Shown: positions 1 through 64,000 of the stretch, piece by piece
Numbering within the stretch: position 1 is the first letter of the stretch
Layout of the letters: each line of letters begins with the position of its first letter
Source of the DNA: Octopus sinensis
Lineage: Eukaryota
Length of the DNA: 64,000 bases
Assembly: GCF_006345805.1 (NCBI RefSeq)
Contig: NC_043000.1
Coordinates: 45,818,001-45,882,000 of the forward strand
Reading direction: 5' to 3'
Translations under genes and position numbers: made by a program
Notes under the pieces: model-generated
Database searches by the model: none
Seen by the model: the letters and a program-made list of their open reading frames with translations, nothing else
What the model was told of the DNA's origin: nothing

Positions 1-410
1 CTTGAACTAGAAGCTTTTATTATGTAGCCAGAACACCTAAATTTTGGATATCATACCATATGAAGGAGATAATTAAATAAATGACAAACACATTACAATT
101 ATTGAGTTAGTGTTAACATTTAATGCAAGAGACCTTAAAAAGATAAATATAAATAATTATAGCGAGGAAAATAATATGAGCCATTTACCTTTAATATGTA
201 TTGTAAGCTGATCGGTGTTGCTGGAGAGTTCGAAGTTTCCTGCACTTAGCAAAAAAAAAAAAAAATTATCAATCATTGACTATTCTTGTTCCTCAATTCA
301 TAATTATTTTTAGTTAGCTTTTTATTGCTCTCTGCATTAACACTAACTTAACATATATAATACTCATTGGTAACAATTTTATCAAAACGTAACAATTATA
401 TAAAAAAAAT

Positions 411-600
411 GGTGGTGAGCTGGCAGAATCGTTGGCATGCCAGGCGAAATGGTTAGCGGTATTTTGTCTGCCCTTACGTTCTGAGTTCAAATTCTGCTGA
501 GGTCGACTTTGTCTTTCATCCTTTTGGGGTCGATAAATTAAGTACCAGTTATACACTGGGGTTGATATAATCGACTTAATCTGTTTGTCTGTCCTTGTTA
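411..600 (+). mobile_element. tRNA-derived SINE, family A (3'-truncated copy)
   Basis: Head GGTGAGCTGGCAGAATCGTT with B-box-like GAGTTCAAATTC, then GAGGTCGACTTTGTCTTTCATCC...TAAGTACCAGTT; aligns with copies at 1591, 59081 and 63800. Confidence 0.8.
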
Positions 601-1590
601 AACTTTTTAAATTCACACCATATGTCATATATTTTATTAATAGCTTATTTCATAGATGAATAATAGAAACAACATTTCATAATTAGCTTAATCTCCTGTG
701 AATGCAGTAGTGGATTATTCATATGTTAAGGAAGCTGAGTTTTTTATTTTATCTTAAAAACTCTGTACCAAATCCCTACTTAGAATTTGGAACTGGGAAT
801 CAATATTTCCAATTAGAAAATTTTGATGAATATGCAAAACACCCCATATTGACTGATGATGTCATAAACAAGGTGACCACTAATTTTCTTTGAATAGACA
901 TGAAGATGATGAATTTTCCTTGATTGATGTCAGCAAAAATTGATTGTTTGCATTACTCAAATGTACTTGATGACATTAGGTAATTAACCAATCAAGGTCG
1001 TTGATGAAAATCATTAAACCCTAATATAAGATTTTTCAAGAAGTCAGGGAAGAGAGCAGACAAGAGAAAAGAAACAAATGCAGTTAAGTGTTATGTCAGT
1101 CACTATTGGCTGCCAGCTGTTTGATTTGGCTGAATTGTCAAATATTCAGAGCTACAACATGAATGAACTGAGCTATTACTAAATAAAAAAAAATTACACT
1201 ATGGTAGATGGCAACTGCATTCCACTCTCTTTCTTTCTCTCTTTCCCTCTCATGTATAACTATAGAACTAGTCCATTGCTTCATCACTGTATGAAAAGGA
1301 CTTCACTTTGCTTTAGCTGTAGTACCCTATGGTGCCATTGTGGTCAATTCAATATCTAGGCACTTGGCATAGGATGCACTGAAACCTTGCTCCTGTCATT
1401 CATTTAATCATTAAAATTTTCTTTTCTGATAATGAAATAAATACATGCAATTTCATCATGTGCTTTATTTACCAAAGATAATTAACATAACTAACAAATG
1501 AGATGTGTTTATTCTGTAAAAATATATTGAATTACTTACATTCTAATCAATAATACAAATAGATACTTTCATAACCAGATACTTTCATAA

Positions 1591-1819
1591 GGATGGTGAG
1601 CTGGCAGAAACGTTAGCACACCGGATGAAATGCTGAGCGGAATTTCGTGTCGTTACGTTCTGAGTTCAAATTCCGCCAAGGTCGACTTTGCCTTTCATCC
1701 TTTCAGGGTCGATTAAATAAGTACCAGTTACGCACTGGGGTCGATATAATCGACTTAATCCGTTTGTCTGTCCTTGTTTGTCCTCTCCGTGTTTAGCCCC
1801 TTGTGGGTAGTAAAGAAAT
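1591..1819 (+). mobile_element. tRNA-derived SINE, family A, full-length with 14-bp target-site duplication
   Basis: A/B-box-like head; flanked by AGATACTTTCATAA at 1577-1590 and 1820-1833. Confidence 0.88.
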
Positions 1820-4163
1820 AGATACTTTCATAACCAGACATGTAGACACTAGACCTTCAAAGTTTCATGCACCTGTAACATTCCTCAAGGGGAATACACC
1901 CATGCTAAAAATGGTATTTTTCTTTTATTGAATAACTGAAACATTGTCAATATAGAAGCTAATTCAGGTATACCACATGTTAAGAAAACGTTTCACTTTT
2001 GAAGATCATGTCACAAAATAGAATTTCACAATACAAAAATATTTCCCCATTCTCTTTCCTGTTATATGGAAGTCGATAGGAAAGTACAATTTGCATTATG
2101 GAATCCCATGTTACAGAAATATTTATAGAATACAATGCTTCCAGAACGTAGAGAATGCCTGTATATGCATTTAATCAAAGCTGCAATGCACAATAAAACT
2201 CATGTAGCAAAATATGTCCTGATAGAATCTTCCATAATGCTCTCTCTTTTATCTCTTCTTTCTCCCTCTTCCCCCCCCTCTCTCTCTCTCTCTCAGCTAA
2301 TTTTATGATTGTTGGTAGAGATAATGGTTAACTCTGTTGTTAGCTCCTGACTTCTTCAGCATTGTGTCAGCTTACAATGTTAAGTTCAAATCTACACTAG
2401 AAGCAAAACAAGTAACAGTTTAGAATTTCCATATAGGAAAAGAGACATTTCCTTAACTTAAATAGCAGCATAAAACTTCAGTTTATCTAGTTTACAGGAT
2501 TAAGTACATGCTCAATTACAAATGCTACCTATGATAAAGCGACTTACTATCCATGGAAAGATTCAAGAATATACAATTATATGCAGCCATAGAAATATGA
2601 TTAAGAAGCTTGTATTGCAACCATATGTTTCCAGGTTCAGATACTGAATGAGAGAATGTGAAGGAGTAGAAATTTGTAAAGAAAATCTATGCAGAAGCCT
2701 TTGGATGTATATATATATATATGTAGGTGTATATGGCTATGATTGTATACCCCCTTATAAAATGGCATCAATTAGCTTCTTCTCTTTATATCAAATGGTA
2801 ACTTTGTGAAGTGATAAATGGAAATCAATTAACTATTAGACTGAAATGTGCAGTGGTCGAAGCAAGTATATGTATATTATATACTATGACCAATGCAAAG
2901 GGATATGTATTATTTTCGAAGCAGAAGGGAAATATTCCTTATTAGTAAATTTTGATTGAGATTTGAATATTTTCTTAATAAACAACTAACATTGGCTACA
3001 CTCTGCTAATTTTCAAAACAAATAAATGTCATTTTTGTTTTATTTTATTTTAATTTTGTCTCCATGAAAATGTTGTCAGGACCATATTTATCAAAGTCCA
3101 AGATATCAGACTATCACTTTTTGTCATAAGATTGATATCTGGCATAGTGAATTTACTCTGTTGCCAAGCTTTGCTGCTCATCCTGGTATTGGGTGCTTTT
3201 AGCAGAACTCCCTTTATTGTAAGCATTTGTGGCAATTATTTAGTGTGGAAATAATCATGAGTTTATGTTCTCTTCTTCCTTCTTTTTTCTTTTGGTTTTT
3301 GAGATTCTGTGAAATGACTCTAGACATCTGCTTAGTCTTCAAAGATATTACGGAAAAATAAAAAAAACCTGAAAAGCATTCTATCACCAGTAGTCATCTA
3401 TTTGCATTTGAGCCTGAGTAAATTATAATTCTAGATATACACAAAGTTAAAGTAGTTAAGGCTGGAACACATTCCGTTTTAAATCTACTTGACCAGAGAT
3501 GACCTCGGGTTAAACAACAGCAATTAGTTGCATTAAAATTCAACAAGTGTTACATATAGGAATTGATGAACCTTACTCGACACACCACCATAACTCACAT
3601 TTTACTCTTCATTAAATTCTCTTGCTAAGACAGACTGTCAATAATCACCTTAAATTCTAGGGATTATATTTGGTTACACTAAATTGATTCTATAGAATTT
3701 AGGCTATGTTATCTATAAGAATTCACAATCCAAGTAAAGGTGTCTTTGTTGATATGATTATCTTAAATCACTGGGATTTATGCCAAGTTCATATGGTTTT
3801 AGCCTTTTGATCCAGTTTAAGTCATTTGGAACACATAACAGATTGGCCACTTAACAAAACATTTCATCCATATTTATGCACTTGCATTGTACCATAACAC
3901 AACTCTGTACTATATTAATTCATTTATATAGTTCTATGTCATGAATAAAACTTACTAAATTCATTGACGTAATTTTTAACATATTGCATTGACACTAACT
4001 TGAGAAACTTGACATCAGCATCAATGCCTCGGTAATTAAAAATATAATGTCAACAATCGCTAATTACACAATAAAATTAATTAGAAGTTATTTGAATGTT
4101 TTCTCTTCCAGGAAATAATGGAATACAACATTTTAAAATTTTAACTTCAGTATATTTATATAC

Positions 4164-4468
4164 GGAGGCGCAATGGCCTAGTGGTTAGGGCAGCAGACTC
4201 ATGGTCAGAGGATTGCGGTTTTGATTCCCAGACTGGGCATTGTGTGCATTTATAGAGAAAAAACACCTAAAAGCTCCACGAGGCTCCGGCTGGGGGTGAT
4301 GGCCACCTCTGTTGTACTCTTTCACCACAACTTTCTCCCACTCTCTCTTCCTGTTTCTTGAGTAACGCTGCGATGGACTGGCGTCTCATCCAGCTGGGGG
4401 AACACATACGCCACAGAAACCGGGAAACCGGGCCCATGAGCCTTGCTAGGCTTGGAAAGGGCGGAAAA
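4164..4468 (+). mobile_element. tRNA-derived SINE, family B
   Basis: GGAGGCGCAATGGCCTAGTGGTTAGGGCAG (A box) and TTGATTCCC (B-box-like); 5' half matches the copy at 52583. Confidence 0.8.
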
Positions 4469-4534
4469 AAATATCTATATACATCATACTTTCTTGTGTA
4501 AATATGAATGTATGTTCACCTGCATGTAACACAT

Positions 4535-5040
4535 GAACAAAAAGCAGCAGCACTGAGGCCACCATTTTGAAACATCATCTGAGATGGGTGGGCCACGTAG
4601 CAAGAATGAAAGAGATCAAGCTGTGTCATCAAATTTTATATGTCGAACTTTCCACTGGAAGGAGATTCCACAGCTGTCTCCTCCATTGATACAAAGACCA
4701 GCTGAAGCAAAATCTAAAACTTACTTGAATCGATCCCAAAGCCTGGGACGTTGAAGATCAGAACAGACCCAGCTGGTACCACCATGCCATCTTCACTGTG
4801 ACAGATCATTTTGAAGCTGAATAACAGAGAAAAGAAAAGAGAAATGACAAGAAAGAAAATGGAGGCTGCAACAACGAAAGCCTCTATCACCATGGATCGC
4901 TTGTGAATTTTGCGATGGATGCTTCCATTCAAGAATTGGCAAATTTAGTCATTAGAGGCATAAACATAGACAGAGGAGAAGAAGCAGTCAAGAAGAAGCT
5001 AAATAAATTATTGGGCACTTGATAAAATGCTGACGTCGAT
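4535..5040 (+). mobile_element. RTE-clade LINE 3' fragment, degenerate
   Basis: Translates to TILKHHLRWVGHVARMKEIKLCHQILYVELSTGRR...YKDQLKQNLK and a terminal C2H2-like CEFCDGCFHSRIGKFSH; contains stops and frameshifts. Confidence 0.8.
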
Positions 5041-5054
5041 ATATATCTCACGTA

Positions 5055-5149
5055 AGAATATTATCGACACTAACTTGGAACTTTTGGCCAGTTAAGCCAT
5101 CTTCAGCTAAACTAGTCGAAACTTCAAAGTTACTGTCAATAACATTCTT
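5055..5149. repeat. Imperfect ~44-bp inverted repeat carrying a degenerate hammerhead-like core (Penelope-type end)
   Basis: Arms AAGAATATTATCGACACTAACTTGGAACTTTTGGCCAGTTAAGC and GCTAAACTAGTCGAAACTTCAAAGTTACTGTCAATAACATTCTT; minus strand reads CTGAAGA-TGGC..GCC, the other arm supplies CGAAA; followed by (TA)n. Confidence 0.55.
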
Positions 5150-5152
5150 GTT

Positions 5153-5156
<4 letters not shown>

Positions 5157-5230
<74 letters not shown>

Positions 5231-5360
5231 CATAAATATATATATACATATATACACTCATATATATAATATTCACCTGCATGAAACTCATGAGTATATA
5301 GGCATATGCGTGTGTGTGTACACATATGCACACATGCACACACACATACACACACATGAA
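5157..5360. repeat. (TA)n and (CA)n microsatellite cluster
   Basis: About 70 bp of pure TA followed by mixed TA/CA/TG runs; explains the YI/HT-rich ORFs. Confidence 0.95.
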
Positions 5361-8300
5361 ATTAATAATGTAATATACCAAAGAACAAAACAATTAAGTA
5401 AATATCTGAACATTTTGCTTACTTTGTCGAACTTACAATCAGCTGCAAATAATTGATGGTCTATAAAATAAAAATATGTATACAAACTCAACAATGAAAT
5501 ATTTTGCTGCTGGTGCATAAAACCTAGTGAAACAAACTCCAGATGGATTTCAAATTTTAAATGCCTAGATTACAAGCAGATGACTCATTATCAAGAGGAT
5601 CGTTTTTACCTTCTAAATATTAGACTAAATATTTTAAATAAAACTTCTGAATCAGCATGTTGAAAATGAATTCATGTGTTTATATTTATGTATCTTTTAA
5701 TGTGATATGTAGTTAATTTCTATTTGCCTATATAATGTAATTAGATTGTATTTGTATACATAGGCATGTGATCAGAATTTATTTGTGAAACCTTATCTAT
5801 ATCTAAAAATCTAAACAGTATTTTATTTTCTGCTGACTGAACCTTTCTTGGATATTGTAGTTTTAACTTCAAATTTTTTTCTTAAACAAGTCAATAAATA
5901 AATAGTCATATTGATTTTACATCTCATATATATCTTTCAATTCCAATGCCATTATAAGGTTGAATAACATTGGAAATTTATTTAAAATCACATTCCAGAA
6001 TCATCAGTTTTAGTGAATAAATTCTATTAAATATAAATAAAAGGAACAAGATATATATAAAAAAAAAATTGATTACTAAAATATATCACTTAGAAAATAT
6101 ATTGATATTAGAAAATTATGACATAGTTGACAATTGTAAATTTTATTAATTCAACTTCTGTTGAGAATTTCCAACAAAAGATATTTAATAAAATTGATAT
6201 TAAAAGTAAGCGAAGGGATATGATAAAGTGAATATTTACTCTTAAACTGAAAGGAAATGTCAAATACTTTGTCTTGATATATATATGGTGTCAACTGAGA
6301 TCAACTATGTAATATAAGATTCTAAAATGTTTATGGTGAGTTAAAAGAAGGCCTACTTGAAATGTAGCTGTCAATCAAAATATTTATCTATTATATATCA
6401 GGTGATATCTAGAAGCTCATATCATCTCCTCCATATAACATTTTCTCTTAACTCAAGAATACAATATAAAATCAGTAATCTCCAGCATTCTATGTCAGCA
6501 CTAAATAGAAAAGATTCCTTCAGTCATTTGACAACTTTATTTTTGACACACCCTACAACTCCTCCTCAAAGTTTATGACCCTGCATTACTAACATGTATA
6601 CTTAACTGAGACATTTGAACACTTGTGCAATTAATTATCAAGTCAATTTTTCTGAAGCTAAACAAGTAAATACATTACTGCATCATAAGGTTCACCTAGC
6701 ATTCTAGATGATTGCCAACCAAAGAGAAGGACTCATCACCAGCCCATAGGGCATTACTATACTCACCCACTGTCAACTTGTTTCAACGGTTTTCACTGGA
6801 TATTGAAAATTCTGGCCAAGTCCATAGCAGGTACCTATAGCAAGAGCCACCTGATTCATGTCAGGTAATGTCACCTTATCTTGGACTATTAGTTGAGACC
6901 ACTGCTTATTACCAGATATCCTGGTATAAATGTTTCTATGAGGTTTATACATTAAAGTAGCTATTTTCTGAGAGGTACAAAAAGAATGAGGCTTTCATTA
7001 TTGAACAATGTAAAAAATAAAATTCAAATCTTATGAATACACAAAAATATTTATAAAGAAATTAACCCATTTGTTTTTGTAATAAGGGTGGAGCAATAGG
7101 TTGTTCAGTTTGACATATAAAGGCAAAGACATATACACTTGAGAGCTGTTTAGTAAATTGCAGAGAAATTTTAGGATATGAAAATTTTTGTAAAGATTTC
7201 AAAAAAATATTAAGTCACCAACAAAATCTCTTGTCAGCATACTGCACTATATGATGCCATCCCAAAAAATTAAACTAATCTATTTAGATAAATTTCTACC
7301 GGAATATTGTTAAATAATAATGTTTGCTACTATCATAATTTTATGGAAGAAAAATATGATTGTAGATTCAAATATTTTTAAGTACAATTAAATATCCTCC
7401 ATCAATCACATTATGCTTGCCATAAATTTTAACATTGTCCTTTGAAGCATTTATAAAGAGATGGGAAAAATCATTAATTTTATTAATGCCTTCTTTGTAT
7501 CACTAACTACAAATGCTAAATGCAAATACTATACATGCTTTGATGTTCCAAAACTTTTTAGTAGTAAACTAATCAGTTGTTAATTAAGATGCTTCTCAAT
7601 CCTTAGAGAACAACTGAGACAATCAATTTTGTTTTAGAAAGGTGAAAAGACTAATTTCTTTAAAAAATGATTTTATTCTGTGTCTATTATAATTCTAACG
7701 TTTTGGGGCTTCTTTTATTCTGAGAATGTTAAAATACAACAGCCTTATTGTTTTTTGTATTTTTTGTATCTCATAAATATATTTCACCTTAGTATATTTC
7801 ACAAGCTGTTGTGTCATTATTATGGCTATATAATACTTGAAAGATATTTGACAAAATAAAATTTGTGTGATAATTTATATTCCTGAAGGGTAGAGGATTA
7901 AATTCAATGTAACATAGCTATCTTGCAATAATAGAATTAGTGGTAATTACAGTAACTAGTTAGTGATTACAGTACCCACTTTTAATGGTCTGGAAAACAA
8001 GTTATAAACTATGAATGCACTCAATTAGTTCTGAATTTTTAGTAATTAGTAAAGAAATTCAAATTAAATTAGAAAACTGAATGTCTATATTGTCTAAATT
8101 AACTAAACATATATATAGCAGTATGCATTTTAAAATTCTTTTTAGTAGCATATAAAACTTTTAAAAATAAGAGAGGAAGAATTTTCTATAATTTAATAAA
8201 TATTACTGGTAGTAACGTCTAACATTTTAAGAATATCCATAAAAATATTGAAGGAATGCAATTTCAGTGTTTTGTTTTGAAGGTTTTATGAAAGAAAGTG

Positions 8301-9249
8301 TAGCCATTTCCCAATTTCTAATGCAATAATTCATGCACCAATGCATTTAGCAGGAATTAGAATAGGAAAATTACTGAAATAATGAAATTGCACACATTAA
8401 AAATAAAAGCAATTTCCTTTTTCTATAAGAAGCTATCTGAGATTTACAAAAGAATTAAGCATACAAAATGAATGGCTACTGCCAAAGGGAAAGTGAGATT
8501 GTGTTTGGAAATAACCATATATGATATCGAGTCATTGGTCTGATTTATACACAAATCAAGGTATTAATGGATGGATCTTTGAGAATTGAAGAAAAAGTCA
8601 TGTATAAAATAATTCGAGGATAAGCCTTTGGAAAAATACTTTGCTCTTTATTATTTTAGTTTGAATTTGTGGAGATAGTTTGGTACATTTTTTTATTAAA
8701 AATACCTAAGGAGAAAAGTTTTAGAATATCATTAAATTGTCCAAGAACAGACTGTCAAAATTAAGAAAGTGCCTTAAAATATGCAAAGGGTTAGAAAATT
8801 TGTATTTTATAACAATTCTCAAGTGAAGATAATAATTTCTCAATGCATGTCACCAGACTGGTTGTAGAGGGACAGCTACACATTTAATTGCAATTTGTTT
8901 GTTTTTTTTCATTTATTTCGATATTGAAAACCCCAAATTTTTTCATTAAATAAAAATTGATTTCTATAGGAAAACCAATTTTGCTTTCACTTTTTTTTTT
9001 TTTTGCATTCCTTAACAATCTGAATTAATGCTGACAAATTACATAAAGAAAAACACATGTGGGAGCTTTATTTCAAAACATTACTTCCTACTTAAGGTAC
9101 ATGATTGGCAGAATTGTTAGAGTGTGAGTGTAAAACAAAATCCTAACTCTCGTGCTATTTGTTCTAGTTTTGTGTTTTGAATTCCAATTCTACAGAGGCC
9201 AATTCTGCCTCTCATACTTCTGGGAACAATAAAATATAGTACACGTCTG

Positions 9250-9361
9250 CTCTCTCTCTCTCTCTCTTCCTCCCACTCTCTCTCACTCTCTCATTCTCTC
9301 TCCCTCTTTCCCTCTCTCTCTCACTCTCTCACTCTCTCTCACTTTCTCTCTCCCTCTCTCT

Positions 9362-9396
<35 letters not shown>

Positions 9397-9402
9397 ACTC
9401 TC
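9250..9402. repeat. (CT)n-rich microsatellite
   Basis: Direct inspection. Confidence 0.9.
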
Positions 9403-9866
9403 TTATACACATACTATGGTTTTGCTATGCTGCAGGATGAGAATATTGTAGGCAACTAATCATAGGATTTCTTCCTTCCATGACAATCACTTCCACTTCA
9501 CTACAGAAGATGAATGTGGTTGCTGCAGTCCTGATAGAGTAATGTATATGGAAATTATGACATCTTATAAAAGCAAAACCTGGTGGAATATACACATCAG
9601 ATCATCATTGCTATATCATTTGTTTGTATCACAATTGCTGTTGATTACAGGTTTCCAATGTGTCAGCCATTTCCATACTTAACTGATTTGTTACCAATAA
9701 AAGTGATGTGAACTACAACTGCATGTATTTATTGGTAAAAGTTCCTCACAAACTAGGAGAATATTAGTCTCAATACATGATTTCACATATAAGTAATTGC
9801 TGATCAATTCAGTAAAGAAATATGTACACAGGCCCTTCCAGATCCCCACACATGTGTGTGTGTGTG

Positions 9867-9907
<41 letters not shown>

Positions 9908-10039
9908 GAAATATAAAAATATACAAGCTGCAAAGATACTGAAGATTCAGTATACACAACGTGGCAAAATTACAAGTTGAAAATATGTGGAAAAAAAAAG
10001 TGGAAGAGAAATGCCTTCGTTTCATATACTTTAATATCT

Positions 10040-11562
10040 TTTTTTAAATATACAGACTCAAAACAGTATCTCCTTTTCAGTTCATGCCATCCTAACCACA
10101 CCAAAATATATATCCCATTCAGTCTAGTAAAAAGGATCTGTACAATTGTATCTGACATAACCACTCAGGAAACTCGCCTACAAGAACTCAAAATAACGCT
10201 CATTGGACGTCAGTACCCATCTACACTTATAGAACATGGAATTAAACACGCCAAGAAATTGGACACAAACACATTAAGGACAACAAAGCAAAACACCACA
10301 CCTCACTTTAAATCACTCCCATACATATCAACCCCAAAAACAATGAAGCATACAACACAATTACACAAAATCTCCCTCTGCTCACTCAAGACCCGAAAAT
10401 GAACAGCATCCTAAATACACACAAACTACTAAAATGCAAAAGACAAGACAAATCACTCAAGAAACTCCTAACAAATGCAAAACTATACTCAATACATACG
10501 ATACCAACAGTTAAAAAATGCAGACAACCTAATTGTGGTACACGCCCATACCTAACTGAAGGCTTAGAATTCACATTTCAGCAAAGACAAAAATTCTCAA
10601 TTAAGACTAACTTCACATGCACTTCCCAGAACCTTATCTATGTCCTAACCTGCTCAGCTTGTGGGCACAATTACGAGGGGCGTTCAATAAGTAATGCCCC
10701 TGACCCACTGCCCATAGCAGTAGAGCAACAAAACTTGGCACAATTATTAGTCTTTTTCAACGTAGGCAGACACCTTTTGCATATGCAAATGGTCATTGAT
10801 GATAGTTTCCACAGACCAAGTACTAATCTTGACCTCATGAGCTATTTGGCGAATAGTTATGCGTCGATCTTCCAAAATGGCAACCTCAACTTGATGGAAA
10901 GATGCCTCATCAATGGCAGAAGGGAGGCGACCAGATCTGGGAGCTGTTTTCACAGAGTTCCGACCATGTTTGAATTCACGATGCTAGCGTTTTACAATGT
11001 CATATGATGGGGCGGCATCATCACCATAAGTTACTTTCATTTCATCAAAAGTCTCCCGTGGTGTGCGTCCTTTCAAATACAAAAACTGGATCACTGCTCG
11101 ACACTCAACAGGCACCATTTAACACTTGACTCTGTTCAAACACCTGTAAATCAGAAACCACAATTAGTTCAGAGCTGTAATTTTTCACTTCATTTATAGA
11201 GATATGGATAGTTGCACATGCAAATTTTCAGCTTGATCAAACGACTGCAAGTGGGTCAGGGGCATTACTTATTGAACGTCCCTCGTATGTGCGCCAAACG
11301 AGACTTAATTTGAGACGCAGAGTCATGCTGCATAAAGAACAGATTCATTTCCCTCAATACAAGCAGATATCGCTGAGATTTCCCTCAATACAAGCAGATA
11401 ACACTGAGCGGACATATCGACAGATGTGCAAGTAATAAAATGCCGAATTTTCATATCTTCCCATTATACCTATGCAAAGACTTAATCTCAGTATAAGAAC
11501 GCCTAAACAAGGAAAACCTGTTCATACAAAAGTACACACCACACCTCAATATACAAATTTGA
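10040..11562 (+). mobile_element. Penelope-like retroelement 3' part (RT C-terminus, linker, GIY-YIG endonuclease), interrupted by a mariner derivative
   Basis: KYTDSKQYLLFSSCHPNHTKIYIPFSLVKRICTIVS; linker KKCRQPNCGT; NFTCTSQNLIYVLTCSACGHNY|VRQT...RRRVMLH...ENLFIQKYTPHLN once 10674-11285 is removed; frameshifts and a 31-bp tandem duplication near 11348-11409. Confidence 0.88.
10674..11285 (-). mobile_element. Internally deleted mariner (612 bp) retaining the N-terminal HTH DNA-binding region
   Basis: TA TSDs at 10672-73 and 11286-87; ~36-bp TIRs CGAGGGGCGTTCAATAAGTAATGCCCCTGACCCACT; frame 11118-10747 reads MVPVECRAVIQFLYLKG...RSGR...EDRRITIRQIA...LHMQKVSA|YVEKD with one TAG. Confidence 0.92.
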
Positions 11563-13759
11563 CCATTTTAAAAATTATACTGAGGAGCTATAGACTTTCT
11601 GCAATTTTGCGTAGGCCTCTGAATAGGTAACGCCTTGACAACTTTCTGTCATGGTCAATGCAATGATCACATGCTACACAGCTTATTTCTAAGCCCTGCT
11701 GTAAATAGCGGAAGTGAGTTAGAACTTTAAAACTTAGTGCACATACACAACAGAGTTTAAAGTCGATTTGTACCGAGCAGCTTTACCTTGCATGCTTTAG
11801 CTTCGTTACTATGGTAACAGTCCGGATACTTATTGATCAAATCTTGTATAAACATATAATAGGAAAAGAGAAACAAAGGTTTGTGGGTAGCTGACAATCT
11901 AGAGAAGGATTCGGTCAGCCCAGGAGGCTATGAAGTGGAACTGAAAATAAAGCCATGTAATTGGGTTCTGAATCACTCAACCTGTTATATGTAGTTATGT
12001 AAAAATAGATTTGGATATATGTATGCATATGTGATGCACTCCCACATCAATCTCATGAAATCCCAACTGCTGAATCAATCAGATAATGCTTATGTCTATA
12101 GCAAGACATACTGAACAGGAATATGTATGATCTAAATCATTGAACAACCCACACAGTGATTTAAATATAACAGAGCAAAATCACCATCAAATTTGTCTGT
12201 AACAAGGATTCAATTCCTGGTTGATGTCATCTCCATTTACTTACACTTTTAATGTCCTTAGCTAAGATACAAGCATCTCTCTTTTCCTTCTTTAATCCCT
12301 TGTGCTTAATCTGAAGCAATCAATATACTTGTGTATATGCATGTATGATATAACTATAAAGCCCTAGTTGAGCCAAAACTCATTTAAAACAGCTATAAAA
12401 TTAGTATGTATTATTCAAATGTTTATGTAGCATAGAGATATTGTCTGCATGTTAATGTATAGATAGTTAGCATATAGAACAATTACACAAAGGATAATTA
12501 TAAAGGGATGAAGAGGTTTAATCAATACTAGACTTTGAACATGCAGTAACAAGCTCATGCCTTTGCATTCTGAGTTGGGTGCAAAGGTGGTTGAGGGGGA
12601 CTGCTTCTTGTCTTGAAATCATAAGATATCTCTATTTAAAGCAAAGTTTTGAGACTGTTATTTTTGGCTAGTGTCTGATGTATGAATTCATATGCTGTAG
12701 TTAATCTGTAATATTGTAGATAACTGCAAATATTTGCATATATGATGAGAAATGACAACATATTCTTCTGACCCTCAGGCCTAAGAATAAGTCAGATAAC
12801 ACTACAGGTATTCATGTTTTAGATAACAAATATTCATATCGCTTTTATGTGTAACTTTCATCAATTAATATTTCTTATACATTAAGCATGCTGACTCCCC
12901 TGTCACTATTATTAATTTACATGCAGTGTATCACCTAGATATTTCACACTATTCATTCTTGTATATGAGTTCTTACACCATTCACTGTTCATTAACCTAA
13001 AATATATAACTCTCTAATGATTCAAAGCTGTTGTAGTCATTGGCTGGACTAAGCTTCATTGATAAGATCTAAGAAGACAAAAAACATATAAAGTTGTCGC
13101 CTTACTGCTAAATATCAGATTTACAACATTATAGCATTTCATTTTAATTAGAATTTTAGTACCGTCTTCTCTGCTATTTTTTCTTAAGCTGAATAAATCA
13201 TTCAGATAATGGTTACTCATATTAATAAGTTTGCAATTTTAATTAATAAATGCTTCTATTCTTATTACATGGAATATGTCAGTAACCAAAATATTAAGTT
13301 TTAGTTTCGTGTTCAAGTGTTAAACGCATACTCTCACCTGATAATTATTGTCAGGAATTCTGAAAAAGGACTACATTGGGGGAGCACTCTTCAATGAGCA
13401 CTTGAATTACCATTCTTAACATTCCAGCTTTGCCTTCTCTCACTATAATCCAAGTCCAATGCTAGTCAATAGTCAAACTTTTCAGAATCATTTACAGATG
13501 TCAGACTTTTTGTTGCAGCAATCAGGGTATCACATGCATTTGTGACAATGAAATTTTATTACTGCCATTGCTCTTTTATTAGTGAGAATTCATGGAGAGC
13601 ATCATCTAGGTCACTTACATGGTTGTGTCCAACATTGTTACTAGTGTTTTAAAGGAGGAATTTTGGTTATCTTCATTTGAAGGATGAATAAAAATTAAAA
13701 GAATATCTCGTATGAAAAACCTATCAGTTTACAAATAGAAGATTATCTTCTTAGAAATT

Positions 13760-14085
13760 CATCATCATCATCATCATTTAACATCCGCTTTCCATGCTAG
13801 CATGGGTTGGACGATTTGACTGAGGAATGGCGAACCAGATGGCTGTGCCAGGCTCCAATGTGATCTGGCAGAGTTTCTACAGCTAGATGCCCTTCCTTAT
13901 GCCAACCACTCCAAGAGTGTAGTGGGTGCCACCAGCACGAGGGCCAGTCTGGTGGTACTGGTAACGGCCACACTTGAAATGGTGTTTTTTACGTGCCACT
14001 GCACAGGGAAGCCAGACAGCTGCTCTGGCAGTGATCCCACTCAGATGGAGCTGTTAGCACTCCACTGGCACGGGTGCCAGTCATC
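13760..14085 (-). mobile_element. RTE-tail retroposon (family D) with (GAT)n tail
   Basis: Plus strand (CAT)n then TTTAACATCCGCTTTCCATGCTAGCATGGGTTGG...GATGCCCTTCCTTATGCCAACC; same as 47080-47490, 56260-56475 and 58020-58250. Confidence 0.7.
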
Positions 14086-15035
14086 GAATTTGATTAAATT
14101 TCGATTGTTTTTGTTATTCTTTGTTATTATTACTTGCTGTAAGATGGTGAGCTGGCAGAGTCGTTAGCTCACTTGACAAAATGCCTAGTGGTATTTTGCT
14201 TGTCGCTACAATCGACTAGTCCCCTTACCCAAAATTTCAGGCCTTGTGCCTACAGCAGAAACGATTACTACTTACTATAATGCCCTTACTTACTATAATG
14301 CTAAAGACACAATGTAAATCCAAGAAGCAACAAGAATTAAATATAATTTAGTAAACAGGTTTGGAATTATTAGCGTAGACTCATCCATTCTCAAAAATAC
14401 TTAACGCAAACAACCTTTTGTGACGACAAATATCCTAATCTAAAATGTTTTCACATAAAACAGTTGACATTACACAGGGCATCCTGCAATAAATTATCAT
14501 TCCTGATCACACATATTGTGCTTGGATAAATTATTACCATGTTTCATATGATTAAAAATAGTTTATTTTATTCCATTGCTTTTTGTACTTAGGTAGGATA
14601 ACACAGGCAATAAAACTCTTGTCATATTTAGATGCTTAGAACAGAGATGATTATACATCCATGTGTTCACTCTTCCTAATGTTCTATTGATGGAATGAAA
14701 TTGTTATTTTGACAAACTAAAGAACATTTTCAACCATGCTATCCCCATAGATCAACATTGTGTAATACACAATAATTTAATGACCAAAATATATTCTGAT
14801 ATTCAAAAGATTATTTTGCTTTTTTATTTGAAATTTTACATTTTTTCTTCATTATTTTTCTTTTTTCATCTTTTCCTTTTATTTATCTTTTTATCTTTTT
14901 TCACCACACACAGTTGCCCTGGTAAGTTAAATGTAAAAATTTATCTTCTGGTTTTGCTCAGATATTTTATTTGATTCTTTGCCACATACTTCTACTTTAT
15001 TTATTTATTTCTTTACATATTATTATTATTATTAC

Positions 15036-15075
<40 letters not shown>

Positions 15076-15424
15076 CACTGATTATTTATAGTTTCTTAGC
15101 AAGTTTAATCCTCCTGCTATTGTTATCTCGAATAAATAAATAAAAAAAAATCCTTCCTAAGTATGGAATAAATATATCTACTAACCATAAAATTCATTGT
15201 CTTCTATGGGCTGTTACACAGAAAATTGTGCTATAGGTCAAAGCAATACTGGCTCAAAAACATGGCAAGGTTGAGAAATTACCAATACCAATATTGATCA
15301 ATACATACCATTAGTGACCCTAAAGTATATAGCACAAGTATTTACATAAACCAAGCAAATTTTCTTTGAACATCTATATCTTTAGAATTATTTAGTTGCA
15401 ATACAGTGACCCTATCATAAATAA

Positions 15425-15465
15425 TGTATGTATATATATAAATATAAACATACATACATATGTAC

Positions 15466-15500
<35 letters not shown>

Positions 15501-15925
15501 CGTGCATGTGCTTGTGTGTGCATGCATGTGTGTACATGCATGTGTGTGCATGTGTGTATATGTGTGCGCATGTGTGTGTATGTGTGTATGTTTGTGTGTT
15601 TGTGTATAGCAATAAAGAGGTAATGAAAGGATATTGGAATTGGTATCTCTAAGAGCAGTTTCTATTGCTGATTAACTCAACAAAGGTAAATAACAGCTGT
15701 AATGGTACCGTTATTACTTTGATCCTTATATGCAGAACTGAGGTTTTTACTTACGGAGAAGGCTACTTTATTGAACCAATCCTTTGTTTTTAAGCACATA
15801 TAACCAAAAGAAAAAAAAAAGAAGCACAACTGTTCTATTGAAAATATTTCTTCATCACATAGATTTCTCACCCAAAATATATATGTATATGTATATATGT
15901 ATATTGTATGTGTGTGAATATATAT

Positions 15926-16012
<87 letters not shown>

Positions 16013-16096
16013 GTGTATGTATATACATATATATATATGTGTGTATGTATATATACATACATATATGAATATGTATGCATGTATGTATATATGTAT

Positions 16097-16131
<35 letters not shown>

Positions 16132-16180
16132 TGTTTTTATATATATATATGCATATATACATATATGTGTGTGTATGTAT
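15425..16180. repeat. Compound (TG)n/(TA)n/(CATA)n microsatellite block
   Basis: Direct inspection. Confidence 0.9.
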
Positions 16181-17113
16181 AAGCAACCCTTATGAGAGGC
16201 TTAATGAATATTAGCAGAGAAGTCCAATATATAATTCTATTTACTTTTATCAGATTTAACATACTTCACTTGGATCTATGGAAAGTTAAAAGCAGAATAT
16301 AGAAAAATATGTTACATAATATCACCATATAAGCCATATAAAAACAGAAAATATGATTATTTCTGTTAAATTTCCTATCAAATGTTTTAGATTATCTAGA
16401 AAAATTAATATAATGTAGTTACTTAATTTATTGCAAATTCACAAGCCTTTGCTGATTGTTTGTCTCTCACTTTCTTTCAGCATATACATATGTGTATACA
16501 CGTACACATTAAGAGAAAGAGAGGGGGAGGGGGAAGAGAGATGATTATGAGTATCTACAAGCAACAAGATCATATTATTATTAATTTCAAAAGGAAAAAT
16601 AAAAAACTTAGTGAAATATAAAGATGAGATGCATCCTATTATCCCCTTCCTAATTTCAAGTATATTACAACACGAACTATATTCATCATAATTTGCTAAG
16701 TATTATTTTTCAATTATCAAATTTAATATCTGTGTGTAAAAGCAACTGAAATTTCAAGAGATTAAAATGTATAAAACTAAACATCAGTACTTATAGTACA
16801 TTAACGCACTTTAATAAGCATATAAATAACAGATACAATCAAGAATAAAAGTAGTCTTTAATGATTAGATAACATATGGGGTGGAGCTCAGATGAATACA
16901 TTCCATGTACAGTAGGATGGTAGATAGCATGAAATGTTTAGTGTGTTTCACAAAGAAATAATTTATGGATTGAAAGTTAACACTAGAAGAAAGTATATAA
17001 ATCAATATTTCATTTATCATACATTAAATATTTACAAGCCATACTTGATGCGAAAGTAGTGATTATGTAGCATCATTGCGCTAGATCTCAATGCAATTAA
17101 ACTCCAAAATATA

Positions 17114-17329
17114 TGAGAGTGTGTTGAAAACTTCTTGGCTTTAAGAATATCACAAAAGCCCTGGTTTGAGGCCCAACATTCTGAGTTCTTTTACAGGTTT
17201 AGAAAAACTTAAGGACCGCGACAATAAGTGTGTGAATCTAGGAGGGGAATATGTTGAATAAAATCATAATTAACTGATTCTCCTGTATTTTCTTTTACCC
17301 AAAGTCAGGAGGCTTTCAGCACTCACTCG
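17114..17329 (+). mobile_element. Mariner-derived MITE (~216 bp)
   Basis: TA-flanked imperfect TIRs TGAGAGTGTGTTGAAAACTTCTTGGCTTT / AAAGTCAGGAGGCTTTCAGCACTCACTCG; retains the transposase C-terminus KCVNLGGEYVE*. Confidence 0.8.
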
Positions 17330-17829
17330 TACATGGAACTTAGGAAATAGTTAAAAGAGTATAACTTTGATCTATTTTCCAAGTGTATCTGAATTTCATT
17401 ATTCTTTCTCATTTTATTTCCATTGTATATTTCATTAATAAGTCACAATATGTGTGTGTATTATGCTTTTTCTGTCTTACTTGTATCATACATTATATTT
17501 TATGAGATTTAAACACTGTTTTTACCAGTGATGTACCTGAAACAGTGGACTTGATTCTACATTGCTGGCATAGAACCATTTGGTAATTTGGCTATCATAT
17601 ATATAAATACAATAACAATATGTTAAAATGCATGTAACATACATTCAGATATATAGCTCTGCGATTTAGATGTAACTGGAGACTGTTGAAATTTTATGAT
17701 TATAATTAATAAGAATTTCCTCAGAAAATACTTGTGAGTGTCTATTTCATGAAGAAAGGATGGAAAGACAACTATGATAAAAAAAACTATCTGTGTTTAC
17801 TCAAGAAGGTATATATATATATATATAGA

Positions 17830-18070
17830 ATGTGATCATATGACCAACTAGGCTATCATATGTTATTATACATCACTGGTTACAATATACCTTTGCATTG
17901 TTTTAGCCTGCAAATGACATTGCCCCACTGGCTAGGCAAGCAGACCAACATTCTCTACTGATCATATAGGGACTCAAGCAATGTGAAATGAAGTATTTTG
18001 CTCATGAACACAATGTGCCACCCTGCCAGGTAATCGAACCCATAATCTAGCGTAGCCACTAGGCAACCTA
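17830..18070 (-). mobile_element. Degenerate tRNA-derived SINE
   Basis: Minus strand GGGTTCGATTACC (B box) followed by GTGTTCATGAGCAAAATACTTCATTTCACATTGCT, similar to segments near 49530 and 60680. Confidence 0.55.
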
Positions 18071-18120
18071 CCTACACACACACATACACACACTCACACA
18101 CACATACATACATACATTAT

Positions 18121-18562
18121 TATGGCTGCTCCCTCGTTATCGAGTATGGCCATTGCACGAAGCTTAACTGTTACTGGTGCTGTGATCGAATGGGACTTTT
18201 AAGCCCAGCTAAAGATCTACAATGTCTTGTACAGAATTGGCAACTTAAAACTTTACCAGTAATAGCCGGCTGTAGTTGTAACTGGGCTTCATGTACCTTT
18301 GCATGTACCTGCCGAATTACACTCTCTTCCACATGCCCGACAGATATGATTAGTATGGTGTGTTACACCACCACCAGTGGCCAGGTTGTGACTCATCTCT
18401 CTCGCTTTATGACTACGAAGATGACTCTTGAGTCCAGCTTTACTGAGGCAGGGTCTTGCACAGACATTACATGTCAGCATCAAAGGAAGACCCTTCCCAT
18501 CTGGAAGTGTAACAACGATGCCCTTCCTGACATCCCTCCTTACTTTCTCATGTGCAACTCGA
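18121..18562 (-). mobile_element. RTE-clade LINE 3' end with C2H2 zinc fingers
   Basis: LTCNVCARPCLSKAGLKSHLRSH and HICRACGREC; 3' tail TTAAGCTTCGTGCAATGGCCATACTCGATAACGAGGGAGCAGCC shared with the element at 27768. Confidence 0.75.
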
Positions 18563-18568
18563 GATACA

Positions 18569-18599
<31 letters not shown>

Positions 18600-18699
18600 G
18601 GGCATGTGTTGAGGAGGGATGAGGAGCATATTCTGAGGTGGGGTGGTTGAGTTTGAGGTAAATGGACGAAGAAAGTGAGGTAGACTAGTAAAACATGGA

Positions 18700-19538
18700 C
18701 CTAAAAGCCACTTGACCATTTTAAACTATAACTTTTTCACAATTAATTTTTCCAGGATTTTCATTTCAGATTATTGACATGTAATTCTTGGAAAATAATC
18801 AAAGAGAAATTCATGATAGAGCAACAAGGGAAAATGTTAAATTTTGTCTACAAAAATCAACAATCAATTGTGCTAATCCAAAGAGCTTCCATTTATTCAT
18901 CATTTTTCAAGTCAGATAAAAACCATCTATACTCAAGAACAGTGGTCTGTGATCGATTTACCATGTGTGAGAATATCCCATTCTGGGAGCTCTCAAGACA
19001 ACATTCAATTGGTACACTAGAGTAGTGAAGAAAAGCCTCCAACATCATCTTGGAGGTAATTCCAACAGCTGGGCATATCCTGAAGTTTATTGCAGAATAT
19101 TTAAAGAATGCTGAACTTATTCCCATATAAAGTGCAGTTGGTGCAGGAACAGAAACCATTCGATTGTCATGTATGATTAATTTATTCTGCCCAGATGATG
19201 AAACTCTGTATTCATCTGGCCCTCATGCTCACCAGATTCCATTACTCCAGACTTTTTCTTGTTGGAATATCTAAAAGACACAGTAAACTATAACAAACTT
19301 TAGATCATCTAGCAGTTTAAGGTAAAGAAATTAGAGGAATAAGGCAAGAAACATTATAAACGGTTATGGAACATGCTTTAGAAAGAGCTCACCATTATCA
19401 ACAACAAAATTATGTTCATTTGAAGGGACATAAGTCCCAAAATCAGTTTTTAAATGTTTTCCAAGAAGCGTATTTATAGTTTATTAAAGAGTAAATAAGA
19501 AGATTTAATAAACTTGTAGACACTTTTGGGCCACTCTG
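18700..19538 (+). mobile_element. Highly degenerate Tc1/mariner-superfamily element (DUF4817-type N-terminus)
   Basis: MIEQQGKMLNFVYKNQQSIVLIQRA resembles the DUF4817 HTH start; WPSCSPDSITPDFFLLEYLKD resembles WPPRSPDLTPLDFFLWGYLK; right TIR-like CACTTTTGGGCCACTCTG. Confidence 0.65.
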
Positions 19539-19599
19539 GATGTATGTGTGCACATGCATGAGTGTGTGTATGTGTGTGTGTGTGTGTGTGTGTATGTAA

Positions 19600-20050
19600 A
19601 CCATTTAGACCTTCCAGTACCATCAGCACTTTAGGCAATGAGCCTTCTCCAAACATTCAAATTGTTTGTTTTCCTCTTAGCTCCAGACAAGCTGACTTCT
19701 ATTGCCATCATATCATCTCAGAGCATAATGCACTACGTACTGCTTAGCCTTTCACTCTGTCTTTTTCTTCCTTCCAGCATCCATCCTATCATGAGAGTAG
19801 TAGGTCTCTGCTGTGCTAATTAAAGTTCACGGTCAATATACTGTGTCATCTGCTTAGTCCTCATGTTCTACAAACTACTCATGCCAGCTCTTCTCACCTC
19901 TTTGTTTCTCATATTGTCCTGGTAAGACATGCCCAGAATTGAACATAGGTGCTGTTGATGGAATGTGCCTAGCAACTGAGAGTTCTTTGCTGTCTTCTAG
20001 GCTTCACAGATATAGATGGTTATTGACATAACAAATATCACCATCACACC
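19600..20050 (-). mobile_element. Old RTE-like LINE 3' fragment
   Basis: Minus-strand translation resembles HQQHLCSILGMSYQDNMRNKEVRRAG...GWMLEGRKR. Confidence 0.5.
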
Positions 20051-20102
20051 AGCATTATTGTTCATTTCTTGTATTCCATGAAAATATGACTTTTCCTATA
20101 TA

Positions 20103-20804
20103 TATATATCAAAGTATCATTAGAGACAGAAACCCCATAAATTCATCAAATCAGAATATAAATTCAACCATGTCATAGAATATTATATTTAATACTTACT
20201 ATTCATGTTCAAAGTTGTCGACTACACGTGTTTCATGAGGTTATATACTATGTTCTTGAGACACCCAGTCTCTTACAGAACTTGCCCTTATATACAACCC
20301 CAATCTTCAGGTCCACCTATCACCCATTTATAATTTTATCTATCATTATATATTTCAAGTTACAGGTATATCAAACTATACAGATGTATAAAAAAATTTC
20401 TGATATCTCAAAACATATAGATGTGTAAATAAATTCATTGAACCCTGCAGTTTAAGCCATAATTAATTTAAGAATTAAATGTGAATAAAGCCTAAAAAAA
20501 TATATATAAATGAAAAATACATACGAATGAGAAAATATATGCAAATGTGGAAAAAATATATATACTAATGATAAGAAAATATAAAATTATAAGAATGAAA
20601 AACTTAAAAAGATATATATATCCAAATGATGGGCATGAATAAGCTAACACAAATGACAACAATTTAACATGAAATACGTGTGGTCAACAACTTTGAACAT
20701 GAATAGTAAGTATTAAATATAATATTCTATAACATGGTTGAATTTATATTCTGATTTGATGAATTTATGGGGATTTCTGTCTCTAATGATACTTTGATAT
20801 ATAT
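20103..20804. repeat. ~135-bp near-perfect inverted repeat around a ~430-bp spacer; probable inverted Penelope-type terminal repeat
   Basis: 20103-20237 is the reverse complement of 20668-20804; arms begin with GAAACACGTGTA-GTC (hammerhead stem-III-like palindrome); TA runs at both outer ends. Confidence 0.75.
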
Positions 20805-20955
20805 GTATTTATTTATTGAGAATGATTCAACTTAATATTCTTAACTTGAATATCTCATCCTTGTGACACTGGAATTGATATTCTCTTATAATCATATATA
20901 TATATATGTACATACACACACACACACACACACATACACACACACACACACACAT

Positions 20956-20987
<32 letters not shown>

Positions 20988-22442
20988 GATAGCTTATTCG
21001 ACTTTGAAATTTGTCTGATAGCTATGTTACTGGCTGGTTTGAGAAAGTTGAAATCATCAGAAGGAATAAATGTCACAAATACATGTATATAAGTCAAAAA
21101 TTGAAATAACTTCAATAAACATAAATGTTTATGAAGATTAATGATAACTGAAAAAAAAAAAAGTAAAAGCAATTTCATGTTTGAATTTAATTGTTGAGTT
21201 GATAATAAACATGAAATGAATGCTCAGGAAGTTCATTGTTTTTACAATTTTCATTCTGAATTTTTTTTTTTTGCATGTATGTATGTGTGGTTTTTTTCTT
21301 AATGAAAATAGCTACAGAAAATAGAATGATAATAGGAAATAGATTATAATTTAATATGTTAGAAGGCTGAAAACATTTATAACTGCCAGTAATTAGTAAT
21401 TTCTTTGTGGTAGATCAAGTGCCTTTGTAATCTTAATCTAAGAACATTTTATTTAAATCATGTAATGCAGAAGCATAGTGAAACATTTTTCTCATTGTCA
21501 ATGAAAAAGATGTTTCATTGAGTTAATATAACTGGAAGAAGTTTATCATTAAAGGATTATTATATCACTCAATCCTTCATTTTAAATTCTCTTACAACCC
21601 TTCTATTGAAATGATTATGAAATTGCTTGTATAGTGGAGAAGTAACAGTGTTTTGTTCTTGGTCAGCCCTAATCAAGGAAATGTCTAGTCAAAAGAATTT
21701 TTAAAATAACTGTCATGGCATTTTTTTTTATACATTTCAAATTCAATTGTCTTCTATGTTATTTTAAAATAGAGGAATATTTTGAAGAAATTTGGCTGCT
21801 TTTCCCAGCAGGTCAAGCTACCACAAAGATGTTTTTTTATAAGCAGGTGCAAGTAATAATGAGCTATGTAAAATTATTGCATTTTCAGATGTAATAGTTT
21901 GACTATTAATTCTTTGTGAATTATTCTCATCCAGATGACAGGCTGAGATCACTTTTAGTTGTCCATGTTTTCTTATTCCATTTCTATATGATTATATCTA
22001 CACTGAGTGTAGATCTTTAATATGGCTTATGATTTAGAGTACAATAGCTCTAGCTTAGCTCTGAAGAGAGGAGGCCATTCAGTGAACACCAGCACCATCA
22101 TATCAGAAATACGGAGGAAGGGCAACTAGCTTTAGAAAAATCTCTCTCAACAAATTCCAGCTAGCACATACAAGCATGGAAAAGTGGATGTTAAAAAATG
22201 ACAATAAAGAAGACACACACACAAATATGTACAATATATATATATATATATATATCTATATATATATATATCTATCTATATATATATATATATATATATA
22301 TAGTGAGGGTATGAGGGGTATTGGTATATAGAAGACCCAAAGAGTGGCAGGTAATGCTAAGTAAGTGCTATGGACAGACCATAGTTAAACTCTTGGTTTG
22401 AGTGATACGAGTGAGGAGTCTAATGTGGGTCTTGTATTAGCA

Positions 22443-22492
<50 letters not shown>

Positions 22493-22639
22493 AGCATATT
22501 GGACTATGAAATACACAGGCACACACATGCATGTGCATGTTTTTATATATCTCCACAGATATATACATACATATACACCCTCCTGCTTCCTTTTCCTGTT
22601 TCCAAAGAAGAGCTTTACTCAAAACATAAAACAACCACC

Positions 22640-22674
<35 letters not shown>

Positions 22675-22771
22675 TCCCTGAGCATCTTATTGATACTTTG
22701 CATGTACCACATACATGTGTTGTTTGTTTTCTCCATTTTTTTTATTGATTATATATTCACATCCCTGTGCA

Positions 22772-22814
<43 letters not shown>

Positions 22815-23370
22815 TGAGCTTCCAACCAATTTCTGTCAGTAATTTTCACTCATGTGGCATTGATCAACCCAAGGGTTTTAGTAGAATATTCCTGATGTAG
22901 ATGCTATGCAGTGGTAAGAATCCGTAAACCAAGTGTCTGTGATATAAACATTTTAATTACATACCTATATGTGCACCTGTATATCTAATGAATTATTATA
23001 TAGAATACAAGATTTCCACAAATGTTATATATATATATCTTATATGTTTTTCTCCTTCATACTAATAATTTATATGTTATAATTGTTAATGATGTTGAAT
23101 GTTGTTTGTGGCAATAATACTGGTGATGGTAATGATTGCAGTGGTGATGGGGATGGCAATGGTTTTGCAAAAGCAAAATGACAAGAATAACAATAAGTAA
23201 TGATAACAGTGATGATGACTGATTATGATGGTGTTTGAAAGTTGTAGCGGTTATGTTGCCAGTGATTGCTATGTTTATTCTAATCATAGTGATTGATAAC
23301 GATGTGCATTATGCTGATTGAGATGGGAATGATGATAATGCTGATAATCGTGACGAAATATGTGTGAATA

Positions 23371-23772
23371 TTACTCTTTTACTTGTTTCAGTCATTTGAC
23401 TCTGGCCATGCTGGAGCACCACCTTTAGTCGAGCAAATCGACCCCGGGACTTATTCTTTGTAAGCCCAGTACTTATTCTATCTGTCTCTTTTGCCGAACC
23501 GCTAAGTGATGGGGACGTAAACACACCAGCATCGGTTGTCAAGCAATGCTAGGGGGATAAACACAGACACACAAACACACACATACATATATATATATAT
23601 ACATATATACGACAGGCTTCTTTCAGTTTCCGTCTACCAAATCCACTCACAAGGCATTGGTCGGCCTGGGGCTATAGCAGAAGACAGTTGCCCAAGATGC
23701 CACACAGTGGGACTGAACCCGGAACCATGTGGTTGGTTAGCAAGCTACTTACCACACAGCCACTCCTGCGCC
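23371..23772 (-). mobile_element. Octopus-type tRNA-derived SINE, family C, full-length with central microsatellite
   Basis: Head GGCGCAGGAGTGGCTGTGTGGTAAG...GGGTTCAGTCCC; central (TA)/(TG); tail AAATGACTGAAACAAGTAAAAGAGT; at least five further near-full copies in the window. Confidence 0.9.
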
Positions 23773-24231
23773 TATATTGTTCAGTTTGATAGTCTAAGTA
23801 CAATGCTCCTGCAATGAAATATTAAGTGTATTGGCACTTAGATTAGGAATAAGATACCTTTTATCTTTAAAAAATAATTTTGGGAGAGCTCAAATACTTA
23901 ATACTGTGAACTAAAAAACTTTAATAACTTGAAATTATCCGAACGTTTAATTGCCAAAGAATTACTGTAGAGAGGTTCTAAAAAATCTAAAACATGCAAG
24001 GGTGATAGCACAAGTAAAACCAGTTAAACGAAATATTGAACATCCAATAAATAACACACAGAAAATATGTTTTTATATATGACCCAAACTCTATTCAAGT
24101 GGTTCTTAATTGTTTCTACTAGCACCTTGAGCAAGTGTTTTCTACAATTCTTCTGTAGCTCTAGGCCAATCAAATCCTTGTAGGTGGATTCAGTACATGG
24201 GAAATGAAAAAAGCTTTTGATATGTATGAAG

Positions 24232-24380
<149 letters not shown>

Positions 24381-24435
24381 TAATGCCGGGTGATACTGCT
24401 AGTATATATATATATTGATATATCGGTTCCATTCT

Positions 24436-24489
24436 AGCAAAAACTGTCTGATGAACGGCAACGAGAAACTCAGAGTAACAGATTTTGTT
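24436..24489 (+). ncRNA. Type I minimal hammerhead ribozyme motif (Penelope/retrozyme type)
   Basis: Stem I AGCAAAAACTGT/ACAGATTTTGTT; core CTGATGA 24448-54; short stem II CG-GCAA-CG; GAAA 24465-68; near-palindromic stem III ACTCAGAGT; GUA cleavage triplet ending 24477; A.A instead of G-C at the base of stem II. Confidence 0.75.
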
Positions 24490-24532
24490 GAATTTTCTGC
24501 TGCTTTAAATAAAGTATATATATATATATATA

Positions 24533-24921
24533 CTAGCAGTATCGCCTGGCGTTGCTCGGGTTTGTTTCGACCCTTTAGAACTGGAATTTTTGAAAAGTAA
24601 AACATTTACATCATGTAGTTTGTTATTCTCTTTAAGTGAACATTTTCTGGTTGAAATACACCAAAACATGGTGATGTAGCAGTCAAAAAATCGTAAAAAA
24701 TAGGGATTTTCTTAGAAAAAAAACACCTTTTTGATGTAAATAATTTTTGGTGTTAACATGGTGCGCTTTGAATTTTTTCTTCTACGAAAGGAAGAACAAG
24801 TCTTCTTCTATCATACTCTCAATTTTGGTCAACTTGCGCTGCAGAGTCTCAGAGGAGATAGTGTTAATTGAAGGCTACCAAACCTGCCATACACAGACAA
24901 CTTCAGCTTTATATATATAGA
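24533..24921 (-). mobile_element. Non-autonomous Helitron
   Basis: Minus strand starts A|TCTATATATATAAAGC and ends CCCGAGCAACGCCAGGCGATACTGCTAG|T (GC hairpin + CTAG); A/T insertion with no TSD. Confidence 0.8.
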
Positions 24922-24949
24922 TATATATATCACTTGATGTAAAAAGTAA

Positions 24950-27410
24950 AAATTACCAGGAAAAACGTACAATTCAAAGTATTATTATGGCATAAAACTA
25001 TAGATTGTTAAAACAGTTTTGGACATACTTAATTATAATATTTAATTATGCAGTTTTGAATTGTGGGATACCTGTGCCTGATGTGTTTTGCTGTTGCTTC
25101 AGTATTTGGGCATATATGTGATAAGCATACCATCATTTCTTTATTAATACTGTAGAGTCTTTTGCTTCTTATTTTTGATATTATTTTGGACTGAAAATCC
25201 CAAGCCACTCAAATAAAAAGTAGAAAATTGTAGCAAAATTGATAAGGCTTTGTAAGCTACTTTGGGATATTCCTTTTCAATTGTAATCCAAAATGTATTA
25301 ATGAATATTTTAAAGTGATTTATTTTTAATCTTGCCATCACTGGAAATGGTTGCCAATTCCTTTTCTTCAGACAATTGAAGCCCAATGCATGATGGATTA
25401 TTTATGAAGGGATTTCAAATCCAGTTGTGCTTATCAGTTTCAATGATGGAAAACTGCACTCAATTTTTTTCCCAGTGCTGTCAGATGATTAACCATAATA
25501 GGAATTATTTCTTTAGTGAAGGAAACAGATCAAACTTACTCGATTTTGTTCTGTTTTTCCAAGTTATAATTTTCGTTTTGATAGAAACCAACTTATTTGT
25601 AGAGGCGAGAATATTTTCATTTCTTCTTTGCATATGTTCACAGCATTAAATTGAGTAAATATCTCTGCTAAATATTCTTACTTAGACATTCACAGTTCAC
25701 ATTGAAGATATTTACAGAATCTTTCATGTTTCTCTTTGTCAGAGAATGCTATTAATTCTTTTGTACAGGAACATGAGCTAGTACTTTGTGCTAAGAAAAC
25801 CATCAGATTTATGTATTCAGAAGTAATCGAAAGTGCTGAGAGCCAATTTTTTTTCCATAGTTGTTCAAATATTCTTGACTTCAAAGGTTTACATTTCATA
25901 TAATTGGTGATTTCAGTTACTTGGTTTAACACTTGCTTTAACTATTCTTCCAATATTTTTGAAACTAGACTTTCTCTATATAAAAAAAAAACAGACAATG
26001 AGTATGAACAAGATTTGGATTTTCTTTTTCCACAACCAAACAAAACCTTTAATAGAACCTACCATACATGATAGGCTCTATTAGGCAAACTCATGATTTC
26101 CAAGTTAAACTCATTTTTTTCATTAAGATAACCATGCCAAAAATATCTTGACCTGTTGTGGTTGCTGGCATTTATTTACAAAAATTAAAAAAAAGCTGTT
26201 TAATTATTCATCTCTCTCAATAAAACAAACAAAAACAAGCAATTGCGAATTGTTAATATCATCAGCAAATTTATCAAGAATTAATAAAAATTTAGATACC
26301 TGAAGTTTTACGCGACATTTTTGTTGAAATCTTCTGATAAATCTAATATTCTGATGAATTGTATCATTTGAAAGTGAAATTTTGTTACTAACTTCAGCTT
26401 TTTCTCTCAGCTATCTTTTTACAAGCTGGCAGGATTATTGACTCAGTTTGAATGTGAGATTTAGATTTTATTGCTATTTTATTTCAGCTCAGTTGAAATA
26501 TTTTAACTCCTTTCGGTCATTATTTCCTCAGATGTATTATATCGCTTAGATCACTGTTCTAAGAGACTTTGAAAATAATTACAATCTGTCATGTACATGT
26601 GAATATTTGGTAGTAAAACATTTTTTTATTATACTTGGTAACACAGATTTAATGGACATTTTTTCACCACAACCCATGCATAATTAGCTTGGTTGATGAA
26701 CATTTTCAGACCAAAGTCTGAACTTTAAGCAACCATCGGCAATACTGTCTGTTATGGTAACTTTTTTGCACCAGAGTTTGTGGTTTTTGATGAATGTTTA
26801 CTTCTAGATTCCTATCCATCACTATAACTTTTTTCTCTCAATAAATTCATCCATTATAGATGGCAGTGGATAAAGAATTTTCCCATCAACTTACTGAAAA
26901 ATGTTTAGCGTTACATTGATTTAAAGGATAAGAAGCTCCTTGTCTTAACCTATTTTTTATTGAAATAATCTGAATGTTATGATGGCTGCAATAGTTGTTT
27001 ACTCATTTCATTTGTTTTTATATATGGAATATATTTTAGCTTAAACTCTTATAAAATAAAATGTTTGCACGTACATAAATAAATTTTTCTGAGCAACAAA
27101 TGAAAATTATACATACACTGAAAGTATTCATCAGATCTTAATAACGACTAATCTAAAGTGAATTTAGTTCTTATTCATATATAATACAGAAGATAAAACA
27201 CAATAAAGTTTTTGACTTGTGAATGACTTCTTTTTAATTTACCCAACTAATATTTTATAACATGTATGCGATCTAAATCAAAATTTTAGACCATTTTTTC
27301 TGTATTCCCATATTTTTTCAGGTATGTCATTAAATTATTTCATTGCACATTTGATGAAATCTTACAGCACACCAGTATTGTATGGAACATTGGTGGAAAA
27401 CCACTTCTCT
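24950..27410 (-). mobile_element. Degenerate hAT transposon (Buster/Charlie, ZBED5/SCAND3-like transposase)
   Basis: BED-like LCMGCGEKMS; MLNQVTEITNYMKCKPLKSRIFEQL; C-terminal dimerisation motif FWITIEKEYPKVAYKALSILLQFSTFYLSGLGFS; TIR-like AGTGGTTTTCC near 27400; many stops. Confidence 0.8.
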
Positions 27411-27767
27411 AAAGAAAGTTTTGCATCAATTTAAAATGACCGTAAAATCTTAAAACTTCCATTTCTTATATCTAAATAAGTTTTTTTTATTTCTTTCTAT
27501 TTTGAACACCATCTTATTCCCAAAATCGTATTCATATTTGTGGCCTCTATATTTCCTCGGCTTCACCTTTGAGTTTAAATTCAGGTCCTGCTTCTCTAAC
27601 TTTTGGTGTGATGACAGTATTTCATTACTTTTCCAAGCAAATAAATATTTCCCTATGGGTAAGAGACTGGAAATGAATAGCACCGTATGTATGACAGTCA
27701 TGCACATTTACAAGTACTCCATGATATCAAAACAAGGAGACTAACCTCACCACCATTTATACATACA

Positions 27768-28320
27768 TGGTGGCTGCCCCCTCATTATCGAGTATGGCCA
27801 TCGCACGAAGCTTAATCAATGTTCTTATCGTGCAATGCCTGTGCAAGAAGACTTTTTGTAAAGTGAGGAAAGGCTGTGCACTGAGTCAATCTCACTCACT
27901 AAGCAACAGCAGCCATAATCCGAAAAGAAGAACAAGTCAACATCATCGGTAACCACTGAGCCACAGGTTTTATGTCGGAGTTATCCCAGTTACCCGAGTT
28001 ACCTTCTCCTAGAAGGATCCCCTAACAAAGGCTAGGAGTCCTTCACTCCCAATGGTTTAACCGCGTGATCGGGTATTCAGTCCGATTATTTCTATGTCCC
28101 CGCGCATGATACAGCCTTAAGACATTTATTGGATGGCCATTGACTCTCAAGAGTTCCTGCACCCTTTGACGGGTTTTGTTTTTCATCCCGCAGGGTGTCC
28201 AATAAACACCCTCCTCACCAAGCAAGCTTGGTGGGGTTGTCGGTTTAGTCGCCGACGACCCAACCATGCAACAGGTTGTACTGGGTTACATGTTACCAGT
28301 AGCACTTGAAAGTGACCTGA
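27768..28320 (-). mobile_element. Non-autonomous RTE-derived (bipartite) retroposon
   Basis: GC-richer noncoding body ending in a 3' tail nearly identical to that of the RTE LINE at 18121; no tRNA boxes seen. Confidence 0.6.
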
Positions 28321-28429
28321 CATGCATACATACATACATATCATATATAATATGTATGTATGTGTGTGTATGTATAGGTGTAGGTGCAGCTGTGTGGTAA
28401 GAAGCATGCTTCTCCATGCATGCATTGGT

Positions 28430-29900
28430 CAGTGTTTTTTTTTGCACTGCTAGTAGTCACGATGCCATACGCCATATTGTGAATTATTGAACAAGTGAAG
28501 CACAAAAACAAGGTAAGACATTTGTTTTTTAGGGGGATTCAGTGGGGGGTTTGTTGCTCATGTTTATTTATTTTGTTGAACATGAAATCTCCACAGAGTT
28601 CTGGGCAAATTGTCTACCTGTAGTTGTGCTTAGAAGTCTCACTTAACAGTGAGAAGTGTGCTTTGGGGGCATATCTCTTCTCCTATAATTGAGAACCTTG
28701 TGTTTATTTTTTTACCCATTTTTTGGTGAAATTGTGTGACTATTTTGTGCGCTGGATTACCAAGTGGATTACCGAGTTGCCCTGGAGTACCAGGACGGCC
28801 AGAAGAATAGTTTGCTGTGTTTTTTAACTGTTTCTTGTCTTCTTCCTTCCTTCCTGTATTTTTTTTAACTCTTTGAACTTTTACTTTTCTGTGAACTTTT
28901 TTCCCCAAAAATATGGCAAAAAATAGGAACAACACTGTGTTGGAGTGTGAGATTGTCCCACCCAAACAGTGGATGAAAGACTTTGAAGAGAAGACTGTGA
29001 TGTTAAGGACTTACTCAAAGTAGCCCAACACCATTGCCCTCTTTGAAAAGATACCAATTGAAAAAGAGTTGGCAGAGTCCTTCCCAACTATAAAATACAT
29101 CTCCAGTGGGGTCAAGTATACAACGGTGTGGTTGCTGTTTGACACCCCTGAGGAGGCTCGCAAACTTGTGAGCCAGCCCTTAGAGGGCAAAGATATTTTG
29201 TTTCTTCCCATGTATTGTGGGAAGAAGTTGACAAGAGCTTGGTCTGTGGGTTGCCACCTGGGATAGAACCCGAGTGGATAGAAGACACTATCCACCGGGG
29301 TCTGGGTGGCAGCGGATCCAAGCTGCTCAATGTTAAAATATTGCCAGTGGCTGATTGGGCTGGGTCAAAAGGTGTTTTGACCCTGTGGACCCAATCAGCT
29401 AAGAATCTGGTCTTTCCAGATTTTTTTAAATGGCCGGTTGCAGGCACCCAGTAATACTTGAGGGATGCCCCCCCCCCCCAAGTGCCACCTGTGCCTGGAA
29501 CCAGGCTACATTAAAAAGAACTGTCCCTAGGACCAGAGTAGGGTCCTGGAATTGTTGATTTAGGAAGAGCTCCCCTCTCCTCCATCGGAGGGAGAGATGG
29601 AGGCAGTCGAGGAGGTGGAGACCTCCTCGAAAAAAAGGGGAAAACAAGGAAGAATGTGGGCAACAATTGTTGCCCACTGAAGGACCGCAAAGCTGCAGGA
29701 GGGAGGAATGATCCTCCAGTTAAAGTAGAGGAACTACACTCTCCCGTATCAAAGATGAGAAAAAAGAAGAAATAGAATGGGACTGCACTGGTGGTTAGCA
29801 GTACACAGCTGGCATGTCCTGAAACCTTGTCAGTGGGAATTGTGCCACCGATGGAGGAAATTGTGGCCCTACCACTATCTTAAATAAAGCATGTTGAATA
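28430..29900 (+). mobile_element. L1/Tx1-like LINE 5' region with degenerate ORF1 (zinc knuckle)
   Basis: Frameshifted ORF1-like text VWLLFDTPEEARKL...VCGLPPGIEPEWI...PPKCHLCLEPGYIKKNCP (CX2CX4[H>Y]X4C) followed by a K/E-rich linker; no ORF2 follows. Confidence 0.6.
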
Positions 29901-30019
29901 AATGTTATGTTGAATAAATAATACCCAAAATTTATATACATACATAATACCCATTATTTTTCAACTTCCACTTTTGTTATATATATATGTATGTACATAT
30001 GTATGTGTGTGTGCGTGTA

Positions 30020-31272
30020 CAGGGATTGGACAAAATAATGGAAACATCTAGCATCATAGTATCATAATTTTGAAATATCTATAAAACTGGCAAATGCTTG
30101 TTAATTTTTATGCTTTTTTATTATTAGTGTTGCTTAAAATGTTTTGCTAAAATTGCTGTTTCTTGTCAGATATAATCAGAAAAAGGTAATTAAAATTCAT
30201 TATAATGACAGATCTATCGGACTTTCAAAGAGGTCAAATTGTTGGTGCTCGTATGGCAGGCACTAGCAAAATGAAAACAACTGAAATGTACTGTTTCAAA
30301 AGTAATGAAAGCCTTTGAGAAAGAGGGAAAATCCCCTTGTTGAAACAAAACTTCAAAAGAAAGCCAAAACATTCTGATAGGGACCATCAGACTCTTATGC
30401 AAATTGGTAGAAAGGATCACAAAAGTTCAGCTGCCAAAATTACTGCAGAGCTTAATGACCTCTTCTAGAACCCAGTTTCCACAAAAACTGTTTGCTGGGA
30501 GCTGCACAAGGGTGGATTTCATGGAAGGGCTGCAATCAGAAAACCACTACATTCAAAAACAAACGTTGCAAAGCATTTAGAGTGGAGTAAAAACCTACAG
30601 AATTGATCCTTACAGCAGTGGAAGAATGTCATTTTCTTGGACGAGTCATCTGTTACCCTATTTCTGACCACTGGCTAAGCATACATGTGAAGACAGCTAA
30701 AAGAAGCATTTGACCCACACTGCCTTCTTCTAACAGTTAAACATAGAAGATGATCTGTGATGATCGGGGGTGGGGGTGGGGGCTATATATTGGAAATCTG
30801 CTGGCCCAATGGCTTCCTTTTATGGCAGAATTAATAGTCAAGACTATTTAAGCATTTCATCTGATCAAATTCATCCTATGGTTGTGGAACTGTTTCCAGA
30901 GGGAAACGTAATCTTTCAGGATAATAATGCACCAATTCACACAGATAAAGTTGTTACTGAATGGCATGAGGAACATTCTAGTGAAGTTGAACATCTTATC
31001 TGACCACCACAGTCCCCAGATCTCAATATTATTGAACATTTACGGAGCATTTTAGAAAAACATGTTTAGGGTCAATATCCTTGACCATTATAACTACAAG
31101 AACTGTAGACTGTTTTAGCTGAAGAATGTTTCCTTTGGAAACAATTAAAACTTAGTACAAGTCCATACCTCATAGAATTCAAGCTGTAATTACTGTCAAA
31201 GGATATCCTACCCCATGTTAAAATAAATTTGTTTGAAATTGTAAGGTGTTTCCATTATTTTGTCAATCCCTG
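30020..31272 (+). mobile_element. Near full-length Tc1-like transposon, inactivated
   Basis: TA-flanked ~27-bp TIRs CAGGGATTG(G)ACAAAATAATGGAAACA; MTDLSDFQRGQIVGARMAG, VIFLDES, IFQDNNAPIH and PPQSPDLNIIEHL (DD34E type); stops and frameshifts. Confidence 0.93.
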
Positions 31273-31687
31273 TATATATATTCAACACATGCAACCATTA
31301 GTCCAGAAAAATTATTTTTCTCTTCTCTTTTTTCCTCTCTCCGTCTGTCTTCTCTTTACTTTTATCCTCTCCCCATCTATTTTCTCATATTTTCTCTCCC
31401 CATTCCTTTATCTAGGAATGTGTTGGCTCCAAACATTAAAGACTTTTTCCATTTTATCTGAGTGTCAAACTAATACACTCTGTTTGTTGTTCCGTCACCT
31501 ATCTCTATTTTTATTTTTTGTGATGTTTGCATCATTTGAAACCACATACACGCGCACACACATGCACAAACACACACACACACCATAAGAGGAGACAACT
31601 TCTCAGAGGAAGGTGTGATTTCTAGTACAGGTAACAGAAGCTACTGTGGATCTTGTCATTAAAACAAACTTGTGAAATCTATATATA

Positions 31688-34600
31688 TGATGAGGTATCC
31701 AAAAGTAACCAGGAACTTCTCTGTGGGACAAGCCCCATGCAGTTCAGGCTTCCAACGCTAGAAGCCATTTGATGCAGTCCTCGGGCATCAGTCTATTGAC
31801 CTGCGTTGTTGACTGATGTCCTGCTGCCACACAGCATGTCTCTGTTTTGCTGTGCTTCTCCCCTGTTTGTAAATTTTTGTGATGTCTGAAATGAAAGAAC
31901 AACATGCTTCTATGAGATTCTGTTTTCTGGTGGAGAAAACAGGGGCTGAAACAGTTGTAATGAATCAAACAGCTTACAAGGATGCTGCCATGCGCAAAAC
32001 ATAAATATACACATGGTTTTTACACTTTAGGAATGGTCTCTTATCACTTGAAGACCAACCTCATTCCGAATGGCTGCTGACTTCTCGAAAAATGAAAACA
32101 TCACAAAACTTTCTGAACTAATCCCCGAGGACCATCACTGACGAAATTGATGAAGTAATTGATATGATTGGTGTCTCCTGAAGTTCTAGCCAATGAATTG
32201 TGATAGAGGAATTGTAGATGGAAAGAGTTGCAGCAAAATTTGTGCCACACTTGCTCACAGAAGATCAAATGCAGACATGACTGAATGCATGTTGTGAAGA
32301 TCAAACGCAGTCATAACAAAATGCATTTTGTGAAATGAATGCATGTTGTGAAGATCAAAAGCAGTCATGACTGAATGCATATTGTAAAATGAATGCATGT
32401 TGTGGAGATCAAAAGCAGTGATGACTGAATGCATGTTGTAAAGGTGAAAAGCAGTCATGACTGAAAGCATGTCGTGAAATGAATGCATGTTGTGCAGATC
32501 AAACGCAGTCATAACTGAATGCATGTCGTGAAATGAATGCATGTTGTGTAGATCAAAAGCAGTCATGACTGAATGCAAGTCGTGAAATGAATGCATGTGT
32601 GAAATGAATGCATGTTGTGTAGATCAAAAGCAGTTATAAAAAAATGCAAGATGTGAAATGAAGGAATGTTGCGAAGATCAAAAGCAGTCATAACTGAATG
32701 CATGTTGTGAAGATCAAAAGCAGTCATAACTGAATGCATGTTGTGAAATGAATGCAAGTTGTGAAGATGAAAAGCAGTCATGACTGAATGCATGTGTGAA
32801 GATCAAAAGCAGTCATAACTAAATGCATGTTGTGAAATGAATGCATGTTGTGTAGATCAAAAGCAGTCATGACTGAATGCAAGTCGTGAAATGAATGCAT
32901 GTTGTGTAGATCAAAAGCAGTTGTAAATAAATGCAAGATGTGAAATGAATGAATGTTGCGAAGATCAAAAGCAGTCATAACTGAATGCATGTTGTGAAGA
33001 TCAAAAGCAGTCATAACTGAATGGATGTTGTGAAATGAATGCATGTTGTGTAAATCGAAAGCAGTCATAACTAAATGCATGTTGTGAAATGAATGCATGT
33101 TGAGAAGATCAAAAGCAGTCATGACTGAACGCATGTTCTGATGATTAAAAGCAGTCATGACTGAATGCATGTTGCGAAATGAATGCATATTGTGATGATC
33201 ATAAGCAGTCATGACTGAATGCATGTTGTGAAGTTCAAAAGCAGTAATGACTGAATGCATGTTGTGAAATGCATGCACGTTGTGAAGATGAAAAGCAGTC
33301 ATGACTGAAAGCATGTCGTGAAATGAATGCATGTTGTGTAGATCAAAAGCAGTCATGACTGAATGCAAGTCGTGAAATGAATGCATGTTGTGTAGATCAA
33401 AAGCAGTTATAAAAAAATGCAAGATGTGAAATGAAGGAATGTTGCGAAGATCAAAAGCAGTCATAACTGAATGCATGTTGTGAAGATCAAAAGCAGTCAT
33501 AACTGAATGCATGTTGTGAAATGAATGCAAGTTGTGAAGATGAAAAGCAGTCATGACTGAATGCATGTTGTGAAGAAGAAAAGCAGTCGTAACTCAATGC
33601 ATGTCGTGAAATGAATGTATGTTGTGTAGATCAAAAGCAGTCATGACTGAATGCAAGTCGTGAAATGAATGCATGTTGTGTAGCTCAAAAGCAGTTGTAA
33701 ATAAATGCAAGATGTGAAATGAATGAATGTTGCGAAGATCAAAAGCAGTCATAACTGAATGCATGTTGTGAAGATCAAAAGCAGTCATAACTGAATGGAT
33801 GTTGTGAAATGAATGCATGTTGTGTAAATCAAAAGCAGTCATAACTAAATGCATGTTGTGAAATGAATGCATGTTGAGAAGATCAAAAGCAGTCTTGACT
33901 GAATACATGTAGTGAAGATAATAAGCAGTCATGACTGAATGCATGTTGTGAAATGAATGCATGTTGTGAAGATCGAAAGCAGTAATGACTGAATGCATGT
34001 TGTGAAATGAATGCATGTTGTGAAATGAATGCATGTTGTGAAGATCAAAAGCAGTCATGACTGAACGCATGTTCTGATGATTAAAAGCAGTCATGACTGA
34101 ATGCATGTTGCGAAATGAATGCATATTGTGATGATCATAAGCAGTCATGACTGAATGCATGTTGTGAAGTTCAAAAGCAGTAATGACTGAATGCATGTTG
34201 TGAAATGCATGCACGTTGTGAAGATGAAAAGCAGTCATGACTGAATGCATGTTGTGAAATGAATGCATGTTGTGAAGATCAAAAGGAGTCATGACTGAAT
34301 GCCTGTTGTGAAATGAATGCATGTTGTGAAATGCAAAAGCAGACATAACTGAGTGCATGTTGTGAAGATCAAAAGTGGTCATAACTGAATGCATTTTGTG
34401 AAATGAATGCATGTTGTGAAAATCAAAAGCAGTCATGACTGAATGCATATTGTAAAATGAATGCATGTTGTGGAGATCAAAAGCAGTGATGACTGAATGC
34501 ATGTTGTAAAGGTGAAAAGCAGTCATGACTGAAAGCATGTCGTGAAATGAATGCATGTTGTGCAGATCAAACGCAGTCATAACTGAATGCATGTCGTGAA

Positions 34601-37600
34601 ATGAATGCATGTTGTGTAGATCAAAAGCAGTCATGACTGAATGCAAGTCGTGAAATGAATGCATGTTGTGTAGATCAAAAGCAGTTATAAAAAAATGCAA
34701 GATGTGAAATGAAGGAATGTTGCGAAGATCAAAAGCAGTCATGACTGAATGTATGTTGCGAAGACCAAAAGTAGTCATAATTCAATGCATGTTGTGAAGA
34801 TCAAAAGCAGTCATAACTGAATGCATGTTGTGAAATGAATGCAAGTTGTGAAGATGAAAAGCAGTCATGACTGAATGCATGTTGTGAAGAAGAAAAGCAG
34901 TCGTAACTCAATGCATGTCGTGAAATGAATGTATGTTGTGTAGATCAAAAGCAGTCATGACTGAATGCAAGTCGTGAAATGAATGCATGTTGTGTAGATC
35001 AAAAGCAGTTGTAAATAAATGCAAGATGTGAAATGAATGAATGTTGCGAAGATCAAAAGCAGTCATAACTGAATGCATGTTGTGAAGATCAAAAGCAGTC
35101 ATAACTGAATGGATGTTGTGAAATGAATGCATGTTGTGTAAATCGAAAGCAGTCATAACTAAATGCATGTTGTGAAATGAATGCATGTTGAGAAGATCAA
35201 AAGCAGTCATGACTGAACGCATGTTCTGATGATTAAAAGCAGTCATGACTGAATGCATGTTGCGAAATGAATGCATATTGTGATGATCATAAGCAGTCAT
35301 GACTGAATGCATGTTGTGAAGTTCAAAAGCAGTAATGACTGAATGCATGTTGTGAAATGCATGCACGTTGTGAAGATGAAAAGCAGTCATGACTGAAAGC
35401 ATGTCGTGAAATGAATGCATGTTGTGTAGATCAAAAGCAGTCATGACTGAATGCAAGTCGTGAAATGAATGCATGTTGTGTAGATCAAAAGCAGTTATAA
35501 AAAAATGCAAGATGTGAAATGAAGGAATGTTGCGAAGATCAAAAGCAGTCATAACTGAATGCATGTTGTGAAGATCAAAAGCAGTCATAACTGAATGCAT
35601 GTTGTGAAATGAATGCAAGTTGTGAAGATGAAAAGCAGTCATGACTGAATGCATGTTGTGAAGAAGAAAAGCAGTCGTAACTCAATGCATGTCGTGAAAT
35701 GAATGTATGTTGTGTAGATCAAAAGCAGTCATGACTGAATGCAAGTCGTGAAATGAATGCATGTTGTGTAGCTCAAAAGCAGTTGTAAATAAATGCAAGA
35801 TGTGAAATGAATGAATGTTGCGAAGATCAAAAGCAGTCATAACTGAATGCATGTTGTGAAGATCAAAAGCAGTCATAACTGAATGGATGTTGTGAAATGA
35901 ATGCATGTTGTGTAAATCAAAAGCAGTCATAACTAAATGCATGTTGTGAAATGAATGCATGTTGAGAAGATCAAAAGCAGTCTTGACTGAATACATGTAG
36001 TGAAGATAATAAGCAGTCATGACTGAATGCATGTTGTGAAATGAATGCATGTTGTGAAGATCGAAAGCAGTAATGACTGAATGCATGTTGTGAAATGAAT
36101 GCATGTTGTGAAGATCAAAAGCAGTCATGACTGAACGCATGTTCTGATGATTAAAAGCAGTCATGACTGAATGCATGTTGCGAAATGAATGCATATTGTG
36201 ATGATCATAAGCAGTCATGACTGAATGCATGTTGTGAAGTTCAAAAGCAGTAATGACTGAATGCATGTTGTGAAATGCATGCACGTTGTGAAGATGAAAA
36301 GCAGTCATGACTGAATGCATGTTGTGAAATGAATGCATGTTGTGAAGATCAAAAGGAGTCATGACTGAATGCCTGTTGTGAAATGAATGCATGCTGTGAA
36401 ATTCAAAAGCAGACATAACTGAGTGCATGTTGTGAAGATCAAAAGTGGTCATAACTGAATGCATTTTGTGATATGAATGCATGTTGTGAAGATCAAAGGC
36501 AGTCATGACTGAATGCATGTTGTGAAATGAATGCATGTTGTGAAGATCAAAAGCAGTCTTGACTGAATGCATGTTCTGATGATTAAAAGAATTCATGACT
36601 GAATGCATGTTGTGAAATGAATGCATGTTGTGATGATCAAAAGCAGTCATGACTGAATGCATGTTATGAAATGAATGCATGTTGTGAAGATCAAAAGCAG
36701 TCATGACTGAATGTATGTTGCGAAGACCAAAAGTAGTCATAATTCAATGCATGTTGTGAAATGAATGCATGTTTTGAAGATGAGACGCAGTCATGACTGA
36801 ATGCATGTTGTGAAATAAATGCATGTTGTGAAGATCAAAAGCAGTCATGACTGAATGCATGTTGTAAAATGAATGCATGTTGTGAAAATCAAAAGCAGTC
36901 TTGACTGAATGCATATTCTGATGATTAAAAGCAGTCATGACTGAATGCATGTTGTGAAATGAATGCATGTTGTGAAATGAATGCCTGTTGTGATGATCAA
37001 AAGCAGTCATGGCTGAATGCATGTTGTGAAGTTCAAAAGCAGTCATGATTGAATGCATGTTGTGAAATGAATGCATGTTGTGAAGATCAAAAGCAGTCAT
37101 AACTGAATGCATGTTGTGAATATCAAAAGTGGTCATAACTGAATGCATGTTGTGAAATTATTGCATGTTGTGAAGATCAAAAGTGGTCATAACTGAATGC
37201 ATGTTGTGAAGATCAGAAGCAGTTATGACTGAATGCATTTTGTTAAATGAATGCATTTTGTGAAGATCAAAAGCAGTCATGACTGAATGCATGTTGTGAA
37301 ATGGATGCATGTTGTGAAGATGAAAAGCATTCGTGACTTTATGCATTTTGTGAAATGAATGCATGTTGTGAAGATCAGAAGCAGTCATGACTGAATGCAT
37401 GTTGTGAAATAAGTGCATGTTGTGAAGATGAAAAGCAGTCATTACTGCATGCATGTCGTGAAATGAATGCATGTTGCGAAGATCAAAATCAGTCATAACT
37501 GAATGCATGTCGTGAAATGAATGCATGTTGTGAAGATCAAAAGCAGTCATGGCTGAATGCATGTTGTGAAATGAATGCATGCTGTGAAGATCAAGAGCAG

Positions 37601-39770
37601 TCATGACTGAATGCATGTTGTGAAATGAATGCATGTTGTGAAGATCAAAAGCAGTCATAACTGAATGCATGTCGTGAAATGAATGCATGTTGTGAAATGA
37701 ATGCATGTTGTGAAAATCAAAAGCAGTCATAACTGCATGGATGTTGTGATGATCAAAAGCAGTCATGGCTGAATGCATGTTGTGAAGTTCAAAAGCAGTT
37801 ATGACTGAATGCATTTTGTGAAATGAATGCATTTTGTGAAGATCAAAAGCAGTCATGACTGAATGCATGTTGTGAAATGAATGCATGTTGTGAAATGAAT
37901 GCATGTTGTGAAGATGAAAAGCAATCGTGACTTTATGCATTTTGTGAAATGAATGCATGTTGTGAAGATCAAAAGCAGTCATGACTGAATGCATGTTGTG
38001 AAATAAATGCATGTTGTGAAGATGAAAAGCAGTCATGACTGAATGCATGTTGTGAAATGAATGCATGTGGCGAAGATCAAAATCAGTCATAACTGAATGC
38101 ATGTCGTGAAATGAATGCATGTTGTGAAGATCAAAAGAAGTCATGGCTGAATGCATGTTGTGAAATGAATGCATGCTGTGAAGATCAAGATCAGTCATGA
38201 CTGAATGCATGTTGTGAAATGAATGCATGTTGTGAAGATCAAAAGCAGTCATAACTGAATGCATGTCGTGAAATGAATGCATGTTGTGAAATGAATGCAT
38301 GTTGTGAAAATCAAAAGCAGTCATAACTGCATGCATGTTGTGAAGATCAAAACCAGTCATGACTGAATGCAAATTGTGGAGATCAAAAGCAGTCATAACT
38401 GAATGTATGTTGTGAAATGAATGCATGCTGTGAAGATCAAAAGCAGTCATGTCTCATTGCATGTTGTGAAGATCAAAAGCTGTCATGACTGAATGCCTGT
38501 TGTGAAATTAATGCATGTTGTGAAGATCAAAAGCAGTCATGACTGAATGCATGTTGTGAAATGAATGCATGTTTTGAAGATCAAAAGGAGTCATGACTGA
38601 ATGCCTGTTGTGAAATGAATGCATGTTGTGAAATGAATGCATGTTGTGAAAATCAAAAGCAGTCATAACTGCATGCATGTTGTGAAGATCAAAAGCAGTC
38701 ATGACTGAATGCATGTTGCGAAATGAATGCATGTTGTAAAATATATATATGTTGTAAAGATCAAAAGTGGTCATAACTGCATGCATGTTGTGAAGATCAA
38801 AGTCAGTCATGACTGAATGCATGTTGTGAAATAAATGCATGTTGTGAAGATCAAAAGAAGTCATGACTGAATGCATGTTGTGAAGATCAAAAGTGGTCAT
38901 AACTGAATGCATGTTGTGAAATGAATGCATGTTGTGAAGATCAAAAGCAGTCATGACTGAATGCATGTTGTGAAATGAATGCATGTTGTGAAGATCAAAA
39001 GCAGTCTTGACTGAATGCATTTGGTGAAATGAATGCATGTTGCGAAGATGAAAAACAGTTGTGACTGAATGCATGTTGTGTTTGGGCCTTATTCTGAAGG
39101 TCATCACTGGTGATGAAAGCTGCTGTTATAGCTTTGATCCGGAAACAAATCAAAAATCAAGTCAATGGAAGCATTCGGTGTCACCATACCCTCAGTAAAA
39201 CTTGTCAATTGAAGTTCAATATGAAGATGATGCTTAATTGTTTCATCGGTGTGTAAGGAATTGTCTATACAGAATTTGTTCCTCCTAGTCAAACTCTTAA
39301 CCAGACATTTTGCCTTGGCAATTCTGAAGCATTTGCAAGACATGGTGAGACGAAAACACCCCAAGCTGTGACAAAGTTGACAGTAGTGGTGTCATCACGA
39401 CAATACACCTGCACACACCACCTTGAGCAAGAGATAGTTTTTGACCAAAAATGGCATGACCCCACTTACCCACCCCCTCTATTCATCCTGTCTTTGCTTC
39501 CTTCAACTTTTTTTTGTTCCTTCAAATGAAAAAATTCTTAAAGGAAAATTTTTTGCAGATGTGGAAGAGGGTGAAGAAAAAAATGAGAGAGGTGTTAAAA
39601 GGCATCACTTTGCAAGAGTTTTAGGCCTGCTTCAAACAGGGGAAATCACATCTGGTCCAATGTATTGCTTCAAATGGAGAATACTTTGAAGGCGGTAACT
39701 GTATAAACATGTAAAACTAAGTGAATAAAATAATATTGCAAAATTCTGGTCTCTTTTGAGTACTATCTAC
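31688..39770 (+). mobile_element. Mariner transposon (~1.27 kb of element) split by an internal 6.8-kb satellite
   Basis: Degenerate TA-flanked TIRs; left part MSEMKEQHASMRFCF...MERVAAKFVPHLLTEDQ; right part KVITGDESCCYSFDPETNQKSSQWK...HHDNTPAH...THPLYSS...GEYFEG. Confidence 0.92.
32260..39080. repeat. Complex minisatellite/satellite of 36-bp and 18-bp units with higher-order duplications
   Basis: Units GAAGATCAAAAGCAGTCATGACTGAATGCATGTTGT and GAAATGAATGCATGTTGT; diagnostic variants recur at offsets 594, 774, 1314 and 2070-2088 bp (all multiples of 18). Confidence 0.98.
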
Positions 39771-40474
39771 TATATTTCTTTCAGTTAACATGGCAACCAT
39801 ATACATATGTAGAACCTAACTATGTTTGTATTTGACATGCACAATGCTCCGCTCTATCTTATTGTTCATGTTCATAATCAGTGACAATATATTTCTTCTA
39901 ATTCTATATACACTGATCGCCCTTAGACATGCTTAGAAGCATATATTTCACTGTGGCTGTCTAAAACCAAAACATGTCTTTTACTTTCACTAGTTGGCTT
40001 CAAAGGTTAGGCCAAATACATTCTGATCTGCATTGTTTATATAGTCAAAATGTTTCACTCAACTGACCTTCTAGAAATTATTTCTCAAAGTTGCTCTTAG
40101 ATTTTAAACACACTTAATGGGAAATTTTCTCAACTGATTGCTTAGATAAACTCAGTTTGATGTTTTCAAACTCACCGTTTTTGAGACCCTACCTTATTTG
40201 CCTTTAGTATTTTCTTTCAGCCATATCAATGGAATCAAAGCCTCTTAGTTTCTTTTTGAAGTCGATATTCTGAGATTGTTGAGATTTTTCATAATGGCTT
40301 TTAATTCTTATAAATATTTTACTTGTGTCAGTCATTAGACTGTGGTCATGCTGGGGCACTGCCTTGAAGAATTTTAATTGAAGGAATTGACCACAGTACT
40401 TATTCTTTAAAGCCTGTTACTAATTCTATCAGTCTTTTATGCAGAATCTAAAATTAGGTGCAGAACCCAAAATA

Positions 40475-40895
40475 GGGGCAGAAGTGGCTGTGTGGTAAGT
40501 AGCTTGCTTACCAACCACATGGTTCCAGGTTCCTTCCCAGTGCATGGCACCTTGGTCAAGTGTCTTCTACTATAGCCTCGGGTCAACCAAAGCCTTGTGA
40601 GTGGATTTGGTAGATGGAAACTGAAAGAAGCAGGTCGTATATATATATATATATATATTTATGTGTGTGTATATGTTTGTGTGTCTGTGTTTGCCCCCCA
40701 ACATCGCTTGACAACCGATGGTGGTGTGTTTACATGCCCGTAACTTAGCAATTCGGCAAAAGAAACTGATAGAGTAAGTACTTGGCTTCCAAAGAATAAG
40801 TTCTGGCTCCGATCTGCTCGACTAAAGGCGGTGCCCCAGCATGGCCACAGTCAAATGACTGAAACGAGTAAAAAGAGTAAAACGAGAAAAAGAGA
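40475..40895 (+). mobile_element. SINE family C, full-length, nested
   Basis: Matches 23371-23772 in the opposite orientation. Confidence 0.88.
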
Positions 40896-41010
40896 GAACC
40901 ACTAAGTCACAAATTTGTAGACATACCAACACCAGTTGTCAAGTGGTGGTAGGGAACAAGTATAGAAACAAAGACATACATGTACACACACACATACATA
41001 CATATATACA

Positions 41011-42665
41011 CACTACTGTGCAAAAATCCTCAGCCACTTTAAACTATTATAAATTTTGACTAATTGCCAACTTAAAAGTGGATGGTTTGCATTGCTTTTT
41101 TTACAGATGAATCATTGGCCTTGTTGGAGTCATTTCCATACCCAATCATTATATTTCATAGAAGGGGTTTTGAATGAAGGAGGCAAATGCGAGACGACCA
41201 ACAAAAATTGCCATGCAAAAGTTTTCTACCACCTCACATAAACCAATCAAAATACAGTGTTTTAAAACTGAAAAATGTCTATAATGAAATTTTATTACAA
41301 AATGTTCATTTAAAAAATTTACTGTACATTAATATTTTGTGTGGCTTCCCTAAACTTGAATAATTGCATCAATGCACCTAAGAAGAGACGTGTACAAATT
41401 CTTCACCATCTCAACATGAGATGCCATTCCCTGTGGCTGAGATCCTACAACTCTTCAAGATTGCATGGATTCTTCTGATGAACTATTCTCTTTAGTTCTG
41501 TCCACATTTGTTTGATGGCATCTATGTCAAGGCTCTGAGCTAGCCAGTCTTTGAAAATGGTAATACCTTCATCAACCAGACTCTGTTGTGGTTCACATGA
41601 TCTGTGGCATGGAGTTCCATCATGCTGAAAAATTTTACCTTCATCCAAGTCTGGCATCAATTTTTCATTCAGAAACTGGATGTATTTGGCACTAATCAGG
41701 TTACTGTCAATTCTAACCAACTTTCTTGAACCATCACTTTTTATGTATCTCTGAAGTTTACCCTCAAACTTAAACCTCAAACTTAACTGCTTTCATCATG
41801 TAACGTGGGTTGTTTCGCTTTCTAATAAAAGAAAATTTATCAGAAGGCCTCCAGGAAACTGAAATAACCTACATTACATGAAAACAGTGAAGTTTGGGGT
41901 TAAGAGTGGAATGCTTTGGAGATACATAAAAAGCGATGGTGCAAGAATGTTGGTTAAAATTGACTGTAACTTGAGCAGTGCCAAATACATCCAGTTGCTG
42001 AATGACAATTTGATACCAGACTTGGATGAAGCTGAGAGTTTTCAGCATGACAGAGTTCCATGCTACATATCACATGCATCACAACAGAATCTGGATGATT
42101 AAGGTGTTACTGTATTGAAAGGTTGGCCAGCTCGGAACCTGACTTAAATATCATTGAGCAAATGTCAACAGAACCAAAGAGAAGAGTTCATCAGAAGAAT
42201 CCATGCAATCTTGAGGAGTTGTAGGATCTCAGTCACAGAGAATGGCATCTCATACCTGTGGGGATGGTAAAGGATTCGTATGCATCTCTTTTCAGGTGCA
42301 TTAAAGCAATTATTCAAACTAAGGGAAGCCACACGAAATATTAACAATTTACAGTAACTTCTTGAAATGAAAATATTGTAATAAATTTTCCTTATAAACA
42401 TTTTTCTGTTTTAAAACACTGCATCTTGATTGGTTTATGTGAGGTGGCCGAAAACTTTTGCGTAGTAGTTTTTGTTGGTTGTCTCACATCTTCCCTTCTC
42501 AATCAGAACCCCTCCTATGAAATATATTGATTAGGTATGGAAATGACTCCAACAGGGCCAATGTTTCATCTGTAAAAAATGCAATGTGAAACATCCACTA
42601 TTGAGTTGGCAATTAATAAAAATTTACAACAGTTTAAAGTGGGTGAAGACTTGTGCACGGTACTG
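41011..42665. mobile_element. Foldback Tc1 derivative: two inverted 3' halves of an IR/DR-type Tc1
   Basis: 41011-41810 is the diverged reverse complement of 41868-42665; both arms encode the DDE C-terminal half (FQHDG.PCH, WPA.S.D...I.QMW); inner and outer direct repeats near 42444 and 42639. Confidence 0.88.
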
Positions 42666-44393
42666 TATGTATGAATGTGTATATATATATATATATATAT
42701 ATACAGTTTCCATCAAATATTTCCACTAACTAAGCACTGGTCATCATGAAGCTATAGTAGAAGACACTTGACCAAGATGTCACACAGAGGGTCTGAAGCC
42801 AGAACCATGTGGTTGGGAAGCAAACTTATTACCAAACAACCACGCCTATACTTCAGCTTTCAGCAGAAGAATCTTCACTGTTGTTTTAGAAAAATAAAGA
42901 CATTAGCAGCATATTCTTAAACTGTTGCTAAGCAGTAATGTCCAATGTTTGAAACTGCTTTCAGTACATAATTGTAAGTGGTCAATTAAAAAATATGAGA
43001 ATAATGAAGTTTGTTGTTTTGTAACACAAAGCAAGATACATTTTTATGCTGAACACAGTCTTTTATATCATATTGTTTTAACTGTTTTATAACAAACTCC
43101 TTATCAAAGCTAATCTGTTTGATAAAGTAGAAGTTCAACAATGCTGCAATTTTTAATTGTCTAAATTCATTTTGTCATCTTTTGAAATAGCTTTTAGTCA
43201 TTTAGTTTTAAATTGAAATGTCACTGTTGTTCGAGAGGAATTGCATTCAAAGTAACTCTCACAAAAATCTATTACGACTACCACAAGGAAAATATACAAA
43301 TGCATTCAGTTTGATTTATGAATTTTCTTTTTAGCTTGAGGATTATTTCAATACTACAAATTGAGAAAAATACTGATTCATTTGCCGAGTTAAAGAAATA
43401 AACCAAATTGCTTTATCAAAATATAAATTTTACAGCTGTCTTGGAATTACACATGATCAAGGAAGCTGTGTACATGTTCTTATCAGTAACTTTAATCCAG
43501 TATTGAAAAATAAACATACAAAACTTAAGGAAGAACTATGTGAAGAAATGCGCAGCTTACAAATTCTAAAGGAATGTATTTCTTTTCTGCAAAACTTCAA
43601 TATTTATTGAAGCAAAATTGTTGTGATTGCAAGACTTTCTGTTAACATATTTTTTAATGCTTTTCATATTTGTCTAACCTATAAACTGATATTTTAATGA
43701 CATTGTTGATTATCTTTTAGTCTTGAAATTCAATTAGGTAGAGGGAATAATTTTAGTATGTATGAGAACTAATAATTAACATGTGTATAAACAGACAAAG
43801 GTTTACATATATTTTAATAGTAATGAACTGCCCTTTTTTATATAACTAGTTAACAAATAATATTGAATAAAACTTTCTGAGTTGAAGGGGAAACCTCAAG
43901 GCATTCACTCAATGTGCAAGAAATAATTGCCAAAATTCTCTCAGATTACATAATACCATCATAAATAAAAAGAAAATTGGAGAATAAAATCCCTGAGACA
44001 GAAGAAAATGAGATTGTCGGTGTTGTGATACTATCTCCATGAAGGTTAACCTAAGATCAAACAGCAGCTAAGAAACTGCTCAATTTATTATCTACCCAAA
44101 TAATGGAATATGCTTCATCAATAAAATTAGTTGAACTGCCAATAAAGGAAGACTGGATTAATTAAAACTGTCCTAGTCATATGAAAATTAATGAAAAATA
44201 TCCACAACCTTTCGTATTAATGAGGTATGGAAATCTAATTAATCTATTTTAAAAGCAATATTAGATTAAGAAATCCAATTGAAGAAAATAAATATTCATT
44301 GAGCTGTTAGAAATGTTCTATGTTAAGCTTGATAATGTGAATATAGATATTTCAAAATTTGTCAAAAGAGAGAACATATAAGCACACACATAG

Positions 44394-44394
<1 letters not shown>

Positions 44395-44424
<30 letters not shown>

Positions 44425-44462
44425 TGTATGTATGTATGTATGTATGTATGTATGTATGTATG
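44395..44462. repeat. (TATG)n microsatellite
   Basis: Direct inspection. Confidence 0.95.
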
Positions 44463-44714
44463 AAATGCTCATCATTACAAACCCACCTACCCCCTTCAAA
44501 GGGCTGAACCACATGTTGCAACAACTTAGTATTCAAAGGCTCACAACATTTCAACACTTCCCAAAGAAATCTGTATAGAGTTGATGTAAATGTATTTAGT
44601 AAGTAGCTGCACTCTCTATGCTATTCCAGATGAATCAATGTCACAGCAAGAAGCACTACTGAAAGCAATAGTAACAAGCTCACTTACTCACCATAAGATA
44701 AATACTGTAGAAAT

Positions 44715-44920
44715 AATCCTTTCTACTACAGGCACAAGGCCTGAAATTATGAGGTAGGGAGATAATCTATTATATCGACCCAGTGCAAGACTGTTGCTTA
44801 TTTTATCAACCTTGAAATGATGAAAGACAAAGTCGACCCTGGCCACATTTGAAGTCAGAAACTAATGCTGCTCAGCAATTTACTCAGTGTGATAATGATT
44901 CTGTCAGCTCAGCTCACTTC
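44715..44920 (-). mobile_element. SINE family A variant, diverged
   Basis: GATGAAAGACAAAGTCGACC and TTCTGTCAGCTC match family A on the minus strand. Confidence 0.65.
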
Positions 44921-44927
44921 CTTTAGC

Positions 44928-45162
44928 ACTCTTTTACTCTTTTACTTGCTTCAGTCATTTGACTGCGGCCAGGCTGGAGCACCACCTTTAGTCGTGCAAA
45001 TCGACCCCAGGACTTATTCTTTGTGAGCGTAGTACTTATTCTATCGGTCTGTTTTGCCGAACCTCTAAGTTACGGGAACATAAACACACCAGCCTCGGTT
45101 GTCAAGCGATGTTGGAGGTGGGGGGAGGGGTAAGCACAGACACACAAACATACACACACATG

Positions 45163-45197
<35 letters not shown>

Positions 45198-45374
45198 TAT
45201 ATATATATAAATGACAGGCTTCTTTCAGTTTCCGTCTACCAAATCCACTGACAAGGCTTTGGTCGGCCTGAGGCTATAGTAGAAGACACTTGCCCAAGGT
45301 GCCACACAGTGGGACTGAACCCGGAATCATGTGGTTCATAAGCAAGCTACTTACCACACAGCCACTCCAATGCC
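44928..45374 (-). mobile_element. SINE family C, full-length
   Basis: High similarity to 23371-23772. Confidence 0.9.
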
Positions 45375-46529
45375 TATTTCACATTCTAGAAATAATACAA
45401 ACTGAATAGGTAGCACTCCATTCTAGCCATAACACTTATGCTGAAAGTAAAAAAAGAAACAAAATAAAAAAAAAAACAATAAAAGAATTGAAGACGATGT
45501 TCATACATACATACAGACAAACAGACACACATACACACACACACACACAGACACACACACACACGCACGCACACACACACACACATACATATACACAAAT
45601 ATATTGCTTACATATCCAATATTGATTGAATAAGCAAGAATGTACTTCATCAAGGAAGAGATAAATATTATTTAATGCATGCAATTACAAAATATTCATA
45701 CTTTAACATTAAATTGGTATATTAATACAGCATGCCATGTATCTTCAAGTAGTATTTAAGGCTTAGTTCATGCAGCAGATATATTTTAAAACCAGGATGC
45801 TGCACTACTAGAAAATTTGAGAAAATAAGAGCAGTAAAAAAAACAAGGAAATATAAAACGTAGAATGAGAAGGAAGAAAAGAAAACCAGGATCTTCATTC
45901 TCTTTTACTATAGAAACCATAATTAACTAGCTGGTAAAGAATGATATAACAGAAAGGAGGTCAAAATTTGTGAAGTAACTATTAAATCTAGAGTGGATGC
46001 TGTCCTCCAGTTCGACAAAAGAAACTCATGCATGTGTATACATTTGCAAAAGATTTGGATTGGGAATTAAGTAGTAGGGTGTAATTCTTGGACCTAAAAA
46101 GAATGAAACTATTAGTAACACTTCTGTAGCTGTGTATATTAAATATGTGTGTGTGTATAAGCAAAAATGTTAATTCTAAAATCTCTTTAAAAGAACAATG
46201 CAGTAATTGTACTAAAAGGTAATGTTCATAGTCACTTTAGTATGGCTGTTTGTTCAAACAGATTTTACTGTGAATTTTTAACTCCAAGAGGACATCTCCT
46301 CTAGCTGGTTAAAGATGTACAGCTGCATCCGAGGTATTGTGAGCAGGGGAGCAAACCCCTACCACGTTCTAGCAATGGGATAAGCAGATCAGCCTAGTTT
46401 TGAGCTATTTTTGCCTCTGTTCCCTACTGGACACCTCATCTGCTAGAGATGGCAGTAGCTTGCTTCTGCTCGCAATGTATATAATTTCAAACAGCATATG
46501 TATATATATATATATATATATATTTACTC

Positions 46530-46932
46530 ATTCTCTCTCATTTACTTGTTTCAGTCATTTGACTGTGGCCATGCTGGAGCACCGCCTTTAGCGAGCAAAT
46601 CGACCCCAGGACTTATTCTTTGTAAGCCTAGTACTTATTCTATCGGTCTCTTTTGCCAAACTGCTAAGTTACGGGGACATAAGCACACCAGCATCGGTTG
46701 TCAAGCGATGTTGGGGGGGATAAACACAACACAAAAACATACACATATATATATATATATATGCATATATACGACGGGCTTCTTTCAGTTTCCGTCTACC
46801 AAATCCACTCACAAGGATTTGGTCAGCCCGAGGCTATAGTAGAAGACACTTGCCCAAGGTGCCATGCAGTGGGACTGAACCCAGAATCATGTGGTTCGTA
46901 AGCAAGCTACTTACCACACAGCCACTCCTATG

Positions 46933-46934
<2 letters not shown>
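46530..46934 (-). mobile_element. SINE family C, full-length
   Basis: High similarity to 23371-23772. Confidence 0.9.
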
Positions 46935-46972
<38 letters not shown>

Positions 46973-47079
46973 CATACAGAGTTCAGTCACAAAAGTTCAA
47001 TAGAAAAAGTACAAGGCTTTTCAAAAGAGCAAATGCTGTGGGGACAATTCATTCAACTAGAAATTCTTTAAGATACTGC

Positions 47080-47492
47080 CCCAGCATGGCCACGTAAAAA
47101 GCATCCAGTCCTCACTGTAAAGTGGTTGGCATTTGGAAGGCCATCCAGTTGTAAAAACCATAGTAAAACTGATCTTGCCTGTACTGGTGCCATGTAAAAA
47201 GCACTCAATCCACTCTACAGGGTGGTTGGTGTTCAGAAGATCATCCAACTGTAAAAGCCATGCCAAAACAGACACAGATGCAGCCTTCTGCCTGGCTGAC
47301 TCCTGTCGAACCATCCAACCCATGCCAGCATGGAAGGTGGACATTAAACGATGGTGATGATGATGATGATGATGATGATGTGTGTGTGTGTGTGTGTGTA
47401 TGTGTGCATGTGTCATCATCATCATCAGCATCATCCACTTTGTCTGGCCAGCTCCTGTCAAGTCCATGCTAGCATGGAAAGCTGACATTAAA
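47080..47492 (+). mobile_element. RTE-tail retroposon family D (with internal duplication)
   Basis: GTGGTTGGCATTTGGAAGGCCATCCAG...CCATCCAACCCATGCCAGCATGGAAGGTGGACATTAAACGATG(GAT)n. Confidence 0.65.
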
Positions 47493-47498
47493 CAAAGA

Positions 47499-47541
<43 letters not shown>

Positions 47542-48245
47542 TTGCATTTCTAAATCTCTCAGAGAGATTTATACAGTAGCAGCATGATAAGGTGATGTCA
47601 TGCTGCCAACTTAATGTGGCAGTCCCATGAAAGGGAAGAATGCTACTGCTATTTAGCCCTAGGAAACTCCATTTCCAGTTGGCAATGACACATTTTCTGT
47701 GTCCTTATGTTTTCAAAGTGGGAGATAAGCACCTCCACCCAGCAAAGCCAGCATCCAGAGACTAGTTTCAGAGTCATGCTCATTGACAGCTAGCAAACCA
47801 TGCTACTCTAGACTGATGATAAGCAATGACTCTGAAATATCACCTCAAAGTACAGGTTTTTTCCTCTTTGTATGGGAGAGGAAGAAAACATCTGTGAATG
47901 TTGCACAAGCATGGTAAAAAATACCTCGCAAGTGCTGTGTGGTCAGATCAAACCCAGAATGACTTGGTTAGGAAGTGAACTTCTTAACCACATATTCATC
48001 CATGTTTGATCTTTCTCTCTTTTTTTCTAGTCCTCTCTTTTCTATTTGTATGAATGGTTATCTGTTTACGTGGTTCAAAAAAAAAAAAAATAGCGCATAA
48101 ATGCATAAAATGATTTTAAAATGTCTTCTAAACTATTTCTGATACATAAATTATATCTTCACACACACACACACACACGTACATGCATGCACGCACACAT
48201 GCACACATATATATATATATTTATAGGCATATGTGTGTGTATATA

Positions 48246-48276
<31 letters not shown>

Positions 48277-48329
48277 CTGTATATATGCATATATATGTAT
48301 ATACATATGTATGTGTATATGTATGTATG

Positions 48330-48606
48330 TGTATATGTATGTATGTTTGTATGTATGTATGTATGTATGTATGTATGTATGTATGTATGTATGTATGTAT
48401 GTATGTATGTATGTATGTATGTATGTAGCTATGTATGTGTGTATGTATGCATGCATGCATATTTCTAAATCTGAAATGTGTATATGTATGTATGTTTGTA
48501 TGTATGTATGTATGTATGTATGTATGTATGTATGTATGTATGTATGTATGTATGTAGCTATGTATGTGTGTATGTATGCATGCATGCATATTTCTAAATC
48601 TGAAAT
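48330..48606. repeat. Tandem duplication (~130 bp) spanning a (TATG)n run and its flank
   Basis: GTAGCTATGTATGTGTGTATGTATGCATGCATGCATATTTCTAAATCTGAAAT occurs twice, each after a TATG run. Confidence 0.9.
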
Positions 48607-49461
48607 CATCTGAAAACATATCTTTGCTCTAGTTTTTAGTGTGTCTTCTGATATGCTCACCATTTTCTAGTATTTTAACTAAACTTCATGACTTTTGAAA
48701 TAAACATTTCAAAGCATTATAGATTCATAACTGCAGGTTTAAAGATAACATAGCATTATATCTCATTATGTTTGATATTTTCTATCAATGGTTTAAACTT
48801 AATTTTGTTTTTCATACACAAGACAAGTTATTTCATAAATATGATAATTTCTAAACAACAACAAAAACATGTCATAAATATTTGAAGGACAAAAGAAAGG
48901 TATCATACCACCAGTCTAAACCATGCTTGTGAAAGTCATTTTTATCTTAACTAGATTAGTTTATCCCTGCCATTAGATGTTTGGTATTTGCATGGTTATC
49001 TTTTTTTTCTCTCACATTTTTGCTGTTTTGTTTATAATTTTCGCCACACCAGGATAAGCAGAATTATACCAGTAAATTCAGAAATTTTCCATCAGATGTT
49101 TTGGAAGAAAAATTTTTATAACCAGTACTATTTCTAACCCTACCTTTTCTTTTGATTTATTATTTAGTCTGAAGGTGAAGTGATAGTTCTGAAAATCTTT
49201 GCAGGATTTCTCAGGACAGTAAGGTCAATGAATTAGATACTCTCCTTGAATTTCTTCTTGTTGGTTTATGAAGGTAAAGCGTTAGTAGATAGGGATTCGA
49301 AAGTGTATTTCTGGAGAGAGATATTTTGTGTGGAGAGGATTTCTTGAGTGATATGCAACATAAAAAATGAGAAGAGGAAAGATAGGTGTTGTGGACAGTC
49401 TTGGACATATGTTCTATGTAAATGTGGTAATTTGGATGAGTAATAGCTATGGTTGAGTAAA

Positions 49462-49778
49462 GACATGTGGCTTAATGGTTAGGGTATTTGGTTCATATTC
49501 TTAGTTTGTGAGTTCAATTCCCAGTGATGTGTTGTATCCTTGAGCAAGACATTTTATTTCAGATTGCTCCAGTCCACTCAGCTGGCAAAAATGAGTAGTA
49601 CTTGTAATTTTAAAGGGCCAGCCTCATCACATTTTCTGTCCTGCTGAGCCTCCCTGAGAACTACGTTAAAGTACACGTGTTTGTGGAGTACTCAGCCACT
49701 TGCACGTTAATTTCATGAGCTGTTCTATTCATTGGATCAACTGGAGCCCTCATAATTGTAACCAATGGATTGCCAGAT
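49462..49778 (+). mobile_element. tRNA-derived SINE related to family B
   Basis: TGGCTTAATGGTTAGGG, GAGTTCAATTCCC; 3' half shared with 52780-52938. Confidence 0.7.
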
Positions 49779-50557
49779 TCTGCCAGCTGTGGTTGTTGTA
49801 TAGCTTTTAGTGAACACTAACTGAAAAAACCTATGTGAAGAAGGCATTCCAAGTGTGACCATCCCATGATCCCCCTCCAGTGTAGCTAAGACTACATTAT
49901 CTAATGTATGCTTTCCCTTGTCTAAGGTAAAAGAGTATTGTATAAGAGAGATTTAGTTGTTATTTCTTGCAGATCATGCAATGCACAGACATTAGACTTT
50001 TGGTTCCATTGTAGTAATAGTAAAAGAGACAAACAGAGGATATATATGCCTTTAGGTTGTATCACCCCATTGATTGAATCTTTACCAATCAATATATTAG
50101 CTTTTTTTTTTTTTGGTGGGAGGAAGTGGAGAAGTTGAATTAAGATATAAAAGAGTTTTGCCTGCAGTAAAGCTGAATGTCCAAAACATGAGAAAAATTC
50201 TCTCATATCTGTTTATCTATTGAACATGAGTTTTATATATATCAGCAAAACAGTAAAACAATTGCTGTAATTTTGATCCCAGGAGATGTTACTTAAACTT
50301 TGTAATGCTGCTATGGCAGTTCTGTAATCTTGTAAGATGGTTATGATACCCTACAACATAGATTCATGAGTGATATTTCTACGGAACTCTGTCGTAATGC
50401 AGGAGCTATCTAGGTAGTGTGCAATGGATTTTTATTAGTATAATTTAGAGCATTAGAAAATCCATCTTAATCCTTGTGCATTATATAAAACATTAACAAA
50501 TTTACATTTATGAATTTATGTTGCAAGATTCCTGATGTGAAATCGTGTGTTGAAGCA

Positions 50558-50880
50558 GATATTGTTGAATTTCCAGATGTTCAATTATTATTATTTTTTT
50601 TTTTTGTTACCAAATAAACACATGCATTATATATTCATTCTTCACTCATTTATTACTGTTCTTATTTTAAGTCATGTCCGGAAATCTTTCATCACACATC
50701 TGTGACCTCTTCAGTGACACTTTTCAGAAAGCATCCCTGAAGAGGTCACAGATGTGTGACAAAAGATTTCCAGACAATGGACAGTAAGAACAGCAATAAA
50801 GGAGTGAAGAACAAGTATACAGTCCATGTGTTTATTTGGCCACGACAATAAAAAGGACCATCCCAAAATACAACAATATT
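50558..50880. repeat. ~150-bp inverted repeat with hammerhead-like cores at the inner ends (Penelope-type foldback)
   Basis: Arms 50558-50714 and 50737-50880; each reads CTGAAGA-G-GTCACA-GATG-TGTGAY-(G)AAA-GATTTCC. Confidence 0.7.
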
Positions 50881-52169
50881 AATAAATTTGTTATGCTGAT
50901 TTATAAATTAATAAAATAAGGTAAACAAAAGTTCTTGCCTTTTTATACCTTTTACTTGATTCAGTCATTTGATTGTCACCATGATAAAGCATCACCTTAA
51001 AGAGTTTTAATTAAACTAATCAACCGCAAGACTTATTTTTTTCAAGCCAAGTACTTATTTTGTCAGTCTCTTTTCCCAAACCACTGAACACACCAATACC
51101 GGTTGTCAAGTAGTTGTTTAAATTTCCATACAGATTGTGCATGTTTCTTTTTTTTTTTTTTTGGCAGTGCTCCAGCGTGGTCACAGTCAAATGACTGAAA
51201 CAGGTAAAAAAATATAATCTTCAGTTTGTCTAGAAGTCAAAAGGAATGAGATCCACTCAGCAGAACTGAGTTAAGTATTATGAACAAATTCCCAAGAGGT
51301 AACATATGCTTGTTTTTGTAAGAGTTAAACTTATACTTACAAGATTATTTGTTCAGCCTCTTAACTCACTATCACTTAAGCAAAGAAATTTTGGCACCTT
51401 AGGCAAGTGTTTTCAGCTGTAGCCCTAGGCTGACCAAAACCTTGTGAGTGAATTCAACTGAAGGAAATTGAATAAAGACTGTCATGTATGTATGTGTGTG
51501 TGTTGTGTGTATGGGAGGTGTACATGTGTGTCAAGGTGCATTCTTGTGTGTATTCATGTGTTTGTTTATTTCTATGCTTCTTCAAAAGTTACTTCAGGAA
51601 AATGGTGATGTTATTTCTTCTGTCAACATATCGTCCTCTGCCTTTGTGCCATCAAACACATATTGAATAAGAGATATTTATTTGGAAAAAAAGTTTGTTA
51701 AGTATGAGCAACAAGAAAGACATCTGACTATTTGGCAATACTTCAATAATATATTTGTCTAATCCATGTTAGCATTGAAAAGCAAATATATAAATGAAAC
51801 AAAATAAAAACATGATTAAAAATTAGAGAGGTTAGTTTGTTCAATTTTACCAGGTTACTTAGACTTTATAGATTTCACCTAACATAGCTTAAATGCATAT
51901 TTAAGTTTTCAATCCAACATTTTTGAATAAGAAACTGGTAAAAAGTTAATTTTGTAATGTACCAAAGGATGATTTAGATATAAAAATATTATTTCAGTAA
52001 TTTTATTAAATTAATTACTCTGATATTGCTTTTTTCAGCGTCAATATTTGAGATATTTTCTTTTTGTTTTTATGAATTTTGCAGATATGTTATTGGATAT
52101 CTGCAATATTTGTAATTTGAAGTAAGGATTTGATGCAAAGCTGTACAATTCTAAAAGATTAAATTTCTT

Positions 52170-53285
52170 AACAATAGACACTTTTGTATGAATATGAGAT
52201 TAGACATAAATGCAAGGACATAAGGTTGGGTAACCTTGTTTGGATTTATAATTGAATAATCTTGTACATATATAAGGTTGGGTATTTTGTATGGAAATGC
52301 GATTAAATGAATTGTTATGAATAAAAAGATTTGATGATATTGTAAGGATATAAAGATAAGTACCATTGTTTAGCTAAAACTATCAGCATTTTTGTATGGT
52401 TATGAAATTGGATATTCTTGCATGAATATAAGAATTGATACCCTTGAAAGGATATTCAGTTTTACAATTTTGGGGTACCCTTTTATGATATCCTTTAAAG
52501 TATAAGATATTTATAAGCTTGGATATGAGATTGCATATCCTTAGAAGACTTGCATGTCCTTGTATAGATATGTGACAGAATGTGGAGACACAATGGTCCA
52601 GTGGTTAGGGCAGTGGACTCGTGGTCATAGGATCGCAGTTTCAATTCCCAGACCGAGGATTGTAAGTGTTTATTGAGTAAAAACACCTAAAGCTCCACGA
52701 CGCTCCGACGGGGTGGTGGCGAACCCTACTGTACTCCTTCACCCCAACTTACTCTCACTCTTTCTTCCTGTTTCTGTTGTACCTGTATTTCAAAGGACCA
52801 GCCATGTCACACTCTGTGTCTTGCTGAATCTCCCCGAGAACTATGCTAAGGGTGCACTTACCCGTTAATTTCATGAGCAGGCTGTTCCATTGATTGGATC
52901 AACTGGAACCCTCATCATCATAACCAATGGAGTGCCACAATGTGATACGATATTCATGTATAGATATAAGCTTGGATAACCTTATACATCTGAATATAAC
53001 TTTACACAGCCTTTATAGATAAAATATTTTCAATGTAAAGATACAAGTTTGGATATCTTTAAATGGATGTAAGGTTATATATCCTTGTATGTATAAGAGA
53101 TTCATTATTCTTATGTTGATATAACACTGGGTATTCTTTTACGGATAGAATATTCAACATTCTAGCATGTATCTATGTTCAGCTATACCCATATGGATAT
53201 AAGAATAAATATCCTTCAATGGCTATAAGACTAGATATCCTTGAATGGATTTAAACGTAGATATCCTTGTAAGATATATGACATT
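52170..53285. repeat. Ancient degenerate 26-bp minisatellite interrupted by a SINE
   Basis: Adjacent 26-bp units such as ATATCCTTCAATGGCTATAAGACTAG and ATATCCTTGAATGGATTTAAACGTAG; GATATCCTTG-like motif recurs on both sides of the SINE. Confidence 0.6.
52583..52940 (+). mobile_element. tRNA-derived SINE family B
   Basis: Head matches 4164; different 3' part shared with 49462. Confidence 0.8.
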
Positions 53286-54619
53286 TCCATCTAAGTTATA
53301 CTACAGCATGCCCAGATTTGTAAAATACCTTACTGTTTATTTATTCATCTTTGGTTATTTTATCTCTTGAATGAGGATATATTTTACTTCATACATACTT
53401 GAGTCAAATTACATAGCTTTTGAACCATGTTTTTGACACTACCCAATATTATCCCTGTTAATGTCAGTATTTTATGTTTCATTCCATGTCAGAATAGGTT
53501 GGATGGCTTTATTGAGGTTGTATTTAAGAGCAGGATGTTTTGCTTCTCCTGTCTCCAAATTCTGTTGTTATCTCATACAAAGGCATTATGTATATCTTCT
53601 AAAACCAGAACACACCCAATTTCACTCTGTATTAAATTTCTTGTGTGCAACAGAGAATCAAGTGATTTCACTGAGCTGCATGGTATTAAATGTGATAAAA
53701 ATTCTGAATTAAGTTTCCCTTTAATGAATTTCTCAACTTCCAAAGCCGTATTTCAAAACAAGCATACTATTTCCAAATAATAAACCTTTAATAAGCATTG
53801 GGTCAAATATCAGTGCCCCAACTGGCTAAAATCTTAATTGACTCAGTGATTAAAATTAATTTGTTTTCTTTATCGCCATAGCATTATCTACTTCAGAGTT
53901 TATTAATTAAATACAATTTATTATTATTTCTGCAAGATATGAAACAACTGAAGAAGCAGTAACTTTCAGTGAATTTACAAGAAAAATCATAAATATCTCT
54001 CTCTCTTTGAAATCAATAACAATTTTGCAACAATGCAAAGTTCAGAACTGGCAGCCATTCAACTTGAAGATTAGAGAGGAAAATCATATTGGTGATTAGG
54101 TAAAGGTTATATGGTTAGTTAAGTCACAATGTAGCTGGCAAAAATGATTCATTATCAGAGAGACATGCTAGGAATTAACAGTGGCAAGAACATGCAAACA
54201 TTTTGTTCACAAGCAGAAGTTAATTACATTGGGTTATTAATTTATTCATGCAAGAACACTGCTGGATTGAAAGGCATTCAATATTAAAATGAAGAAAAGG
54301 ATGATAAAGTTGTCAGATATGACACAGCGGAAGACTAAATGCTTTAAGGTGCTTATCTTAAATTCTCTTTCCAATATCAAAATTTAAATCTTTGTCAAGT
54401 AAAATTTTGCTTTCCAATTCTACAATATAAGAAAAAAGAATATTTGAAAGATCTGATTTACGCTATGAGACCGAACTGTAATTATAATATAACTGCCAGG
54501 ATAAGAATTAACGTTAACTTACCTGAGAACCCTGCTACAAACTAAAAGGATCTATATTAATTAAATTCTCAATGAACATCATGTTATGTCATGTAAGACA
54601 TGTTGAGGTTTCTGTTGGG

Positions 54620-54790
54620 CATGAAATAGTGTGGCTATGTTGTAAGAAGTTTGTTTCTCAAACACATGTTTCCAGTTTCAGTCACACTGCATAGCACCTA
54701 AGGCAAATATCTTCTACTACAGCCTCTTGGGCCTACCAAAGCCTTGTGAATGAATTTGATTGATGGAATCTGAAAGGAGACGGTTGTGCA
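54620..54790 (+). mobile_element. SINE family C head fragment
   Basis: GTGGCTATGTTGTAAGAAG...CAAAGCCTTGTGAATG. Confidence 0.65.
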
Positions 54791-54886
54791 TGTGTGTGTG
54801 TGTGTGTGTGTATGAGAGTCTCTCTCTCTCTCCCTCTCCCTGATGACTGATGACTGATAATATGTATATGTACAGATATACATACA

Positions 54887-54919
<33 letters not shown>

Positions 54920-54921
<2 letters not shown>

Positions 54922-55918
54922 TTCAACAATTGAGGGCAAAATTAATTAATTATTAATCAATTTCACCAAGTGTTCAGTATGCAAAGGGACCATTCAAGGC
55001 GAATTCAAATTATTACATTATATAAAAGGGCTTAGTAAAATAAATTACTTTGCCGCATACTGAACTCATTAGAAATAGCAGCTAAAAAACTTTTTTAAGC
55101 TATTTCTAGTACTTAAAGAAAATCTCTCTCATATATAGTGTTTGCTTAATTCAACTCACAAAAGTTTGGGGGTAAGGACATCGAAAAATCAAATGCTAAG
55201 GTTATTTGAGAACGTACGTTTCAAGATTAGTCAAAACAACACTTCTATCATCAGCTCAGAAATTCCTTGGTTTGGATTTGGAAACACTGAAAATAAGAAC
55301 ATACCCTTTCGAAGATCTGCTCGTAACTAACAGTGCCAACAAATTCAATAAGCAAGCGAAGAATCTCTGTTCTCCCCTTTCCACCAGCGTGGGTTAAAAT
55401 CATCAAACACTATGCTTATTTCGGTAAAATCCGAAGCATTAATCAGAGGGAGATTAATTATAATTTCAACAATTGAGGGCAAAATTAATTAATTATTAAT
55501 CAATTTCACCAAGTGTTCAGTATGCAAAGGGACCATTCAAGGCGAATTCAAATTATTACATTATATAAAAGGGCTTAGTAAAATAAATTACTTTGCCGCA
55601 TACTGAACTCATTAGAAATAGCAGCTAAAAAACTTTTTTAAAGCTATTTCTAGTACTTAAAGAAAATCTCTCTCATATATAGTGTTTGCTTAATTCAACT
55701 CACAAAAGTTTGGGGGTAAGGACATCGAAAAATCAAATGCTAAGGTTATTTGAGAACGTACGTTTCAAGATTAGTCAAAACAACACTTCTATCATCAGCT
55801 CAGAAATTCCTTGGTTTGGATTTGATGATAGAAGTGTTGTTTTGACTAATCTTGAAACGTACGTTCTCAAATAACCTTAGCATTTGATTTTTCGATGTCC
55901 TTACCCCCAAACTTTTGT
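54920..55918 (-). mobile_element. Young Penelope-type/retrozyme-like element: partial tandem of a 544-bp unit with two hammerhead motifs and a 96-bp terminal inversion
   Basis: Near-identical direct repeats 54920-55280 and 55463-55824; 55823-55918 is the exact reverse complement of 55702-55797; minus-strand TGAG-CTGATGA...GAAACGTACGTT-CTCA at ~55207-55258 and ~55751-55802. Confidence 0.75.
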
Positions 55919-56475
55919 TTGGTCATGTGGTTTGGTCATGTGGTTTGGTCATGTGGTCATGTGATGTATATGGATGAGAACAGCTGTGTAAAGAAGTGCT
56001 GAACTCTAATTGTAAAGGGTACCTGTGGAAGGGGGACTAGACTTAGGAAGACGTAAGATGAAGTGATAAGAAAGGATCTTTGGATACTGGGCCTCACTGA
56101 GGAAATGACGAGGGACTAGGAGATGTGATGATTTGCTGTACTTGATAAGGAGTGTCAAGCTAGGTAAAATCAGTCTTCTGCACATACAAGCTGGTTTTTT
56201 CAGGTGCCAGTGCCACTTAAAAAGTATCCATGCTGGTGCTGCATAAACACACTTGAGCTGGTGGCACATAAAATGCATCCAGCACACTCTTTTAAGTGGT
56301 TGGCATTAGAGGAAGGGCAACCAGCCATGGAAACCATGCCACAACAGACAATCAATGTCTGGTCAGCTTTGGTAGCTAGCTCCATGTCAAACCATCCAGC
56401 CAATGGAGAGTGGACATGGAGAGTGGACATGGAGAGTGGACATGGAGAGTGGACATCACACAATGATGATGATGA
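55918..56475 (+). mobile_element. 5'-truncated RTE LINE with family D tail
   Basis: Repeated WFGHV-coding 14-mer, then KKC*TLIVKGTCGRG..RKT*DEVIRKDL; 14-bp tandem CATGGAGAGTGGA x4 near 56402-56456; (GAT)n tail. Confidence 0.75.
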
Positions 56476-56480
56476 CGCTG

Positions 56481-56513
<33 letters not shown>

Positions 56514-56695
56514 TGAATGGATGGATGGATGTATGTATACATATATATGTATGCCTTTATGTATGTATATATACATATACATATACATACATATGTATAT
56601 TAATATATATAAGGATAAGATCGTTTCTTAAAATACCGATCTTATCAGGTAGCATGCGAATAAAAACCTCAAAAGGTAATAATAATAATAATAAT

Positions 56696-56745
<50 letters not shown>

Positions 56746-57014
56746 CAAATCGGTAATAAAATAACAAGACACCAAAAGTCAAAAGAGTATACACATAGAA
56801 TGTATTAGGTTGATACTCAATATAAGACAGATACTTTGCTAAACTTTACCAAAATCATTATTATATTTAAAATTAATTGAAACATATATACCGTCTAGTT
56901 ATTAGAAATAGAGACAATGAAAGAACAGAGATAGGGAAAGAATTACAACACTTTACTATCAGAAATGTGACATTAGCAAATCCAAATCCTTGCTCTTTCA
57001 AATGTAGCAATACT

Positions 57015-57045
57015 AAAAATAATAATAATAATACTAATAATAATG

Positions 57046-57078
<33 letters not shown>

Positions 57079-57130
57079 TAATAATAATAATAACTATAAT
57101 AATAATAATAATAATAGTAATAATGATATT
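57015..57130. repeat. (AAT)n microsatellite
   Basis: Direct inspection. Confidence 0.9.
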
Positions 57131-57439
57131 AAATAATGTGAAGAATTTAAGGCATAGGCAACTAAAATAAAGCTTTAACGAATCTATAGGCATTTGGTAA
57201 GGTTAGTTGATAAAATATATATATCTTTAAATGAAAAGGAGGCTTAAATATAACTAAAGACACACTAAAAATACCGACTCACTAAAACCGCTCATCTCCA
57301 TAAATTGAAGAAGTGAAGGCTTCTTGGCAAAGCGAAAGTGTCATGTTATCTTTGTTAGAATAAAAGTATATAATTTGATGCAATACAGTAGTATACAGGG
57401 CAAAAAATGAAAAATTATTATTGATTTCTTTTCTTTATA

Positions 57440-57477
<38 letters not shown>

Positions 57478-57500
57478 TATATATATGTGTGTGTGTGTGT

Positions 57501-57537
<37 letters not shown>

Positions 57538-57638
57538 GTGTGTGTGTGTGTATATACATACATATGCTCACAATCGCACATACATACACAGACACACACT
57601 CATACATTCACAGTCATATCTACAAACATATACATACA

Positions 57639-57669
<31 letters not shown>

Positions 57670-58017
57670 TGTGTGTGTGTGTGTGTGTGTATCAACAGTT
57701 AAATTACAACATTAAAGGAATACAATATTATATAGAATAGAATAATAGAATGGTTGGCATTCAGACTCATAAAAAAAAACAACAGAAAATAATTTCACTG
57801 AAAATATTGTTTATACTGGACACTTATCAAAGATAAATAGTGGCGTAATTTTCATTTATTGTAATTTCATATAATTTTTATTTATTGTTCTCATAATAAT
57901 TTTTCATTTTACACAGTATAACATATAATTTAACAACTTGTTTTCACTTTACCTAGAAGTTTTCAGTTTTCCATAATTAAATTGTATTAAACGGTTCAGT
58001 ATGAGGAATACATTTAA

Positions 58018-58745
58018 TCATCATCATCATCATCATCATCATTTTTTTAATGTCCGTTTTCCATGCTGGCATGGGTTGGATGGGTTGACAGGAACTGACC
58101 AGTTGGGGAGCTGTCCTGACTTTAATTATCAGTCCTGACTTCAGTTGTTGTGGCATGATTTCTCTGGTTGGATGCCCTTCCTAATGCCCACCACTTTACA
58201 GAGTGTGCTGGGTGCATTTTACGTGCCACTGGCAAAGAGGCATTTGTGCAGCACCTGCACAAGTGCATTTTATGTGGCTCAGGTACCTATAAAGGACAAG
58301 CCAGTATATATGGATGGCAGTGATTTTACTTTACTCAATGTGTCTTCTCAAGTACAGCCAATTACCACGACTCTCAGTTCCTAGTTATTTCCTCAGTGAG
58401 GCCCAGAGTCTGAAGATAATTTCTCATCACTTCATTCAACATCATCCTGAATCTTTCTCAGATTTCCTCCACAATAAGGCTTTCATGGGTTTCCTCCACA
58501 ATAAGGGATCAGTACTTTTTTATGCAGCTGTCCTCATACATCATATGACCTAACCAGTGCGGTCCTCTCTCTTACATCTGATGCCTCTTATGCACAGTTT
58601 ACCTCTTAAATGGTTTACACTTTGTCGTGTGAGCATACTAGCTTCATTTCTTTTAAGCCTTTGTAAGTCCTCTGTGGTAAAAGCTCATGTTTCATTGCCA
58701 TGTGGCATAGCAGTACATACACAGGCATCATACTGTCTGCCTTGG
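58018..58745 (-). mobile_element. RTE LINE 3' fragment with family D tail
   Basis: Diverged reverse complement of 55960-56400, extending further into the ORF. Confidence 0.7.
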
Positions 58746-59080
58746 TATTACTATGGAATAAAGAAAATTACAGAAAGGACACATTCTGCTGGCCAAGCAT
58801 TTCATGTGCTTTCACGTTCTTCAACTATTAATTGTTACTTTCATCAGCGCCTCGTCAGTGAGAGTATTTCTAGAATTTATTACCTCTCCACCCTTCTAGT
58901 TTTGCTGATATGCTTTTTCCTCTTTCTCTTTTATACTGTTCGTTACTTTCCGCCATTCATGCTTTTCCTCTTTGCCATCACCACAGGGCTTGTCTAAGTA
59001 GCCTGGAGTGGGAAGAGACATGTCCTAGGCATTATAGTTTTGTTGATGCTTCTTTTGTTGTTTTTTTTTGTTGCTGTTGC

Positions 59081-59310
59081 TTTCTTTATTACCCACAAGG
59101 GGCTAAACATAGAGGGGACAAACAAGGATAGACAAAGGGATTAAGTCGATTACATCGAACCCAGTGCGTAACTGGTACTTAATTTATCGACCCCGAGAGG
59201 ATGAAAGGTAAAGTCTTCCTCGGCGGAATTTGAACTCAGAACGTAATGGCAGACGAAATACTGTTAAGCACTTCGCCCGGCGTGCTAACGTTTCTGCCAG
59301 CTCGCGGCCT
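59081..59310 (-). mobile_element. SINE family A, full-length
   Basis: Reverse complement of 1591-1819. Confidence 0.88.
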
Positions 59311-59319
59311 TAATTTCAT

Positions 59320-59800
59320 TTCTATAGTTCCTGCTGCTACTTTTTTCATAGCTTCTAATTTCACTGTGGCTCTGGTTGTATGTTATTGTCATCCTACTGC
59401 TTCTTTTGTTGATAGTGCTACAGCTGCTGTGCCAATGGTTTTGGCAGCAGTGGGGAGTCTTCTCTTCTCCTTTGTTGCTGATGGAAACCCATTGGTGATT
59501 TGTGTCACCATATAAATGACTTTGTCTTTCTGCCCTCAACCTCCATGAACAATTGCAAGCTAGATGGAAAATTGATGAGGTCTGAAATGTCTTCCATCAT
59601 AATTTCATGATGTGTATAAATCAATAGTTTAATACCCATAGCTGACCAATTTTTCATTTGAAGCCTTTGAACATGCAACATGTTCATTTTCTTTCTTCAC
59701 CAAATAAAATGGTTCACCTTGCTAGCAGATGTTTATTTCTGGAGGAACATCAACAATCCTACAACTGAAGTAGGTCATTGTGAAGACCAGTTTGTCATTT
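59320..59800 (-). mobile_element. Very degenerate LINE ORF1-like fragment
   Basis: RIVDVPPEI and FMEVEGRKTKSFIW weakly echo the ORF1 at 29215-29530. Confidence 0.3.
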
Positions 59801-59813
59801 TTTAAGGTAGGTC

Positions 59814-60205
59814 AGGCGTGGTTGTATGGTAAGAAGTTTGCTTCCCAACCACCTGGTTCTAGGTTCAGTCCGATTGCATGGCACCCTAGGCAAATGCCTT
59901 CTGCTATAACCTCAGGCTGACCAAAGTATTGTGAATGGATTTGGTAAGCAGAAACTGAAAGAAGCATGCTGTGTGTGTGTGTGTTTTTTTGTGTGTTTGT
60001 GATTGTCTCCCAGCACTGCTTTTCAACTAGTGCTGATTCGGTTATGTCCTCATAACTTAGCAGTTTGGCAAAAAATGACAAACAGAATAAGTACCCAGGC
60101 TTAGAAGAAAAGAAGTACTGGGTTGAGTCATTTGACTAAAAGTTTTCTTCCAGGCAGTGCCCCAGCATGACCACAGTCTAATGACTGGAACAAGTAAAAG
60201 ATAGA
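59814..60205 (+). mobile_element. SINE family C, diverged
   Basis: Head, central TG run and tail all recognisable. Confidence 0.8.
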
Positions 60206-60597
60206 AGATAATAGAGTGCTTTCTGGCTTCGTACTTTATCACAAATCTCACTTCCACTCTGCTGAGTCTTTCTCCTCAAGTTACATGTGCTTTGGTGCCC
60301 TAAAGTGTTTTGAGTTACTAATGAATTTGGTTTGTGTCACATGTTCCACTTTTTTAGATCTTAACTCTATAGATTTATATATAATTTTCCTTTGCATGTG
60401 TGTGTGTGTGTGTTTGTATGCTCCTGGGCTTATTGCAATATGTTTAAAGATATAGTTGTCCAGGTCTACCTTGAAAATGTCTTACACTTTTCAAATCCTG
60501 AGAGGATAAAGACAATTCTTTTGTCTGAACAAAAACCAATGAACTGGCTAGCAATAGATTTGTTTGCCACATGCTGTCGTTATTAACAGTGTTACTG

Positions 60598-60930
60598 AAG
60601 GCACATGGCTCAGTGGATACAGTGTCAGGCTCACAATCATGAGGTAGTGAGTTTGATTCCCAGACCGGGTTGTGTATTTTGTTCTTGAGTAAGAAAACTC
60701 TATTTCATGTTGCTCCAATTCCCTTAGCCACAGAAGTGAGTTGTGACATCACTGGTGCCAAGCTGTATCAGCTTTTATCTTTCCCTTGGATGTAATGGGT
60801 GGCATGTAGAGGGGGGGGGGCTTGTATGCATGGGAAACTGCTGGTCTTTCATAAACTTTGCCCAGACTTGTACCTACAAGGGGAACTTCTGGGTGCAATC
60901 CTATAATCAATCATGACTGAAGTATCTTTC
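60598..60930 (+). mobile_element. tRNA-derived SINE, diverged
   Basis: GGCACATGGCTCAGTGG (A box), GAGTTTGATTCCC (B box). Confidence 0.65.
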
Positions 60931-60967
60931 TTTAACCCTTTTACCCTTTTACAACTTTAATGCTAGA

Positions 60968-61205
60968 ACTGGTGGTGGTAGTGGTGGTGGAGATGGTGCT
61001 GCTGCTGGTGGTGGTGGTGGTGGCGCTGGTGCTGAAGGTGGTGTTGGTGGAGGTGGTGCTGGTGGAGGTGGTGCTGGTGGGGGTGGTGCTGGTGCTGAAG
61101 GTGGTGCTGGTGCTGAAGGTGGTGTTGGTACTGGTGGAGGTGGTGCTGGTTGTGCTGGTAGTGGTGGAGGTGGTGGTGATGGTGGTGCAATTACTGGAGG
61201 TGTAG
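60968..61205. repeat. (GGT/GCT)n trinucleotide low-complexity tract
   Basis: Source of the poly-V and poly-H/Q ORFs. Confidence 0.9.
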
Positions 61206-61516
61206 TGTTGCTGTTGCTAAATTTTATATTTCATTATTCTCATTTTCAATGCTGTTTCTTTACTTTTGTTATCCTTACCATTATTGGTTTCCCTGCAGTT
61301 TATTGCAGTTTTGCCCTTGCTGGTGGTGGTGGTAGTGGTGGTGCTAGTGTCACTGACAGTTCTTCCATTTAGGTTCCCATTGTCATTGTTGATGCTGTTT
61401 CTGTGAACATTGGTAGAAGTCTTTTCATTTAAGATGTGGGAAGTGGCAGTTTGTGTTTACCTCTTTCCTGATTCAACTTCCTGATGAAAATTTTGATTCC
61501 GTGTTTTTCTTTTTAA

Positions 61517-61734
61517 CCCTTTAGTGTTCAGATTATTCTATCAAACATAATGCTTATTGATTCACATTGATTTGAATTAATCATGCCTTATCTCATATCT
61601 TCAAGATGTTGATGGTGTAATTACTTAATGTAGAATAACATTGTAGAGTAGGTGTGAGAGCCTGGATCTGGTCAGTTTGAACATAAAACAGATTAAATAT
61701 TTGGCCGGATATGGCCGGTTTAAATACTAAAGGG
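61517..61734. mobile_element. piggyBac-type MITE (218 bp)
   Basis: TTAA at both ends; TIRs CCCTTTAGTGTTCAGA / TTTAAATACTAAAGGG. Confidence 0.8.
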
Positions 61735-62114
61735 TTAAACAATGGATAAATTCCAGAGGATCTTCAAACTTCATCCCCAAACGGTAAAAATAAAGAATTA
61801 ACCAACTCCTCATGATCCTAGTTTATCTTCCTAGCAGCACAAAGCAAAATTTCAAATCATGGATCATTAAATCTCAGTTAACATATAAAAAACTTATGAG
61901 TGACTTAGAAGGGCATTCTACTAATACCAATACCAAAATAACAACAAATGGTTCCAAATTTTGGCACAGGACCAATAGTTTTCGAAAAGAAAAAGAAGTC
62001 AATGAAAGGCAAAACTGACCTCAGTGGAATTTGAATTCAGAACATAAAGGGGGGCAAAAAGCAACTGAGTATTTTGTCCAGTGTACTAACAGTTCTACCA
62101 GCTCACGACCTTCT

Positions 62115-62138
62115 TAATAATAATAATAATAATAATAA

Positions 62139-62213
<75 letters not shown>

Positions 62214-62245
62214 TGACAATGATGATGATGATGATGATGATAATT
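62115..62245. repeat. Graded trinucleotide microsatellite (AAT)(AGT)(AGC)(GAT)
   Basis: Direct inspection. Confidence 0.9.
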
Positions 62246-63075
62246 TTGATCAAAATCTACACACCAATGGCTAAAAGAGACAAGTCTGAAAGGGGAAACA
62301 GAAGGTTTTGTTATTGCTGTGCAAGATCAAAGCTTACCTACCAGAAACTACCATGCAAACGTCCTTAGAGATGGATCTGACCCCTCGTGCAGAATTTGCA
62401 AAAAATTCACAAAGATAATTGATCATGTTGTTTCTGGCTGCCCAGTCCTCGCTAAACGGGAGTAACTCATAAGACATGACAGACTAGGGCAGTACATCCC
62501 ATGGAATGCTTGTAACTACTACGAAATTAAATCCCATGGTAAGTGGTACAGGCACCATCTAGAGGATGTAGTAAATGGCGAGGGTGTCACCATCCTTTGG
62601 CACTTCCCGACACAGACAGACAGAAAATTTTACTCCAGTCTACTAGACAGTGTGATCAAGGACTACAACAGAGGAATTTGTCTGCTAATAGATATGTCTG
62701 TCCCACAAAATCAAAATGTCTCAAGAAAGAAATACGCAAAGATTTCTCACCATAAAGATCTGCAAAATGAAATTACAAAAATGTGGAAGCTTAGTACTAC
62801 GATAATACCAGTAGTAATTGGTGCGTTGGGAATAAATAAAGAAGGGAGCTGAGAAGTATATTAAGCAACTCCCTGGTGACTCCAATCTCTATGAACTACA
62901 AAAGATAACCTTGATGGGCGCAACCCTTATACTACAGAAAGCACGCTCCATCTAAAATGGAATAAATGTGGTGATAATTTTAGTATGTATAACAAAACAA
63001 AAGTACACTTGCTACTCTTGGCCTCCAGAGGATGCCCAGTAGCTGAAATAAAGTTATAATGAACAGAAGCCATAA
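62246..63075 (+). mobile_element. R4/Dong-like non-LTR retrotransposon 3' part (CCHC knuckle + restriction-like endonuclease)
   Basis: ETEGFVIAVQDQSLPTRNY...CRICKKFTKIIDHVVSGC...IRHD...ILW...LLIDMSVP...KDLQNEITKMWK...IIPVVIGALG; flanked by trinucleotide microsatellites. Confidence 0.88.
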
Positions 63076-63119
63076 ATGATGATGATGATAATGATGATGA
63101 TGATGATTTTCTTAAACAT

Positions 63120-63527
63120 AGGCACATGAGTGGCTGTGTGGTAAGAAGCTTGCTTACCAACCACATGGTTCTGGGTTTAGTCCCATTGCGTGGCACCTCG
63201 GGCCAGTGTCTTCTACTATAGCCTCAGGCCGACCAAAGCTTTGTAAGTGGATTTGGTAGATGGAAACTGAAAGAAGCCTGTTGTGTGTGTATATGTGTGT
63301 GTGTGTGTATATATGTATGTGTGTTTGTTATTTGTGTCTGTGTTTGTCCCCCCACCATCACTTGACAACCGATGTTGGTGTGCTTACATCCCTGCCACTT
63401 AGCAGTTTGGCAAAAGAAACCAATAGAATAAGTACTAGGCTTACAAAGAATAAGTCCTGGGGTCGATTTGTTCAAATGAAGGTGGTGCTCCAGCATGGCC
63501 ACAGTCAAATGACTGAAATAAGTCAAA
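63120..63527 (+). mobile_element. SINE family C, full-length
   Basis: Matches the other copies. Confidence 0.9.
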
Positions 63528-63749
63528 AACGAATTCCCTAGAACAAATTTTCTTCTGTTTTCTTAAAGTGTTTTCTTAAACATTCTCTAGAACAATACTA
63601 TCTGCAAAACCAAATATATGACACCCTAGGCATAACATCAACTTGAACTTCTAACTTGTTGTCTCTTGAGGTTTCTGGGTGAGACTTGGAGTCAACTTGT
63701 ACAAATACAAAGCAAAGTCAAACATATAATAATAATAATAATAATGATG

Positions 63750-63790
<41 letters not shown>

Positions 63791-63799
63791 AATAATAAT

Positions 63800-63997
63800 A
63801 AGGGTTTCAAATTTTGGCATAAAGCCAGCAATTTTCAGGGAAGGTGGTAAGTTAATTACATCAGCCCCAGTGCTCAACTGGTAAGAATGAAAGGCAAAGT
63901 TGACCTTATTGGAATATGAACTCAGAATGTAAAGACAGATGAAATGCCATGGAGCATTTTACCCAGCTCACTAACAATTCTGCCAGCTCACCACCTT
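63800..63997 (-). mobile_element. SINE family A variant
   Basis: GAATGAAAGGCAAAGTTGACC...TTCTGCCAGCTCACCACC. Confidence 0.75.
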
Positions 63998-64000
63998 AAC

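What the first reader, a model, noticed from the sequence alone, without database searches (positions are those of the whole stretch)
31688..39770. A 6.8-kb satellite born in place from 36 bp of a mariner transposase coding sequence
Seen: the array starts exactly in frame after the mariner linker KFVPHLLT (the WVPHEL-equivalent motif). Its 36-bp unit reads EDQKQS*LNACC in the transposase frame, which is the expected continuation of the transposase, and the 18-bp unit (EMNACC) is a sub-duplication. The transposase resumes at KVITGDE after the array. Removing the array leaves ~1.27 kb with both TIRs, a normal mariner length. Inference: the TGA/TAA at the same codon in most units probably derives from CGA (Arg), so expansion post-dates inactivation of this copy. 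The array is far more homogeneous than the decayed flanks, which suggests recent amplification. Both the parent sequence and the start point of the satellite are still visible.
Basis: partly seen in the sequence, partly recalled or inferred. Interest (0 to 1): 0.8.

Follow-up and report, generated by a model that had tools for sequence, protein, structure and literature searches.

The report
Minisatellite grown inside a dead transposon
A 6.8-kb tandem repeat sits inside a broken mariner transposon and is made of the transposon's own coding DNA; it likely began long ago by copying slips at short repeats, a clean new example of a known way repeats arise.

Summary
Observation confirmed, timing corrected. 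Window 32260-39079 holds 241 head-to-tail units (138 of 36 bp, 103 of 18 bp) inside one copy of a large dead mariner family. Sister copies carry the 36-mer once, right after the linker. The array's commonest unit differs from the family majority at 0 of 28 non-CpG sites, so it is native coding DNA. The 18-mer matches a slip between two ACTGAA words 18 bp apart, and one sister copy has the reciprocal 18-bp deletion. Both exact junction patterns occur only at this locus of the 2.7-Gb assembly, and array junctions appear in four public runs. Corrections: 25 bp of transposase are missing after the array. The array is probably old, not recent: units are 5.5-8% from their founder, against 8.7% (family median) and 13.4% (host flanks). 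Only 0.6-2.1-kb higher-order duplications look recent. An apparent second allele proved to be a contig chimera. Transposon-derived minisatellites are common, and a ~40-bp transposase-derived satellite is published from Chenopodium. Verdict: new member of a known kind, unusually well preserved and datable.

The parts
31686..31687 (+). left TA target-site duplication
   Evidence: sequence; TA precedes the TIR in most sister copies
31688..31714 (+). 5' terminal inverted repeat (about 27 bp, imperfect)
   Evidence: compared with ends of 27 sister copies
31882..32259 (+). 5' remnant of the transposase gene (DNA-binding part and linker KFVPHLLT at 32236-32259), 5 in-frame stops
   Evidence: translation; 76-78% identity to best sister copies; family Pfam HTH_48
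32260..39079 (+). compound tandem array: 138 units of 36 bp (native coding helix after the linker) and 103 units of 18 bp (slip product)
32350..34417 (+). higher-order block 1 (2,068 bp)
   Evidence: 11 mismatches in 2,033 aligned bases against block 2; 0 in 1,145 bp of the core
34418..36487 (+). higher-order block 2 (2,070 bp); holds a 774-bp internal duplication at 96.5%
36488..39079 (+). right part of the array without the 2-kb duplication; holds a 594-bp duplication (37284-37857 vs 37878-38451) at 95.8%
39080..39096 (+). 3' junction: 17 bp left of the 42 bp that sister copies have before KVITGDE; 25 bp missing, frame shifted
   Evidence: spanned by one contig of run X5
39097..39700 (+). 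3' remnant of the transposase gene (catalytic domain from KVITGDE to GEYFEG), frameshifted and with stops
39744..39770 (-). 3' terminal inverted repeat, outer 7 bp decayed
39771..39772 (+). right TA target-site duplication
   Evidence: sequence

Best explanation
This is a single-locus compound minisatellite made of the host mariner's own coding DNA, which likely began by slippage or unequal exchange at short direct repeats after the copy was dead and likely grew by unequal exchange into larger blocks. Order of events, all inferred. (1) A mariner copy inserted at TA and lost two CpGs in the helix after the linker: CGA to TGA (the stop) and GCG to GCA. (2) Fairly early in the copy's life, before any non-CpG change reached this stretch, two small duplications arose: 36 bp between GAA triplets, and 18 bp between two ACTGAA words. 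Together they gave a 54-bp AB module plus free A units. (3) Misalignment and conversion expanded and mixed the units, which drifted 5.5-8% from the founder. (4) Blocks of 594, 774 and about 2,080 bp were then duplicated, the last very recently. (5) 25 bp of native sequence after the last unit were lost; since B keeps its first letters, this came after B arose. The array has not spread to other loci in this assembly, and no function is needed to explain it.
For: Sister copies carry the 36-mer once, in the run KFVP(R/H)LLT-EDQKQSRLNACR-ELKEQLEV-DPDLFxKVITGDE; a 34-letter native pattern has 146 exact hits across the genome. Array majority vs family majority: 0 of 28 non-CpG differences. The A|B and A|A junction patterns give 32 and 23 exact genome-wide hits, all in this array; in-window control 32 of 32 and 23 of 23. 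Sister copy L118 has an exact 18-bp deletion between the same ACTGA words. 12 of 102 deletions of 8-45 bp in 88 copies fall in this 61-bp stretch against 5.8 expected (P = 0.013, region chosen afterwards). All 22 A units (8 types) that keep the ancestral CGT end are followed by B, the native context; other A units are followed by B in 73 of 114 cases. Raw-data support: one X5 contig spans A-B-A and the 3' junction with 4 mismatches and no gaps, and the array letter at the B|A junction has 22-53 times single-copy depth in all four runs. The family is mariner: Pfam HTH_48 and Transposase_1, Mos1 E = 2.5e-39.
Against: The 36-bp duplication has only a 3-bp microhomology (GAA), shorter than the 5-10 bp of the Haber-Louis model as cited in PMC3389668. 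B needs one extra C-to-A change (A in 102 of 102 units); it could instead be an 18-bp inner deletion of A. The deletion excess is mild, and another 60-bp bin has a similar rate. The stretch is not unusually rich in 5-bp repeats and does not fold better than shuffles. The CGT-B link could be one re-created CpG that spread, since no unit shows the opposite decay (CAT). Dating assumes equal rates, but conversion inside arrays breaks that, and the host flanks are unusually diverged. The 2-kb duplication could not be checked against reads.
Confidence: 0.85

Rival explanations
1. Same origin, but the whole array is a recent burst; unit diversity comes from a high mutation rate inside the array.
For: Units are about half as diverged as the flanks; the 2-kb blocks have 0 mismatches over 1,145 bp; the host flanks are more diverged than 26 of 27 TIR-anchored copies, so local rates may be high.
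Against: A late founder should carry about 4 private non-CpG changes in 28 sites; it has none (P = 0.018). There are 69 distinct A and 24 distinct B types. Units outside the duplicated blocks are still 5.5% from the majority.
Confidence: 0.12
2. The first duplications were made during gap repair after transposase cut this copy, by template switching at microhomologies, not by ordinary replication slippage or meiotic exchange.
For: The birth looks early, when the family may still have been mobile. The family has many internal-deletion derivatives and microhomology deletions. Repair-based models are reviewed in PMC9659126 (passages).
Against: No direct trace. Two CpGs had already decayed in the founder, so the copy had been resident for some time. 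No long tandem expansion was found inside the mariner parts of 101 loci scanned, some of them the same place.
Confidence: 0.15
3. The array is real, but its 2.08-kb duplication (about 30% of its length) is an assembly artefact such as two alleles laid end to end.
For: 0 mismatches over 1,145 bp; the only two 1-bp deletions in the array lie in the first 450 bp of block 1 and look like long-read errors.
Against: The blocks differ by 11 substitutions and by gain or loss of whole units near their ends, as expected of real unequal exchange. Contig depth cannot decide.
Confidence: 0.15
4. A foreign satellite inserted into the mariner, or an array built elsewhere and reinserted.
For: The 3' junction has lost 25 bp and is locally divergent.
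Against: The unit is the family's own sequence at exactly this place; there is no second array in the assembly among 40 scored of 389 candidates or by exact junction patterns.
Confidence: 0.02
5. The array is kept because its minus strand encodes a histidine-rich repeat protein (HNMHSVMTAFDL / HNMHSF).
For: One minus-strand frame gives stop-free runs of up to 431 codons; it has 18 stops against 112-236 in the other five frames.
Against: Only one codon per unit can reach a stop by one change, and 3 of 4 possible stop alleles are present. Synonymous alleles are 16 of 69 in A (20 of 108 possible) and 2 of 24 in B (7 of 54 possible), so no sign of selection. The only Pfam hit was Ras, with no stretch passing on its own.
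Confidence: 0.02

Closest known systems
Chenopodium CficCl-61-40 satDNA from the tnp2 transposase of CACTA element Jozin (PMC7320549; abstract and passages)
   Same: A ~40-bp piece of a DNA-transposon transposase gene is the start monomer of an adjoining array in the same orientation; arrays of about 2-5 kb in long reads.
   Different: Plant CACTA, not animal mariner; there the repeat became the major genome-wide satellite. Here it stays at one locus, both halves and both TIRs of the element remain, and two unit lengths are mixed.
TE-derived minisatellites, e.g. 7,276 human cases, Alu-derived arrays, mouse Ms6-hm (PMC3389668, PMC6947457, PMC9659126; passages)
   Same: A short segment of a resident element is tandemly amplified in place; initiation by slips at 5-10-bp direct repeats (Haber and Louis model, seen only as cited).
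   Different: Most human cases without flanking repeats have only two units; this one has 241, with nested higher-order blocks. Only the 18-mer has a 6-bp flanking repeat.
Xenopus miDNA4 Tc1/mariner MITE with internal satellite (as described in PMC12628747 part 2 of 5, and PMC12054243 passages)
   Same: A tandem array between the TIRs of a Tc1/mariner-type element; microhomologies invoked.
   Different: miDNA4 is proposed to have captured a pre-existing repeat and spreads with it. Here the unit is transposase coding DNA and only one copy of the family carries the array.
Mos1 / mariner DD34D transposons (PDB 3hos)
   Same: Host family aligns over Mos1 residues 9-345; the unit corresponds to the residues right after WVPHEL.
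   Different: All copies examined are decayed (10-15% from the family majority); subfamily not determined.

Membership tests
mariner (DD34D) transposon copy | TA target-site duplication and ~28-bp TIRs | tested here: met
   TA at both ends; TIRs match sister copies, outer 7 bp of the 3' one decayed
mariner (DD34D) transposon copy | transposase with Mos1-type HTH and DDD catalytic domain | tested here: met
   sister copy L028: HTH_48 E 7e-12, Transposase_1 E 1e-11, Mos1 E 2.5e-39. Two short host fragments gave no Pfam hit; the host is 76-81% identical to the best sister copies
mariner (DD34D) transposon copy | 34 residues between second and third catalytic D | tested here: met
   34 residues in L028, where the third position is N and aligns to the Mos1 D; D in L131
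TE-derived minisatellite | unit of 10-100 bp equal to a segment of the host element | tested here: met
   0 of 28 non-CpG differences from the family majority
TE-derived minisatellite | array lies in place inside the element, single locus | tested here: met
TE-derived minisatellite | founder segment flanked by 5-10-bp direct repeats (one initiation model, not required of all) | tested here: inconclusive
   met for the 18-mer (ACTGAA; reciprocal deletion in L118); only GAA for the 36-mer
TE-derived minisatellite | copy-number variation among individuals (VNTR) | tested here: inconclusive
   junction depth 51, 53, 22 and 23 times single-copy in four runs, but contig depth is not copy number
classical satellite DNA family | very long or multi-locus arrays | tested here: not met
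   6.8 kb at one place
classical satellite DNA family | higher-order repeat structure | tested here: met
   594-, 774- and ~2,080-bp blocks
classical satellite DNA family | heterochromatic or centromeric location | not testable with these tools
   position G000:C4:45.85 Mb on a contig of at least 164 Mb; no chromatin data

The most novel reading that the evidence does not exclude
A satellite family caught before it leaves home: one helix-coding stretch of a mariner transposase is a slip-prone cradle, where the same 18-bp misalignment deleted DNA in a sister copy and duplicated it here. The locus preserves the whole ladder 18/36 to 54 to ~600-770 to ~2,080 bp, is still growing, and can be dated against thousands of sister copies, so it would directly test models of minisatellite birth and higher-order repeat formation.
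Probability: 0.4. Interest if true: 0.5.

Novelty: new member of a known kind. Interest (0 to 1): 0.33.

Why it matters
The start of minisatellites is hard to study because the unduplicated parent is usually lost (PMC3389668, introduction passage). Here the parent survives in about 2,800 candidate sister copies, both flanks survive, and a sister copy shows the reciprocal deletion. Founder sequence, microhomology and relative age can therefore be read directly. It also shows that a homogeneous-looking array need not be young. It adds an animal mariner case to a route published for a plant CACTA transposase. It does not point to a new mechanism or function.

Tried and rejected
1) Apparent second allele. 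Contigs of runs X3 and X4 seemed to carry the missing 25 bp at this locus. A paralog at G000:C7:30.23 Mb has exactly X3's inserted letters, the same two upstream differences, and one exact 31-mer shared with window 39092-39122. X3's contig is therefore a de Bruijn chimera, and X4's, which shows the same three substitutions, very likely is too. Rejected as evidence of polymorphism. 2) Hairpin-driven birth. The unit holds a 12-bp palindrome, but 5 array stretches fold no better than shuffles (z +0.18 to -1.40; 4 controls +0.46 to -1.05). 3) Selected antisense protein: no signal. 4) Indel depletion in the array: 2 seen against about 4 expected from the family ratio of 0.042 events per substitution; not significant. 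5) Mutation gradient towards the array: host bins 8-19% with no trend. 6) Other long expansions inside sister copies: 101 loci scanned, only 2-3-copy micro-duplications. 7) Host gene context: of 10 window stretches scanned with Pfam (7 outside the element), 9 had no hit and one array ORF had a weak Ras hit; whether the element lies in an intron is unresolved. 8) No RNA holder listed; no evidence either way. 9) Word shares below 0.5 in all runs and no cover of 39082-39084 in X1 are not read as absence. 10) Contig depth could not test the 2-kb duplication. 11) Earlier findings of the scan: none returned. 12) Literature listings for a mariner-transposase-derived array showed none by title or abstract start; most subscription papers are not searched.
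Full report
Observation. The window lies at G000:C4:45,818,001-45,882,000 of a 2.72-Gb assembly. Between 32260 and 39079 the sequence parses into 241 head-to-tail units, 138 of 36 bp (A) and 103 of 18 bp (B), with 95 AB, 42 AA and 8 BB neighbours. The first unit follows KFVPHLLT without a gap, and KVITGDE begins at 39097. TA dinucleotides and TIRs bound the element at 31688 and 39770; the outer 7 bp of the right TIR are decayed. Without the array the element is 1,263 bp.

The host family. Searches with the two halves gave 2,833 and 2,762 first-look candidates, 40 scored each, best paralogs 76-81% identical. Sister copy L028 has an unbroken frame matching Pfam HTH_48 and Transposase_1 and Mos1 at E = 2.5e-39, with KFVPRLLTEDQKQSRLNAC opposite RWVPHELNERQMERRKNTC and 34 residues between the second and third catalytic positions. 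Of 61 loci examined, 27 were full length.

The unit is native. In the 36 sister copies shown and the 27 (overlapping sets) the 36-mer occurs once, or partly deleted, followed by ELKEQLEV-DPDLFxKVITGDE. A 34-letter native pattern has 146 exact hits across the genome. The array's commonest A unit equals the family majority at 28 of 28 non-CpG positions. Codon 7 is TGA 12, CGA 5, CAA 4 among 27 copies, and never CGA among 138 array units. The stop therefore came from CpG decay and was already in the founder unit.

How the units likely arose. The native sequence has ACTGAA twice, 18 bp apart: once inside the unit and once in the following ELK codons. A slip between them gives B, apart from one C-to-A change (A in 102 of 102 full B units; also in 3 of the 36 copies). 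Copy L118 has the reciprocal 18-bp deletion. Among 88 copies, 12 of 102 deletions of 8-45 bp fall in this 61-bp stretch against 5.8 expected (P = 0.013). The region was chosen afterwards and another bin is as rich. The 36-bp duplication has only GAA at its ends. All 22 A units that end in the ancestral CGT (8 types) are followed by B, the native context, against 73 of 114 others. This fits an AB module that kept the old junction, but the units are not independent and a re-created CpG is not excluded. Folding gave no signal. After the last unit 25 bp are missing and the frame shifts.

Age. At non-CpG sites A units are 7.1% from their majority: 5.5% in the unduplicated right part and 8.0% over 68 distinct types. 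The host flanks are 13.4% from the family majority (152 of 1,136 sites). Thirty copies picked only by a TIR pattern have a median of 8.7% over the 5' part in the 27 kept; three were dropped for short cover or over 30% difference. The host (14.8% there) exceeds 26 of those 27, with no gradient towards the array. A founder as decayed as the flanks would show no private change in 28 sites with P = 0.018. With equal rates assumed, the array is roughly 40-90% as old as the insertion. What is young is the upper tier: 594-bp and 774-bp duplications at about 96%, and two ~2.07-kb blocks with 11 mismatches in 2,033 bases and none over 1,145 bp.

Single locus, and real. An array query found only single units elsewhere among 40 scored of 389 candidates. 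Exact A|B and A|A junction patterns gave 32 and 23 hits, all inside this array, equal to the in-window counts; diverged arrays elsewhere could be missed. Five of 14 listed runs, from three studies, hold 10-41% of the array's words; X1 and X2 may be the source sample. Laid on 38990-40400, one X5 contig spans A-B-A and the 3' junction with 4 mismatches and no gap. The array letter at the B|A junction has 22-53 times the depth of the unique flank in all four runs. The runs carry four organism labels but show no difference over 460-615 bp of flank, so they say nothing about deeper age. The full length and the 2-kb duplication remain unchecked.

A trap. X3 and X4 contigs seemed to show an allele with the missing 25 bp. 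A paralog on C7 carries exactly X3's letters and shares one exact 31-mer with 39092-39122. These contigs are assembly-graph chimeras (shown for X3, very likely for X4), and I reject the allele.

Function. One minus-strand frame is nearly open and histidine-rich. Only one codon per unit can mutate to a stop, 3 of 4 possible stop alleles occur, and synonymous changes are not clearly favoured. It is a by-product. No RNA holder was listed, which is no evidence.

Comparison. Tandem repeats born from element segments are well documented: 7,276 human cases, of which 300 have 5-20-bp flanking repeats (PMC3389668, passages), and reviews (PMC12628747 part 2 of 5; PMC9659126 and PMC6947457 passages). The closest case is the Chenopodium satellite whose ~40-bp start monomer is a piece of the tnp2 transposase gene, with adjoining arrays of 1.9-5.0 kb (PMC7320549, abstract and passages). 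Three searches showed no mariner-transposase case in their listings, which is weak evidence of absence; supplements were not read. Haber and Louis 1998 and the miDNA4 study were seen only as cited.

Verdict. The feature is real and its origin in place is shown. The initiating slips, the order of events and the age are inferred. It is a new member of a known kind, worth keeping as a clean, datable example. Interest 0.33.

Noticed in passing
G000:C8:101,977,400-101,993,550 (L174-L177; L006-L010, L014, L016): A second, independent tandemisation of the same mariner family: seven copies of the first ~960 bp of the element at a ~1.98-kb period (one spacing of 2.95 kb), about 99% identical, with the rest of the element only after the last copy.
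   Followed up: partly
L028:848-1972 minus (G000:C30:9.68 Mb): A sister copy 10.6% from the family majority keeps an unbroken transposase frame of about 350 codons; its third catalytic position reads N, not D. Probably a chance survivor among ~2,800 copies.
   Followed up: partly
many sister copies, e.g. L005, L017, L018, L024, L027; joint 39122 to 39552: A common internal-deletion derivative of the family lacks about 430 bp of the catalytic domain just after KVITGDE, which suggests a non-autonomous subfamily that spread.
   Followed up: no
window 31688-32259 and 39081-39770: The host copy is more diverged from the family majority than 26 of 27 TIR-anchored copies, without a gradient towards the array. 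Older insertion or locally high mutation rate; unexplained.
   Followed up: partly
window 32255-39125, minus strand: Nearly open histidine-rich reading frame along the array; no sign of selection.
   Followed up: yes
window 9917-11007 (+), 41445-41792 (-), 62466-62852 (+), 18289-18684 (-): Open frames that look by eye like remnants of other mobile elements (GIY-YIG-like, Tc1-like, non-LTR ends; labels recalled, not from a call); no Pfam hit at E 0.001.
   Followed up: no
window 40286-40400: A very high-copy repeat: summed contig depth tens of thousands of times the unique flank in all four runs.
   Followed up: no
window 60970-61187: A decayed (TGG)n tract that reads as a glycine-rich open frame.
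   Followed up: no

What the first reader, a model, noticed from the sequence alone, without database searches (positions are those of the whole stretch)
54920..55918. 544-nt noncoding unit bounded by two hammerhead motifs: candidate retrozyme / circular-RNA retroposon
Seen: near-identical ~360-bp direct repeats 543-544 bp apart, an exact 96-bp inversion at one end, and a microsatellite at the other. On the minus strand each repeat has TGAG-CTGATGA-[T AGA AGT loop ACT aa TCT T]-GAAA-C-GTAC-G-TT-CTCA. This gives stem I TGAG/CTCA, both conserved cores, a palindromic stem III (ACGTACGT) and a GUU cleavage triplet. Known: Penelope-like elements carry minimal hammerheads with palindromic loop 3 that cleave as dimers and insert as partial tandems with inverted 5' ends, and metazoan non-LTR retrozymes produce circular RNAs from such tandems. 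Inference: a minus-strand transcript could self-cleave twice and release a 544-nt monomer with no recognisable protein, mobilised in trans by a Penelope RT. The stem II base is atypical (U.U), so activity is uncertain.
Basis: partly seen in the sequence, partly recalled or inferred. Interest (0 to 1): 0.75.

Follow-up and report, generated by a model that had tools for sequence, protein, structure and literature searches.

The report
Hammerhead-bearing tandem retroposon, Penelope-type insertion
This stretch is one copy of a very young, abundant 544-base non-coding tandem repeat that carries a Penelope-type hammerhead ribozyme motif in every unit and sits in a microsatellite; it is likely copied around the genome by a Penelope-like element's enzyme, and its RNA is predicted, not shown, to cut itself.

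Summary
It comprises 1.67 tandem units (period 543/544), a perfect 96-nt inverted 5' arm, a microsatellite at the 3' end and a complete minimal hammerhead (HHR) motif per unit on the minus strand.

The unit is an independent non-coding element. The genome holds at least 743 candidate loci, and arrays run from 0.14 to 7.5 units.

Insertions carry the signature of Penelope-like elements (PLEs). Of 70 complete 3' ends, 62 abut (TA)n. 5' ends are variable. 32 of 39 insertions are head-to-head two-armed.

Arms end at two fixed internal sites, about unit 198 and 296, which amounts to a 98-nt "tail". In 28 of 31 complete two-armed insertions one arm ends at each site.

A sister family (about 83% identical) and older subfamilies keep the HHR cores and an even better conserved module around the two start sites.

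A young (TA)n-specific PLE with a short or tailed end co-exists, but it shares no sequence with the unit and has no HHR.

Self-cleavage and circular RNA remain untested. Folding energies do not favour the catalytic fold, and Rfam models miss this HHR type.

Verdict: a new member of the known non-LTR retrozyme / non-autonomous PLE class, with an unusually clear insertion record.

The parts
54915..55824 (-). Sense arm: 1.67 tandem units (unit positions 475-544, 1-544, 1-296). Its 3' end lies at the '296' start site, joined to the microsatellite.
   Evidence: L001 1205-2114 = window 54915-55824
55823..55918 (+). Inverted 5' arm (unit 502-544 plus 1-53), joined head-to-head to the sense arm with a 2-nt overlap. 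Its outer end at unit 53 is atypical: it is not a TA site.
55211..55754 (-). The 544-nt monomer between the two predicted hammerhead cleavage sites (33% G+C, no ORF over 65 aa).
55207..55258 (-). Hammerhead motif, copy 1: helix I TGAG/CTCA, CUGAUGA, helix II, GAAA, palindromic ACGUACGU, N17 = U. Predicted cut 55211|55210.
55751..55802 (-). Hammerhead motif, copy 2, identical to copy 1. Predicted cut 55755|55754.
55823..55869 (+). Truncated hammerhead in the inverted arm. It starts at U4 of the CUGAUGA box, so C3 and the 5' strand of helix I are missing.
55467..55626 (-). Most conserved module of the unit (positions 129-288) with predicted conserved stems. It spans the first start site and leads to the second. 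Inferred to be the RT recognition/initiation module. A second copy lies at 54923-55082.
55557..55569 (-). '198' reverse-transcription start site (UUUAUAUAAUGUA), internal and unused in this copy. A second copy lies at 55013-55025.
54915..54927 (-). '296' start site (UGUUGAAAU-UAUA), used as the 3' junction of this insertion. An internal copy lies at 55459-55471.
54860..54919 (.). (TA)n/(ACAT)n microsatellite = target flank at the 3' end of the sense arm.
55917..55967 (.). Three copies of the 13-mer GTTTGGTCATGTG abutting the inverted arm. This is the flank, not part of the family.

Best explanation
This is an insertion of a very young, high-copy, non-coding 544-nt tandem retroposon that carries one Penelope-type minimal hammerhead motif per unit, and it was most likely made by the reverse transcriptase/endonuclease of a Penelope-like element acting in trans.

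Shown: what the copies look like. Inferred: the mechanism below.

1. The enzyme nicks both strands of a (TA)n-type microsatellite.
2. Each freed 3' end primes reverse transcription at one of two fixed AU-rich internal sites of the RNA, near unit positions 198 and 296.
3. Synthesis runs through one to several unit lengths on a multimeric or circular template.
4. The two cDNAs are joined head-to-head by a few bases of microhomology.
5. The result is two inverted arms, one of which carries a 98-nt tail.

The hammerhead is predicted to act as a dimer in multimeric transcripts and would cut them to 544-nt monomers that could be circularised. Neither cleavage nor a circle has been shown. The window's own copy has the usual '296' end, but its short inverted arm ends atypically at unit 53.
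For: Copy number and age:
- at least 244 matches and 743 candidate loci, 96-100% identical.
- 56 full units differ by a mean of 1.9 substitutions within arrays (63 pairs) and 3.0 between arrays (1477 pairs).

Insertion anatomy (39 independent insertions taken from the top hits):
- 32 are two-armed and always head-to-head.
- 7 are single-armed; one of these (L082) has an older 88% arm.
- 62 of 70 complete 3' ends are followed by at least 11/14 (TA)n letters.
- Of 31 complete two-armed insertions, 28 pair a '198' end with a '296' end, 1 is 198/198, none is 296/296 and 2 have an odd end. For 28 of 29, binomial P = 5.6e-8.
- Inner junctions show 0-8 nt of overlap (one of 15) or 1-25 nt of filler.
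- Lineage variants sit on both arms in L020, L073, L076, L079, L084 and L096.
- The same ends occur in older subfamilies and in other copies picked by the HHR pattern: 6 of 6 complete two-armed insertions are hetero.
- The same ends occur in the sister family B: 2 of 2.

Match to the PLE literature:
- PMC11167929 (main text read): a PLE enzyme cleaves and extends both strands, starts at two adjacent internal RNA sites, and the 'tail' is the stretch between them.
- PMC8557442 (passages read): PLEs show tandems, an inverted 5'-truncated copy, a tail at one end only and a (TA)n bias.

Autonomous PLEs in this genome:
- 5029 GIY-YIG candidates.
- one family has an intact 781-aa RT plus C-terminal GIY-YIG ORF with a CX4CxxC linker.
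- at least 989 candidate loci, 26 of them 100% identical over 233 nt.
- 8 of 8 ends lie in (TA)n.
- 2 of 32 ends carry a tail of about 36 nt, and L131 is two-armed with one short and one tailed end.

Hammerhead:
- the motif is far beyond chance.
- other PLE-type HHRs in this genome have the same architecture with different 8-nt palindromes.
- PMC4209133 (passages read): PLE min-HHRs have a short helix I, a long bulged helix II and a small palindromic helix III.
- (39 family-B units sampled with a probe outside the HHR): 1 of 64 majority differences falls in the 27 core, helix I, helix III and N17 positions. That one is N17 U>A, which is allowed.
- the 5 differences in helix II keep its pairs (U-A to U.G, U.G to C-G, U.U to G.U) or lie in a bulge or loop.
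Against: - No sequence similarity was found between the unit and the 781-aa PLE or 40 other PLE loci. The only hits were a nested insertion in L046 and the older related foldback copy in L053.
- That PLE has no HHR core, so the driver is not identified.
- HHR conservation between families A and B is not significant on its own (hypergeometric P = 0.15).
- There is no compensatory double change in the HHR helices.
- The catalytic fold is not favoured: monomer +0.6 vs MFE -6.6 kcal/mol, dimer -13.4 vs -23.6 kcal/mol.
- Position 10.1/11.1 is U.U in this family.
- Rfam finds no hammerhead. It also misses a textbook minimal PLE HHR in L067, so this says little.
- Some arrays are mosaics of lineage variants (L030, L071, L093, L095). 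This fits heterogeneous multimeric templates better than a single circle.
- The census covers only 39 of at least 743 candidate loci, chosen by score.
- The window's own inverted arm ends at unit 53 in a non-TA flank.
Confidence: 0.8

Rival explanations
1. Same PLE-dependent retroposon, but the template is the unprocessed linear multimeric transcript. The hammerhead is dispensable or vestigial for mobility, and no circular RNA is involved.
For: - PMC11167929 (main text read): HHR mutants do not affect insertion in vitro, unprocessed RNA is the main substrate, and no RNA-seq ends lie at the HHR site.
- Mosaic arrays occur.
- The catalytic fold is not favoured.
- 5' ends of arms are not enriched at unit position 1.
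- In X1, a contig of 170 nt spans the cut site (table 8).
Against: - HHR cores, helix I and helix III are unchanged across family A, family B and at least 3 older subfamilies, despite 12-19% overall divergence.
- On a long multimer many 198 and 296 sites are available, so near-obligate one-of-each pairing needs an extra assumption.
Confidence: 0.4
2. A satellite or minisatellite spread by DNA-level processes (unequal crossing-over, segmental duplication, rolling-circle DNA), with a hammerhead-like motif that has no role.
For: Tandem arrays of up to 7.5 units. Some identical flanks point to segmental duplicates (L168/L169).
Against: - Hundreds of dispersed loci on many contigs have fixed 3' ends, variable 5' ends, microhomology junctions and (TA)n targets.
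- The two arms are always 5'-to-5'.
Confidence: 0.03
3. A piece (pLTR/UTR) of a longer autonomous PLE, not an independent element.
For: PLE pLTRs carry min-HHRs. Retrozymes are reported to derive from pLTRs (bioRxiv 10.64898/2026.07.22.740005; abstract, Results part 1 and search passages read).
Against: - Arrays have a 544-nt period with no ORF.
- None of the 39 insertions adjoins a PLE ORF.
- There is no similarity to 40 PLE loci apart from the nested L046 insertion and the older foldback copy in L053.
- No listed unit hit lies within 10 kb of a listed GIY-YIG hit (lists compared by eye).
Confidence: 0.05
4. A foldback DNA transposon (MITE) using TA targets.
For: - Inverted arms and TA-rich flanks.
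- An older ~280-320-bp foldback family, about 70% similar to unit 85-300, is dispersed as a constant structure (2475 candidates).
Against: - In the 544-nt family the arms differ in length and inner breakpoints from copy to copy.
- The ends are internal sites of a tandem unit, not terminal inverted repeats.
Confidence: 0.03

Closest known systems
Metazoan non-LTR retrozymes (Cervera & de la Pena 2020, PMC7229834; passages read)
   Same: - Non-coding, low-G+C tandem units with one type-I hammerhead each.
- Dispersed from dimers to multimers.
- Co-exist with PLEs.
- Amphibian members need the dimeric hammerhead.
- The published model is target-primed copying of a circular RNA into tandem cDNA.
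   Different: - The unit is 544 nt, against about 170-400 nt (51-972 bp in the 2026 preprint).
- The hammerhead is the minimal PLE type, without recognisable loop-loop contacts, not the canonical type.
- Circular RNA and cleavage are not shown here.
- The insertion signature seen here (two start sites, tail, inverted arm, (TA)n) is not described for retrozymes in the passages I read.
Penelope-like elements and their insertion mechanism (PMC8557442, passages read; PMC11167929, main text read; PMC4209133, passages read)
   Same: - Partial tandems and an inverted 5'-truncated arm.
- An extension ('tail') at one end only.
- Two internal RT start sites, with both DNA strands extended.
- AT-rich/(TA)n targets.
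- A min-HHR with palindromic helix III lying upstream of the start sites.
   Different: - No ORF.
- The tail is 98 nt, not 30-40 nt.
- The start sites here resemble the (TA)n target, whereas the studied PLE starts at a site not homologous to the cut DNA.
- No sequence homology to any PLE examined.
L1 twin priming
   Same: Both nicked strands prime on one RNA, giving an inverted 5' part joined by microhomology.
   Different: Here both primers use fixed internal sites, both arms can be several unit lengths long, and the event is the rule (32 of 39), not the exception.

Membership tests
Type-I hammerhead ribozyme, PLE-type minimal variant | Conserved core CUGANGA ... GAAA with an NUH cleavage triplet. 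| tested here: met
   CUGAUGA, GAAA and GUU|C are present in both units. 0 chance hits in 300 simulated windows.
Type-I hammerhead ribozyme, PLE-type minimal variant | Short helix I (4-5 bp), long bulged helix II and a small palindromic helix III allowing a dimer (PMC4209133). | tested here: met
   - Helix I is UGAG/CUCA.
- Helix II has 6-7 pairs with bulges.
- Helix III is the palindrome ACGUACGU.
- Position 10.1/11.1 is U.U here and G.U in family B.
Type-I hammerhead ribozyme, PLE-type minimal variant | Match to the curated covariance models (Rfam hammerhead families). | tested here: inconclusive
   No hit at gathering score or at E<=10. The same search also misses a clean minimal PLE HHR in L067.
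Type-I hammerhead ribozyme, PLE-type minimal variant | Self-cleavage at the predicted site. | not testable with these tools
   Only contigs of public runs could be laid. The energies do not favour the catalytic fold.
Metazoan non-LTR retrozyme | Non-coding tandem repeats with a type-I HHR in every unit, dispersed and low in G+C. | tested here: met
   (33% G+C). 150 HHR instances in 39 loci, 80 of them identical to the window's.
Metazoan non-LTR retrozyme | Expressed as linear and circular monomer RNA. | not testable with these tools
   No run is on record as RNA. One guessed-RNA run shows an A>G/T>C excess, which is only a hint of transcription.
Metazoan non-LTR retrozyme | Canonical HHR with helix I/II loop contacts (invertebrate members). 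| tested here: not met
   Helix I is open with 4 pairs and no loop 1. The motif is the minimal PLE type.
Non-autonomous derivative mobilised by a Penelope-like element | PLE insertion signature: partial tandem, inverted 5'-truncated arm, one-sided tail from two RT start sites, AT-rich target. | tested here: met
   28 of 31 complete two-armed insertions pair 198 with 296. 62 of 70 ends lie in (TA)n.
Non-autonomous derivative mobilised by a Penelope-like element | An active autonomous PLE in the same genome with the same target. | tested here: met
   A 781-aa RT+GIY-YIG family with intact ORFs and near-identical copies. 8 of 8 ends lie in (TA)n, and 2 of 32 ends are tailed.
Non-autonomous derivative mobilised by a Penelope-like element | Sequence homology of the unit to a PLE terminal region (pLTR). 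| tested here: not met
   No significant BLAST match to the 4805-bp PLE unit. The 40 PLE loci gave only a nested insertion (L046) and the older foldback copy (L053). A pattern search for the same helix III found only relatives of the unit and short isolated motifs.

The most novel reading that the evidence does not exclude
Each integration is one concerted event in which a dimeric Penelope-type enzyme holds a single retrozyme RNA. That RNA is a monomeric circle carrying exactly one '198' and one '296' site. The enzyme primes the two nicked DNA strands from the two sites at once, and both polymerases run round the circle. This would explain why one arm of nearly every insertion starts at each site, why both arms share a haplotype, and why both can be several units long. 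The family would then be a natural genomic record of double-strand priming and rolling-circle reverse transcription. It would also be a hammerhead-bearing parasite driven by a PLE that has lost its own hammerhead.
Probability: 0.3. Interest if true: 0.7.

Novelty: new member of a known kind. Interest (0 to 1): 0.5.

Why it matters
Retrozymes have been linked to Penelope-like elements by co-occurrence and by pLTR similarity. This family adds a different kind of evidence. Hundreds of near-identical, recent insertions record where reverse transcription started, that both DNA strands were extended, and that the two start sites are used one each per event.

That matches the in vitro behaviour of the one PLE enzyme studied so far. 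It also adds a rule (hetero-pairing of start sites) that can be tested biochemically.

The family is young and has a sister family. That makes it a practical system for asking whether the minimal hammerhead and a circular RNA matter for mobility.

Tried and rejected
- **Rfam**: no hammerhead hit. It was uninformative, because a clean PLE min-HHR is missed too. The 96-bp inverted repeat gave only spurious miRNA-hairpin hits.
- **Run-off at the cleavage site:** arms seeming to begin at unit position 1 looked like run-off, but this was a BLAST artefact. The arms extend 3-25 nt further. Rejected.
- **Within- versus between-array divergence** and haplotype phasing: they do not separate a circular from a multimeric template.
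- **Folding**: the catalytic fold is neither the monomer nor the dimer minimum.
- **Search for the parent PLE:** BLAST against 40 PLE loci and a pattern search for the same helix III found no parent.
- **RNA evidence:** no RNA holder is listed. Contigs of four runs were laid. Contigs cannot show RNA ends.
- **Earlier findings**: none for this genome.
- **Pfam on the unit's short frames**: nothing above cut-off.
- **HHR-like motif at L062:784/6719**: it lies in duplicated flanking DNA, not in the PLE.

Full report
**1. Observation**

- Direct repeats lie at 54920-55280 and 55463-55824. The two segments are 100% and 98% identical, and one indel makes the period 543/544.
- A perfect 96-nt inverted arm lies at 55823-55918.
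- An (ACAT)n/(TA)n microsatellite abuts 54920.

On the minus strand each unit reads TGAG-CUGAUGA-(25 nt)-GAAACGUACGUU-CUCA.
- The predicted cleavage sites are 55211|55210 and 55755|55754.
- A strict descriptor was used: core boxes, an 8-nt A...U palindrome, H17 and at least 4 helix-I pairs. It gave 0 hits in 300 simulated 64-kb windows and 2 hits here.
- The inverted arm starts inside the CUGAUGA box, so its hammerhead copy is incomplete.
- Open frames in the unit are at most 65 aa, without Pfam support.

**2. What it is**

The 544-nt monomer is a repeat family of its own.
- The window's genome is 2.72 Gb. It gives at least 244 matches from 743 candidate loci at 96-100% identity, many in tandem.
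- 56 full units differ by only about 2-3 substitutions, so the family is very young.

I took 39 independent insertions from the best hits.
- Arms span 0.14 to 7.46 units, with a median of 1.9.
- 62 of 70 complete 3' ends run into (TA)n.
- 3' ends fall at only two places in the unit. They are labelled 198 (..UUUUAUAUAAU) and 296 (..GUUGAAAUUAUA). Because of overlap with (TA)n, the true ends lie at about 193-198 and 292-296.
- 5' ends are scattered.
- 32 of the 39 insertions are two-armed. They are always 5'-to-5', and are joined by 0-8 nt of overlap (one of 15) or by 1-25 nt of filler.
- Of 31 complete two-armed insertions, 28 pair one 198 end with one 296 end. One is 198/198, none is 296/296, and two have one odd end. 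The window's copy is one of those two: 296 with unit 53. Binomial P = 5.6e-8.
- Lineage variants usually sit on all units and on both arms, but four arrays are mosaics.
- The same ends and pairing appear in older or pattern-selected copies (6 of 6 complete two-armed).
- They also appear in a sister family B of about 552 nt and about 83% identity, with 1898 candidate loci (2 of 2).

**3. Comparison with the literature**

- PMC8557442 (passages read) lists the PLE hallmarks: partial tandems, an inverted 5'-truncated copy, a 30-40-bp tail at one end only, and a (TA)n bias in clades with a CX2-5CxxC linker.
- PMC11167929 (main text read) shows for one PLE enzyme that both strands are cleaved and extended. 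Reverse transcription starts at two adjacent internal RNA sites whose spacing is the tail. The protein is predicted to dimerise. The hammerhead is protein-assisted and dispensable in vitro.
- PMC4209133 (passages read) describes PLE min-HHRs with a 4-5-bp helix I, a long bulged helix II, a small palindromic helix III, dimeric action and low activity.
- PMC7229834 (passages read) defines metazoan non-LTR retrozymes and proposes PLEs as drivers.
- The preprint 10.64898/2026.07.22.740005 (abstract, Results part 1 and search passages read) derives retrozymes from pLTRs.

The family here fits all of these. Its 98-nt stretch between sites 198 and 296 behaves as a PLE tail.

**4. The candidate driver**

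- GIY-YIG matches are abundant: 5029 candidates, of which 147 of 150 scored are listed.
- One family has a 4805-bp unit, L062:1354-6158.
- A CX4CxxC linker is present (read by eye).
- It has at least 989 candidate loci, 26 of them 100% identical over 233 nt.
- All 8 ends examined lie in (TA)n.
- 2 of 32 ends carry a tail of about 36 nt, and L131 is two-armed with one short and one tailed end.
- However, it has no hammerhead core and no similarity to the 544-nt unit. It is therefore the best candidate, not an identified driver.

**5. The hammerhead**

- Other PLE-type hammerheads in this genome share the architecture but have different palindromes. Examples are ACUCGAGU, ACGAUCGU, ACAUAUGU, ACAAUUGU and ACAGCUGU.
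- Within family A, the only variants seen in more than one independent locus change the length of loop II or one helix-II pair.
- Against family B, 64 of 544 positions differ in the majority (the probe lay outside the HHR).
  - Only N17 (U>A) differs among the 27 core, helix I, helix III and N17 positions (P = 0.15).
  - The five helix-II differences keep pairing or lie unpaired.
- Older subfamilies agree, but they were ascertained through the core pattern.
- There is no compensatory double change in the HHR.
- Nearest-neighbour energies favour an alternative hairpin that sequesters GAAAC.
- Rfam is silent but blind to this type.
- Activity is therefore predicted, not shown.

**6. A better conserved module**

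- Positions 129-288 carry 5 of the 64 A/B differences, where 18.8 are expected (P about 1e-5).
- RNAalifold on 8 natural copies predicts three features:
  - a 13-bp hairpin whose loop length varies, with one compensatory A-U to G-C change in family B;
  - an 11-bp long-range stem enclosing the 198 site;
  - an AU-rich hairpin just before the 296 site.
- I infer that this module is what the reverse transcriptase recognises.
- An older dispersed foldback family (2475 candidates, 78-92% identical) is about 70% similar to unit 85-300. It has the form of a short 296/198 two-armed insertion.

**7. RNA**

- No run is on record as RNA.
- Contigs of one guessed-RNA run (X1) show 23 A>G and 39 T>C among 90 change places.
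- Two DNA-like runs (X19, X22) show balanced changes.
- This looks like A-to-I editing of transcripts from both strands, but it comes from one run of unknown kind.

**8. Verdict**

The element class and the PLE-type mobilisation are well supported. Self-cleavage and a circular intermediate are open. The linear-multimer template is a serious rival for that part. This is a new member of a known kind, with an unusually legible insertion record.

Noticed in passing
window 20130-20775 (minus strand; HHR 20310-20219): A second, unrelated PLE-type hammerhead motif (CUGAAGA ... GAA-ACACGUGU-A, 3 helix-I pairs). It lies in a ~650-bp element with 108-nt inverted arms (95%) next to TA/CA microsatellites.
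   Followed up: partly
L062:1354-6158 and loci L061-L070, L119-L148: A very young (TA)n-specific Penelope-like family: 4805-bp unit, 479-aa ORF1, and 781-aa RT + GIY-YIG ORF2 with a CX4CxxC linker. It has no hammerhead core and has alternative short or ~36-nt tailed 3' ends.
   Followed up: yes
L156, L161-L190: Sister family B of the retroposon: about 552-nt period, about 83% identical to the window's unit, 1898 candidate loci and 97-98% identical copies. It has the same 198/296 ends. Its hammerhead has G.U at 10.1/11.1 and GUA as the cleavage triplet.
   Followed up: yes
L053:2602-2870 and L099-L118: An older dispersed ~280-320-bp foldback family (2475 candidates, 78-92% identical), about 70% similar to unit 85-300. 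It is shaped like a short two-armed 296/198 insertion and lies in (TA)n beside a PLE 3' end.
   Followed up: partly
run X1 on window 54920-55918: Contigs of a run guessed to be RNA carry mostly A>G (23) and T>C (39) differences out of 90 places, unlike two DNA-like runs. This looks like A-to-I hyper-editing of transcripts from both strands.
   Followed up: partly
L062:1-1353 = 5934-7291: A 5.9-kb direct duplication (99.2%) that includes the PLE copy plus 1.1 kb of flank. The flank holds an HHR-like motif (784, 6719) and a SINE-like segment. By eye, a similar SINE-like segment lies at window ~56180-56360.
   Followed up: partly
window 32778-39125 (minus strand): A run of long stop-free frames (205-431 aa). 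Five of the six give a partial match to the same ~40 residues of the Ras family (Pfam E 4e-7 to 5e-4), so a short Ras-like piece is repeated in tandem.
   Followed up: no
L061:6537-6620 and 7629-7702; L053: (TA)n microsatellites hold several different PLE-type insertions side by side: a PLE 3' end, other min-HHR-bearing pieces and the foldback family. They act as nests for this class.
   Followed up: no
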